Of a DNA stretch of 64,000 nt, positions 1-64,000 are shown in pieces (the stretch's first letter is position 1; every line of letters starts with the position of its first letter). A model generated the notes under the pieces. That model ran no database searches. It had not been told where the DNA came from and saw only the letters and a program-made list of their open reading frames with translations. The DNA is from a virus (Duplodnaviria > Caudoviricetes). Location of the stretch: positions 17,268-81,267 of IMG/VR virus record IMGVR_UViG_3300033074_000216. The stretch is one strand, 5' to 3'. A program made the position numbers and the translations under genes.

Positions 1-35
1 AATCAAACTTAGGTTTCAACTTAAAACTTAGAGGA

Positions 36-368
36 ATGTTTGAAGCGTTACAAGATATAGCTAAGAAACCAGTTAAATCAATGACTACTGAAGATGCTGT
101 TAGAGTTTATGAATTCCAAAAAGAATACGATAACTATCAAGCTGCAGTTCAAGCTAACAACGGTGTATGTCCATATCAATGGATTGAAGCTCATTTAACA
201 CATGACAATTTAAACACACCAAAAATAGTTACTTTATTTGCTTCAAATAAAATTCAAATATTAATCAAAAATGGATTATTAATCTATAGAGAAGAATCAC
301 CAAAAGCTAACTACAGATTTGAATTAGAAATCAAATTCTCAGTAGCTGATAACAAATTCTCATTATAA
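36..368 (+). CDS. Hypothetical phage protein
   Basis: 110-aa ORF with GAGGA RBS and genome-typical codon usage; no recognisable motif. Confidence 0.6.
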   Translation: MFEALQDIAKKPVKSMTTEDAVRVYEFQKEYDNYQAAVQANNGVCPYQWIEAHLTHDNLNTPKIVTLFASNKIQILIKNGLLIYREESPKANYRFELEIKFSVADNKFSL

Positions 369-392
369 AACACAAACAAAAGGAAAAACAAA

Positions 393-1625
393 ATGTCAAA
401 CGCAGTAAAACTTTCAGCACCAGCTCATCATGATGAAAGAGAAGAATCAGATCCATTAGCAGATGCTATTGATCAAGCAAGCGGTTTAGTAATTCAATTT
501 ACTACATTCAACGGAATGGTCCAAATCTCTCAGATTGATCCAAACAGTACAACAGACCATCTAAGACCAGGTGTATACACACTTAGATACAGTATGATGT
601 CAGGTTTCTACTTAGAAGTAGAACACACACCTAAGATTCCTTCAGAATTATATGGTAACGTAGTTGAAAGAGCTGATTTAATTATCAACACTTACAAAGA
701 CAGATCAGTATCAACAGGTGTATTAGCTATCGGTAACAAAGGTTCAGGTAAAACATTATTAACAACTATTATCTCAAGCAAGTTAGTTGCTGATGGTGTT
801 CCAGTAATCTTAATTCCAGCTGGCTACTCAGGTGCAGGATTCAACTCATTCTTAGCTCACTTAGGTAATTGTTGTTTAATCTTCGATGAATTCGCTAAGC
901 TTTATGACAACGATAAGAATGCTCAAAACGACTTATTAACTCTATTCGATGGAACTAAGAGTACAAAAAGATTAATTCTTTTAACTGAGAACGATGAGTA
1001 CAATATCAATTCATTCCTATTAGGAAGACCAGGAAGAATCCTATATAAATTCAACTATGGAGCATTAGCTTTAGAAGTTGTTGAAGAAGTATTAGATGCA
1101 AATGGTATCAAAGACGAAGCTAAAGCTCAAATGTTACATTATTCAACTGACATCGATGGTATGTCTATGGACATCTTAAAAGCATTAATCGATGAACATT
1201 TAAGATACCCTGAAACTGACTTAAAAGACATCGTTGAAAGACTTAACGTTACGACTACATCATCATTCACTAAGTACGAGTTCATTCCAGAGAAAATCGA
1301 GCTATCAGATGCTGGTAAAGAAATCGGTATTGATGATATCGTAGTTAACGGACAACACGTTTACATGATAACTAAAGAACAAAAAGCTTCAGAAATCAAG
1401 TATTACACAATGGAAAAATTCTCTGACGGAGAAAAGAATCCAGAGTATGATCCAAACTTCAAATTCGATCTATTAACATCTGATTATAGAATGTCATTCG
1501 GAATCAGAAAAGACAAACCTAAAGCAGTTAAAGATGGTAAGTACTTATACTTACTTGAGTACGCTTCAGTTGTCGGAGAATGGAAAGAAATAAGACCTGT
1601 CTACAACTATGGCGGACTATTCTAA
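393..1625 (+). CDS. AAA+ family ATPase
   Basis: Walker A GNKGSGKT, Walker B LIFDEF, sensor/arginine-finger region LLGRPGRI; AAGGA RBS. Confidence 0.85.
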   Translation: MSNAVKLSAPAHHDEREESDPLADAIDQASGLVIQFTTFNGMVQISQIDPNSTTDHLRPGVYTLRYSMMSGFYLEVEHTPKIPSELYGNVVERADLIINTYKDRSVSTGVLAIGNKGSGKTLLTTIISSKLVADGVPVILIPAGYSGAGFNSFLAHLGNCCLIFDEFAKLYDNDKNAQNDLLTLFDGTKSTKRLILLTENDEYNINSFLLGRPGRILYKFNYGALALEVVEEVLDANGIKDEAKAQMLHYSTDIDGMSMDILKALIDEHLRYPETDLKDIVERLNVTTTSSFTKYEFIPEKIELSDAGKEIGIDDIVVNGQHVYMITKEQKASEIKYYTMEKFSDGEKNPEYDPNFKFDLLTSDYRMSFGIRKDKPKAVKDGKYLYLLEYASVVGEWKEIRPVYNYGGLF

Positions 1626-1643
1626 GAGGGAGCAATCCCTCTA
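1626..1643 (+). terminator. Stem-loop after AAA gene (probable terminator or processing hairpin)
   Basis: agaggga-gcaa-tccctct hairpin with GNRA loop; U-tract is weak. Confidence 0.45.
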
Positions 1644-1662
1644 TCTTAATTAAGGATTAACA

Positions 1663-2043
1663 ATGTTTGAAACATTATTTGTACTACTAGTACTATTTCA
1701 AATCAAGCACTTCGCTGCTGATTTCCCGTTACAAACTCAATACATGCTTGGCAAGTTCAAACCTGATGGTTGGATACTACCATTATCATTCCATTCAGCA
1801 GTTCATGCATTTATGACAGCTACTATAGCTATTATGTTTGCTAACTCATTATACGTAATCATATTCGTTACAATCGTTGATTTCATCATTCATTTCATTA
1901 TGGATAGAATCAAAGCCTCTCCAGACTTATTAGGTAGATGGAATCCAACTCAATCTATGTTCTGGAATATGGTAGGTATTGATCAAATGGTTCACCATTT
2001 AACTCATTACTTCATCATTTACATTATTATAACTAGAGGTTAA
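1663..2043 (+). CDS. DUF3307-like membrane protein
   Basis: Hydrophobic, with HFAADFPLQ, HSAVH, HFIMDRIK and DQMVHH His motifs typical of DUF3307. Confidence 0.65.
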   Translation: MFETLFVLLVLFQIKHFAADFPLQTQYMLGKFKPDGWILPLSFHSAVHAFMTATIAIMFANSLYVIIFVTIVDFIIHFIMDRIKASPDLLGRWNPTQSMFWNMVGIDQMVHHLTHYFIIYIIITRG

Positions 2044-2044
2044 C

Positions 2045-2311
2045 ATGCCTTCATTTATTATCAAGCAATTCGCAGCAACTGGTTCACCTATTTTACAAGA
2101 CCATAGTACGAGACTATCTACACCAGACAACCTATTAACTCTAATAGACATGTCTAATTCAATCATTAAACCTGGAGATTGTTACTTAGTTACTATATCT
2201 AAGATAGGTGCCGAACAAATCATTATCAAAGGAGACAGCAATGTCGAAGAAAAAGAAAAACAAGAAGAAAGTCAAAATGATTCATCAGATGACGGCGTAT
2301 CTGGAGACTGA
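2045..2311 (+). CDS. Hypothetical protein
   Basis: 88-aa ORF tightly packed after the upstream stop; overlaps next gene. Confidence 0.4.
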   Translation: MPSFIIKQFAATGSPILQDHSTRLSTPDNLLTLIDMSNSIIKPGDCYLVTISKIGAEQIIIKGDSNVEEKEKQEESQNDSSDDGVSGD

Positions 2312-2450
2312 ACTTAGACAAGCTAAGACTACTTTAGACAACGGATGCTTTGAGCATAATTCTGTTGTTGAGGAAGCTGTAGCCAAAGCTAACGTTGATA
2401 CTTTAACTAAAGTTTTAGAAAAGGCTAAGTCTATACAATTACCTTTTTAG
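2241..2450 (+). CDS. Small basic hypothetical protein
   Basis: AAGGAG RBS before ATG 2241 (MSKKKKNKKK...); start revised from the track. Confidence 0.55.
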   Translation: MSKKKKNKKKVKMIHQMTAYLETELRQAKTTLDNGCFEHNSVVEEAVAKANVDTLTKVLEKAKSIQLPF

Positions 2451-2458
2451 GAGGTTCA

Positions 2459-3067
2459 ATGAAACCATTTAACCCTGATTTAAAAGCAGACCTTACTGCT
2501 GTTGGAGGAATCTATACAATCATCATAGTTTTATCTATGTGGATTCACTCTAATTATAAACTTCAACACGAACTTACTCAACTCAAAGCTGATTATTTTC
2601 AAGCTAAAGTTCTTGTAGTTGAACTAGACTCAACAAACACATCTCTACACGAAGCTCTCATCAGCTTAAACAAGTCTTATGATGAAGTGGAGAGCAAAGC
2701 AAACTACTTCCAGAAACTCTCTGGACTAAAGGAAGATCTCCGGAGCTATTCCCTCGAAGACCAAGCCACAGGTTATGCCTTAGGTTGGACTGAAACTGAG
2801 TGGAACTATTATGCTACTCACAATTCTGCAGCTCAAGGTATCTGTGGAGTTATGCCCTTATGGCATCCATATCTCCACGACTTAGGTATCAAACCTAATT
2901 CAATCGAAGCCTGTATTGCAATCTACAACTTCTACTTAGACCAAACTGGTTCTAATACGAAAGCTGTTAAGAATTACAAAGGTATCGAATCAAAAAAATA
3001 CGAATGGTTAATAAAACACACATTATACCTTCGACAATACATATTAAAAAGACTTAAAGAACAATAA
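2459..3067 (+). CDS. Membrane-anchored lytic transglycosylase (SLT/lysozyme-like) protein
   Basis: N-terminal TM, coiled coil, then ETEWNYYA...AQGICGVMP resembling the SLT ES..A..G.MQ motif. Confidence 0.6.
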   Translation: MKPFNPDLKADLTAVGGIYTIIIVLSMWIHSNYKLQHELTQLKADYFQAKVLVVELDSTNTSLHEALISLNKSYDEVESKANYFQKLSGLKEDLRSYSLEDQATGYALGWTETEWNYYATHNSAAQGICGVMPLWHPYLHDLGIKPNSIEACIAIYNFYLDQTGSNTKAVKNYKGIESKKYEWLIKHTLYLRQYILKRLKEQ

Positions 3068-3234
3068 TGAAACTATTTATTTCAAGAATTTATGCAACTA
3101 TCTTGGCTTTCTGGCATGGTGGAGATATTCACTATCGATACATCAATAAAAAAGGTTACTGGGAATTTGAAATTTATTTCTATTATGGATTTATGCTTCG
3201 AAAAGTCTTATACAAAACGAAAGGTCTTAGATGA
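3067..3234 (+). CDS. Small hypothetical protein (55 aa, not in track)
   Basis: ATG overlaps upstream TAA and TGA overlaps downstream ATG (MKLFISRIYA...KGLR). Confidence 0.5.
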   Translation: MKLFISRIYATILAFWHGGDIHYRYINKKGYWEFEIYFYYGFMLRKVLYKTKGLR

Positions 3235-5123
3235 CAATTACAAAAGACAATATAAGAGATTTTGCTATCCAAAGAGTAGAATCTAAAACTATTAGAGAAC
3301 AAGCAATTCTAGCTCTTCAAAAATTAGGAGAGAAAACAATCGCTATTAGAGATACAGCATTCATGAATGAAGCCTGTAAAGATTCTTACTTTATTTATCA
3401 CAGTGGAGATAGATATTGGTCTTCATATAGTGTAATTGGGAAAAGAACAGAAATAACTCCATCAGAGTTCTTAAAAGCTATAGCTCATCTATTACTATCA
3501 ACTAATCCTAGAGATTACGCAATCGAAACTATTGGTGATGCTCTAATTAGACAACAAGTTATTGAGGCTCTTAATGCAGCTAATGAACCTATGCATAGCT
3601 CAGCTACAAAACACTTTATTAATAACTCATTAAATACTGGTTCAGGTTTGTTTTTTTACAATGGTAATTGGAGCTATGCTTCAACAATTCCCACTAGAAC
3701 AATAGTTACTCCTGAAAGTTTCTTAAAAATGCACAATGCAGGTAAATTCGTTTACGAAGCTAGACCTAAGTCACTTACAGTATTAGATCAATTCTTAGCT
3801 GGACCAATTCCAACTGATAATAGATTTATCAAGTATGTTCATCAAAACAAACTTGGTGAAGAACTACTAAAAGTTATTGAAGACGGTAAAGGAGTAAACA
3901 GACATTACCCTTACGCTTCCGGAAAAAATATAGACTTTAATATTATGTTCTGTTGGGATAGAACACCTCAAGGACCTACATTCTGGAGTAGACATCATAG
4001 CAAATCTGGATGTTCAGTTGATGGTGGATTATTAACGAAATATTTAGAAGCTTACAAAGAAGCTAGATCTGGAGTTATGCCAAAAGCAGTAGAAAATATG
4101 ACTAATCCAATAAAAAAACTTCCATCAGTAGTAGCTGGTCAAATCTATACATATAACAAAACAAAAACTAAATACAGAGTTAGAGTAGCTTCAGTTAGTT
4201 CAAACTCATATACATTAGAAACTTTAACAACTAATCGTACAGCTGATTGGTGTAAAAATATCTCTTTAGATAGAGTTCATGAAATCTTTACATTACATAC
4301 AGATATCCCTTCAGCTCCATCTCCAAGCTGTCCTGAAGCTACTACTCCATTCAAAGTAGGGGATATGGTTAGAATAAGACATGACGCAAAAATAGACGAA
4401 GTATATGGAAGTAAAATACCTATAACTTTATTACGTGCTATGTATTTCTCAGGAACTAAAAAAATAGATAAAATCCACAAAGATTATTGTAGAATAAGTG
4501 GATTTGGATATGCATACGAAATGATAGAACCAGCAGTTGAAGAAGATTTACCACTACAAATAATGAGAGATGCAATAACTAGTATAAAAACATCTACAGC
4601 ACCAGTTATAGGTCCAAAACTAGATCAAGTAGTAGATGGGACAATAAGTATGTGTACACTATCTAAAATAGGTACTCCAATTTATTTCGATTCAACAGCA
4701 GCAATAAGTGTAGGAGCATTAGCTTCTAGAACAGAATTAACCCCAACAAAAGGAAAACCAATGCCAAAAACATTAAAAGATAACGCAGTAGAATTAGTAC
4801 AAGAAAACAAAGCAGCAGCATTTACAGCAGCTGAAATCAAAGCAGGTCAAATCATTAACAAACAAGCTATCAGCTTAATCAAACCAAAATTACCAATGAT
4901 GGTTAGAGGTTATGCAGATTCTCCAGTAGCATCAGTTGTATTAGCTAACGTAGTTGCTTTAGGTTTAAAACACTACGCAGCAGGAAACAAAAAATTAGAG
5001 AAAATCTCTGAGTTAATGATTGCAGGTGCAGCATTCGATTCAATCGACGCTTTAAACATTGATGGAATCGTTAATGATTTCATTGCTGGATTAAAATTAC
5101 CAGCTGGTGTAGAAATCGAATAA
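3231..5123 (+). CDS. Large multidomain hypothetical protein with tandem N-terminal repeat
   Basis: 630-aa ORF; two ~75-aa repeats (RDFAI...ITPSEFLK / RDYAI...VTPESFLK); internal RBS+ATG at 4761. Confidence 0.7.
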   Translation: MTITKDNIRDFAIQRVESKTIREQAILALQKLGEKTIAIRDTAFMNEACKDSYFIYHSGDRYWSSYSVIGKRTEITPSEFLKAIAHLLLSTNPRDYAIETIGDALIRQQVIEALNAANEPMHSSATKHFINNSLNTGSGLFFYNGNWSYASTIPTRTIVTPESFLKMHNAGKFVYEARPKSLTVLDQFLAGPIPTDNRFIKYVHQNKLGEELLKVIEDGKGVNRHYPYASGKNIDFNIMFCWDRTPQGPTFWSRHHSKSGCSVDGGLLTKYLEAYKEARSGVMPKAVENMTNPIKKLPSVVAGQIYTYNKTKTKYRVRVASVSSNSYTLETLTTNRTADWCKNISLDRVHEIFTLHTDIPSAPSPSCPEATTPFKVGDMVRIRHDAKIDEVYGSKIPITLLRAMYFSGTKKIDKIHKDYCRISGFGYAYEMIEPAVEEDLPLQIMRDAITSIKTSTAPVIGPKLDQVVDGTISMCTLSKIGTPIYFDSTAAISVGALASRTELTPTKGKPMPKTLKDNAVELVQENKAAAFTAAEIKAGQIINKQAISLIKPKLPMMVRGYADSPVASVVLANVVALGLKHYAAGNKKLEKISELMIAGAAFDSIDALNIDGIVNDFIAGLKLPAGVEIE

Positions 5124-5132
5124 GGATTTCCT

Positions 5133-5336
5133 ATGCCAACAGTAACTCCAGTAGTTAGACCTAGAGGTAGACCAAGAAAGTCTGCAGTAACTCTAGGAGC
5201 AAAAACTACAGTTAGAACAACAGCTAAAAGAGCTATCAAAGATTCAGTACACTCAGCAATCCCTAATAAACTTCTAGCAGGAGTTATAATAGCAGGATTA
5301 GGAGCTATTGTCTCTTTTTATTTAAACAAAAAGTAG
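5133..5336 (+). CDS. Small protein with AT-hook motif and C-terminal TM helix
   Basis: RPRGRPRK motif; hydrophobic C-terminus; AAGGA RBS. Confidence 0.6.
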   Translation: MPTVTPVVRPRGRPRKSAVTLGAKTTVRTTAKRAIKDSVHSAIPNKLLAGVIIAGLGAIVSFYLNKK

Positions 5337-5342
5337 TAACAA

Positions 5343-5567
5343 ATGATTATATCATCAATTCAAGCAACATTATTCACAATCCTATTCATTAGTTGGTTTA
5401 AACCATCATTAAGAAAATGGGAACCATACTTATTAATTACAATCATTGTAGTTAATACAATTTCAGTTATCGTTTCAACAAACCTGATCGTATCATTAGT
5501 TGATGGGTTCGGTGCATGTGTAATTGGGTATATTCTTTATAAAGATTACATTAGAAACTTAAAGTAA
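5343..5567 (+). CDS. Small membrane protein
   Basis: 74 aa with several hydrophobic segments. Confidence 0.6.
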   Translation: MIISSIQATLFTILFISWFKPSLRKWEPYLLITIIVVNTISVIVSTNLIVSLVDGFGACVIGYILYKDYIRNLK

Positions 5568-5573
5568 ACAAAT

Positions 5574-5656
5574 CCTTAGTGGCGGAAGATAGACGCATAA
5601 GATTATACGTTAATCAGATAACGTATGTACATAGGTGAAAGTCCTATGTCTAAGGT
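5574..5656 (+). ncRNA. Degenerate tRNA-like RNA (Leu/Ser-type D arm, non-canonical anticodon arm)
   Basis: ccttag/ctaagg acceptor, tggcggaa..agacgc D arm, catagg-tgaaagt-cctatg T arm; central 8-bp stem has a 6-nt loop. Confidence 0.45.
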
Positions 5657-5720
5657 TCAAGCATATTTATACCTCCTTTCAAGAAATCTGTGAGAGGTAG
5701 TCTAGGCAACTACCTCGTAT

Positions 5721-5793
5721 GCACACTTCGTCTAAGGGTAGGACACCACGGTCGCTCCGTAGGAAATGCAGGGTTCGACTCCCTCATTGTGCA
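5721..5793 (+). tRNA. Atypical tRNA: Glu-like body, anticodon loop reads gtCGCtc
   Basis: gcaca../..tgtgc acceptor, gtctaagggtaggac D arm, agggttcgactccct T arm; mismatched anticodon stem and pyrimidine at 37. Confidence 0.5.
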
Positions 5794-5947
5794 CACTTTA
5801 GGAACTACAACAATCAAACAAGTTTTTTCATTCGGCTGAGTCTCCGTTATGACTCACCCTTATATATTCAGTCCAGCTCTCATCTTCGACACCGGTTATT
5901 GAGAGTTGTGCTGAGTATACAAGAATAATTTTAATACACACTATGTT

Positions 5948-6019
5948 AGCAATATCATCTAACTGGTTAGGATTCCGGCAACTGAGCTGGCCATGTAGGA
6001 TCGTACCCTACTATTGACT
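5948..6019 (+). ncRNA. Degenerate tRNA-like RNA
   Basis: caata/tattg acceptor, atctaactggttaggat D arm, ccggc/gctgg stem with 6-nt loop, gtagg-atcgtac-cctac T-like arm. Confidence 0.4.
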
Positions 6020-6246
6020 TTCATAGGCAGTATTAACATTATAGGAAATATACACACATATTTAAAACTAAAACCGAGTAACACGGTTAACAAACAAGCA
6101 TATAATGGAAGTTAGGATAGACGACGTGAAGTCCGTATATACTACCGATCTTAGGCATTGCGCCGTACAGATTGTAGTCGTAGAATTATATCGACGCACT
6201 AATGGAAATTATATGCATTGTACTCAAATTTAATTAAGGAATTATC

Positions 6247-6648
6247 ATGGAACTTATTTGCACACTTATTACAACAATACTATTAGTAGGTGTTATAATC
6301 ATTTTTAGTCTACTTGTAGACAACAAATCAACTCCAATCGAAGAACCTAAACCCTTCGAACCTAAGCCAGCAGAACCAAAACCTATGCGAACAACAGCTA
6401 AGTCTTTATACGCAAACCCACCAGTTTACAGTTATGCTACTTCAGACTTAGTATCTCCAGCTCTTACAGCTGCTGTACTAGCAACAGAACTAACTGAATC
6501 TAAACCCTACATTCGAGAATCTCAGTATGAATCAATAACTGATGATTCAGAGACTTACAGAACAACTTTCTGTGATTCATCATCAAGCTACTCTAGTAGT
6601 TCTTGTTCAGATTCAAGTTCAAGCTCATCATCAGGAGGATGTGACTAA
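6247..6648 (+). CDS. Membrane-anchored protein with Ser-rich C-terminal tail
   Basis: N-terminal TM; PKP repeats; C-terminus SSSSSSGGCD. Confidence 0.7.
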   Translation: MELICTLITTILLVGVIIIFSLLVDNKSTPIEEPKPFEPKPAEPKPMRTTAKSLYANPPVYSYATSDLVSPALTAAVLATELTESKPYIRESQYESITDDSETYRTTFCDSSSSYSSSSCSDSSSSSSSGGCD

Positions 6649-6705
6649 TATTTAATATTAATACAAATAAAACTTGGCAAGAATGTCAAATAAAGGAAGA
6701 ATAAA

Positions 6706-7356
6706 ATGAAAGTAACATTAAATTCATATACACCATTAGTTGTATGTTCGAATGCAATTAGAGAATGCTGGCAATCTCAAGATAAGTCAGATAATGGTGG
6801 AGAAAAGGACTTAGCTCTAATCGATAGAGTAGGTAATCAATTTAAACACTCTTCAACATTAGAACATTTAACATATTCGTTCACAATTGAAGGGATCTCA
6901 AGAGCTTGTTTACAAGAATTAGCAAGACATAGAATGACTTCATTATCAGTTAAATCAACACGATATACACTAAAAGAATTAAAATCTGAAGAACCATTCG
7001 CATTGAATGATTTCAAACGAGCAGAACAATATATAGTTTTAACAAACAATACTAATGTTGATAATGCTTCAATATCTGCTTTAAATAACCTACGAAATGT
7101 ATTAGTTGAAGGTACTTCTAATGATATCGCTAAGTATTGTTTACCAGAAGCTTATAAAACATCTCTTGCTTGGACTCTAAATGCTAGGAGTTTACAAAAC
7201 TTTTTAACATTAAGATCATCTAAAGCTGCACTATGGGAAATAAGAAACTTAGCTTCAGCTATCTATTTATCATTACCAGAAGATCATAAATTTTTATTTA
7301 TTAATTCTGGTGAAATCAGAGAAGTAGCAACAGCTATGCAATCTCTAATACAATAA
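6706..7356 (+). CDS. thyX: Flavin-dependent thymidylate synthase
   Basis: HSSTLEH, ISRACLQELARHRMTSLSVKSTRY (RHRx7S signature), NARSLQNFLTLR. Confidence 0.95.
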   Translation: MKVTLNSYTPLVVCSNAIRECWQSQDKSDNGGEKDLALIDRVGNQFKHSSTLEHLTYSFTIEGISRACLQELARHRMTSLSVKSTRYTLKELKSEEPFALNDFKRAEQYIVLTNNTNVDNASISALNNLRNVLVEGTSNDIAKYCLPEAYKTSLAWTLNARSLQNFLTLRSSKAALWEIRNLASAIYLSLPEDHKFLFINSGEIREVATAMQSLIQ

Positions 7357-7366
7357 GGAAAACACA

Positions 7367-8209
7367 ATGAAAAAATCATTATTAGCGGCTGCAATCGCAG
7401 CAGCATTATCCCTACAAGCATTCGCTGCAGATACTCCTATGATTATCTCAACAGGAGCTAAAGACAAATCATACTATCCAATGGGTATGAACATCAAACA
7501 ACTTATGCCTTCAAGAGACAAAGTTGAAGTTATCCCTTCAAAAGGATCATTAGAAAACATCGAAAACGTATTATCTGGTAAAGCTAACGTAGCTTTAACA
7601 TTCGCTGATGCTTATGCTTATAGTATGAAGAAAAACCCAGACGTTAAGAAACTTGAGATCATCGGTTCTCTTGGTAAGGGATGTCTATACGCTACAGTAT
7701 CTAAGACTGGTAAAATCAAATCTGACCAAGACTTACAAAAAGAGTCAGTTAGAGTTGCAATCGGAAAAGAAGGAGCAGGATCAAACGCTACATGGAAATA
7801 CATGAGCATCTTAGAACCTGGATTCGCTAAAGCTGCAACTTTTGAGAAAGGTGATGCATTAGCTATGAGTAAATTATTATCAAACTCTGATGACAAGTAC
7901 GACGCAGTTTTACAAATGCAAGCTCCAAGTACTGACAATTCATTAGTTTTAGATGTATTAGCAGCTAACAGTCAATTAACATTCCTACCTATTAAAGACT
8001 GGGATCTAAACAACAAACTTCCTAACGGAAAAGCAGTATACACATTCGAAAATATCGAATTAACTAAAGGGATGTTCAATCAAACTTTAGACACAATCTG
8101 TACTGATACATTAGTTATTGCAGATCCAAATGCCTTATCTGAAGATCAGATGGAAGACTTAGCTAACATCCTTATGAAACAAGCTAACGCTATTCTTAAA
8201 ACTAAGTAG
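7367..8209 (+). CDS. TAXI-family TRAP transporter solute-binding protein homolog
   Basis: Signal peptide; STGAKDKSYYPMG, SKGSLENIENVLSGKANVAL, GKEGAGS motifs. Confidence 0.75.
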   Translation: MKKSLLAAAIAAALSLQAFAADTPMIISTGAKDKSYYPMGMNIKQLMPSRDKVEVIPSKGSLENIENVLSGKANVALTFADAYAYSMKKNPDVKKLEIIGSLGKGCLYATVSKTGKIKSDQDLQKESVRVAIGKEGAGSNATWKYMSILEPGFAKAATFEKGDALAMSKLLSNSDDKYDAVLQMQAPSTDNSLVLDVLAANSQLTFLPIKDWDLNNKLPNGKAVYTFENIELTKGMFNQTLDTICTDTLVIADPNALSEDQMEDLANILMKQANAILKTK

Positions 8210-8214
8210 TTACT

Positions 8215-8493
8215 ATGAAGAAAATAATTCTATTACTAATCTCATTAGTTATCATAGCAAACGCAGGTTGGGTTACTTCAATCCAATCTTTCACTGACCC
8301 TAAAGTTGAAACTCAAAAGAGACAACTAGACACTTATGGTCAAAATCCTCGTGCATACGTATTCACAGTTGAAGCAAAAGACGGAGCTAAAACTCCTATG
8401 CAATGTGTAATCGTGTATACTGAGCAAGACTTAGGAGAAAAAGGTCCTAAATCTACAGCTCCAGTTATGCAATGTATCAAGTTGGAGAAATAA
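8215..8493 (+). CDS. Secreted/periplasmic hypothetical protein
   Basis: Signal peptide-like N-terminus; two Cys. Confidence 0.6.
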   Translation: MKKIILLLISLVIIANAGWVTSIQSFTDPKVETQKRQLDTYGQNPRAYVFTVEAKDGAKTPMQCVIVYTEQDLGEKGPKSTAPVMQCIKLEK

Positions 8494-8672
8494 TGTCTAA
8501 AATCATGCATTTTAGAATAGCTAAAGAAGATATAGCTGAAAAACTACCTAAAGAACTAAGAGAAACATTCAACACTCGTGTTCAATATACTCTTAATATC
8601 TTAGGACAAGAGACAATGTCAATCGAAGGATTAGCTATCATAGCTGCTGACGTTGTCTCTAACGTTAAGTAG
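8493..8672 (+). CDS. Small hypothetical protein
   Basis: ATG 8493 overlaps upstream TAA; GGAG RBS. Confidence 0.55.
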   Translation: MSKIMHFRIAKEDIAEKLPKELRETFNTRVQYTLNILGQETMSIEGLAIIAADVVSNVK

Positions 8673-8840
8673 TTCTAGACGTCAGCCAGTTCGTGACTGG
8701 CCTACTTAACAAGGGATATCTGAAAACTAGCTCACCCTTCAAAGAGAGTAGACATAGAACTCTATGTCAACATTTTGTTTTTTTCATATGTGTTTTTTCC
8801 GGTAGTGCAGGTGTTATCCTTTCTTATCTGCACTACTAAT

Positions 8841-8927
8841 GCCTAAGTGTTGGAACTGGTATACATCTCGGTCTTAGAAACCGAGGCCCTTACGGGATTG
8901 TGAGTTCGAATCTCACCTTAGGCACCA
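8841..8927 (+). tRNA. tRNA-Leu(TAG)
   Basis: Full cloverleaf with long variable arm; loop cttagaa; encoded CCA. Confidence 0.93.
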
Positions 8928-8934
8928 TTTATAT

Positions 8935-9011
8935 TGCGGGATGTAGCAGTCCGGTAGCTTGCGAGGCTCATAACCTCGATGTCGTTGGTTCAAATCCAAC
9001 TCCCGCAACCA
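8935..9011 (+). tRNA. tRNA-Met(CAT), fMet-like
   Basis: tgcggga/tcccgca acceptor; cgagg-ctcataa-cctcg; encoded CCA. Confidence 0.92.
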
Positions 9012-9017
9012 TTATAC

Positions 9018-9165
9018 CTTCCAGTAGTCTGAGAGGCAAGGCTTACTAGTTACCCAGTCAATAGCATTTATGATTCAATGTGCTAAACACCTAGTTTAGA
9101 GATAGTAGGTTTGAATCCTTCAGAGTAAGCACTAGTAGTAACAGGTTCAAATCCTGTCTGGAAGT
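9018..9165 (+). ncRNA. tRNA-like RNA with ~80-nt tRNA-like insert in place of the anticodon loop
   Basis: cttccag/ctggaag acceptor, D arm, acagg-ttcaaat-cctgt T arm; insert carries a second T-arm-like agg-tttgaat-cct. Confidence 0.55.
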
Positions 9166-9215
9166 ATCGACTATAGTCAAAGGTCTTGTGGAAACCTAAC
9201 TAATTCCACACTTAT

Positions 9216-9342
9216 GCCCCCATTAGCTCAGCGGTAGAGCACGTAGCAAACAACTGAATTCAGCTGAATTCATACAGCATACACTTTATAGCATATCCTT
9301 ATAAGATCGTGGTCATCGGTTCGAATCCGATATGGGGGCCCA
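9216..9342 (+). tRNA. tRNA-Ile(TAT) interrupted by a 51-nt insertion (9244-9294) in the anticodon stem
   Basis: gccccca/tgggggc acceptor; removing the insert restores acgatc-cttataa-gatcgt; canonical D and T arms. Confidence 0.7.
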
Positions 9343-9351
9343 TTCTCAAAC

Positions 9352-18006: not shown

Positions 18007-18963
18007 ATGTTTTTAAAACTTTTCACAGAACATTTCCCCATTTACGTAGAACTAATGAAATCTACAGAACATAACTCTCCATACCATGCCGAAGGCTCAG
18101 TTTGGACTCACACTTGTATGGTTTATTCAATCCTCAAATCTAGAAGACCAGACTCATACGTTCCTCAAATCGCTGCAATCCTTCATGACTTAGGTAAATG
18201 TATGGTTAAAGTAACGAAAGACGATGGTACATTCTCATTCAACGGACACGAAGGTGTATCTACTCACTTAGCTCTAGACATCCTTCCAATATTCGGACTA
18301 AGAGAATTTGAGAACATCCAAATCTTAAATCTTATCTCTCTTCACGGAGTTAACATCGAGCAACTAACAATCCCTTACATGACTCTATTCAGACATGCAG
18401 ACTCAGTTGGTCGTATTAGTTTGAAAGACATCCGTAAGGACTACGATCCTCGTAAGTTCATTAAACAAGCTTCTGAGTACAAACGAGAAGTTACAATCCT
18501 AACAGGATTACCTTGTTCAGGTAAGTCAACTTACGCTTCTCAATTCAAAGACACTCATAACATTATTTCTCGTGATACATTCCTAATGGATCCTATCATT
18601 AATCCTGATGACCTTCCATATAATGAAATTTATAACTTAGTTCATTCTGACGAAGTTAGTCTTGCTTGTTTTAACAATCTATTCGAATCACACATTCTTA
18701 AGGTTTCGAAAGATTACTCAACACCTATCATCGTAGACATGACTATGTTATCTCTATCTTCAAGACGATCTATAATGGCTAAACTTAAAGACTCTTCATT
18801 CAAATCTGTAGTATTCCTAACTAGGTTAACTACTATTGATGCTCGTAACGCAAACCGACCAGGGAAGGTAATACCAGACGAAGTCCTGTTCAACATGCAG
18901 AAGTCATTCACTATGCCAGTTCGAGAAGAAGGTTTTACTTCAATCGAATACAAACTATCTTAA
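18007..18963 (+). CDS. HD-domain plus P-loop kinase fusion (polynucleotide kinase-like)
   Basis: YHAEGSVWTHT, AILHDLGK, HEGVS; C-terminal GLPCSGKST, IVDMT, IDARNANR. Confidence 0.8.
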   Translation: MFLKLFTEHFPIYVELMKSTEHNSPYHAEGSVWTHTCMVYSILKSRRPDSYVPQIAAILHDLGKCMVKVTKDDGTFSFNGHEGVSTHLALDILPIFGLREFENIQILNLISLHGVNIEQLTIPYMTLFRHADSVGRISLKDIRKDYDPRKFIKQASEYKREVTILTGLPCSGKSTYASQFKDTHNIISRDTFLMDPIINPDDLPYNEIYNLVHSDEVSLACFNNLFESHILKVSKDYSTPIIVDMTMLSLSSRRSIMAKLKDSSFKSVVFLTRLTTIDARNANRPGKVIPDEVLFNMQKSFTMPVREEGFTSIEYKLS

Positions 18964-18971
18964 GGTTCCCA

Positions 18972-19139
18972 ATGATTAAATCAATTATAAACCTAGTACT
19001 CGGTATCTTTGTAGACCGTGCTACAGACTCAATACAAGTAGCTCAGACGACTTTTAAACTTTGGGCTTACCTTTCTATCATTCTATTCGGATCATTCGTT
19101 CTAGCTATCTTATACGGCTTGTACGCTATGATCTTTTAA
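18972..19139 (+). CDS. Small membrane protein (55 aa, not in track)
   Basis: AAGG RBS, ATG 18972, hydrophobic C-terminal half. Confidence 0.5.
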   Translation: MIKSIINLVLGIFVDRATDSIQVAQTTFKLWAYLSIILFGSFVLAILYGLYAMIF

Positions 19140-19147
19140 GAAATATT

Positions 19148-19264
19148 ATGACACATTTATACCCTAAACATTACTACTGTAATACTTGTAAAAAGAAAAT
19201 TAACAAACATATTTATACAACTAATAAAGGTTTATGTAAATCTTGTTTAGAACAAATAAATTAA
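19148..19264 (+). CDS. Tiny zinc-finger protein (38 aa)
   Basis: CNTC...CKSC. Confidence 0.45.
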   Translation: MTHLYPKHYYCNTCKKKINKHIYTTNKGLCKSCLEQIN

Positions 19265-19326
19265 TATCCTTTTAAGCTTACTTACTATATACTGCCTTAA
19301 AACAATGAATATAAAAGGTAGAAATA

Positions 19327-20202
19327 ATGGAAATATACAGAATAGTAAACTTAGTAACTGGAAAAAGTTATATAGGAAAAACAAGTATAGGATACTTGAA
19401 TAGATTTAAAAAACATTTAAACAATGCTTCTAAAAGTATAAATAGATATTTATATGATTCAATGAATAAGTACGGAACTGAATTCTTCATAATAGGAATT
19501 CTTGAAAACTGTACATCAGTTGAAGAGTTAAATCTTAAGGAATCTTACTATATTAAAAAATATAATTCATTATATCCTAACGGTTATAATATGACTACAG
19601 GAGGAGATGGTGGAAATACACTATTAAAATGGTCAGAAGATAAAAAGAAAGAATTATATAAAAAACAAGCAGAAGCAAGATTTGGTAAAACAAGAACAGA
19701 AGAACAACGTAAAAACATGTCTTTAGCTCAAAAAGGTAAAATAATATCACAAGAGACTAAAAAATTAATATCTGAAAAATTAAAGAGTAATTATCAAAAC
19801 AAAACTGAAGAAGAAAAAAGAAAAGCAACTCAACATCTAATTCCTACTTATGGCAATAGAAAAGGTTCAAAACATTCTGAGACATCAAAACTGAAAATGT
19901 CAGAAAATGCTTCAAAATCTTGGGATGAAAAATATACAGAAATTCAAATTACAAAACGAAAACAAAGGTTAAGTAATAGAATGAAAAATAGTAATCCAAA
20001 TAAAGTTGAGATAACATCATCTCAAATAAAACAAATACATAATTTTATAAATACAAACGAACGAGTAGAAATATTCGCAGAAAAAATAGGACTTAGTCCT
20101 TTTAAAATAAGACAAGTTATTAAATCTCTAGGAATAGATAACTTACAACATTACAGACAAAAGGTAAAAAATGAGAAAACTAGTAACAATACAAAAGATT
20201 GA
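19327..20202 (+). mobile_element. Free-standing GIY-YIG homing endonuclease with NUMOD3-like repeats
   Basis: MEIYRIVN..GKSYIGKT, GYNMTTGGDGG, HSETSKLKMSE repeats; more A-rich than neighbours. Confidence 0.85.
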
Positions 20203-21277
20203 TGCATTAATCCCTATGGAAGGATATGATTCAATCCAGTTAGCTCAAATAAAAGGCTGGCAAGTAATAGTTAAAAAAGGCGAGTTCAGTGTAAACGATG
20301 CTTGTTTATTCTTTGAAATTGATTCTTTTTTACCAGCTACTGACACAAGATTTGAATTTTTAGGAAAACCAACTACATTTGAAGGTAAGCAGGGATACAG
20401 GTTAAAAACTAAAAAACTTAAATCTTATTTATCTCAAGGATTAGCCCTACCATTATCAATGTTCCCAGAACTTATCGATTACTCAGAAGACTACTCAGAA
20501 GCACTAGGTGTTATCAAGTACGACGTAGCTGTTCAAGAATTCGATCAAAGACCAGGATTAAAGTCAGGAAGACCAAGAGGCTCATTCCCATCATTTATTC
20601 CTAAGACAGACCAAGAGAGAATCCAAAACCTAACTCACCTATGGCAAACATTAGATCCAAACACAGAGTTCGAAGAAACTCTTAAACTAGATGGATCATC
20701 TATGACTTGTTACAAGATCAAGAAAACTTTATCTCTATGGGACAAAGTAAAACAATTCTTTGGATTCAACGTTAAACCTTACCATTTTGGTGTATGTTCT
20801 AGAAATCTTGAACTTCAACCTAATGCATCTCAATCTCAAACTTTTGACAATGGTGGTAAGATTTCAGTATACGATCAGTCAGACTTCTGGAAACAAGCTG
20901 TTAAGTTAGAATTAGAATCTAAAATCCCTGAAGGCTACGCAATCCAAGGTGAATTAATCGGACCTAAAATCCAAGCTAACCATGAGAAAGTTACTACACT
21001 TGAATACTACGTATTTGATGTATTCGACATTAAGGAACAAAAGTACCTTCTACCATTAGAACGAAGAGTATTCTGTCACAATAACAAAATCCCTCATGTT
21101 CCAATCTTGGGTACATTCCAACCGTTCCGACTTCAATTATCAGACCTACTACTTCATGTTGAGGGTCAATCGATAAATCCTGGAACAATCTCTGAAGGTC
21201 GTGTTTACAAACAATTAGACAGACCATTCTCATTCAAAGTTATATCTAATCAATATCTACTTAAGGCAGAACAATGA
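20171..21277 (+). CDS. RNA ligase (Rnl2/DRB0094-like family)
   Basis: RKLVTIQKI N-terminus, FPSFIPKTDQERIQN, TLKLDGSS (KxDG), IQGELIG, SEGRVYK, FKVISNQYL. Confidence 0.88.
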   Translation: MRKLVTIQKIDALIPMEGYDSIQLAQIKGWQVIVKKGEFSVNDACLFFEIDSFLPATDTRFEFLGKPTTFEGKQGYRLKTKKLKSYLSQGLALPLSMFPELIDYSEDYSEALGVIKYDVAVQEFDQRPGLKSGRPRGSFPSFIPKTDQERIQNLTHLWQTLDPNTEFEETLKLDGSSMTCYKIKKTLSLWDKVKQFFGFNVKPYHFGVCSRNLELQPNASQSQTFDNGGKISVYDQSDFWKQAVKLELESKIPEGYAIQGELIGPKIQANHEKVTTLEYYVFDVFDIKEQKYLLPLERRVFCHNNKIPHVPILGTFQPFRLQLSDLLLHVEGQSINPGTISEGRVYKQLDRPFSFKVISNQYLLKAEQ

Positions 21278-21486
21278 TTATTGAAATAGATGATTTATAT
21301 GTTAGAGATTTAATAACTAGTAAATTTCATATTATTAATATTAGAAACAATCAATTTTCAATAAGTCCTAGAACAACAGGAACTACAGTAGAAACACAAG
21401 ATTTATTAGCTCTTAAAATTAGTAATAACTTTATTAAATTAACTGGACCATCTGGAGAATATGCCTTTAAGGATTTATTAGCATGA
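21274..21486 (+). CDS. Hypothetical protein
   Basis: ATGA overlap with the ligase stop. Confidence 0.5.
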   Translation: MIIEIDDLYVRDLITSKFHIINIRNNQFSISPRTTGTTVETQDLLALKISNNFIKLTGPSGEYAFKDLLA

Positions 21487-21528
21487 TTACTGAGCAACTT
21501 CCTCCAGACTTAGATTTAGAGACTCCTT

Positions 21529-22047
21529 ATGCTTAAATTCGGAGTCCTAATCGGAAGATTTCAACCTCTTCATTATGGACACTTAGCTTTAATTGAACAT
21601 ATTAGAACACTAGGATATATTCCAATAGTCTTAGTTGGTATGTCTACTAATAAAACTAAGAATCCTATCCCAGTTAAAGAAGTAGTTGCAAACTTTGAGA
21701 ACATCCTTCCAAAAGAAAATGTTCGAGTAATCTTAGATCATCATGATAATCTTATGTGGATAAGAGCATTAGATAATATTCTATCAAATCCAAGATTTGA
21801 AGATGGGACATTCACTCTATTTACTCATAACAAACCTTCTGAAGCAGGTAAATATGGATTAAAAGAAGGACAATTCTATTCAGATTTAATAGTAGAAAAC
21901 TCTACTGTTATTACAAACTCAATAGATTTAACTCAAACTTTCCCAAACTTCGATGGAAATTCAGGTACAGTTGTTCGTAAATTTTTACAACATCTATTAA
22001 CTAAAGCACCTAAAGAATCTATCGAACTTCTTTTAAAACATATGTAA
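21529..22047 (+). CDS. Nicotinamide mononucleotide adenylyltransferase-like (cytidyltransferase fold)
   Basis: GRFQPLHYGH HxGH motif; KNP; SGTVVR (SxTxxR-like). Confidence 0.8.
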   Translation: MLKFGVLIGRFQPLHYGHLALIEHIRTLGYIPIVLVGMSTNKTKNPIPVKEVVANFENILPKENVRVILDHHDNLMWIRALDNILSNPRFEDGTFTLFTHNKPSEAGKYGLKEGQFYSDLIVENSTVITNSIDLTQTFPNFDGNSGTVVRKFLQHLLTKAPKESIELLLKHM

Positions 22048-22124
22048 TACTGAGACCGAAATGTCTCTAAACTAAGTTGATTCTCGAGAATCCAACATAC
22101 CAATTCAATAATAAGGAAATCAAA

Positions 22125-22427
22125 ATGGCACAATCAAATGACATTTTAGCTTCATTAGCAGAAGCAATCGCTGCAATCAGCGACAAAAAAGCTAAGAAAA
22201 ACAAAGCTACACCTAAATTCGTTTTAGTAGTAGACGGAAAAGTTAGTCAACAAAGACCAGCTAGCAAAACTGAAGTTGAGAAAGCTGTACACGCTATCTT
22301 AATGGTTAAACCAACAAGCAAAATTGAATTATACAAATTCAAATCTGAATTAGCAATCGCTTTACCAATCAGTGGTTTAGACGGTGAAGCTGAAGCAGAA
22401 ACTTCAACAGAAACTCAAGGAGAATAA
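22125..22427 (+). CDS. Hypothetical protein
   Basis: AAGGA RBS before ATG 22125; acidic C-terminus. Confidence 0.6.
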   Translation: MAQSNDILASLAEAIAAISDKKAKKNKATPKFVLVVDGKVSQQRPASKTEVEKAVHAILMVKPTSKIELYKFKSELAIALPISGLDGEAEAETSTETQGE

Positions 22428-22428
22428 C

Positions 22429-22554
22429 ATGGCAGATTTCGACGTAAACGCATTAATTTCTGAAGTAACTGGTGGAGCTGACACTAGTACTACAGTTAGA
22501 ATAGCTGAAGGACAAGTGTCTCAAGCAAAGGGAAAAAGTGGCGCTATAGCGTAA
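22429..22554 (+). CDS. 41-aa peptide, candidate small modifier or substrate (not in track)
   Basis: AAGGAG RBS, MADFDVNALISEVTGGADTSTTVRIAEGQVSQAKGKSGAIA; directly upstream of the E1-like gene. Confidence 0.6.
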   Translation: MADFDVNALISEVTGGADTSTTVRIAEGQVSQAKGKSGAIA

Positions 22555-22571
22555 TTTTTTCAATTTAACTA

Positions 22572-22587
22572 GGGTTCGCCCTAGTAA
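22572..22587 (+). terminator. UUCG hairpin
   Basis: ctaggg-ttcg-ccctag; coordinates approximate. Confidence 0.45.
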
Positions 22588-22606
22588 TTTAAATAAGGAA
22601 AAAACA

Positions 22607-24130
22607 ATGACAATAACATATGATGTAAAACAACTTTTAAACTCAAGCACTAAAAACTTTTTAAGATTAAAACCAGAATTAATACCAATGCAACATACAG
22701 GATCAGTACTTTCATTGCCATTAATTTTTGCAGTTAACTCTTCATTAACTACTATAAACGATGACCCTCTTTATAGAAGATTCTTTGATATTATACCTAG
22801 TGGTGAACTTCAATCTCTAATTGAGAAAGAATCTAAACTTCCGGGACGAGTTAAACTATACCCAGTATTCTCAGAATCTACACATAAAATCGAACTTGTA
22901 CCACAACTAATCAGAAACGATCAGTGGACTATGAGTGCAACAGACACATCTCAGTATGCTATCATTCCTAATCCTACATACTATGCACAACACGATGGTG
23001 AAGAAGTATTAATAGGTTTCCCTAGAATAGGAATAAGACCATTAACTAATACAAACTCATACTACATTACTGGTTCAGATTTATCTGTATTTGATAAGTT
23101 CGGAGCAGATGGTAAATACTATTCATTCCCATCAGTAGAATCATACGATTTTACTACACACTTGAAAACTCAAATCTATACTAGATACTTCAGACCTAAT
23201 AGTATCACTGATGGTGCAACTTCTGGATCTATAGTAGTTCTAGACACGTTCTTACCATTCTTAGCTATTGGTGACATATCTAATAACAATGATAATAACA
23301 ACATTGTTATCAATCCATCAAGGTATGGAGCAATTAGTCCATTAACAGCTAACTTGTTAAACATAAGTCAAATCCCAATTCAATCTGTACTAAAAGATGT
23401 ACTTAAATTTGAATTACCATACATAGAACAATTACTAAGAACAGTTAAGAAATCTAAGCTTAAAATCGTATTTGCTGGTGTTGGTGGAACAGGTACAAAC
23501 ACAATTTACTGGTTACATGAAATCTGTACATTCTTCAACATTCCAACTATCTTCGACGAAGTATACGTTTATGAGAAAGACAATGTAGACTTCTCAAACA
23601 TCTTTAGATTCCCAATTCTACCTAAAGTATACGAATCAATCAACACAGCTGAACTTCCTAAGATAGCTCTAGTTGACAGATACCTTCGTACTCTATCTAA
23701 GTACATTGTTTACAAAGAACAATACTTAGAATCACACGCAGACGTTCCAAACATTCTATTAGATGAAAACTCTCAAGCTAAACCTGATGTTATCATTTAT
23801 GGTGCTCCATCAATCAGTAACAGAAACTTTCTATCTTCTTTAGGTAGCTTCATTTCTGCAACTCATGCTAACAACACAGCATCTCTATACATCAATCCTA
23901 AAGCTGATGATTCATTACAAGTTGAAACTTACGGATTAATCCAACTTAATTCATTCTTCATCAATCAAATTAGGATGGCTATTGGTTTCTTAGAAATCTT
24001 ATCTGAGAAAGCATACAGACAAGAAGACTTATTATGGTCAGACTACACATTTGTCCCAGCAAACCCAAATTCAGGCAAGTATTTCTTCGACATCAGAAGA
24101 GAAATGCAAGCCCTAGTTGTAGGAGAGTAA
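22607..24130 (+). CDS. Protein with C-terminal ThiF/E1-like adenylation domain
   Basis: KIVFAGVGGTGT (GxGxxG) and EKDNVDFSNIFR (D.D.V..SN..R). Confidence 0.72.
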   Translation: MTITYDVKQLLNSSTKNFLRLKPELIPMQHTGSVLSLPLIFAVNSSLTTINDDPLYRRFFDIIPSGELQSLIEKESKLPGRVKLYPVFSESTHKIELVPQLIRNDQWTMSATDTSQYAIIPNPTYYAQHDGEEVLIGFPRIGIRPLTNTNSYYITGSDLSVFDKFGADGKYYSFPSVESYDFTTHLKTQIYTRYFRPNSITDGATSGSIVVLDTFLPFLAIGDISNNNDNNNIVINPSRYGAISPLTANLLNISQIPIQSVLKDVLKFELPYIEQLLRTVKKSKLKIVFAGVGGTGTNTIYWLHEICTFFNIPTIFDEVYVYEKDNVDFSNIFRFPILPKVYESINTAELPKIALVDRYLRTLSKYIVYKEQYLESHADVPNILLDENSQAKPDVIIYGAPSISNRNFLSSLGSFISATHANNTASLYINPKADDSLQVETYGLIQLNSFFINQIRMAIGFLEILSEKAYRQEDLLWSDYTFVPANPNSGKYFFDIRREMQALVVGE

Positions 24131-24131
24131 C

Positions 24132-25487
24132 ATGAATTCATACATCCCAGACTACCTAGCTACTCAAGCTACGAATCCTAAGCAAAACATCTTAGGTCAA
24201 CTATATCTAAACGAAGTAGAAGCCTTCCAGAAGAAATGTATGCAATCTATGACGGCTACTCCATCAGACCCAACTAAGTATTTTATTGATCCAAATACCT
24301 TAGGAACATTAGTTCCAGTTGATCCAAAGATGAGTAGTTTTGCTGAAATTACAAACAACAGAAGACCATTCGAAGGCTTCAATTATCAATACATCTTCAA
24401 TAATGTTATCAAGAAAATCTTAACTCTTAACGGAACATTCTCATTCGAAGAAGCTATCGTTGAAATCAACAAGTTCAAAGAGAAAGCTGGACCTCACTTC
24501 TATGGTGCAGTTCTAAGAAAAGGTGATAAACTCATCAATCCTTATCATATTCTAACTCCTATTAGTTATATGAAGAACAAAGAAGTATTCAACGATAAAT
24601 ACACAGTTCTATTATTCTTCTACTCAAACATTAACAGTTTATTCTCTGATGGTTTCAAAAGACCAGACGCTGATAAGAAAGACAAAGAATACTGTGAAAC
24701 TTTATTAAACAACATTATCAAATGTTCAAACCATCAAGATGCTGAAGTTAAATCACCTAACAACATAGAAGGATTCTATACAAGTACTTCAATATCTTCT
24801 CCAACAGAAAGATTCACTTCTAGAACCTACTCAAGAAACTCATTTGCAGGATTAAAATATCACGTAGTACAAGCTGAAGAAATTACTGAAAAAGAATTCT
24901 TAGCATTAAACTATGTAACTCAGAACTCAGTTAGTTCATCAAATGGTGAAACATACCTTCTGTCAGCTCACCAAATCATGGTTAACGGAGTATTCGCTCC
25001 TGAGTATGGAGTATCTCTACTTAAGAAATCTAGAAGCTCACTATACGGAACATTCTTAACTCCATCAGCTTCATGCAATATCCAATCAGACTCTCTAAAC
25101 AAAAGTCTGACATTCGCTTCAGTGTGTACTGGACGAGAATCACAAAGTACCTTAAAAGGTATTTCATCTTTACATTGTTGTAACTATGCTTCAGCATACA
25201 ACTCACATGCTCATTCAGACCTTTCAATAGTATTTGCTAAAGAATCTATTGAGAAATGTACAACAATCTATGACAAAATCGGTATACTACCAAAAACACT
25301 AAAAGACACTCCAACTCCAGAAGAACTTGAGAGAATCGCTAATTTTGCAGACTACATCACATACATGACTGAGACATTCAAACTAAGTCTAATGGAAATC
25401 GAAGCAAGATACCAAACAATTAAAGGACAACAAAATGGGAAAGAAAAAGAACAAACATTTGCAAAGACAGACAGCTATGCTAACTGA
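24132..25487 (+). CDS. Hypothetical protein, possible prokaryotic E2-like C-terminal domain
   Basis: N...VCTG segment (SCNIQSD...FASVCTG) resembles the Prok-E2 catalytic region; lies between E1-like and JAB genes. Confidence 0.4.
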   Translation: MNSYIPDYLATQATNPKQNILGQLYLNEVEAFQKKCMQSMTATPSDPTKYFIDPNTLGTLVPVDPKMSSFAEITNNRRPFEGFNYQYIFNNVIKKILTLNGTFSFEEAIVEINKFKEKAGPHFYGAVLRKGDKLINPYHILTPISYMKNKEVFNDKYTVLLFFYSNINSLFSDGFKRPDADKKDKEYCETLLNNIIKCSNHQDAEVKSPNNIEGFYTSTSISSPTERFTSRTYSRNSFAGLKYHVVQAEEITEKEFLALNYVTQNSVSSSNGETYLLSAHQIMVNGVFAPEYGVSLLKKSRSSLYGTFLTPSASCNIQSDSLNKSLTFASVCTGRESQSTLKGISSLHCCNYASAYNSHAHSDLSIVFAKESIEKCTTIYDKIGILPKTLKDTPTPEELERIANFADYITYMTETFKLSLMEIEARYQTIKGQQNGKEKEQTFAKTDSYAN

Positions 25488-26970
25488 GTATAAAACAATT
25501 TATGGCTCAGTAGGCACTACTACTCCTGCCTCTACAGGTCAAACAAGAGCACTCGTACCAATCGATCTAAAGAATCATGGTATTATCCTACAAAAACACA
25601 GCATTATCCAGAAGATGTACGAACAATCAGGACCAAATGCTAAATCAAACGAATTCCAAATGCATTATTGGATGTTAGTTTTCAGACATACATTCGATGA
25701 TGGCGGATTCTTCGACGTAGCAGTTCCAACTTGCTATTTCAACTACGAACAATTCGTATCTGCAGCTCATGTAGACTTCGAGATGAAAGATGTATCAGAA
25801 TTATCTGAGAAGTTAACTCCTCTTCATAATATGATTACTAACCAAATCTTAGCTACAAATTTCAAAGCTGAGTTAGAAACACTATTTGGTGTACCATTTG
25901 AACCAATCTCTGTTGACGTAGGTACTCTACACAGACATCCAGGTTCATCTTACTCTCAAAGATTCTCAGGAACAGACTTAGATGCTAATACAACTAACCA
26001 CGGTATAGTATTCCCATTAAAATCTGGTGTTGATAAACCTTCATTCTCTGGAATCTTAGCTGTTGACGGAACTGAATGCAACGTAGCTCACTACGAATAC
26101 AGATTAGTTAACGGTGCATACGAAACTAATGACATGACATACACTAAGGGTAGATGTTTAGCTATCACTTTAAACGATACTTATACTCCTCCAGTTTTAT
26201 CAGCAGTTCAACGATTCTTCGGAGTAGTTACAGCTGGTGCTCCTCTTAAAACTAAAGAAGACAGTTCATTAGTTCCACAAACTATGATTCAAACTCTTAA
26301 TAGTTTAATCACTTTATTACCAGATCCAAACATCCAATTAATTAGATCTGAGAACGTGAAAACCAGGGTTACGACAACCGTTACAAGATACACAGGTGGC
26401 GGGTTCACTGGTTCATGGATTAATGGCGCTTGGGTACCGAATGCTGAAACGCCTCCTTACAAGTTAGCTATCGCTGATTACGATTATCCATTACAAACTC
26501 TTAAGTTCAATTATGAGAAACACATGAACTTCCACAAACTTCCATTCAAAGACGAAGACATCGCTAAACTTAATAGAACTGAAATGGAAGAAAAACTAAA
26601 AGAAGTTTATGCTTACAAAGCTCCAAAGAAAGAAGAAAAACCAGAAGTTAAAGCTAATGGTAAATTCTTAGTTTGTGAAATTCTTCCTCATACAGAAGAA
26701 GAACTTGAAGCTTTAACAAGAGAAGAACTTATTGCACACCATGATGAACTAGATACTTACTACTACGGAAAAGTGTCTCCATCTATCGCTGAAACTGAAA
26801 CTGACGTAACAAAACAAGAACTAATCGGATACATCACAGAGTTATACGTTAACATCTATGATGAAGAACAAGACTCTTTAGCCGATGCTCCTGGAGTTGT
26901 TACAGCAATACCAAACACTACAGGAAGGTCTCTATATGATTTCGCTGACTACGACGACTGTTGGAACTGA
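25435..26970 (+). CDS. JAB/MPN-like metalloprotease domain protein
   Basis: SNEFQ upstream Glu; GTLHRHPG...FSGTDLD (HxH..S..D JAMM motif). Confidence 0.72.
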   Translation: MGKKKNKHLQRQTAMLTEYKTIYGSVGTTTPASTGQTRALVPIDLKNHGIILQKHSIIQKMYEQSGPNAKSNEFQMHYWMLVFRHTFDDGGFFDVAVPTCYFNYEQFVSAAHVDFEMKDVSELSEKLTPLHNMITNQILATNFKAELETLFGVPFEPISVDVGTLHRHPGSSYSQRFSGTDLDANTTNHGIVFPLKSGVDKPSFSGILAVDGTECNVAHYEYRLVNGAYETNDMTYTKGRCLAITLNDTYTPPVLSAVQRFFGVVTAGAPLKTKEDSSLVPQTMIQTLNSLITLLPDPNIQLIRSENVKTRVTTTVTRYTGGGFTGSWINGAWVPNAETPPYKLAIADYDYPLQTLKFNYEKHMNFHKLPFKDEDIAKLNRTEMEEKLKEVYAYKAPKKEEKPEVKANGKFLVCEILPHTEEELEALTREELIAHHDELDTYYYGKVSPSIAETETDVTKQELIGYITELYVNIYDEEQDSLADAPGVVTAIPNTTGRSLYDFADYDDCWN

Positions 26971-26974
26971 TTCT

Positions 26975-27793
26975 ATGCCATTAGCTGAAGTTGTAGCTAA
27001 CGATACTATTAAACCTAAACGAGTTAAGAAAGTTACAGACCTATCTTACCGAACATTCTTCATCAAGAAGAAAAACGGTAAGACTAGAAAAATCTGTGCT
27101 CCTTCTGCAGACTTACTTAAAGCCCAACGAAGAATACTTCCTGAGTTAGTTGAACACTTTACTTTATATGAAGCTGAACACCTGAAATCGGAAATCTTCC
27201 ACGGATTTATTCCAGGTCGTAACATCGTTACTTGTGCTGAACTTCACAAGAATCTAGACCATACTCTGACTCTAGACATTAGCAACTGTTTCGATTCTAT
27301 CAGTAACGAAATGATTGCATCTTGTGATATCAAACCATTAGACATCTATTTTGAGAAAGAGACTAACTGCTTAGCTCAAGGCTTTGCAACTAGTCCAATT
27401 CTTTCAGCAATCTATCTAGTTAAACCGATCAAAGAGCTAATCACTCTAGTTAAATACATCGATCCAGAAGCTGTAGTTACATGCTACGCTGACGATATCC
27501 AAATTAGTATCCATAAGCAATCTTATGATACTCTTAATAGATTAGTTACTTATGCAACTCATATCTTTGGTCAATACAAACTTACGATCAATCCGAAGAA
27601 AACTCGTATGAGACATTCGAAGTATGGTAATCGTAAGATCTTAGGTATCCAAGTTGGTTCAGAATCTCTGACTCCCTCTCGAAAACTTAAGAAGAAAATC
27701 AGAGCCGCAAAACATCAAGGTAACGGACCATCATTAGGTGGATTAGTTACTGCATCTCGAATGATGTTACCAAAATCGAGAAGACCTAAGTAG
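26975..27793 (+). CDS. Retron-type reverse transcriptase (272 aa)
   Basis: YRTFFIKKKNGKTRKICAP, HGFIPGRNIVTCAELH (retron region X NAxxH-like), DISNCFDSI, LAQGFATSPILS, YADD, KILGIQV; start revised to ATG 26975. Confidence 0.88.
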   Translation: MPLAEVVANDTIKPKRVKKVTDLSYRTFFIKKKNGKTRKICAPSADLLKAQRRILPELVEHFTLYEAEHLKSEIFHGFIPGRNIVTCAELHKNLDHTLTLDISNCFDSISNEMIASCDIKPLDIYFEKETNCLAQGFATSPILSAIYLVKPIKELITLVKYIDPEAVVTCYADDIQISIHKQSYDTLNRLVTYATHIFGQYKLTINPKKTRMRHSKYGNRKILGIQVGSESLTPSRKLKKKIRAAKHQGNGPSLGGLVTASRMMLPKSRRPK

Positions 27794-27801
27794 TCTTCTC
27801 G

Positions 27802-28005
27802 TATAAGTTACAGTTATACTGTATGTAGAACGAAGCCCCGTTACATGGAGTAGCTCGTATCGGTTATCTATCATACTGTGTAACAAAAGACGCTTCGCTT
27901 CCCTTCGGGAAGCTAAAGCGTCTGGAGAACCAGGGACCCTGTGATCCAGCAACATGCATCCATCTCAGCCTCTGGTCAGTACATACAGTATACCTGTGAC
28001 TTATA
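27802..28005 (+). ncRNA. Retron msr/msd-like ncRNA downstream of the RT
   Basis: 26-bp inverted repeat 27802-27827 / 27980-28005 (one mismatch, one G.U); unpaired G27828 opposite G27979; internal stems gttaca/tgtaac, agacgctt/aagcgtct with UUCG hairpin, accag/ctggt. Confidence 0.72.
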
Positions 28006-28220
28006 ATAGACTTTCGAATTAACTTATCTGCTTAGTTTTCGGTAGTTTAACAAGGTTAATTCACACAATTTGTGCAAGTAAATGTACAAAGAGGGAACAT
28101 TTAGTATTAATTTCACACTATAATCCTAGGGTTATAGCTGACATACCTAGACTTTAACAAGTATAACACTTTGTGGTTAGTTTAGTAGTTTGAATCGGCT
28201 ATGTACAAGGGCTAACTATA

Positions 28221-28299
28221 TGAAGGTGTTACAGGATTTCTACAAAGGGACCCAGGCCGTAGGCCAGGGACCCAAAGTAGAAATCCCCCCACACCTTCA
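28221..28299. repeat. GC-rich long imperfect palindrome with two gggaccc copies
   Basis: tgaaggtgt/acaccttca, ggatttctac/gtagaaatcc, gggaccc x2, ggcc-gta-ggcc apex. Confidence 0.7.
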
Positions 28300-28334
28300 C
28301 CGTCTCCAGCATCTTGCTGGCGAGTAGGTATGTC

Positions 28335-28343
28335 TGCTATAAT
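28335..28343 (+). promoter_or_regulatory. Extended -10 promoter (TGnTATAAT) for the replication operon
   Basis: tgctataat about 28 nt upstream of ATG 28371. Confidence 0.5.
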
Positions 28344-28370
28344 CCTAAAATTTAATTTAAAGGACAAACA

Positions 28371-28664
28371 ATGATCGAACTTAGATCAAAACACTACAAA
28401 TTTCTTCGTAGAGACATCACTAGAAAACTTTACGATAAAGCAAAGTCATTATCAAACAGAGTAGAAGTAGACACTTCTAGATTAAGCATCTGTGGTTACA
28501 ACTTCACTATTATTTCATTCATAAAGTATAATAAAGCTACGAAAATAATTAGTAGAAAAACATATGTAGAGTACAATCCACAAGATTACCATCTAATTAA
28601 AAACGTAATTAAACTAGAACAACTCTACAATGTTCCACTTATCGGGGAAGGACTTTCAACATGA
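28371..28664 (+). CDS. Hypothetical protein
   Basis: AAGGA RBS; 97 aa. Confidence 0.6.
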   Translation: MIELRSKHYKFLRRDITRKLYDKAKSLSNRVEVDTSRLSICGYNFTIISFIKYNKATKIISRKTYVEYNPQDYHLIKNVIKLEQLYNVPLIGEGLST

Positions 28665-29254
28665 TTAATTTAACAATTAAAAACCATAGACTAGATAAGT
28701 ATCTACTACCAGAACTATCATCTACACCCACTCTCCACATAATTATAACAAAACCTAGAACAAAGACTGAAACAATTCATTCTTTTATAGCTCCAATCTA
28801 CGCTGAAGTTATGAGAAAAAGCAATAATCCTCAACAACAAATCGCTGAACTACCTTTAGCAATAGTTAAAGGTTCAACTCAAGCAAGATCACTAGGATTA
28901 GCAGATAAATTTATTGGTTTAAATCCTATCAATATCTCAATTCAACAAAAGTACTGTTCACAATTTGTAAACTATGATGGTATCAAGAAGAATGGGTTTA
29001 AACTTATTACTAATGATCAACTAAAGAACATGTCATACTTACGAAACAACTCAAACAGAGCAAGTTACACAGTTATCTATGTATTCAAAGCTAAGGACAT
29101 GTTAACTTATGAGATTCTAAAGAAGTTAGAAACTAATCAACACTTATTACCTCCAATCAGTGATATCTACAGAATAGCTCAATTTATTAGATTACTTATT
29201 AATCAGAATACTCCTGAATTTTTCAGAGAACCATCTAAAATACCTGAAATCTAA
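28661..29254 (+). CDS. Hypothetical protein
   Basis: ATGA overlap; 197 aa. Confidence 0.6.
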   Translation: MINLTIKNHRLDKYLLPELSSTPTLHIIITKPRTKTETIHSFIAPIYAEVMRKSNNPQQQIAELPLAIVKGSTQARSLGLADKFIGLNPINISIQQKYCSQFVNYDGIKKNGFKLITNDQLKNMSYLRNNSNRASYTVIYVFKAKDMLTYEILKKLETNQHLLPPISDIYRIAQFIRLLINQNTPEFFREPSKIPEI

Positions 29255-29256
29255 TA

Positions 29257-29673
29257 ATGAAACAAATAAAACTAACATTACCTGTGTACCATAACACAGG
29301 AAAGAAAACAATATTTCTAGGAATGAATTGGTACAGAAATGCCCATTTCTTTACTAGCAATAAAGTTAAACAAGAACTTGAAGACATCATTATCAACCAA
29401 ATTCCAGCTAACGTTACTTTTGATCAATACCAAATAGCATACACTTATTATTTTAAATCAATCATCAGTGACTTACCTAATGTTACTGCTTTAGGTTCTA
29501 AATTCCTTAATGATGCTCTTAAGAAAGCTGGTGTCATCAAAGACGACAACGTTCAATATCTCAAACACGAGTCATACTCAGTAGGTTCACAAGACAAAAC
29601 AAATCCCAGAATAGAAGTAATTATAGGAGAATACAATGAACCAAGTAACACCTCCGATAATACTACAAAGTAA
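29257..29673 (+). CDS. RusA-like Holliday junction resolvase / endonuclease
   Basis: SDLPN...KFLNDALKKAGVIKDDNV, PRIEV pattern. Confidence 0.6.
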   Translation: MKQIKLTLPVYHNTGKKTIFLGMNWYRNAHFFTSNKVKQELEDIIINQIPANVTFDQYQIAYTYYFKSIISDLPNVTALGSKFLNDALKKAGVIKDDNVQYLKHESYSVGSQDKTNPRIEVIIGEYNEPSNTSDNTTK

Positions 29674-31795
29674 GGTAGCAACTTTTGACATCGAGTCAGA
29701 ACCAATCCCTAAGATAGGTATTCTCGGAATTAAGAAAATCTTTTGTATCAATATCAAAATCAACGATCAACCAGTACAAAGATTCACACACCTTTATCAC
29801 CCAACTGCATCTGGAAACCTCCAAGCTGCAGTCAAACTACTTAACTCTTGTGACTACATCGTTGGTCACAACATCCTCGGCTTCGACATACCTGTTATTG
29901 AGAATAACTTAGGTAAACTCACAGCCACACCAATCGACACTATTCTAGTTTCTAAACTTATGTTCTCTAAGGACACCTTAGTTTCAATCGACTATGGTAT
30001 CCCTGAGATGCCACCTAAACTCTATGGATCATTCGGGCTTAAAGCTTTTGGTATCCGTTTCGGAGATTACAAAATCCAATTTGAAGACTTTACTAAACTC
30101 ACTACTGAAATGTTAGACTACTGTGATCAAGACGTTGAACTTACTTATCGTCTATTCATGTACTTACTAGAACAACCATTCTTCCCAAATTCATCTGTTA
30201 TCGAACTCGAACAACGAGTTAAACAAATCATTATGGATCAAGAACTCCACGGTTTCTATTTCGATGTAGACGGAGCTAAAGCCTTAGCTACAACTCTTAG
30301 ATATAAAAAACTAACATTAGAGATAGCGTTACAAAAATCATTCAAACCTATGTTTCTACCAGACGGTCCAGTTAAACAACCATCTAGTCGTAACAAAGTT
30401 AAAGTTTATGCTCCAGCTTTAAACTATCGTGACAAATTCAGACATGCTCAACCTTACTGGAGACCATTAACTCGTCAAAAGAATGGCAAGTTCAAATTTC
30501 CAGCTAAGACTAAATACAAGTGGTTTGATACCCCTCATTATATTTATTATGAATATAAGTTAGGTGAGTATCAACCAATCTCATTAGTTAAATTTAATCC
30601 AGGCTCTCGAACTCATATTCAAATCTGGCTTAAGAAACTCTACGATTGGAAGCCATTAGAATTCACTCCTGCTGGTGGAGCTAAAGTCGATGCCGACACT
30701 TTATCTAACTTAGATTATCCAGAAGCTAACCAGCTCAAAGAGTATCTTAAGACAGTTAAAGACTTAGGTCAACTTATCGAAGGCGATAATTCACTTCTCG
30801 CTGTAGTTAATGAAGACTCTAGGTTCCATGGCCGTGTAGATACCTTAGGTGCAAACACAGGACGTATGACTCATTCACTACCTAACATAACTCAAGTTCC
30901 TAAAACTAAGGAATTCAGAGAACTACTTCAATCATCTCCAGGAATGGATTTCATTGACGTTGATGCTGACCAACTTGAGCTAGTTATGATGGGACACTAC
31001 TTAGGCCCATATGATAACTACCAATACGCTCAAGCCGTTGATACCGGAGACAAAGACAAAGGTACAGACATTCATACTATGAATCAGAAAGCCGCAGGTC
31101 TACCAACTCGTGATGCAGCTAAAACCTTCATCTATGGTTATCTCTACGGTTCTGGTGCTACCCGTATCGGTTGGGGATTATGGACAGATAAAACAGAATC
31201 CACTCTAGAATATACTTTCGATGAATATGCGAAAGCTGAGCAAGCTATTCTTAAACGTATTGAATTATCTCGTTCAAGAGGAGCAGTAGTTGAAACCTCA
31301 GATGGAACTTTACTATTCCCAATAGCTAAAGACCGTATGATTGCCTACTCAGATACATTAGTTAAACAATCTATCTACGGTGGACAAATCGCATCTGAAT
31401 TCCGTAAACAAACCCTAGGACTTGATGCTCTAATCACTGACATTCAAGCTAAGGCTAAAGCCGGAGAACTTAAAGGTTTCAAAGACTATCAACTCCATTG
31501 TCGATCACCTCACTCTGCCTTCAATCTCCTTCTACAAGCTGGAGGAGCTATCTTCATGAAGCAATACCTTTATGAGATTGACAGAGACTTACGTGCTGAA
31601 TTTACTCACGGAGTAGACTTCGGATACGTTGCAAACATCCACGATGCAGTTAACATCGAAGCTAGACCAGAATGTACTCCACGAATCTGTGAAATACTCA
31701 AAGCTGGCTTCAGCAAAGCATCAATAACTCTTGGCATGAAATACCATGTTAAAGGTAAACCATCAGTTGGTAAAAACCAATATGAGACCCATTAA
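29636..31795 (+). CDS. Family A DNA polymerase, T7-type with 3'-5' exonuclease
   Basis: FDIES, GHNILGFD, YCDQDV; motif A DADQLE, motif B RDAAKTFIYGYLYG, motif C NIHDA. Confidence 0.95.
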   Translation: MNQVTPPIILQSKVATFDIESEPIPKIGILGIKKIFCINIKINDQPVQRFTHLYHPTASGNLQAAVKLLNSCDYIVGHNILGFDIPVIENNLGKLTATPIDTILVSKLMFSKDTLVSIDYGIPEMPPKLYGSFGLKAFGIRFGDYKIQFEDFTKLTTEMLDYCDQDVELTYRLFMYLLEQPFFPNSSVIELEQRVKQIIMDQELHGFYFDVDGAKALATTLRYKKLTLEIALQKSFKPMFLPDGPVKQPSSRNKVKVYAPALNYRDKFRHAQPYWRPLTRQKNGKFKFPAKTKYKWFDTPHYIYYEYKLGEYQPISLVKFNPGSRTHIQIWLKKLYDWKPLEFTPAGGAKVDADTLSNLDYPEANQLKEYLKTVKDLGQLIEGDNSLLAVVNEDSRFHGRVDTLGANTGRMTHSLPNITQVPKTKEFRELLQSSPGMDFIDVDADQLELVMMGHYLGPYDNYQYAQAVDTGDKDKGTDIHTMNQKAAGLPTRDAAKTFIYGYLYGSGATRIGWGLWTDKTESTLEYTFDEYAKAEQAILKRIELSRSRGAVVETSDGTLLFPIAKDRMIAYSDTLVKQSIYGGQIASEFRKQTLGLDALITDIQAKAKAGELKGFKDYQLHCRSPHSAFNLLLQAGGAIFMKQYLYEIDRDLRAEFTHGVDFGYVANIHDAVNIEARPECTPRICEILKAGFSKASITLGMKYHVKGKPSVGKNQYETH

Positions 31796-31807
31796 AAGGA
31801 AAACAAA

Positions 31808-32302
31808 ATGATAGAAGCATTATCATTAACAGTTGGAGCAGTTCTTGCTCTATCTTGGTATTACGTAATAGGTATTAGCTTATTAAGTATGTTAGTTGTA
31901 GTATCAGTATTAAACGAATGTGTTGAATTCAGTTTAGGAACATTATTAGTATTAGGTGGTGTTTTACACTACACAGGAATTATAGACGTAACTCAATGGA
32001 ACTTATTAGCTCTTGTAATCAACGTATCTATCTACTTAGTTATCGGACTATTCTGGTCATTCTTTAGATATAGACTTAAAGCTATCGAAATTATCAAAGA
32101 TCATGATTTCTCAGATAAAAATAAAGCGATACAGTCGATTAAGAATAAAATAAGCAAATCTTTGATATCATACTGGATACTTTTCTTCCCAATCTCAATA
32201 TTAAAGTTCATTACTGAAGATTTAATTGATTGGTTAGTTGAACAATTCCAAGGTGTATATACTATTATAGCTAAACACACAGTTGGATCTTATTTAAAAT
32301 AA
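31808..32302 (+). CDS. Membrane protein
   Basis: Multiple TM segments; AAGGA RBS. Confidence 0.7.
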   Translation: MIEALSLTVGAVLALSWYYVIGISLLSMLVVVSVLNECVEFSLGTLLVLGGVLHYTGIIDVTQWNLLALVINVSIYLVIGLFWSFFRYRLKAIEIIKDHDFSDKNKAIQSIKNKISKSLISYWILFFPISILKFITEDLIDWLVEQFQGVYTIIAKHTVGSYLK

Positions 32303-32311
32303 GGAAAACTC

Positions 32312-32446
32312 ATGGGTAAATCTAAATCTCGAAACGGAGATATAGTTAAAGCTTTCAAGAAAGAGATTAATCTTTCAACTCAGACTATTAAAAGTCAAAA
32401 ACAATACTCTCGAAAAGTTAAACACAAACTTAACTTCTCAGAGTAA
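32312..32446 (+). CDS. ArfA-like basic peptide (44 aa, not in track)
   Basis: AAGGA RBS; MGKSKSRNGDIVKAFKKEINLSTQTIKSQKQYSRKVKHKLNFSE, with K..YSRK.KH motif like ArfA. Confidence 0.55.
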   Translation: MGKSKSRNGDIVKAFKKEINLSTQTIKSQKQYSRKVKHKLNFSE

Positions 32447-32448
32447 TT

Positions 32449-32525
32449 GCCGGATTAGCTCACTTTGGTAGAGCAACTGATTTGTAATCAGTAGGTAGCA
32501 AGTTCGATTCTTGCATCCGGCACCA
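32449..32525 (+). tRNA. tRNA-Thr(TGT)
   Basis: Canonical cloverleaf; actga-tttgtaa-tcagt; CCA. Confidence 0.93.
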
Positions 32526-32532
32526 TTTATAA

Positions 32533-32608
32533 CGATCCTATAGTATAGCTGTTAGTCCTCCCGCCTGTCACGTGGGTAGCTCGAGTTCGAATCTCGATAG
32601 GATCGCCA
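32533..32608 (+). tRNA. tRNA-Asp(GTC)
   Basis: cgatcct/aggatcg acceptor; cccgc-ctgtcac-gtggg; CCA. Confidence 0.9.
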
Positions 32609-32611
32609 ATA

Positions 32612-32684
32612 GGAACTTCGTATAATTGCGATTACGCAGAATCGTAAGTCTGTATGTCAGTTGGAATCTGACAGTTCCGTTCCA
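32612..32684 (+). tRNA. Atypical tRNA with 8-nt anticodon loop (atcgtaag; CGT/Thr or TCG/Arg unclear)
   Basis: ggaac/gttcc acceptor, D arm, gtcag-ttggaat-ctgac T arm. Confidence 0.5.
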
Positions 32685-32688
32685 TTCT

Positions 32689-32774
32689 GGAAGATTATGT
32701 TAGTGGTAAACAAGCAGTTTGCTAAACTGTCGCCTCTTACGGGGTCGAAGGTTCGAGTCCTACTTGGGGAGCCA
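32689..32774 (+). pseudogene. tRNA-Ser(GCT)-like gene with non-pairing acceptor stem
   Basis: gcagt-ttgctaa-actgt, long variable arm and T arm; 5' ggaagat cannot pair with 3' ttgggga. Confidence 0.6.
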
Positions 32775-32871
32775 TTTATACAATCAAGGATAGGATTGTA
32801 CACTGATTAGCTGTATCAGCGATCACATAGAAGTGTCCTTATATGAAACTAATTAATAATTAATTTATTAA

Positions 32872-32946
32872 GCCTCGTTAGATTATCGGTTAGATCAAAT
32901 GGTTTTCATCCATTAGAGAGCGGTTCAACTCCGCTACGAGGTACCA
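32872..32946 (+). tRNA. tRNA-Glu(TTC)
   Basis: gcctcgt/acgaggt acceptor; aatgg-ttttcat-ccatt; CCA. Confidence 0.88.
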
Positions 32947-32952
32947 ATATAT

Positions 32953-33076
32953 ACCGAAAGCATGGGTAGATCCCCATTAGATATAGGAGCCTTGCAAATG
33001 GGCTGTTAACGTTATGCACACTATGAGAGTATTAGTGAAAGTACTCACTCAGGTTTGATTCCTGACTTCGGAACCA
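32953..33076 (+). ncRNA. Enlarged (~124 nt) tRNA-like RNA ending in ACCA
   Basis: ccgaa/ttcgg acceptor-like stem, tcagg-tttgatt-cctga T arm, extra hairpins, ttgcaaa loop. Confidence 0.5.
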
Positions 33077-33086
33077 TTTTATTATA

Positions 33087-33143
33087 CTGCTTGCCATGGG
33101 AGCCGTTCCTAGGTATCACGAGAGGTTCGAGTCCTCTAAGCAG
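33087..33143 (+). ncRNA. Minimal tRNA-like RNA (acceptor plus T arm, no D arm)
   Basis: ctgctt/aagcag stem; agagg-ttcgagt-cctct. Confidence 0.5.
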
Positions 33144-33228
33144 CTTCCCTATTAAGTTAGGATAATTTACTCAGACTACATTACGATCTGCAAGATTGGT
33201 ACCTATTTAGGCTTGTAGTCGAGTCTTC

Positions 33229-33305
33229 GGGGTATTAGCTCATTTGGGCAGAGCGCTTGGTTTGCAACCAAGAGGTAGTCAGTTCAATCCTGACATACTC
33301 CACCA
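33229..33305 (+). tRNA. tRNA-Ala(TGC)
   Basis: ggggtat/atactcc acceptor with G3.U70; cttgg-tttgcaa-ccaag; CCA. Confidence 0.92.
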
Positions 33306-33328
33306 TTAACTTAATATTAGGACTAATT

Positions 33329-33559
33329 ATGTCACAAGAAAGACAAACTATTACAATTGATGAAGTAGCTTTTTACTTAGACTCATTAGATGATGAATCA
33401 AAAAATCTTATACAAAATATCAATATCATAAATGCAGAAGTTGAACATATCCAAATCAAACTTCAAATTGCTAAAATTGCTTATGATACATTATTAGCAA
33501 ACTTAAAAGCAAAAACTGGATCATTTGAACCAGTACCTCAAACAGAACCTAGTAAATAA
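33329..33559 (+). CDS. Small coiled-coil hypothetical protein
   Basis: AGGA RBS before ATG 33329; the track start lies inside tRNA-Ala. Confidence 0.6.
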   Translation: MSQERQTITIDEVAFYLDSLDDESKNLIQNINIINAEVEHIQIKLQIAKIAYDTLLANLKAKTGSFEPVPQTEPSK

Positions 33560-33635
33560 CTAGGTCTCTCAAAGTATATTAATAATTTTATTAAGTAACA
33601 TTACTAATATATTTATCTTACATTAGGAGTTCCCT

Positions 33636-34343
33636 ATGAAAAAAATACTTTCAACTCTACAAAAATACAAATCTTACATAGAATCACAAGGCTACTACGT
33701 ATATGCAGTTATGCTTAAAGGTTCACAAAACTACAATCTATCAGACTCCGAGTCAGACATCGATGCAAACGCAATCCTTATCCCAACTCCATCTCAAATA
33801 AGATACGACGATAAACCTAAATTCAAATTTGATGAAGGTGAAGTTACTTGTCACAATATCTACTCATTCGCCGAAATAGTATCTAAAGGTAATCCTCAAT
33901 GGATAGAAGTATGTAATACTCCTTATCACATAGGTGGCTCATTAGATATGTTCAAAGAATTCAAAGTTAATCCATCTGCCTTAAAAGGTATGATAATGGA
34001 GAAATTCGTAGCATTCGATAAACTATATCCTTCAAGAGAAGTATACGTTAAGAAATTCGGATACGATCCAAAACAACTTCACCATATAATAAGACTTTAC
34101 GATGTTCTTAAACTAAATGTTAATACTTACTCATACCCAGATGGTCCAGAACGAGACTACATGATGGATATAAAACGAGGTAGATTCCCAAAAACTAAAG
34201 AAGAAGCATTTGCTTTGCGAGACTCTTATATCGATAAAATAGCTGAAATCTATGATGATCGTAAATTAGCTTATAAACCTCAACCTATAGACTATCCAAG
34301 ACTAGATAAAATAGTATTAGATTTCTATAAAACTCTACCATGA
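33636..34343 (+). CDS. Pol beta-family nucleotidyltransferase (RlaP/NrdC.11-like)
   Basis: KGSQNYNLSDSESDIDA (GS..Y....SDxD), KGNPQWIE, KQLHHIIRL. Confidence 0.75.
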   Translation: MKKILSTLQKYKSYIESQGYYVYAVMLKGSQNYNLSDSESDIDANAILIPTPSQIRYDDKPKFKFDEGEVTCHNIYSFAEIVSKGNPQWIEVCNTPYHIGGSLDMFKEFKVNPSALKGMIMEKFVAFDKLYPSREVYVKKFGYDPKQLHHIIRLYDVLKLNVNTYSYPDGPERDYMMDIKRGRFPKTKEEAFALRDSYIDKIAEIYDDRKLAYKPQPIDYPRLDKIVLDFYKTLP

Positions 34344-34552
34344 CACTCAAAGAGAAAGTCAAAGCAACTATCGAAACCTTACCATCTCTCGATGATGATA
34401 CATTAGTTTACTACTACAAGTGTTCATTAGGTCGAAGTGCTGACTACAAACCACTTATCAAAGCCATCGAGCTTGAACGAAAATCCAGAAACAAATCCAT
34501 TAAGGAGCTTGACGATGAGTCAACAATCTCTACTGGAACAAGCGAGACATGA
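34340..34552 (+). CDS. Hypothetical protein
   Basis: ATGA overlap; 70 aa. Confidence 0.5.
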   Translation: MTLKEKVKATIETLPSLDDDTLVYYYKCSLGRSADYKPLIKAIELERKSRNKSIKELDDESTISTGTSET

Positions 34553-36779
34553 GTTAGAACAACTTGGAGCATTCAAAAACGAACTGCCTCCAATTGTCGA
34601 TCTCTTAGTTAAAGCTATTCCCATAAACACAATCCCAGACCGTATGAAACTTATCATATCTATCTCAGAAATGATTTCATTTGCTTCTCAATTCAGACGT
34701 AACATCTGGCATTGGGATGGCTTCGAATTACCAATCAATGCAACTTCTTTCGTTATCGCCGGCTCAGGTGATGGTAAAGACTCAGCTGTTAAAGCTGTTC
34801 GAAGATGCTTTGCAGTTGCTACATCTAACATCGCCGAAGAACGTAAAACTCTAGCTAAGAAACTAGCTATCGCTGCCGCTTCAGAAGCTGGTGAAACTCC
34901 TCCATACGAATTCGAGAATTACAAGAAGTTCTATACTCCACCTCCACCAACATTAATCGCTCCAACTACACCTCAAGGTCTTATTCAACATCTCAATGAC
35001 ATCGCAGACCTACCATTAGGTGCTGGTTCAATCTATGCTGGTGAGTTAGGTGACGAACTTGCTACTAATGCCAACATGCTTGAGATAGTTAAAATCATAG
35101 CTGAAGTATTCGATACTGGTGATAAAGAATCAGTATACACTAAAGGTAAAGAATTCCGTTCTAAGGAAATCTCTGCTATGCCACTATCAGCTTTATTCGT
35201 TGGTTCTCCAAAGTACATCCTTTACGATTATTCAGTTAAAAAGAAATTCTTAATCGCTTTCGAATCTAAATTAGCTAGACGTTCATTCTTCTGTTACATT
35301 CCTAAACCTTTACCTAAAGTAGACAATATCTCTCTTATCGAAGCAACTAAACAGGAAAGACAACTTTCAGTTCAAGCTAACATCTTTAAAGAACAAATCT
35401 CTGACGGTGTAGTTAAAGTTGCTAACTTCCATATGAGAAAAGGTAACGAACTAATTCAAATCGCAGACGAAGTACAAGACTTATTCAACATATACAAACT
35501 TTATAATGATAGGGTTTCAGATACAATCAATCACAAGTATCCATTATCAAAGTTAGTTAGAAAACACCTTCAGTGGAAATCCTTAAAACTAGCAGGTGCT
35601 TTCGCTATATTAGAAGAATCAGATACTATCGAAATCGAACACTACATCTCAGCAATTAGATTCTGTGAACAATTAGACTCAGACATGTTAATCTTCGAAC
35701 AAGACTTATTCAAAGAACAATACGAAGTATTTTCAGACTATATGCAAACTAATGCTACAGACGGTAAGATGTCTTTCACTCTTCATGAGTTAAGAAAGTC
35801 AGGCTACATCTCTGCACAAGGTGGCCCATTAGCTAAGATGAAAGAATTAACTCATTTAGCCTCATCATACGATCCAGAAGGCATTTATACCTATGACAAT
35901 GATGGTGTATACTATGAGAAAATCATAAAAGTTGATGGACTTACTCTATCATATCTTCCAGTTGATAATTCTAAAATCGAGAAAGCTGTAGCTTCAGGAA
36001 ACGAAGTTGCAATCGCTAAAGAGAAAGAACTAGTTGCCAAATCTGCAGTTTCAGGGTACATTCCAGTTACTGTACACTTTGCAGACTTAGCTGATATGCT
36101 AGTTTCAGACAACGCATACTCTCCATTCTTATTCAAAGACAACACTCGTGGTAAAGACAACATCATATCTGGTGCGAAATTCATTGTCCTAGACATTGAT
36201 AAATCTAACATCACTTATACGGAAGCTCATTATATCCTTCAAGATATCAATCACCACATCGTCCAAACTAGTAATAAGAACAACCCATTTAAGTTCAGAA
36301 TCTTAATCGAATTAGATTCAGTAGTTGAAGTTAATGGAATGTTATGGAAACATTTCTATACATCTATAGCTAAATCTTTATCGTTTACTGTAGATGTTCT
36401 TCCTCAATCTCAAATCTTCTATTCATACACAGACAGAGAAATCTTATCTGTTACAGACAAGTCTCCAATCGAAGTTAGAGATCATCTAATGTTAGCTCAC
36501 GATAAAGTTACTGAGAAACCTTCATTAACTGAGAAAGCTCTAACATCTAGTCAAAAGCTAGCTTTATTAGATGACGAACTAACAACATTTAGTTATGCAT
36601 TCGAATGTAAAGAAAACGGCTCTCTTAACATGCTTAAAGCAGCTAAACACGCTAGAGACTTAGGTTTACCTAAAGACGAGATCATCGAGTTACTCTATCG
36701 TATTAATGCTTACTGGGTTTACCCTTTAGATGAATCTAGATTACAATCTACATTAATATCTCAAATCGAGAGGTGGTAA
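34515..36779 (+). CDS. Helicase-primase: DUF3987-like P-loop domain plus C-terminal primase-like domain
   Basis: IAGSGDGKDS P-loop, AGELG; C-terminal IVLDID, HHIVQT, KFRILI and a helical tail; AAGGAG RBS before ATG 34515. Confidence 0.7.
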   Translation: MSQQSLLEQARHELEQLGAFKNELPPIVDLLVKAIPINTIPDRMKLIISISEMISFASQFRRNIWHWDGFELPINATSFVIAGSGDGKDSAVKAVRRCFAVATSNIAEERKTLAKKLAIAAASEAGETPPYEFENYKKFYTPPPPTLIAPTTPQGLIQHLNDIADLPLGAGSIYAGELGDELATNANMLEIVKIIAEVFDTGDKESVYTKGKEFRSKEISAMPLSALFVGSPKYILYDYSVKKKFLIAFESKLARRSFFCYIPKPLPKVDNISLIEATKQERQLSVQANIFKEQISDGVVKVANFHMRKGNELIQIADEVQDLFNIYKLYNDRVSDTINHKYPLSKLVRKHLQWKSLKLAGAFAILEESDTIEIEHYISAIRFCEQLDSDMLIFEQDLFKEQYEVFSDYMQTNATDGKMSFTLHELRKSGYISAQGGPLAKMKELTHLASSYDPEGIYTYDNDGVYYEKIIKVDGLTLSYLPVDNSKIEKAVASGNEVAIAKEKELVAKSAVSGYIPVTVHFADLADMLVSDNAYSPFLFKDNTRGKDNIISGAKFIVLDIDKSNITYTEAHYILQDINHHIVQTSNKNNPFKFRILIELDSVVEVNGMLWKHFYTSIAKSLSFTVDVLPQSQIFYSYTDREILSVTDKSPIEVRDHLMLAHDKVTEKPSLTEKALTSSQKLALLDDELTTFSYAFECKENGSLNMLKAAKHARDLGLPKDEIIELLYRINAYWVYPLDESRLQSTLISQIERW

Positions 36780-36781
36780 TC

Positions 36782-37468
36782 ATGAAAACTTTAGTTATCG
36801 GAGACATTCATGGTATGTTTCAAGAACTTAAAGCTCTATTAGCTCAAGTAGGCCCAGTCGATGAGATCATCTCTTGTGGAGACATCATCGATAGAGGTCC
36901 TCAATCAGCAGACGTTATCCAATTCTGTCAAGAGAACAACATCAAAGTCTGTCTAGGAAACCATGAATTAATGGCAATCGAAGCTCTAGAGAACTACTTA
37001 GACCCAACAGTTACAACATTCAAACGTCTAGAACTACACAGCTCAGACTGGTGGTCAAATGGTGGAGACAAAGTATTCCATCAAATCGAAGACAAGCTTC
37101 CTGAGACATTAGTTTACTTTAAGTCATTACCATTATTCATTATGACTGAGCATACTAAAGACAATTTACCAATCGTTGTATCTCATTCATTAATAACTAG
37201 ATGTTTACACGACTTCTCTAAACCTTTGGATTACACCTCTCCTATCGCTGACTATGCTCTGTGGAATCGTCAAATTCCTATGTCTAGTCCATACTTTAAT
37301 ATCCACGGTCATACTCCAACTGATTATTTTGGTTTAACAAACATTCCATACCAATCAAACTTCCATCTAAACATCGACACTGGTGCTTGTTACAACACTA
37401 ACACTAGAGGAAAACTAACAGCAGTATTACTTCCAGATTTTAAAATCTATCAGCAGGAGAGACTATGA
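36782..37468 (+). CDS. Calcineurin-like metallophosphoesterase (Ser/Thr phosphatase type)
   Basis: GDIHG, GDIIDRG, GNHE, HGHTP, IDTG. Confidence 0.9.
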   Translation: MKTLVIGDIHGMFQELKALLAQVGPVDEIISCGDIIDRGPQSADVIQFCQENNIKVCLGNHELMAIEALENYLDPTVTTFKRLELHSSDWWSNGGDKVFHQIEDKLPETLVYFKSLPLFIMTEHTKDNLPIVVSHSLITRCLHDFSKPLDYTSPIADYALWNRQIPMSSPYFNIHGHTPTDYFGLTNIPYQSNFHLNIDTGACYNTNTRGKLTAVLLPDFKIYQQERL

Positions 37469-38109
37469 AAATCGTATGCATTTCAGATACTCATCATAAA
37501 CATAAATACATTAATCCTTTAGACCTCCAAGACGCAGACATGATTATCCATGCAGGTGACTTCACATCTAATGGTAATCAAGCTCAAACAATAACATTCC
37601 TTAAATGGTATGAGTCATTACCTATTAAACACAAAATCCTAATCGCAGGTAATCATGACTTCTACTGTTGTTCTGATACATTCCAATATCTATTAACACA
37701 GCATGCTCCAAGCGTCAAGTACCTTTTCAATGAATCAATCGTAATCGAAGGATTCAAAATCTGGGGATCTCCATACTCTAATACTTTCGGTCACTGGGCA
37801 TTTATGAAAGACGACCTAGACTTAGCTACAATCTGGGACACAATCCCTGATGATACAGACATAGTCGTAACTCATGGTCCAGCCTATAGAATAGCTGATA
37901 AAGTTCTTAATCATGATGGTCGAGATCCTAATGTAGGTTCACCAGCTCTCAGAACTAAGTTATCAGAACTTCCTAAGCTAAAACTTCACGTTACTGGTCA
38001 CATTCATGAAGCTGCAGGACTCTATTTCGAGCACTACGTTACTATTAACGCATCAATCTGTGACCTAAACTATGTCCCATTTAATAAACCTATTTCGGTA
38101 ATCCTATGA
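37465..38109 (+). CDS. Metallophosphoesterase
   Basis: SDTH, HAGD, GNHD, THGP, GHIHE. Confidence 0.88.
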   Translation: MKIVCISDTHHKHKYINPLDLQDADMIIHAGDFTSNGNQAQTITFLKWYESLPIKHKILIAGNHDFYCCSDTFQYLLTQHAPSVKYLFNESIVIEGFKIWGSPYSNTFGHWAFMKDDLDLATIWDTIPDDTDIVVTHGPAYRIADKVLNHDGRDPNVGSPALRTKLSELPKLKLHVTGHIHEAAGLYFEHYVTINASICDLNYVPFNKPISVIL

Positions 38110-38264
38110 CTTTAGCAGAATACATTAAGTCTATTGAAGACGATATTCTCACTCTAGAGGAGTACGAGGCAAGAACAGGACCATTAGATTGTTGTGATAA
38201 TCGAGAATTAGAAGTTCTTAATATCCTATTAGTTTCTTTAAGGAGTATCACATCACTAGATTAG
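38106..38264 (+). CDS. Small acidic hypothetical protein (52 aa)
   Basis: ATGA overlap with the upstream stop. Confidence 0.4.
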   Translation: MTLAEYIKSIEDDILTLEEYEARTGPLDCCDNRELEVLNILLVSLRSITSLD

Positions 38265-39151
38265 ATTATATCCCAGGCTCATCAATAACGCCTCCAGACG
38301 CATTTACAATCTCTCCCTCATCGCTAGGTAAATTCTTTGACGACCCACATTTATGGTACCGTGAGTACGTATTAGGTCAAAGAGAATTTGACTCTACCAC
38401 ATCAACTGTCTTAGGTACAATCGTACATTTCTGTGGCGAAGAATTCATTAAGACTAAGTCAGTTGATAAACTTGAAATTTTTAAATATTTATATTCTTTA
38501 ACTCATACAACTCAATGTCCATTTCTTAATTTAGATCAAGCTGAAAATTACTTCAGCTCATTCACTCATCCTCATTATGATATTCAACATATCTTATCTC
38601 AGTATAAACCTATGGGTAATTGTCTTATCAAATACCTATCAGAATTACCAAAATTCAAACTAAACCAAGCTGTTTCAGAACAAATGGTAGCTGCGGAAAT
38701 CATTCCAGGCTACTACGTTTCTGGTTCATGCGATCTTCAAATCGGTCCAGACATCTACGATTACAAAACGACTTCAAGTCTATCTGCTCCATCCTCTGTT
38801 AATTATGGTTATCGATTACAACTATTAGCTTATGCTTATGCTCTAATCAAATCCGGAGTACAGATAAACTCAGCCTCTATAATCTGGGTAACTACAAATC
38901 AAGTTAACCGATTCAATGAAAAAGGAAAACCTTTAGCTGATTACCCGGCAACCTGTTCAGTATCTCAGACAATGACTATTGATGAGCAATCTCTTAATTT
39001 CATAGAGAGTATACTGAAGCTTGTTGCCGAAACTGTTCAGTTCGTGAAAGCTAATCCTCAGTATGCATACATTGCATTCAGAGACTACAGACTTAAACTA
39101 TCTGAACTTCCTCAAATCCCATTCACAAAGGCCCTCAATGTCAGCAGTTAA
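38252..39151 (+). CDS. PD-(D/E)xK Cas4/RecB-like exonuclease, probable ATC start
   Basis: Frame is open from 38252 with ISPSSLGKFFDDP...GTIVH N-terminal motif; GSCD, YDYKT, QLLAYA; AAGGAG 6 nt before ATC. Confidence 0.7.
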   Translation: MTRLDYIPGSSITPPDAFTISPSSLGKFFDDPHLWYREYVLGQREFDSTTSTVLGTIVHFCGEEFIKTKSVDKLEIFKYLYSLTHTTQCPFLNLDQAENYFSSFTHPHYDIQHILSQYKPMGNCLIKYLSELPKFKLNQAVSEQMVAAEIIPGYYVSGSCDLQIGPDIYDYKTTSSLSAPSSVNYGYRLQLLAYAYALIKSGVQINSASIIWVTTNQVNRFNEKGKPLADYPATCSVSQTMTIDEQSLNFIESILKLVAETVQFVKANPQYAYIAFRDYRLKLSELPQIPFTKALNVSS

Positions 39152-39803
39152 ACTATTAATCGCAGGACAAAGTAACTCAGGAAAGACTACTCTCTTAAAG
39201 TCACTTGAAGATGCTTATGTTCTATCACACGATGGAAAGAAATTCCCATTCCCAATTCCTCACACAAATGTGCCAACATTTGACTCAGTAGCTCAATTAA
39301 CAGAGTTAATGACTACTAAAATCCAAGCGTATCAAGAAGCTAAAGGTGACTTACCTAAAACGGTAGTTATCGACACAGTATCTAAAATCTTCGATACAAT
39401 TTACGACAACTGTAATAAGAAATATACAGGTTTCAAAATCTACTCAGAAATAGACTTAGAAATCAAAGCATTCACAGACTACGTACAAAACATGTTAGTA
39501 GAAAACGGAATGAATGTTATATTACTATCTCATGCAATCTATGATTCAGAAACATCTAGCTACAACCTAGTTGGAAAAGGATCATTCTTAAAAAGAGGTG
39601 GATTCTTAGCAGAAGTTGACTTTTCTTCTTTTTTAGAATTAAAAAACAACAAACGATATGTTCACCACAGATCAACGAAATTCCCAGCTAGAACACTATT
39701 AGAATCTGCTCCAGACTCTTCATTAGTTGACGAATTTAATCTTCAAGAATACATCGACCAAATTGCCGAAATCAATTCAGCAGTTGAAACTTTCGAATTA
39801 TAA
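39138..39803 (+). CDS. Sak4-like AAA_24 ATPase (ssDNA annealing/recombination)
   Basis: GQSNSGKTT, VVIDTVS, ILLSH; lies between exonuclease and SSB. Confidence 0.75.
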   Translation: MSAVKLLIAGQSNSGKTTLLKSLEDAYVLSHDGKKFPFPIPHTNVPTFDSVAQLTELMTTKIQAYQEAKGDLPKTVVIDTVSKIFDTIYDNCNKKYTGFKIYSEIDLEIKAFTDYVQNMLVENGMNVILLSHAIYDSETSSYNLVGKGSFLKRGGFLAEVDFSSFLELKNNKRYVHHRSTKFPARTLLESAPDSSLVDEFNLQEYIDQIAEINSAVETFEL

Positions 39804-39827
39804 TAAATCACCACAGGACTCATCACC

Positions 39828-40481
39828 ATGTCATTCATCAAAGTAAACACATCAGAAGACGTTGTAAAAGAAAGTAAAGGAGGAGGTTCTTACTTATCTA
39901 AGTCAGGAATCTACCCAATTACTATCAAATTTGCATCTGTTACTGTAAACGAACACAATGCTAGAAGTATCGACTTCAACGTTGACTATAACGGAAACTC
40001 TTCTACATTATACGGTCTAAAATTAGACAACAACGACGGTAGCGAAAACTACATGTACCCAATCTTCAACAACTTATGTATCATCGCTGGTTTAGAAAAC
40101 GTTAACGAGCCAGAAGAACAAGAACACGAAGTTGGTAAAGACAAAGAAGTTAAATCATTTATGGTTTTAGATGACTTAACAGGATTAGAATGTTTTGTTA
40201 GAGTACAACAAGAATACTCTAAATACAATAACGAAATCAAATCTAGATTAGTTATCAAATCATTCTACAGAGCTGACGAAGCTAACGCATTCGAAATCAT
40301 CAAAGGTGAAAACTTTGGTACTCAGTTCAAAAAAGACCAAGCATACGCTGACAAAATCACTTACAAAGATGGTTTAACAGCTGAAGAAGTATCTGCTTGG
40401 GAAGAAGCTAAGAAATCTGGTAAACCAGCAGTTAAACCAACTACTCAAACTCCAGTTAAATCAAACGCATTCAGAAGATAA
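39828..40481 (+). CDS. Putative single-stranded DNA-binding protein
   Basis: Position after Sak4; GIYPITIK OB-like start; flexible C-terminal tail. Confidence 0.6.
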   Translation: MSFIKVNTSEDVVKESKGGGSYLSKSGIYPITIKFASVTVNEHNARSIDFNVDYNGNSSTLYGLKLDNNDGSENYMYPIFNNLCIIAGLENVNEPEEQEHEVGKDKEVKSFMVLDDLTGLECFVRVQQEYSKYNNEIKSRLVIKSFYRADEANAFEIIKGENFGTQFKKDQAYADKITYKDGLTAEEVSAWEEAKKSGKPAVKPTTQTPVKSNAFRR

Positions 40482-40505
40482 TTCTTCTTAATGCATAGGA
40501 AACAT

Positions 40506-41000
40506 ATGCAAGTTTTATTCACATCAGATTTACACTTAGGTCACAAAGCAATCGCCAAGTACAGACCTATATTTGACTCCGCAGAGAGTCATGACGAATT
40601 CATACTATCTATGATTGAAGCTCTACCAAAACGAACAATCCTGTACGTCCTTGGGGACTTCTTATTTGATGGCCCTCATTTTGAATTTTACCTAATGAGA
40701 CTATCTTCATACAAGTGTGAAATTCGAGTAGTTCCTGGAAACCACGACTCTAAACTATTATACAATCAGACAATCGCTCCGAATGTTAAAGTAGAGTTAC
40801 CTCTATTTAACTATAAAGGTTTTTGGGTGTCTCATTGCCCAATCCATCCTCACGAAATGAGAAATCGTAATGGAAACATTCACGGTCACTTACACAGTGA
40901 GGTACTTCCAGATCCAAAATACATCAATGTAAATCTTGATGTTAATGATTTTCAGTTCGTACCCCTAGCAGATATAATGGCACGAGGGGGCAGCAAATGA
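40506..41000 (+). CDS. Metallophosphoesterase
   Basis: FTSDLHLGH, LGDF, GNHD, SHCP, HGHLH. Confidence 0.85.
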   Translation: MQVLFTSDLHLGHKAIAKYRPIFDSAESHDEFILSMIEALPKRTILYVLGDFLFDGPHFEFYLMRLSSYKCEIRVVPGNHDSKLLYNQTIAPNVKVELPLFNYKGFWVSHCPIHPHEMRNRNGNIHGHLHSEVLPDPKYINVNLDVNDFQFVPLADIMARGGSK

Positions 41001-42424
41001 ATGCCACACCAGAACAACAAGCTATCATACAACACGTTCTTACCACTAATGGACTCACTATGGTCTCTGCCGTAGCTGGTTCAGGTAAGACTACGCTTTT
41101 AGTAGCATTAGCCAATCGAATGGCTGAAGGAAATCCAGCTCCTGGTCTTTACTTAGCTTACAATAAATCTGTAGCTATGGAAGCCCAAACTAAGTTTCCT
41201 GATTTTATTTCTTGTATGACAACTCATTCATTAGCTTATACACCCACCGTGCGAGCTAAAGGCAGTAAACTCCATTTAGGTAAATTCACTTACCGACAAA
41301 TCCATGAAAGCATTGACTATGACTTCAAGTGTGAAATCGTAGATCATATTAGAACATTTTGTTTGTCCTCGTTCCTCAATATAGACGACTACGGCAAATT
41401 TCACGATCTAACACCTAGACTATTAGAGTATCTACACAAATATCTAGACCAAATGTTAGAAGGTAAGACAGAATGTACCCATGATTTTTACTTAAAACTT
41501 TATCACATTATGCTAGCTAACGGTAACATAAGTTACGAACCGTTCAGTATAATTGCCCTCGACGAGTCTGGAGATTTGAATCCAGTAACTCTTGAGATTT
41601 TCAAACTTCTTCCAGCTGAGAAGAAAGTTATGGTAGGAGATCCTCACCAAAACATCTATCAATTTAATCACACGATTAATTGTTTCAGTGTTATGGCGGA
41701 TCAAGGTACTTACCTTCCAATGACAAAGTCATTCAGAGTAGATCATAGGATAGCCAAACGAATACAAAAGTATTGTCAAGCCTACCTATCTGAAGATATG
41801 TTATTTGAGGGAATTGAGATTACCAATCCTAAAGTTGAAACTCGTGCATTTATCTCAAGAACTAACTCCGCTTTAGTAAGAAAACTAATGGAACTTAATA
41901 AGCTTCATATCCCATACGGAACCATCAGAGACGTTAAAGATATTTTTGCCTTACCATTAACCCTTTGTGCATTAAAACCAGGAGGTTTTACATCAAACTC
42001 AGAATTCAAATATCTGCAAGACGATGCAAACACATATGGCAAATCTAAAGAGTTGCAAGATCGTTATAAAACTGTACTTATGTACCTTAAAGATTTACAC
42101 GAAGGTGATCTAGCATTACAACAAGCTATTTCTATCATATTCCAGTATGGTAAAGCCGACGTAATCGCTTGTCACGAACAAGCTAAGAAGCATTCTAAGA
42201 AAGAACAAAACTACATGATTGGAACTGTTCACTCTTGTAAAGGTTTAGAATTTGATTCAGTTGAATTAGCTGATGATATGAACCAGTCAATCGCTGGAAT
42301 CGTATTATCAATGAAACTTGATCCAGACTATATCCTTACAACAGAAGAACGAGCAGAACTAAACTTATACTATGTTGGTGCATCTCGTGCCAAAAAAGAG
42401 CTTCACAATGCTAAGTATTTGTAA
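40997..42424 (+). CDS. UvrD/Rep-family SF1 helicase
   Basis: AVAGSGKTT, LAYN, LDESGD, VGDPHQNIY, SFR, TVHSCKGLEFD, YVGASRAK. Confidence 0.9.
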   Translation: MNATPEQQAIIQHVLTTNGLTMVSAVAGSGKTTLLVALANRMAEGNPAPGLYLAYNKSVAMEAQTKFPDFISCMTTHSLAYTPTVRAKGSKLHLGKFTYRQIHESIDYDFKCEIVDHIRTFCLSSFLNIDDYGKFHDLTPRLLEYLHKYLDQMLEGKTECTHDFYLKLYHIMLANGNISYEPFSIIALDESGDLNPVTLEIFKLLPAEKKVMVGDPHQNIYQFNHTINCFSVMADQGTYLPMTKSFRVDHRIAKRIQKYCQAYLSEDMLFEGIEITNPKVETRAFISRTNSALVRKLMELNKLHIPYGTIRDVKDIFALPLTLCALKPGGFTSNSEFKYLQDDANTYGKSKELQDRYKTVLMYLKDLHEGDLALQQAISIIFQYGKADVIACHEQAKKHSKKEQNYMIGTVHSCKGLEFDSVELADDMNQSIAGIVLSMKLDPDYILTTEERAELNLYYVGASRAKKELHNAKYL

Positions 42425-42443
42425 GTTGTCAATTTGACAACTT

Positions 42444-42527
42444 GTAGGTACTATTAAGTGTAGTTATAAGACAGGGATAAAGCCGCCTGCTTCGTGTTAC
42501 CGGACCACTACACTTACTAGTGCTTAC
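42444..42527 (+). ncRNA. Structured RNA upstream of the HU gene
   Basis: 21-bp stem with several G.U pairs and one mismatch enclosing a 42-nt loop with cagg/cctg hairpin. Confidence 0.5.
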
Positions 42528-42560
42528 CGCACAAATAATCTACTCACTAAAGGAGCCACC

Positions 42561-42848
42561 ATGGCAAACTTATCTACAATCACTACTGTTGCTGCTACAT
42601 TAGCTGCTAATCAATCTATCACTAAAAAAGCTGCTGCTGAATTAGTTACAAACGTATACGAGATTATCGCTGCTGAAATCGCTGCAGGTAATGATGTAAA
42701 AATCAACAACGTTGGTACAATCAAACAAGTTACTAGAGCTGCTAGAACAGGTCACAACCCATCAACTGGTGCTAAATTAGAAATCCCAGCTAAAAGAACT
42801 TTAAAGTTCAAACCTTTTGCAAACATCAAAGTAGCATTAAACTCTTAA
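42561..42848 (+). CDS. hup: HU/IHF-family DNA-binding protein
   Basis: VKINNVGTI, RAARTGHNPSTGAKLEIPAK, FKP. Confidence 0.92.
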   Translation: MANLSTITTVAATLAANQSITKKAAAELVTNVYEIIAAEIAAGNDVKINNVGTIKQVTRAARTGHNPSTGAKLEIPAKRTLKFKPFANIKVALNS

Positions 42849-42869
42849 TCCCATTTTAAGGAGTCACGA

Positions 42870-43088
42870 GTGGAATTCACTTACGATGACACACAAACAA
42901 TTAGGGTTTCAGAACTGAAACTCCTAACTCTGGATGAAGCTCAGAAAATCATCGCTCAAGTGAACAATCCAACTCAAGCTCTTGAGATGGCTAAGATTCA
43001 CAGCCAAGAAGCGGTTGACTGGGTTATAAATGTAATTCAAGCATGTAACGCAGTTCATGCTAATTTAAAGGCAAGTCAAAATGGTTGA
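42870..43088 (+). CDS. Hypothetical protein
   Basis: AAGGAG RBS, GTG start. Confidence 0.55.
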   Translation: MEFTYDDTQTIRVSELKLLTLDEAQKIIAQVNNPTQALEMAKIHSQEAVDWVINVIQACNAVHANLKASQNG

Positions 43089-46000
43089 ATTAGTTGATAA
43101 CAAACGTCACGACATAATCAAAAGAGATGGACGAATCGAATCATTCGATGAAGACAAACTCTATGCAGTTATCTTGTGGGCATGTAAAGGAAGAGAATCC
43201 TTAGCTAAAACTTTATTAGAAGCAATCAGTATTAAGATCCATAACAAAATGAGTATAGTTAAACTATACGATGAAGTTATTAATACAGCCTCTAATTTAA
43301 TTTCAGACTTATACCCAGTATGGGATGAAATAACTAGAAACCTTTACATTTTAAAACTACACAAAGACATTGGTGTTAAAAGAATTGACTATCCATCGTA
43401 TAAAGATATCGTAGCTAACAATATCAAACATGGATATTATAGTGAAGAAACTTTTAACAAACTCCTTACACACACAACTATAGAAGAATTAGAATCTAAA
43501 GTCCTAGACCCAATGAGAGACAACCTTTTCACATTCGGTGGACTAAAGCTATTCGTGGACAAGTATTGTAATAAGACTCCTAACGGAACACTCTTAGAAC
43601 TACCTCAACACGTTTATCTTAGAGATGCTATTCAGAAAAATTACCATCTATCTATTAACGAAATCAAAGAAGACTACGATCAAGTATCTTCTCACTTAGT
43701 TACAGATGCAACTCCAAAGATGGTTAACGGTTGTAAACCTAATGCACAATTATTCTCATGTTGTCTATCTCGTCCAGAAGATTCTCTTGAATCTTTAAAC
43801 AAAGTTGATGACATCTTAGGTAACGAGTCTAAATTCGGTGGCGGATTAGCTACTGACATTTCAGCCGTTAGAGCTAAGGGTGCATTCATTAAAGGTAACA
43901 AAGGTAAGTCTGGTGGAGCAATCCCATTCGTTCAAAAGAATCAATGGGCAGTAGGTGCATACAACCAAGGAGACACTCGTATGTCTTCTGAAGCTATGTA
44001 CTATAACTGGTTCCACTACGAAGCACCTGAACTTACTATGCTTAAAGACAAGTCTGGGAAGGATGAAGAAAGAGCTAGAAAGCTTAAGTATGCAATCAAA
44101 TGGACCAAACGATTCTCAAGAGCAATCAAGAATGATGAAGAAATATATCTATTCGATCCACACAAAACTCAAGACATGACTTATGCTTGGGGTGAGGAAT
44201 TAGATAGGTTATACGACCAATATTCTAAAACTCAAGTTAGAAAGAGAACTTATCGAGCTCAAGACTTAGCTTTCACTGTTGCTAAGATCAAAGGTGAAAC
44301 GGGTAAACATATTAGCCCCTTTATGTAGTAATGCATAAAGCAAATTCTTCTAATTGCTGGGAACTCCTAATAAGACTTTAAGATTAATTAATGTATAATT
44401 ATTACATAACTAATTATTAAGGATACTCATGGACAATCAGCAGCGAAGCTTGCAATCACTCTTATGTATAGAAGGATTTAAAACAATCCCAATATTACAT
44501 AAGAAGTATTTAAACACTCAAGAATTATCTCAAGATTTCTTATTAGAAATGCACGAGATATCAAAACAAGAATTATTAACTAAATTTAATATTCCTAATT
44601 TACCTGTATTAAACAAAATACTTTGTAAAGTATATGACTTATACGAAACACTTCCATTACCTGCAGGATTTATTACAGCTAGTCTATACACCTGTTCTGA
44701 TTATGCTATTAATATTAATAGTATTATCATAACTAGTAGAACTAGACGAATTGTTAAACCTTATTTTGATGAGTTTGGTTATTTACGAGTAAATACTCGA
44801 CATTTAAAACCACACACTTCATCAATAGGTATTTATGAAAGACTTCACAGATTATATGCTATGACTTTTCTTCCATTGGAGGATACATCATTATACTCTA
44901 ATTTAGAAGTTAATCATCGTAATGGGAATAAACTTGATAATACAGTTGAAAACCTTGAGTGGGTAACTAAACAAGAAAACCTCCAACATGCTTGGAAGAC
45001 AGGTCTACGAAAGTTACCAAACCAATATTTGCAAGAACGTTCAACGACTATCCCGAAAGGGAGTACACTCAAGTGAGTGGAAATGGAGAAGGTCCAAATT
45101 TAATTATTTGGATCAAGATATAGTCTAGACTACATGGTAACATGTAGAAGTTCATGTACTTCTGTACTGAGAACTGCGTGTAATTAACGACTACACGTGA
45201 ATACAATCGAACAACTATACATTCTTTACAGACAATGCCAATATTCAAAACATTGGTGGTGGTACAGTTACTCAATCTAATCTATGTATGGAATATTTAC
45301 CAAACTTCAAAAGTATTAAACATCTTTCAGATGAATTAGTTACAGTTGAAGGTAAAACATTCGTTCAGCACAAATTCGAAGGCGATGTTGCTTTATGTAA
45401 CTTAGCTTCTATCAATTTAGCTAAATGGATTTTATTATCTCCAGAAGAAAAGAGAAGACAAGCATACATCCTAGTTAGATCTATGGATAACTCTATTGAC
45501 AACTCATTCTATTCAAACAGATATGGTAGACATCATTCATTCCAACACAGAAACATTGGTATTGGTGTTTCTAATTATGCTAACGTAATCGCTTTACAAG
45601 GATTCTTATGGGATTCTAAAGAAGCTAGACAATTCACTCATGAATTATTCGAAGAACTTCAATACTATTGTATTGCTGGTTCAGTTAAGTTAGCATCTGA
45701 AAGAGGTAAATACCCATTATTCCATGAATCAAAATGGTCTAAAGGTGTATTCCCTCATGAGATTTCTATACTAGGTAATATGGAATCAGAATTAAACTAT
45801 CCATTAAAAATGGACTGGGAAGCTCTAAGAGTCGACTTATTAAAATATGGTATCAGAAATGAATACCTTATGGCAATCGCACCTACAGCTACTTCTGGTT
45901 TATGTATCAATGCAACTCCTGGAGTTGACCTACCTAGAAAACTTAAAACAATCCAAGAGGGTACTTACTCTCTTCCATTCATAGTTCCAAACCTTAGAGA

Positions 46001-46259
46001 ATGTAGACCATTCTATAGAACAACTTTCCAAGTAGCTAACAAAGACACAATCGAGTTAGCTGCTATCAGACAGAAATTTATCTGTATGGGTCAGTCTGTA
46101 TCTTTAGGATACCCTAAATTAAACTCAGCTTATGAAGTTATCGATGATATCATGTATGCTGAACACTTAGGTTTGAAAACACTTTATTACACTTACGTAC
46201 CAGCTGCCGACGACTTATCAGACGACGATGATGCAGTATGTGAGAGTTGTCAATCTTAG
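43081..46259 (+). CDS. nrdA: Class Ia ribonucleotide reductase alpha subunit, two exons (43081-44304, 45210-46259; ~757 aa spliced)
   Basis: ATP-cone IIKRDG, ATP..N, FSCC; joined exons read KGETG/NNYTFFTDNAN...QSNLCMEY; CNLAS, IAPTATS, LKTLYY, C-terminal CESCQ. Confidence 0.92.
44305..45209 (+). mobile_element. Group I intron in nrdA
   Basis: Exon ends in U, intron ends in G; P1 acgggt/gcccct; core elements aattgctgggaa (P), aatcagcag (Q), gttcaacgacta (R), gatatagtct (S). Confidence 0.88.
44429..45076 (+). CDS. Intron-encoded HNH homing endonuclease
   Basis: GYLRV, LHRLYAMTF, VNHRNGNKLDNTVENLEWVT. Confidence 0.88.
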   Translation: MDNQQRSLQSLLCIEGFKTIPILHKKYLNTQELSQDFLLEMHEISKQELLTKFNIPNLPVLNKILCKVYDLYETLPLPAGFITASLYTCSDYAININSIIITSRTRRIVKPYFDEFGYLRVNTRHLKPHTSSIGIYERLHRLYAMTFLPLEDTSLYSNLEVNHRNGNKLDNTVENLEWVTKQENLQHAWKTGLRKLPNQYLQERSTTIPKGSTLK

Positions 46260-46267
46260 GAGTAAAC

Positions 46268-47350
46268 ATGATTAAATTAGACAGAATACCAACTAATGAT
46301 GGCAGACTATTCTTCGGAGACAACGGTGGAGTTCCAAACTTAACCGTTGGTGGTCTTAAAAAGTACCAAGACTTAGCTAATGCCGACGAGGCAAACTTCT
46401 GGTCAATCAATACAGTATCTTGTTCACAAGACCGTGCTGATGAACTTCCAGCAAACGCTATGTCTAAATTCCAAAAGAATATCGGTTATCAAACTTTAGT
46501 AGACACTCTAGTTCCTGATGTTTACTCTTACTTATCAGAGATTGCTACAGACCCATACCTTAGCTACTTATACTCACGTATCGGTACTATGGAGAAAGTC
46601 CATGCAATGTCTTATTCAGCTGGACTAGTTCAAGCCTTCGGTGCAAAAGCCGAAGAGTTCCTTAATATTATCTATACTGATCAAATCATTAAAGATCGTA
46701 TCCAAGACGAACTAGACATAGCTATTCGTTTCCGTACAGCAGTTCAATCTGGCTGGCAAGAAACAGAGGAGAATGCAAAACTTCTTCTTGAACTATTAGT
46801 TAAAATGCTATTCTTAGAGGGTGTTAAATTCCCATTCTCATTCTTAACTACATGGACTATCAATAGAGCTTACGACAATAAGCTTCAAGGATTCAGTCTT
46901 ACACTACTTGAAATTGCTAAAGACGAAATGCAAACTCATACGACTACTGGAGCTAACGTAATATTAGATCTAAGAGCAGACAAGCTATTCGGTCCAATCA
47001 TCAAATCTGATTGGTTTACTAACTTAGTTGATGAAGTATCTACTTCTACTACAACTAAGGAAATAGCATACGCAGACTACTTATTAGAAGACGGAGAAAT
47101 CCAAGGATTCAATAAAGCTATCTGTGAACACTTCATCAAGTACTGGGTTGACAGAAGGAGAAAACAATTAAAGTTCGAACCTTTCTACAACTTAGAAAAG
47201 AACGACATTGAGAAATGGTTTGATTCATATAGAAACATTAATGGTAAGGCTGTTGCTCTACAAGAAGCTGATTCAGCTGCTTATCAAAAAGGTACTCTTA
47301 TCAATGATCTTTACAAATTCAAAACGGAAGGATCTAGATATGGAATCTAA
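46268..47350 (+). CDS. nrdB: Ribonucleotide reductase beta subunit
   Basis: LVD, EKVHAMSY, LEGVKF, DEMQTH iron ligands; follows nrdA. Confidence 0.9.
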   Translation: MIKLDRIPTNDGRLFFGDNGGVPNLTVGGLKKYQDLANADEANFWSINTVSCSQDRADELPANAMSKFQKNIGYQTLVDTLVPDVYSYLSEIATDPYLSYLYSRIGTMEKVHAMSYSAGLVQAFGAKAEEFLNIIYTDQIIKDRIQDELDIAIRFRTAVQSGWQETEENAKLLLELLVKMLFLEGVKFPFSFLTTWTINRAYDNKLQGFSLTLLEIAKDEMQTHTTTGANVILDLRADKLFGPIIKSDWFTNLVDEVSTSTTTKEIAYADYLLEDGEIQGFNKAICEHFIKYWVDRRRKQLKFEPFYNLEKNDIEKWFDSYRNINGKAVALQEADSAAYQKGTLINDLYKFKTEGSRYGI

Positions 47351-47699
47351 CACTTGTAATAATTGTGGACATACTCCATTTGCTTGTACTTGTTACAATC
47401 TAGAAGAGAAAAGTCCATCAGAAGGAATGAAATTTGATAATGGTAAATTATTATATTCATTAATTCCTCCTGAAACTCTAAAAGCATTAGCTGAAGTTTT
47501 AACTTACGGTGCTCAAAAGTATGCTCCGAATAACTGGCAAAAGGTTGAAAACGGAGACATCCGTTATATGGATGCATTATTCAGACACCTCGAAGCATTC
47601 CGATCTGGTGAAACTCATGATCCAGAATCTGGTATGCATCATTTAGCTCACGTTTTAACTAACGTAGCATTCTTACACTATATACACACAAAGGCCTAA
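47340..47699 (+). CDS. dATP/dGTP diphosphohydrolase domain (DUF5664-like)
   Basis: KFDNGK..YSLIP, YGAQKYAPNNW, ALFRHL, HLAH; start revised to 47340. Confidence 0.8.
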   Translation: MESNTCNNCGHTPFACTCYNLEEKSPSEGMKFDNGKLLYSLIPPETLKALAEVLTYGAQKYAPNNWQKVENGDIRYMDALFRHLEAFRSGETHDPESGMHHLAHVLTNVAFLHYIHTKA

Positions 47700-47701
47700 C
47701 C

Positions 47702-48355
47702 ATGGATATTATAGAATTACTTGGTGGAAAAGACGAGAAGTCTAGTCCATTCGATGATTACGTTCCAGTAATCCAATCAAGAGATGGTAGATCAACTACA
47801 ATCTACTTAACTGAGGCTATTTCATATCCATCAGAGTACAACAAAGCTTGTCTTTCATTAGAATCAGCTGTACCTGGTGATAACATAGTGATTAAAATCA
47901 ATAATGGTGGTGGATCAATCGATTCAGCATTCCAAATTATTGATGCAATGAAAAGATGTAAAGGTCACATCAAAGTTGAGATTAGTGGTTCAGCATGCTC
48001 TGCTGCAACTGTAATCACAATGTATGCGCACGAGTTATACGTAGCTGACTTTACATCATTCATGATTCATAACTACAGTACAGGTATGGCAGGTAAAGGT
48101 CATGAATTAAAATCATACCAAGAGCATACTGACAGAGAATTAAATGCTGCATTCAGAAGTATCTACAAAGGTTTCCTTACAGATAAAGAGATGACGCAAG
48201 TAATCAATGGTAAAGACATTTGGATGGGTAAAGACGAAGTATTAGCTAGATGGTTCAACAAGACTATCAAACCAGTACAAGAGACTATCCCATACATTCC
48301 ATCAGAATCAACTCCTGTAGTAAGAAGAGGAAGACCTAGAAAATCAGAGGTATAA
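47702..48355 (+). CDS. ClpP-like serine protease with C-terminal AT-hook
   Basis: INNGGGS, GSACSAAT, FMIH; tail RRGRPRK. Confidence 0.8.
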   Translation: MDIIELLGGKDEKSSPFDDYVPVIQSRDGRSTTIYLTEAISYPSEYNKACLSLESAVPGDNIVIKINNGGGSIDSAFQIIDAMKRCKGHIKVEISGSACSAATVITMYAHELYVADFTSFMIHNYSTGMAGKGHELKSYQEHTDRELNAAFRSIYKGFLTDKEMTQVINGKDIWMGKDEVLARWFNKTIKPVQETIPYIPSESTPVVRRGRPRKSEV

Positions 48356-48356
48356 G

Positions 48357-49745
48357 ATGAAAGCTTATATCCTTGATACTAACGTAATCCTTGATAGTGT
48401 AGACAACATCTACAAACTATCAGAAGACGGGACTAACTTATTAGTTATTCCTGAGATAGTAATAGACGAGTTAGATGCTAAGAAATCTGGTTTCGAAGAA
48501 ATCAATTTCAACGCAAGACAATTCGCTAGACTATTAGAAGATGGTGAAATAATCCAAGCTAAGACTAGTATCACAGACTCACTTATGGGATTCTTAGTTA
48601 AACTAAGTAATTCAAACGTAGACCTGTTAATTCTAACAAAAGAAAAGTATAACTGTGAAGCTTCAAACATCGCAGTTAATATTCTTAATGATAGAAAGAT
48701 TCTCGAACTAGCTAAAGATTACATCACAGCTTGTCCAAAACTAGATTGTAAATTTATCTCATTAGATATCATGTGCAGAACTAGAGCTTTAACTCTAGAT
48801 TTACCAACAGACTACCTACATGGTAAAGATAAAGAATTATCTTTTAATTTTCATAAAACAATAGAATTAGAAAATATATTAAAACTAGATAATGTATCAA
48901 TTACAAAATTAGATCCAGACCATCAACCAGAAAACTATAGTTATACTATAATAGAAAAGGAAACTGGTAGACATTTCTTAGGAACTGTTCAAAATGGAAA
49001 ATTTGTACCATTAGATGACAAACTAAATAATAGAACAATCAAAGCTCTTAATAAAGAACAACTTTTCTTTTTATCAGCATTACTTGATCAACATTATAAT
49101 TTAGTTGCTTGTGAAGCGAAAGCTGGATCAGGTAAAACACTTATGGCTCTAACTGCAGCAATGGAGTTAGTAAAAGCTAAGAAGTATTCTAAAATCATTT
49201 ACATCAGAAACTCAATCGAATCAACTGCCAAAGGCGAAGAAGTTGGATTTCTACCAGGTCTTGAAGAAAAATTCAAAATCTATAACCACCCACTATACGA
49301 CACTCTTAGATTCATAGCTCGTACAAACGTATCTAAATCTAATAGTAACAAAACGAAAGCCTCAAAGTCTGAAGTTACCGACGAATTAATCGAAGAACTT
49401 GTATCTACTTATACTTCAGAATACAATATACAAACAATGTGGGTTGGTGAGATGAGAGGAAGAACTATATCTAATGCATACGTGATAGTAGACGAATACC
49501 AAAACTGTTCAAGCAGTACTGGTCAACTAATACTATCTCGATTGGATAAAGATTGTAAAGTAGTATGTATCGGTTCTAATAGACAGATAGATAACCTTTA
49601 TACTAATAAGTATATTAATGCTTTATCAGGTTTATTAAAAGCTGCTAAAGAAACAGAACATTCAATCAAATTATTTGCTTGTGAATTAACTAAAGTACTT
49701 AGAGGACCTCTTGTTGAATTTGCTGAGAAAATTTATAGTAAGTAG
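48357..49745 (+). CDS. phoH: PIN-PhoH fusion protein
   Basis: N-terminal LDTNVIL PIN; AKAGSGKT, GFLPG, MRGRT, VDEYQN, QID. Confidence 0.88.
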   Translation: MKAYILDTNVILDSVDNIYKLSEDGTNLLVIPEIVIDELDAKKSGFEEINFNARQFARLLEDGEIIQAKTSITDSLMGFLVKLSNSNVDLLILTKEKYNCEASNIAVNILNDRKILELAKDYITACPKLDCKFISLDIMCRTRALTLDLPTDYLHGKDKELSFNFHKTIELENILKLDNVSITKLDPDHQPENYSYTIIEKETGRHFLGTVQNGKFVPLDDKLNNRTIKALNKEQLFFLSALLDQHYNLVACEAKAGSGKTLMALTAAMELVKAKKYSKIIYIRNSIESTAKGEEVGFLPGLEEKFKIYNHPLYDTLRFIARTNVSKSNSNKTKASKSEVTDELIEELVSTYTSEYNIQTMWVGEMRGRTISNAYVIVDEYQNCSSSTGQLILSRLDKDCKVVCIGSNRQIDNLYTNKYINALSGLLKAAKETEHSIKLFACELTKVLRGPLVEFAEKIYSK

Positions 49746-49750
49746 AAGTC

Positions 49751-49990
49751 ATGATTATTAGTGAAGAATTTAACCCTGTAACAAACAAAATTGGAACTAG
49801 AGTTCTAATAACAGAGAGTACAACTAAATCAGACATAGAGTCAACATACCCACTATTACAAGTAAAAGAAGATGAACTAGGCCAATATATACGGACTAAA
49901 CACTGTAGATTTGTTCCTGGTACATACTTCTTTCTTTCTATAAGTGGGATTCCAACTTACTATTTTTCTAATAGCAAGCACGACAACTAG
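49751..49990 (+). CDS. Hypothetical protein
   Basis: 79 aa in a packed run. Confidence 0.45.
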   Translation: MIISEEFNPVTNKIGTRVLITESTTKSDIESTYPLLQVKEDELGQYIRTKHCRFVPGTYFFLSISGIPTYYFSNSKHDN

Positions 49991-50091
49991 CGTGTGGGAT
50001 ATCCAGACTATTTCCCCACTGGGCACTACTCTTATTCGGTGAGTAGGAGTAGCACGCATCATAATCCGAAAATTCAAATTTAGGAAAATCA

Positions 50092-50271
50092 ATGAAATTT
50101 TTAAATTGGTTTAATACAAACTTTTGGGATATCATTTTTTGGATGTCTTTAATAATTATATTCGGCGGATGGATTGGAGTATTCCAGTTATCTGAAGCTG
50201 ATAAGTTATACCACTGCTTAGTTGCAATGTTTTCATTAGCAACATCAGACATCTTAAGGAAGTTAAGATGA
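50092..50271 (+). CDS. Small membrane protein (59 aa, not in track)
   Basis: AGGA RBS, ATG 50092, two hydrophobic helices; TGA overlaps next ATG. Confidence 0.5.
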   Translation: MKFLNWFNTNFWDIIFWMSLIIIFGGWIGVFQLSEADKLYHCLVAMFSLATSDILRKLR

Positions 50272-50753
50272 CTTTTATAGATCAAATCTATGAGTTCAAT
50301 CAAAAAGCTGGTTTACTTGATAAACCGTACGATGATTTCTTAGAATCTTCATTCCAAATTGAAGAAGCTTTAGAAGGCTTTAAACAGTACGGTTTAAAAT
50401 ACCTACAAGGACAACTTGTAGGAGACTATGATACAGAAGCAAAGCCTAAAAACTTAGCGAGATACATTGTTAAACTAGCACAAAGCGACTGTCATGAGAC
50501 TTGTTGTGTTACTACACTTTCTGACGTTGACAGGCTTGATAAAGCTTGTGATGCTATTGTCTTTGCAGTAGGCTCAATAGCTAAACTTAAGTTAAGTCCA
50601 GCTCAACTAAATGAAGCTATGTCAATCGTTATGAATGCAAACCTAGCTAAGTTAGGAATGCCTAAAGACGAGCATGGTAAACTTATGAAACCTGAAGGAT
50701 TCGTAGGACCTGAAGTTCAACTTCAAGCTTTACTTGATAGGAGAACATTATGA
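50268..50753 (+). CDS. MazG-like nucleotide pyrophosphohydrolase
   Basis: EEALE, DKACDAIVFAVG, VMNANLAK, GKLMKPEGF. Confidence 0.8.
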   Translation: MTFIDQIYEFNQKAGLLDKPYDDFLESSFQIEEALEGFKQYGLKYLQGQLVGDYDTEAKPKNLARYIVKLAQSDCHETCCVTTLSDVDRLDKACDAIVFAVGSIAKLKLSPAQLNEAMSIVMNANLAKLGMPKDEHGKLMKPEGFVGPEVQLQALLDRRTL

Positions 50754-50995
50754 TAATGTATCTCATACTATTCTTTTTCTACGGATCAGTAGTAGCATTG
50801 GTTTTAAACAATGTTACAACAATCGGATTCTTCTTATACACTTGGAACAATGGAGCTCCTTTAGCACAAGCTGCTTGGGATTCTTTCATGCTCTACATTA
50901 GTATTGGATTCCTTGCTGGAATTGTACTATTACTATCTATACTTTCTATGAGAGTATTAGACAGAGCTACATTCAAGTACGCAAGACGTAAGTAG
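50750..50995 (+). CDS. Small membrane protein
   Basis: Two TM segments. Confidence 0.55.
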   Translation: MIMYLILFFFYGSVVALVLNNVTTIGFFLYTWNNGAPLAQAAWDSFMLYISIGFLAGIVLLLSILSMRVLDRATFKYARRK

Positions 50996-51049
50996 GAATA
51001 CTGAGTCCTCTTTCTTAGAGGATTCACCTATTTCTATTAAGGACATACA

Positions 51050-51214
51050 TTGGCAACATTAAAAGCACTTGGCTTTACGGCCCTTATATTCTGTATCATA
51101 ATCGCTATGATTGCAGGAGCATATCTAACATACTTAGTTGTGTTAGCATTTTTTATATTAACAATATTTTTAATTTTTAAAAGATTATTTTCATTTGGTA
51201 GGAGAAAAAGATGA
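51050..51214 (+). CDS. Small membrane protein (TTG start, not in track)
   Basis: AAGGA RBS, hydrophobic, basic C-terminus. Confidence 0.45.
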   Translation: MATLKALGFTALIFCIIIAMIAGAYLTYLVVLAFFILTIFLIFKRLFSFGRRKR

Positions 51215-51281
51215 CAGCTTTCGCTGCCTTCCTTTTATTTATTGTAGTACTAATCATTATCGAAGTAGTATTCAATCCTGA

Positions 51282-54200
51282 TTAATGTGGAATAATATGT
51301 GGAACAACTAAATCCTGAGCAAAAGCCATAGGATCTGACCACATAGAAGCTTTTCTAGCCAAACTATCAATAGGATGGTAGAATTGTTTAAATGGTGTTT
51401 CACCAACACCTGAGAATTTTATAGCACCTTCAGTTAACATAACTGAGAATGCTTTGTTACCTAACATTTTCATCATAGCAGGAAATACCCTGAACATATA
51501 CTTAGTAAACGCTAAGAAACCTAAATCATTTGCATACTTAACAAACTTATTATCAAGATAACTATAGTTAACATGTAGCTGATCCATATAGTTCAAATCT
51601 TTCTGTGTAACTTGTCCATTACCTCTATCCATCATATCACTTAGGATAATCATCTTATTGATAGCATCTGAGTAAATAGTTAATTTCATTACACTATCAT
51701 GTATTCTACTATCTTTCTTAATATACAGTAAATCTACAAAACTCTTCAAGTTCTGTCTACTCTTATCTTTCTTGATAATTTTCATAGCATTCTTCAATTT
51801 ACCTTCTAGTATACCTTGTTTATCAAAGTATCCATTATCTATATCAGATAATAACGAGTTAAACTGACCATCTTCAATAATAATTGAAACTGGATTTGCT
51901 TTCATTTTTGCTTTTAACCTATCAATCTCATTTTGACTGATTTTCTCTCCAGACTTTTGTCTAATCTCAAGCTCTAACATCTTAGTTCTATCAGCCTGAT
52001 ATTCATCCATACGTTGCCACATATCGTGAAACTTCTGAATGTAATTCATAGGATTTTTATCTTGAGTATGTTGTAATGCTACAATCATATTAGATAACAT
52101 ATTTCCTTTTACTGTTGCAGGTGTATAAGCTACGATAGCTTGTTTCCAAGCTTTAGTTAATTCCATTACAACTTTCTCTAATTTCTTAGCTATAATTTGT
52201 CTTTTAACTTTGTCTTTAATCCATGGAGCATTAACTAATGATGCATCTTTATATCCAAAGAAGTCAACTAGCATACTTTCTTCAATCATAAGTTTTCCAC
52301 CACTCATTCTCTTTAACTCTCGTTTTAAGTAGAATGGCATTCTGTCCCAGTATTCTTTATATTTACCTTCACTATTTTCTGAAATTTCTATAAAATTAAA
52401 CTTATTACTATGCTTATAACTATTATAGAAATTACTTAAATACATAATTCCTGCTTTATTATTAACCATAGCTTCTTGTTTATGAGTTAAGTTAGATATT
52501 GTACTTGCTAACGTTTCAACAATATTATCATTCAAATCTAATAGATTACTCTTATCCTCATATGGAATTCTAAATCTATAATCGTAAATCTCACCATTTC
52601 CCGACCTTTCAGGTATTAGCGATCCACTCTGTTCAGTTACACTTCCTAATTCACTAGCTAATTCATCTATCTTATCATTAGCTTCTTCTTCAGTCAGTCC
52701 TCTATCCATTAGAATTCTTCTAAGACTATCTCCCTCATTCTTTAGCTGAATCGTACTCATCATCCCTTCAGTATATGCAGGATCAATACTATCTCCAATT
52801 ACTGTATACAAATTCTCTCCAGTAATTCTACTTAACTCAGCATTCTTCCCAATATTCTTCATTCCAGATTTAACTAACTCTTTCATCTCAGCTTCATTAA
52901 CTAGATAATGTCTCTTATCAGTTTTATACACATCTTGTTTAGCACCCTTAATCTGATACATCTCATCACCAAAGTACGCTTTTCTCAATACTTCATCTTC
53001 ATTAGCTTTCTTCAATACTAAAGCTTTCTTAACTCCCTCAGGATTTTTATCCAATCCTTCTTTAGCATTTCTCTTAGTATCTTCATCCAACCTACTCAAT
53101 GCAATCATACTTACAAGCTTATCAATCTCATTTACTACATTCATATCTCTAGTCTTTAATTCAACTAAAGCAATCTGTGCAGCATTTGTGTATCCATTCT
53201 TCATACTCATTTTATTAGTTACTAACAAGTCAGCTAACTCACTCATAGCCAATAATGTCTCTCCACTATACTTCTGAGTTCTTTCATTTAAAACTTGCTC
53301 TAAGAATTTTGGATCACCTAAATAATTTGATATCTCTTCTACACCTCCAATAGCAGAAGCATCTACATCCAGTAATACTCTCTTCAATGATCCTTTAACT
53401 TTAGGTGTTAAATCTTTAAATCCATATACATTATCTAATACTTGTGCAGTCTTACTTTTAACATCAACTACTTCCTTATCTACGAATGCTTTACTCTTTC
53501 TAAACATCTCATAGAACTTAGCAACTTCTGGACTACTAAAATCCCTAGTAACACTATTAAACACATTATTCTGAAGCATAGCACTTCTTACTTTTGCTAA
53601 TCCTCTAATACTCCAAATCTTATCCATAGCTTGTTTAAGTTTATCATCTTCTTGACTATTAATATACTCTTCATAAGTCTTATATTCTTTCTCTATCTTT
53701 CCAGTATACTTAGCTATTCTCTTATCAATCGCAGTAATCTTATCAATAACTTGACTCATTACTCCTTTATCTTGTAACTTACTTCTATTATGACCTTTAG
53801 TTAATGCCTCATCTAGTAAACCTAATGCTAATTCTCTAGCACTCTTTCCACCATTCATTTTAGCATTATACGCAGAATTTAATAGTCTAATTACTTTATT
53901 AACTAACTTAGTCCACTTACCTGTCTCATTAACTTCTTGAAACAATCTTCCTTGTTCTAAATTCGTTACAATTCCTAATTGACCAACAAGTTGCTCATTA
54001 GTCGTAGCATAAGCTAGGAACTCATCTGCTCCAAACTTTGGATTACTAAACACATACTCATATTTTAGTTGTGCATCATTAACATCAGCATTCTGTCTAC
54101 CTTCAGTAAATACTTTCCAACCTTGACCTTTATACTTTTGATTAAAGTAATTCTTTAAAGCTTCTCTCATTCTAAGAATATTATACTCTAGTTGTTTATC

Positions 54201-54920
54201 TTTTCCAATAACTTCTCTCAAGAGAATATGTTGCATCTCATGTGATAAGATTTCACTTAATGTATTATTCTTTTGATTACCTAGAATTAATTTCAATTTA
54301 GCAGTTTGCGGATCAGCTTCCCCTCTAGTATTTCCTCTAGCATCTAAATCTTGGAATGTCTGTAAATTAAACTCTACATCCTTTCCTGCTTCCTGCAATA
54401 CATCACTATATTTCTTAATAACATTTCTTAGATGTTCAGCATGTTCTGAACTTAAAGCCTCACCATCTGTTTCAATCATATCTTCAAGCATATCATTAAT
54501 ATCATTTAATACAGTTCCAGTTACTTCAGCTAACTTAATAGTATTCCCTTCGAAAGCTTCTTCACTTCCCATAGCATACTTACCATCTCTAGTTTGATTA
54601 TTCTTAACATCTAGTACATACTCACCATTATTAATACTAACAATCCCTGCACTTAACATCTCTGCAGACTTTACATGTACATCTACAAATCTAGCTGTAT
54701 CAAATTCTTCTAATCCAATTGTAGTTCCTACAAGCTTACTAGCATAATCAATTCCATAAAATACTCTAGTCTTTGCTGTTGAATACTTGCCAGTTTTCTG
54801 AGCATTTCTTACACTAGCATTTACTCTTCTAGCATTATCAGCTTCAACCATAGCCCGTATTAACGGACCATGATCATCATATTTATTTACAACTTCTTCT
54901 AATTTATTTGGACATACCAT
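51282..54920 (-). CDS. Large virion/ejected protein with zincin-like HExxH motif
   Basis: MVCPNK reads from the reverse complement at 54920; LSHEMQH and ADEFLAY; downstream of vRNAP. Confidence 0.75.
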   Translation of the reverse strand: MVCPNKLEEVVNKYDDHGPLIRAMVEADNARRVNASVRNAQKTGKYSTAKTRVFYGIDYASKLVGTTIGLEEFDTARFVDVHVKSAEMLSAGIVSINNGEYVLDVKNNQTRDGKYAMGSEEAFEGNTIKLAEVTGTVLNDINDMLEDMIETDGEALSSEHAEHLRNVIKKYSDVLQEAGKDVEFNLQTFQDLDARGNTRGEADPQTAKLKLILGNQKNNTLSEILSHEMQHILLREVIGKDKQLEYNILRMREALKNYFNQKYKGQGWKVFTEGRQNADVNDAQLKYEYVFSNPKFGADEFLAYATTNEQLVGQLGIVTNLEQGRLFQEVNETGKWTKLVNKVIRLLNSAYNAKMNGGKSARELALGLLDEALTKGHNRSKLQDKGVMSQVIDKITAIDKRIAKYTGKIEKEYKTYEEYINSQEDDKLKQAMDKIWSIRGLAKVRSAMLQNNVFNSVTRDFSSPEVAKFYEMFRKSKAFVDKEVVDVKSKTAQVLDNVYGFKDLTPKVKGSLKRVLLDVDASAIGGVEEISNYLGDPKFLEQVLNERTQKYSGETLLAMSELADLLVTNKMSMKNGYTNAAQIALVELKTRDMNVVNEIDKLVSMIALSRLDEDTKRNAKEGLDKNPEGVKKALVLKKANEDEVLRKAYFGDEMYQIKGAKQDVYKTDKRHYLVNEAEMKELVKSGMKNIGKNAELSRITGENLYTVIGDSIDPAYTEGMMSTIQLKNEGDSLRRILMDRGLTEEEANDKIDELASELGSVTEQSGSLIPERSGNGEIYDYRFRIPYEDKSNLLDLNDNIVETLASTISNLTHKQEAMVNNKAGIMYLSNFYNSYKHSNKFNFIEISENSEGKYKEYWDRMPFYLKRELKRMSGGKLMIEESMLVDFFGYKDASLVNAPWIKDKVKRQIIAKKLEKVVMELTKAWKQAIVAYTPATVKGNMLSNMIVALQHTQDKNPMNYIQKFHDMWQRMDEYQADRTKMLELEIRQKSGEKISQNEIDRLKAKMKANPVSIIIEDGQFNSLLSDIDNGYFDKQGILEGKLKNAMKIIKKDKSRQNLKSFVDLLYIKKDSRIHDSVMKLTIYSDAINKMIILSDMMDRGNGQVTQKDLNYMDQLHVNYSYLDNKFVKYANDLGFLAFTKYMFRVFPAMMKMLGNKAFSVMLTEGAIKFSGVGETPFKQFYHPIDSLARKASMWSDPMAFAQDLVVPHIIPH

Positions 54921-54929
54921 TATTATTCC

Positions 54930-57900
54930 TTAACATTGTATTTCTTCTATTAACTCACCTAATTTAGCTTGACTATATGGAGAAACACCTTCATTTTGTA
55001 TTGGAGGTAGTATACCATCATTTACCTTAGCTACTTCTTTAACTGGCTCCATAGCCATTGCTGGAATCAATTCAGTCAACATAAAGTGAATCATATCTTT
55101 CTCATCTTGATTACCTTCATTATTCCATACAGCATACCTTCCAGTTAACTCTTTTGGACTCCACTCAGCTGCTTCAAAACTATCACCAACGTAATACTGT
55201 TTAACCTTAGCTGGAGTATTAACTAAGTTTCTTCTAGAGTCATCAACTTCATTTAAAGTATCAAACGCTTTATTCATAGCTTTTTCAATACTTTCTTTAC
55301 TAACACTTTTCAGATTAAAGATTCTTTTTAAATCATTCTTTAATTCTTCTTTATCAGTTTGAGTCATTTCTTGCATATGTTGTCCAACTAATTGTTGAAT
55401 TTCTTTTCTAGCAACTTTTTCAACTGCAGTTCCAAGAACACTATGATTCATTAAGATATCGTAATACATTTGGTTAATAAACTTAACTTGTTCATTATTA
55501 GTTTCATAATCAGTTCCAAGTACTAAGGCATCAAAGATATTCAATACATCTTTAATATGTCCTTTAATCATTGTTGAACCATCAATACTATGAATATCAA
55601 TAACCCCTACAGCTCCAACATTCGATGTAATCATCTTAACAATCTGATTAACTTTAGATGGATTTACTATTTTACCAGAGTAGAATTTACTCATACCTTG
55701 AGTTAAGTTAACTGTAATAGTTTCACTAGAATGATTTGCATCTTGCTCAGTTTTAAAGTAATCTTGCATACCACCATTAGTATTATAACTTCCATAGTAA
55801 GTTCCCTCAGCTAATAATTTATCCTTAACTGCTTTCTCTTGCTCTTTAGTTAATTTACTATAATTTTCAGTACCAAACATATCTCTTGCTGCATTCTTAA
55901 ATGCTTGTTTACTAGCTAAGTAGTTAATATGATTAACAGCTTTGATTGCTTTTCTATACTCAGTAATAGGAGCAAACTCACTATTAAATGCAGTTTCTAA
56001 CTTAGAACCTATAGACTCATTAATAATCAATGTCATAGCATTTCTTAATCTATCATCTAAGTAATACTCACCATTTGCATCTTTCTCAATTCTACCAGTA
56101 TTTTTATTATAACTTTTTCTTTCAATCTTAAGTAATTCTCTTTGAACAATTCCAATAGCATTAGCTAACTTTCTATTCTTTTTATTCAGTGCAGATTCAA
56201 CACTACCTTGTTTAATAAAGATATCCATAGCTCTTACCATATCAGAAGGTTTCTTTAATTTAGTTACTATTCCCATAGCTAAATCATCACTACCTTTTAA
56301 TCCAATGTTATACATACTAGCTCCGTATGCAAATACCATTACTAATGGTTTTAAGAAACTTCTCCATTTCTTATCTGCTTTAGCTGTATCTTGTGTATTA
56401 CCTGTTACTAAGTAATTTACAACTTTATACAATTCAGACTCTTTCGTATCTGGATCTTCATTCATTGTTCTTGACGTATTTAATTCATCTACAAACTTAA
56501 CAGCAGGTGTTTGATAAAAGTCAACGCCACCTTTCTCTTTAAACTGTCCATGAGACTCAATAGTTTCACCATTTAGTGTATCATAACCATTTAAGTATGT
56601 TCCACATTTAATGTAATACCCAGCTGTTCTATCATTCAATCCAATTTGTGCTACTGTAGACATCATACCATTCGTAATACCATCTACTTCTAAAGCTAAG
56701 CTAGTTTCTAGTTTCTCACCATTAACAATCTTTTGAGCTAGTGCAATCCCTTGATAAACATGCATAATATGCTCTGGACTCACACCCATAACTTTGTTAA
56801 GAGCAGTTAAAACATCTTTACTTTTCATAACTTCTTTTAGTTTATCATCTTTAACTTTAACACTATACTTTCCATCGTTATCTAAACTAATATCAATATA
56901 ATCTTTTTTAAGCTTTTCAATTACAGTTTCATCTGTAAACTTATCTGGATCTAAATCTAATGCTTGTGCAAACCCTAGATTTATATTATTCAAATCTTTT
57001 TGTCTTTGAGCAATACTTTTCTCAGGTGAATCAACATTATTTCTCATATCTTTAGCAGACACAATAAATCTTGATAATTTACTATTTTGTGGATTAATCA
57101 TTCTATTATTCATCATACTTCTATTAGAAATAGTAAAGTCCCAATTAATATAGAATCCATTTCCATTAGCAATTTCGTATGCCATCATCATTCGTTCAAT
57201 ATCTAAATCATCAGCTTCATATTTAGCAATCGCACTTTCAATTTCATTAACATTTGTATTATTAATAAGATTTTCTTTAGTACCAATCATTGCTTTTTTC
57301 AATGCATCTAAATCTTTATTAAACTCAGTTTCCCACATTCTAACAAAATCATCACTAAACTTCCACTCAATACTATTTTGTCTATTTAAATAATCAATTT
57401 CTGAGTTACTCATAGGAACATCACTATTTCTACCAAGTTTCCCATATTCAAATGTTGTAGGTGTTAAACCAATCATACCATCTGTATGCTCTCTAGCATA
57501 CTCAAATATAATAGCACTATCTCCAACTTTTTTAAGTTGATTATCAGTTAGACCATCTAACATCATAACTCTGATTGGCATCTGTACATTTACAGGATCT
57601 TCTTCACCTTTAATATGTACTCCATCTTCAGTCATACCTGCTACTGTTTTTCTAATTTTAAAACTATCTTTAGTTTGACTATTAGCTAAGATATTATCAA
57701 CTACTATCATACCAAGCGCTTGAATTGCATCCATTCTATCTTGAGCAGTCTTAGTATCTAACTTAATCTCTAACTCTTCAAGTAATCTTCTACCAGCTTT
57801 ACTAGCATATGTAGCTATCGGAACTAAGTTACCTTTTCTAATCTCATTCTTTAACTTACTAATATCTCTATCTTTAGTTTCAGAATCTTCACTCCATAAT

Positions 57901-60900
57901 TTACCAAAAGCTCCTTCTACAAACTCATCAAGTTGTTCACCTTTAAGTCTTCTAGTATCTATCATATCAGCTAGTGTTAACATACTAGTGATATTTACTG
58001 CTTTCTCTACCATAGGAGTTATTGCTTCATCACTAAACAATTTATCTAAACCTAATCTACTTAATACAACTCTACTATCTTCAAGACTTTGAGTCATAAA
58101 TCTTTTAGTTATACCTTCAGTCTTATTATATTGAACTCTATCTCTTTCATATTGTCTTAATGCATTTATAGCTCCAGAAATTCTTTCTTCACTATTTTCT
58201 ATATTTCTAACAATTCTAGGCATAATAGCAGTGATATCTTCCCCATTGAATAATCTATTAGTTACACTTTTAACATCCGATCCATTTGGTTTAACTATGT
58301 CACCTAATGTACCAGTAATAGTATTCCTAAAGATATTTGCTGAATCAATCTGACTTTGATAATGACTAATTGTTTCTCTTAAAGATTTTATTCTATCTCT
58401 AGTCATATCAATTTGTTCTTTATCTAATCCCATAACAGCTAATCTATTATCTCTTTCCTCAACCATCTTTTTAACATCTTCTAAATTATATTCAGCATCT
58501 GTAATTTCATCTTGAACAGCTAATTTAGTTTCTGATAATGAATCTATATTTCTATCTAAGTTTCTTACTTCTTGTTCAATATAAGCTAAATCTCTTAATA
58601 CTTCTTGTCTATTCTTTTCTACTGCAAACTTACCAGTAGTTGCTAATTGAATCTTCTCACCTAACTTTTTTAATTGATTAAGTAATTTATTAATTAAACT
58701 TTTAGCTTCTTTAATAAGAATATAACTATATTTCATTCTTTGTTCAATAGATGTCTTCTCATCTTCAGCTTTATCAAGTTTTTCTTGAACTTTACTAGCT
58801 TTATTTCTTAAGTTAGTTAATTCATTATTATAACTTTCTAACATTCTATTAAGAACACCTAACTCTTTAGTAGCTAGTGATTTATCAGCAAGTAAACTTG
58901 CTATTCTCTTTTGATGTTCCCAAATACTACTATCAATATTTTTAATAATATCTTTAGCTTTCTTAATATCTTGTTGATTTTGTTCTCTAACTTTAAAAGG
59001 ATTTTTATCTTGGAATATCTCTTTATTCAATTCTTTATACTGATGAATTACACTTTCTAATTGACCTAATTCTTGTTTAGCATTATCAACTAAATGTTTA
59101 TAGAAATCAACATCATCATTCGATAATTTTCTTTCTTCAGTAGGTTTAACTTCTTCAACTGAAGTTTCTTCAGTAGTATCTGAACTTCCATCTTCAGTAT
59201 TCTCATCAACAGTATTTGAAGGAACTACTTCAACTGGTTCTTCTTGAGTCATAAAATCTTCAGGAATATCAAACTCAGTTTCATTTTCATCATATTTACC
59301 AGTATAATCATTAACATATTGATCTAGATGTTTATCTAGTAATTTATCATCATTCTTAAATACTTTACCTTGTTCAAATAACTTTTTATATAAATCTTTA
59401 TCATCTTCAGTAGTATTCTTACTATCTAATATCTCTTTTAAATTTCCTTGAGTATTATTTACAGAACTAATCATATGAGCTAATCTATCTTTAGAATCAG
59501 TATTATTAGTTTTAGCAATAGCTCTATTTAATAACTTTAATATCTTCTCATTATCTTCAAATGTAGTTTTAGCAAATGATTTAATTTCTCCAATACTTCT
59601 AACTCTAGTATTCTCACCACTTCTATCAAAGATATTTACTTTTCCTTGTCTAGAATTAGTAAATGTTTCTAACTCATCTAAAGTTCTTTGTGTATCTTCT
59701 TTATTAGCATTATCATTTAGTACATATGATAATAGATCATTAGCATGATCTTTAAGTGATTTATAACCTTTAGTTAAGAATCCAATACTTTCAATCTCTT
59801 TTCTAACTTCAGCAGCATTCTTTCTAGTATTTACTGTACCAGTTTCTTGACTACCTAATCTTTCTTGTCTAGCTTCTAAAGTTCCTTGAATATCATCAGC
59901 TAATTTAGTTAATGGTTCACTACCTAACTTTCTCATATTAGCTAATGTTTTTTCTAAGTTATCTAATTCTTCTTTAGTTAATAAACCTTTATCAGATAAA
60001 TCTTTAGTATTTACACCTTCATAAGCTAATCTTTGTCTTACTTCAGCAAACTTATTTTCAAGTTCTTCTTTATATCTTCTTGATGCTTCATTCTCAACTA
60101 ACTTATTACCTTTAAATGTATTTAACACAGAAGATAATAAACTATTAGTTCTTTCATCGTTAAACCAAGAATTACCTTCAGCATTCTTTTCTTTAGTTAA
60201 ATCCCATAAGTTTTTATATAGTTCAGCCTCAATATGTTTTTTACCTTCATCTGACCCAATATTGTTTAACTTAGCTAACTTATCTACTGTATCTGTAAAT
60301 ATCTTTACATTATCCTTAGCATACTCAGTACCTTCTTTTAACTTATCATCAGCCCAAATTTCTCCAGCATGTTTAGCAATATCGTGTGTCCAAGCAGCTT
60401 TAGCTTCTTCAGGTACATCTTTATATACTTCATCTGATTCAAATCTAGTTCTTCTACCAGATTGTGTAACACTCACTTTAGTCTCATCAGTATCTGCTAA
60501 GTTACCTAATTTATCATTAGCAACTTCTTTACCAGCTCTTAATGTATCAGCTATAGCTCCAGGTGCATGTAATGTACCAGCAGTAACTGCTCCAGCTCCC
60601 ATTGCGTCAGCAGTAGTTATACCTACATCTTCACTAATTTGTTGTTCAGGATTTACTTGTTGTAATCCAACATTCTGAATTGCTTTTCCACCACCTTCTT
60701 CAATACCTTCAGTCACTGACTCTCCAGCCATTCCTTTAAGTAATCCAGTAGCTCCAGTTAATTTTCCAGTTAACTTACTTTCAATAGCTTGTCCACCTGG
60801 CATATACTTATTAACACCAAAGCTAAGTAATCCTGAAGTTCCAGCAACTAATCTAGATAAATTTAATGCAATTTCTTTCTTAGCTTCCTCTGGTTCATGA

Positions 60901-62204
60901 CCAGCTTTTACTAAATCTTGATATTGTTCATTTTTATCCCAAAACTTTTGTGGTACTTTACTGAATCTAGAATACACTTCTTGACCCATATCTGCACCTT
61001 GTTGTACAGCAGCAGAAGTTAACATTCCAGTCGCAGCACTTATTCCAGTTCCTGCAGCCATAGCTTCTCCACCAGCTAATGCTACAACCATCATAGGAGC
61101 AGATTCAGTAACTAATTGAGCTAACATCATTGGATTATTTATATTCTCTTTAACACCAGTCATAAACTTGCCTAACTCTGTAGTTTGTTTGGCTACTTCT
61201 TCTTGTTTATGTTGGTTAACATTTTTTAATGCATCAGAATACTTCTCTTGATACCACTTGCTAGCAGCATCAGAAATTCTACTAACTTTATTATCCATAT
61301 CCCCCGTAGCTAATCCATAGATATCGCCTAAGTTCTTAGTTGCTTGTAATGAACCAGATACTACTTGTAATCCCGTATCCTTAATAGCATCTCCCCAGTT
61401 TCTACCTGTAGATTGGTTAACTAATTTAAGATACTCATTATAGGCATCTTCTTTGTTCTTTGGAATACCATTTTGAGTTTGTGCACTTATTTTAGTATCA
61501 GGTTGTGATAATTGACCAGCTCTGGCTAACTGTGAACTTTGATTTATTTTACCACTTTCATCTGTTAAGTAAGTAACAGGTCTTCCATGAGTCTTATCAT
61601 CCATAGTTTTCACTAATACAGGAATATTTAATGGGTTATCTTTACTACCTAACGGTACATTAGTATCATACTCTATAGGGCCTGGAGTCCATTCATTACC
61701 ACTTGCATCTTTAGGTCTACCAATCATATTATAAAGCATTTCTAATCTAGCTTTTTCACCTTCTCTAAATACATCTTTACTAGATGCTAAACCAAACTGT
61801 TGTCTTTGTTTATCAATTCTTGCTTGTTCTTTAGGAGTTTCACTAAATTTACCATGATACACTTCAGGAGCATCTACCCATCCAGCAGGATTATCAGGCA
61901 TTGTAGAATCACCCCCTAGTCTTCTACCTTTAGTATCACCAACTAGTAGTGGACTATCTGCATCAGGAATCTCTTGTAACATACCTTTAGTATACCCAGA
62001 TTTATCCATAGCATCAATATGTTGTGCAATTATTTGTCCTCTAGTTTGATTTAGAGTTTCTACTTTATCTTGAATTTTATTATTTAAATTGTCTATTTTA
62101 TTTTGTGGAGTAGTACTACCAGCGCTGAACGCTGTAGTTACATTACTTTGAGGGAGTGCAACGATACCATTTACCGCATTTGGGTTATAAGTTTCTATTG
62201 GCAT
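54930..62204 (-). CDS. Virion-encapsidated single-subunit RNA polymerase (N4 vRNAP-like)
   Basis: Motif A EVDGITNG, motif B RSFLKPLVMVFAYG, motif C NIFDA; 2424 aa; no Cys except near the C-terminal region; minus strand. Confidence 0.85.
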   Translation of the reverse strand: MPIETYNPNAVNGIVALPQSNVTTAFSAGSTTPQNKIDNLNNKIQDKVETLNQTRGQIIAQHIDAMDKSGYTKGMLQEIPDADSPLLVGDTKGRRLGGDSTMPDNPAGWVDAPEVYHGKFSETPKEQARIDKQRQQFGLASSKDVFREGEKARLEMLYNMIGRPKDASGNEWTPGPIEYDTNVPLGSKDNPLNIPVLVKTMDDKTHGRPVTYLTDESGKINQSSQLARAGQLSQPDTKISAQTQNGIPKNKEDAYNEYLKLVNQSTGRNWGDAIKDTGLQVVSGSLQATKNLGDIYGLATGDMDNKVSRISDAASKWYQEKYSDALKNVNQHKQEEVAKQTTELGKFMTGVKENINNPMMLAQLVTESAPMMVVALAGGEAMAAGTGISAATGMLTSAAVQQGADMGQEVYSRFSKVPQKFWDKNEQYQDLVKAGHEPEEAKKEIALNLSRLVAGTSGLLSFGVNKYMPGGQAIESKLTGKLTGATGLLKGMAGESVTEGIEEGGGKAIQNVGLQQVNPEQQISEDVGITTADAMGAGAVTAGTLHAPGAIADTLRAGKEVANDKLGNLADTDETKVSVTQSGRRTRFESDEVYKDVPEEAKAAWTHDIAKHAGEIWADDKLKEGTEYAKDNVKIFTDTVDKLAKLNNIGSDEGKKHIEAELYKNLWDLTKEKNAEGNSWFNDERTNSLLSSVLNTFKGNKLVENEASRRYKEELENKFAEVRQRLAYEGVNTKDLSDKGLLTKEELDNLEKTLANMRKLGSEPLTKLADDIQGTLEARQERLGSQETGTVNTRKNAAEVRKEIESIGFLTKGYKSLKDHANDLLSYVLNDNANKEDTQRTLDELETFTNSRQGKVNIFDRSGENTRVRSIGEIKSFAKTTFEDNEKILKLLNRAIAKTNNTDSKDRLAHMISSVNNTQGNLKEILDSKNTTEDDKDLYKKLFEQGKVFKNDDKLLDKHLDQYVNDYTGKYDENETEFDIPEDFMTQEEPVEVVPSNTVDENTEDGSSDTTEETSVEEVKPTEERKLSNDDVDFYKHLVDNAKQELGQLESVIHQYKELNKEIFQDKNPFKVREQNQQDIKKAKDIIKNIDSSIWEHQKRIASLLADKSLATKELGVLNRMLESYNNELTNLRNKASKVQEKLDKAEDEKTSIEQRMKYSYILIKEAKSLINKLLNQLKKLGEKIQLATTGKFAVEKNRQEVLRDLAYIEQEVRNLDRNIDSLSETKLAVQDEITDAEYNLEDVKKMVEERDNRLAVMGLDKEQIDMTRDRIKSLRETISHYQSQIDSANIFRNTITGTLGDIVKPNGSDVKSVTNRLFNGEDITAIMPRIVRNIENSEERISGAINALRQYERDRVQYNKTEGITKRFMTQSLEDSRVVLSRLGLDKLFSDEAITPMVEKAVNITSMLTLADMIDTRRLKGEQLDEFVEGAFGKLWSEDSETKDRDISKLKNEIRKGNLVPIATYASKAGRRLLEELEIKLDTKTAQDRMDAIQALGMIVVDNILANSQTKDSFKIRKTVAGMTEDGVHIKGEEDPVNVQMPIRVMMLDGLTDNQLKKVGDSAIIFEYAREHTDGMIGLTPTTFEYGKLGRNSDVPMSNSEIDYLNRQNSIEWKFSDDFVRMWETEFNKDLDALKKAMIGTKENLINNTNVNEIESAIAKYEADDLDIERMMMAYEIANGNGFYINWDFTISNRSMMNNRMINPQNSKLSRFIVSAKDMRNNVDSPEKSIAQRQKDLNNINLGFAQALDLDPDKFTDETVIEKLKKDYIDISLDNDGKYSVKVKDDKLKEVMKSKDVLTALNKVMGVSPEHIMHVYQGIALAQKIVNGEKLETSLALEVDGITNGMMSTVAQIGLNDRTAGYYIKCGTYLNGYDTLNGETIESHGQFKEKGGVDFYQTPAVKFVDELNTSRTMNEDPDTKESELYKVVNYLVTGNTQDTAKADKKWRSFLKPLVMVFAYGASMYNIGLKGSDDLAMGIVTKLKKPSDMVRAMDIFIKQGSVESALNKKNRKLANAIGIVQRELLKIERKSYNKNTGRIEKDANGEYYLDDRLRNAMTLIINESIGSKLETAFNSEFAPITEYRKAIKAVNHINYLASKQAFKNAARDMFGTENYSKLTKEQEKAVKDKLLAEGTYYGSYNTNGGMQDYFKTEQDANHSSETITVNLTQGMSKFYSGKIVNPSKVNQIVKMITSNVGAVGVIDIHSIDGSTMIKGHIKDVLNIFDALVLGTDYETNNEQVKFINQMYYDILMNHSVLGTAVEKVARKEIQQLVGQHMQEMTQTDKEELKNDLKRIFNLKSVSKESIEKAMNKAFDTLNEVDDSRRNLVNTPAKVKQYYVGDSFEAAEWSPKELTGRYAVWNNEGNQDEKDMIHFMLTELIPAMAMEPVKEVAKVNDGILPPIQNEGVSPYSQAKLGELIEEIQC

Positions 62205-62269
62205 TTGTAGTCCTTAAGTGTAAATTTTGATATATTATATCGTGTTTACACTTAAGTTACGTTGAAGTT

Positions 62270-64000
62270 TTATCTTAGATTTTGTATAAATTTAACAATA
62301 TCTGTTCTTAATTCAGGATACTTATTAGCTATTGCTAATAAACTATCTTTAGTTTGCTGTACTTGTCCAGCATTAATATGTGGACTTCTTAATGTACTCA
62401 TTAATTCAGTTGTTTTTTCAATAGCATTTTTACCAACATTACTTGTAGTAAAAGCAACAGGTGCATCTGCTAATGCAGGCAATAATGAAACTAATGGAGC
62501 AGACGCAGCAACAATAGGTGCCATAGGCCCAGCTACATCTCCAATTCTATTAGTAGAACTTCTTTCAAGATTCCATTCATCTCTAGTTTTACCACCAATT
62601 TTAGTACTTTCAGGCATATTAGTTAATGCTCTATAATTTCTATCAGCTATTAGATAATTACTTTCTTCAGTAGTAGGTCCTTGATTTTTACCAGAGAGTA
62701 TATCAGCATATTTAACTAATGGAGCATTAGGATTATCCTGTCTAATTCGTTCAATTAAAGAATCAGATTCTGGTGTAGCAGGAACTTGATTTTTAGCATC
62801 TGCATTAAATACAGTATTCCTAATAGCATTCCCACTTTCATTTACTTTAAGTCCATCTGGAGTCTGAGTAAGTAATGCATCCCTATTAGTTTGAATATTC
62901 TTTTGTTCCATAGCTGGTGTTATATTCTTTGAAAGTGAAGCCATATCATACCCAAGCTTTAACTTGTCTTCATCAACTTTTCCACCTTCTTGTTTAGCTA
63001 TAATCTTCATTAATGGAAAGACATCAGAATCTGTAATTTTTTCATTAGGATTTTTACCTAAGGCTTTTGATACTTGTTTAATATAAGCATCTGTATCATT
63101 TTCACTTTTAGGAGCATATTTATTCATATATGATTCAATACTATTACCAACAGCACCATTATATAAATTCTTAGCCAAAGCTCTTGAACCTAGTTCATAT
63201 GTTTGAAATCTAACAAACTTACCATCATCCCCAATTTTACCTAACCAATTATCCCTTGTTGTAACTAAGTTACCTGGGTTATTATTTTTATCAGCTAATG
63301 TATTTCCTGTTCCTGGGGCACTTGAAGTACTACTACTTGTTGTTTGTGGAGATGTACTTGATGGTGTAGGAGCACTCTCACTACCACCTAGTACTTGCAT
63401 TAATCTATCTTTAGCACTCATTTGAGCTATAGACCTAGCAGATTCAGGAGTATACACTCTAGCAATCCCAGGCATTCCATATGTAGGAGCCTCAGGAGCA
63501 CCTGATCCAAATTGATTTTGTATCTCACTCAATGGTTTTTCACCAGCTAATGCTTTATCAAATCTATCTAACGAAACATCTCTTCTACCCACATCCCATT
63601 CTAATAACCTAACTGGTTCATCAATACCTGATGCTGCTAATGCATTATTAACTGCTCTAGCTCCGTATTTAGTGAAAGCTGCATCTAATCTCTTAGCTAA
63701 TTCATCTTCATTTCCAGCTTTAGTATATACTTTTTCATATGCTTTAGACTTATCTTGACCACCGATTATTCCACCAGTTCCACCTCCAGTAGTTCCTCCA
63801 GCAGCACCCATTCCTTTATAAAGCATTTCCATCTTAGTTTTATATTTATCTAGTTCATCTTTATAAGCTTCTCGTTTAAACTTTTCAAGTTCTAATGTAT
63901 CTTTAAATCTATTTTGTTCATTTGCTGTAGCTTTCTCAGCTTGTGTATTTAAGAATTGTTGATATTCAGGAATACTTTGATATTTAGCACCTTCCATTTG
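62270..64000 (-). CDS. Internal virion protein with lysozyme-like domain (probably 5'-truncated by the window edge)
   Basis: NNNPGNL...FVRF...G.RAL...KYAPKSENDTDAY motif; minus strand; frame appears open to the window end. Confidence 0.7.
   Translation of the reverse strand, partial: QMEGAKYQSIPEYQQFLNTQAEKATANEQNRFKDTLELEKFKREAYKDELDKYKTKMEMLYKGMGAAGGTTGGGTGGIIGGQDKSKAYEKVYTKAGNEDELAKRLDAAFTKYGARAVNNALAASGIDEPVRLLEWDVGRRDVSLDRFDKALAGEKPLSEIQNQFGSGAPEAPTYGMPGIARVYTPESARSIAQMSAKDRLMQVLGGSESAPTPSSTSPQTTSSSTSSAPGTGNTLADKNNNPGNLVTTRDNWLGKIGDDGKFVRFQTYELGSRALAKNLYNGAVGNSIESYMNKYAPKSENDTDAYIKQVSKALGKNPNEKITDSDVFPLMKIIAKQEGGKVDEDKLKLGYDMASLSKNITPAMEQKNIQTNRDALLTQTPDGLKVNESGNAIRNTVFNADAKNQVPATPESDSLIERIRQDNPNAPLVKYADILSGKNQGPTTEESNYLIADRNYRALTNMPESTKIGGKTRDEWNLERSSTNRIGDVAGPMAPIVAASAPLVSLLPALADAPVAFTTSNVGKNAIEKTTELMSTLRSPHINAGQVQQTKDSLLAIANKYPELRTDIVKFIQNLR

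Follow-up and report, generated by a model that had tools for sequence, protein, structure and literature searches.

The locus lies in a 64,000-nt stretch of DNA, referred to here as the window (positions 17,268 to 81,267 of IMG/VR record IMGVR_UViG_3300033074_000216), and its carrier is an uncultured phage of ~100 kb found in wastewater and freshwater. Four contiguous genes on the plus strand encode a ThiF/E1-like protein (A), a protein of a new family (B), a JAB/MPN+ protein with predicted metalloprotease activity (C) and a retron-type reverse transcriptase (RT). They are preceded by genes for a small protein (c3) and a 41-aa peptide, and followed by structured RNA units (Table 1). A and B are separated by 1 nt, B and C overlap, and the gap between C and the RT is 4 nt if the RT starts at M31; these genes, junctions and motifs, as described in a first-pass annotation of this DNA, are all present and are conserved in the respective families. 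Among the neighbours of the cassette are genes related to RNA repair and tRNA, namely NAMPT, a PNK-like protein, an RNA ligase and a Ro60-like locus.

Table 1. Features of the locus, with positions counted from the first letter of the window
Feature	Position	Strand	Basis or remarks
c3, ~90-100-aa protein	22125..22427	+	Upstream neighbour of the peptide gene
41-aa peptide gene, candidate tag/substrate	22429..22554	+	Ribosome-binding site and homologous ORFs
Short G+C-rich hairpin between peptide gene and A	22569..22586	+	Folding of relatives' spacers
A, ThiF/E1-like	22607..24130	+	507 aa; variable N-terminal domain, residues 1-270; conserved core, ~275-507
B, new-family protein	24132..25487	+	451 aa; 79-sequence alignment
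C, JAB/MPN+ metalloprotease (activity predicted)	25435..26970	+	511 aa; core ~residues 43-320; helical C-terminal extension
Retron-type reverse transcriptase	26975..27793	+	ORF opens at 26885; start at 26975 inferred from alignment with relatives
Structured RNA unit 1	27797..28010	+	31-nt inverted repeat; arms 27797-27827 and 27980-28010, 87% complementary
Structured RNA unit 2	28122..28352	+	28-nt inverted repeat; contains palindrome 28221-28299

The order peptide-A-B-C is kept in 25 out of 25 distinct phage lineages, which is far beyond chance. A and C were found in none of 185,579 prokaryote species genomes, and neither these two proteins (tblastn) nor the region as a whole (megablast) gave a match among 50,697 GenBank phage records. 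A full-text search of the literature returned no paper on the cassette; the gene set is conserved and apparently undescribed. In the RNA libraries of two studies, contigs were present for parts of c3, the peptide gene, A, B, C, the RT and RNA unit 1, although as assembled contigs they may include DNA and are no proof of transcription, and gaps in their coverage carry no information. In a scan for promoters and terminators, the signal was no higher than the shuffled expectation.

The peptide gene and the cassette proteins

The encoded peptide has an amphipathic N-terminal stretch, a Thr/Ser-rich middle and the end ...KGKSG, followed by the 3-residue tail AIA. An AGGAG ribosome-binding site is located 5-8 nt 5' of its ATG, here and in most relatives. 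Wherever a contig extends over the region upstream of A, the locus has a homologous ORF of 38-52 aa. Ser37 and Gly38 are near-invariant, followed by 1-9 unconserved residues. The 81-kb record contains no other credible ORF with a tail of this type. No folded ubiquitin-like protein was identified, and a beta-grasp fold would not fit into so short a peptide; we consider it likely that the tag is an unfolded peptide of ~40 aa. The first-pass annotation had set the start of its block at 22429, the first position of this gene, and had made no mention of the gene itself.

The spacer between the peptide gene and A contains a hairpin of 6-10 bp in 14 of the 15 loci folded, and it covaries, its sequence differing between them. 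The terminator scan ruled it out as a canonical terminator. Of 13 viral loci, 9 have a c3 homolog ahead of the peptide gene, and so do most of the metagenome loci; c3 matched no Pfam or NCBIfam family, and its comparison with ThiS in hhalign was not significant (P 0.12).

In the alignment of the A family, GxGGT(G)xN, (E/D)..V(D/E)FSN..RFP and K352 show full or almost full conservation, with GxGGT, SN..R and the Lys invariant, and they align, in the right order, with the Rossmann GxGxxG, the D.D.V..SNL.RQ arginine-finger motif and the conserved Lys of E. coli MoeB and ThiF. When the core of A was compared with E. coli MoeB in hhalign, the alignment extended over exactly these motifs (P 2.6e-4). 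The core-only profile has as its best match in the PDB a 'THIF-type NAD/FAD binding fold' protein (E 0.085), which comes out on top with this profile only, the full-length profile retrieving nothing relevant. One homolog of A (P0044) matches Pfam ThiF PF00899 at 1e-5; altogether ThiF is matched by 3 of 31 relatives, the best with 25.3 bits, below the Pfam gathering threshold of 28.1. The window's own A matched nothing in Pfam or NCBIfam, and a PF00899 HMM search of the whole phage record gave no candidates. The E1/ThiF assignment made in the first pass thus holds at the level of motifs and weak profiles, and we regard A as ThiF/E1-like with moderate support. The family has no invariant Cys. 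In a low-confidence hhalign alignment, the position of the Mg-binding Asp of ThiF (DxxDN) is taken by the invariant Pro401 of YGAPxIxxR, so A may differ from typical E1-like proteins or lack adenylating activity.

The catalytic Cys of E2 enzymes is preceded by an HPN-type Asn. Across members of the B family, the spacing that corresponds to N316-C332 is 8-16 residues, and it resembles HPN...C only loosely. C332, located in VCTG, is the only invariant Cys in 79 diverse members; N136, N316 and S354 are likewise invariant, and H139 is near-invariant. A search of 1.84 billion representatives at E<=1e-3 put the family at 373 clusters. None of the 79 members matched the UQ_con or Prok-E2 models at E<=0.05, neither the full-length nor the core profile retrieved an E2 or any other match from the PDB, and no match to B was obtained in Pfam or the ESM Atlas. 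The AF2 model of B has a pLDDT of 62, with values <50 around the Cys, and fold searches with this low-confidence model (Foldseek, VIA-align) gave no significant match. A human E2 appeared in Foldseek at rank 48 (E 4.6); being non-significant, it was not counted. The Pfam, PDB and fold searches therefore neither support nor exclude the proposal that B is an E2. Judged by its sequence, B is a family without known relatives, and to call it an E2-like carrier or ligase would be a guess from its one invariant Cys.

Protein C came out of the fold test as an MPN (JAB) protein. The JAMM residues H166, H168, S178 and D181 do not vary in 36 diverse sequences, of which at least 90% also have E73; the distance from HxH to S is 9 residues versus the usual ~7. 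None of these 36 members matches a Pfam family, JAB and Prok-JAB included, the window's C has no match in Pfam or NCBIfam, and a PF14464 search of the phage record gave no candidates. The first-pass call of a JAB protein is borne out by the fold and by the complete catalytic motif, and the activity of C is predicted.

A candidate peptide-tagging pathway

We propose that c3, the peptide, A, B and C constitute an autonomous, phage-borne peptide-tagging cassette drawn from ubiquitin-pathway enzymes, a mechanism that we infer and whose chances of being right or wrong we judge to be evenly balanced. The unfolded peptide of ~40 aa would be made in excess, and the hairpin 3' of its gene may set the ratio. 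C would trim the tail of 1-9 residues and so expose the conserved Gly38, which A would adenylate with ATP. Because A lacks a conserved Cys, the acyl group would pass from A directly to Cys332 of B, and B, acting as an E2-like carrier or ligase, would join the peptide to an amino group of a target from the phage or the host. Removal of the tag could likewise be the work of C. The RT and the 2-3 stem-closed RNAs that accompany it would be a separate module, kept directly downstream in many lineages, that may use or regulate the cassette.

The same set of parts could instead make a peptide-derived product or carrier and no protein tag, which we regard as unlikely. The product might be a C-terminal thiocarboxylate sulfur carrier that follows the logic of QbsE/QbsD/QbsC or TtuB/TtuC, the Cys of B acting as a persulfide relay for tRNA or DNA thiolation; or it might be a peptide that is C-terminally nucleotidylated or otherwise modified, comparable to the products of MccB and PaaA. 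An E1-like enzyme, a JAB protein and a Gly-tailed small substrate are generally known to define sulfur-carrier pathways too (reviewed in PMC1779556). In QbsC/D/E, CysO-Mec+ and TtuB/TtuC, as proposed here, the Gly C-terminus is masked by extra residues that a JAMM protein removes, and the enzyme is of the MoeB/ThiF type without the E1 Cys. The location of the cassette among RNA-repair and tRNA-related genes would also suit this reading. However, the carrier in these systems is a folded beta-grasp protein and not a 40-aa peptide, and the cassette showed no enzyme for sulfur insertion, be it a rhodanese, a PP-loop ATPase or another. MccA-type substrates, for their part, have a terminal Asn; the peptide here has a conserved Gly and variable last residues.

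The reverse transcriptase and its tandem RNAs

The RT matches Pfam RVT_1 (6e-22), and RT_III-A is its best PADLOC retron RT model (2.5e-34); with NCBIfam retron_St85_RT (1e-30) it scores 107 bits against a cut-off of 235, and it falls below the cut-off of every curated family. The region of RNA unit 1 has a predicted fold of -82 kcal/mol over its first 230 nt. In 7 of 7 loci, the 3' flank of the RT carries 2-3 tandem units closed by inverted repeats of 20-31 nt that lie 140-240 nt apart; the architecture is the same between loci and the sequences are unrelated. The region after the RT matched no Rfam family. The identification as a retron RT is thus supported by the best-scoring models and by the stem-closed RNAs on the 3' side, but not at the level of the curated cut-offs. 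The RT scores best with retron RT models and, as in retrons, long inverted repeats that resemble a1/a2 stems close the RNAs. In contrast to retrons, the RNAs are located downstream and not upstream of the RT and occur in 2-3 tandem copies, the genome is that of a lytic-type phage, there is no classical effector, and the msDNA is putative.

The RT and its RNA units directly follow C in 9 of 20 informative lineages, lie within 5 kb in 3 and are absent near the block in 8. Where they follow directly, C and the RT mostly overlap or are separated by <=12 nt (22 nt in lineage L007), and the A proteins of these lineages are only ~33-47% identical to that of the window. In two genomes of 97 and 102 kb, complete as judged by their terminal repeats, peptide-A-B-C is present and RVT_1 is found nowhere. 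Since such genomes are among the 8 lineages without a nearby RT, the peptide-A-B-C block is autonomous of the RT, their coupling is a matter of genomic linkage only, and the RT module is a frequent but dispensable add-on.

The first-pass model had taken the RT as a possible integral part of the block: the RT, the RNAs and the E1/Cys/JAB genes would be one system, in which reverse-transcribed DNA gates the tagging, or the RT or its msDNA is the object of the peptide chemistry. We find this distinctly unlikely in view of the lineages without the RT. In its favour is the direct succession of C and the RT in lineages with such divergent A proteins, together with the further 3 where the distance is within 5 kb. 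In addition, this RT clade was found in IMG/VR only on contigs that carry the block or are cut off, with a single incomplete record that has the RT and not C, so that homologs of the RT independent of the block did not turn up in our sample; and the RT always brings its 2-3 stem-closed RNA units. All carriers, however, belong to one phage lineage, and the co-occurrence may therefore reflect shared descent; the trees of A and C are too poorly resolved to tell a single RT gain from multiple gains. Nor does the RT have a Gly tail like that of the peptide. We are more doubtful still that the RT and tandem RNAs are functionally wired to peptide tagging, for instance through the joining of activated peptide to the RT or to cDNA/RNA, or through a cDNA that switches tagging on.

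Relation to known systems and significance

The peptide-tagging reading can be set beside Bub (bacterial ubiquitination-like) operons, for which JAB-E1 enzymes are documented that have no catalytic Cys and uncover the reactive Gly of a precursor by trimming (PMC11601596). In type I Bub (BubAB, BubCD as a JAB-E1 fusion, and BubE; PMC11601596) JAB and E1 are fused, whereas they are separate genes here. The Bub substrate is a beta-grasp Ubl and not a peptide of ~40 aa; Bub uses oxyesters, whereas the middle protein here has a conserved Cys and no match to an E2 family; and Bub is a bacterial defence operon, whereas this cassette is encoded by a phage. Bub operons also pair JAB with a second protease (PMC11601596), and together with the finding that conservation among the polar residues of B is highest for Cys, His and Asn this would suit a reading of B as a second peptidase or amidase (Cys332 with N136/H139) in a cassette that processes or cyclises the peptide with no attachment, but B matched no peptidase family or fold and its model is unreliable in the Cys region (pLDDT <50), and we consider this the least probable of the readings.

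Type II CBASS, with Cap2 (E2-E1) and Cap3 (JAB), resembles the proposed cassette in that, as is generally known, E1 chemistry acts on a flexible Gly-ended tail and not on a folded ubiquitin, and JAB trims or reverses (PMC10097602). It differs in that the cassette has no CD-NTase or recognisable E2 domain, and the tail is on a free-standing peptide. PADLOC models of CBASS type II, Bil and PRTRC cassettes and NCBIfam PRTRC models gave no match, and the signature partners of these systems (CD-NTase, beta-grasp Ubl, PRTRC proteins) were not found.

To our knowledge, ubiquitin-like conjugation in prokaryotes has so far been known as a weapon of the host against phages (CBASS Cap2/Cap3, Bil and Bub). 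If the peptide-tagging reading is true, comparable machinery would belong to a lineage of large lytic-type phages and would use an unfolded peptide of ~40 aa, not a beta-grasp protein, as its tag; the enzyme in the middle comes from a family of 373 clusters without known relatives. This bears on the minimum needed for E1-driven tagging, on the molecules that phages tag in the course of infection and on a possible new carrier or ligase fold. The RT/RNA module that stands repeatedly behind the cassette provides a concrete pair of modules with a testable interaction; should the RT be wired to tagging after all, reverse-transcribed DNA would for the first time be linked to ubiquitin-type conjugation, in the service of a virus and not of host defence.

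Layout and recurrence of the cassette

The four genes reported in the first-pass annotation, with their tight junctions, were borne out; they encode a ThiF/E1-like protein (A), a protein with a single invariant cysteine (B), a JAB metalloprotease (C) and a retron-type reverse transcriptase (RT). When family profiles were run on 12 IMG/VR loci and 22 metagenome loci, with a lineage defined as a cluster of C proteins at ≥85% identity, the order (c3)-peptide-A-B-C was kept in all 25 of 25 lineages; for c3, encoded ahead of a short peptide gene, no family match was found. Pattern scans of 185,579 prokaryote species (one genome per species) gave no relatives of A or C, and neither protein had a match among 50,697 GenBank phage records; within this sampling, only uncultured phages carry the cassette.

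Coordinates of the cassette and of neighbouring or related features (window positions unless stated)
Feature	Coordinates	Strand	Remark
GIY-YIG homing endonuclease	19327-20202		beside RNA ligase
RNA ligase	20171-21277		
c3, ~90-aa protein	22125-22427		usually precedes peptide gene
Hairpin	22569-22586		same spacer in 13 other loci; often with tetraloop
A	22607-24130	+	
B	24132-25487	+	
C	25435-26970	+	
RT	ORF opens 26885; probable start 26975	+	
Giant ORFs, 1212 and 2424 aa	51282-62204	minus	first matches PHROG virion RNA polymerase
Different RVT_1 gene, 367-aa frame	35471-36070 of G003	minus	

The source record is an 81-kb IMG/VR virus, estimated to be 77% complete, and related genomes of ~100 kb have terminal repeats; several studies of wastewater, freshwater and aquatic metagenomes contain almost identical DNA. 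Products of the phage genome include NAMPT, a PNK-like protein, an RNA ligase, RusA, primase, helicase, ribonucleotide reductase, a virion-RNA-polymerase-like giant protein and a family-A DNA polymerase with at most about 36% identity to any GenBank phage polymerase. The PHROG match of the giant protein points to an infection strategy of the N4-like or crAss-like kind. An RNA-repair and NAD toolkit (NAMPT, PNK-like ATPase, RNA ligase; window 15096-21277) adjoins the cassette, and in one relative, L005, an RlaP-type nucleotidyltransferase lies directly 3' of C (11750-12514).

This part of the genome seems rich in homing elements. An HNH/AP2-like endonuclease-type ORF (6489-7376) is found between the peptide gene and A in locus L002. 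C is split into two ORFs in L005 (10023-11739), L006 and L043 (1664-2930), with a 109-aa ORF of no family (10484-10813) between the two halves in L005 and L006; an inserted intron or homing element might explain this, as might a gene that is split by nature. In the metagenome contig L046 (2005-4224), B and C each lie in three overlapping frames and are decaying genes or assembly errors.

The reverse transcriptase and its RNA units

The RT scores best with retron-type models, at values below every curated cut-off. The proposed coupling of the cassette to this RT is seen as genomic linkage in some lineages: among 20 informative ones, the RT follows C directly in nine and lies 0.9-4.6 kb downstream in three, but eight have no RT nearby. 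Complete genomes of 97 and 102 kb, both with terminal repeats, represent two of these eight; they contain no RVT_1 anywhere, while positive controls matched. The cassette is autonomous, and a coupling to the RT is possible without being required. As for the RT occurring independently of the block, the IMG/VR contigs found with its clade all carried the cassette or else were cut or incomplete. All cassette carriers fall within a single phage lineage and the trees are poorly resolved, so that shared descent cannot be separated from functional linkage. G003, the whole record of one relative (L009), has no RT beside the cassette and carries a different RVT_1 gene about 35 kb away.

In all seven loci examined, 0.5-1 kb of non-coding DNA comes after the RT. 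It contains two or three tandem units, closed in each case by a 20-31-nt inverted repeat whose arms are 140-240 nt apart; the units share a conserved architecture, while their sequences are unrelated. Since loci lacking the RT have only 0-283 nt after C, the RT and its RNAs are one module, gained and lost together.

The proteins A and B

The A family keeps GxGGT, (E/D)..V(D/E)FSN..RFP and one Lys, in the order and spacing of an E1 signature. The window A itself has no Pfam match, but four lines of weak profile evidence agree: hhalign aligned exactly these motifs of the core with E. coli MoeB (P 2.6e-4; whole protein, 0.004 against MoeB and 0.048 against ThiF); the top PDB match of the core profile was a 'THIF-type NAD/FAD binding fold' protein (E 0.085; 177,635 sequences); the homolog P0044 matches PF00899 at 1e-5, slightly below the gathering score; and an Atlas feature search indicated ThiF and BilD_N clusters, which is no more than a lead. 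Together with the motifs, this gives moderate support to A being E1-like, as first proposed. Two features are unusual: A is without an invariant Cys, and a weak alignment places an invariant Pro where the Mg-binding Asp would be. Its N-terminal half is missing in 333-aa proteins and reaches about 450 residues in others, beside a constant ThiF-like core (compare L003:6951-9011 and L007:7038-9026 with L004:7983-8984), and is an exchangeable accessory.

B forms a family of 373 clusters (50% identity, E≤1e-3) with eight invariant residues, including the single Cys C332 (VCTG), N136, N316 and S354, while H139 is nearly invariant. Fold, Pfam, PDB and Atlas searches gave no relative, and the AlphaFold model is poor near the Cys; the E2 assignment, rated the weakest link from the start, is therefore unsupported, though it may still be right, and B is the weak link here too.

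The peptide and a possible conjugation pathway

Position 22429, where the first-pass annotation began its block, is the start codon (ATG) of an overlooked 41-aa ORF that has a strong ribosome-binding site. Wherever a contig extends far enough upstream of A, the locus has a homologous ORF of 38-52 aa immediately before A. These peptides have in common an amphipathic N-terminal stretch, a Thr/Ser-rich middle and, towards the C-terminus, a near-invariant Ser-Gly (often KSGSG) with 1-9 unconserved residues after it. This is the pattern of a putative precursor that is trimmed so that a reactive glycine becomes exposed. Among the other credible ORFs of the record, none has the same tail. A short G+C-rich hairpin follows the peptide gene in 14 of 15 folded loci, differing in sequence and constant in position. 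Its possible roles are attenuation or stabilisation of the RNA 3' end, and it would agree with the peptide being produced in excess of the enzymes. As a weak hint of expression, RNA libraries of two studies yielded contigs that span portions of c3, the peptide, the enzymes, the RT and RNA unit 1.

The closest precedents are the Bub operons, in which a JAB works with a Cys-less E1 and a precursor is trimmed (PMC11601596), and CBASS Cap2/Cap3, where E1 chemistry acts on a flexible tail. The main rival reading is a sulfur-carrier or peptide-product role. Most likely, the cassette would activate the glycine of the peptide and then transfer it, in a ubiquitin-style pathway with the unfolded peptide as tag.
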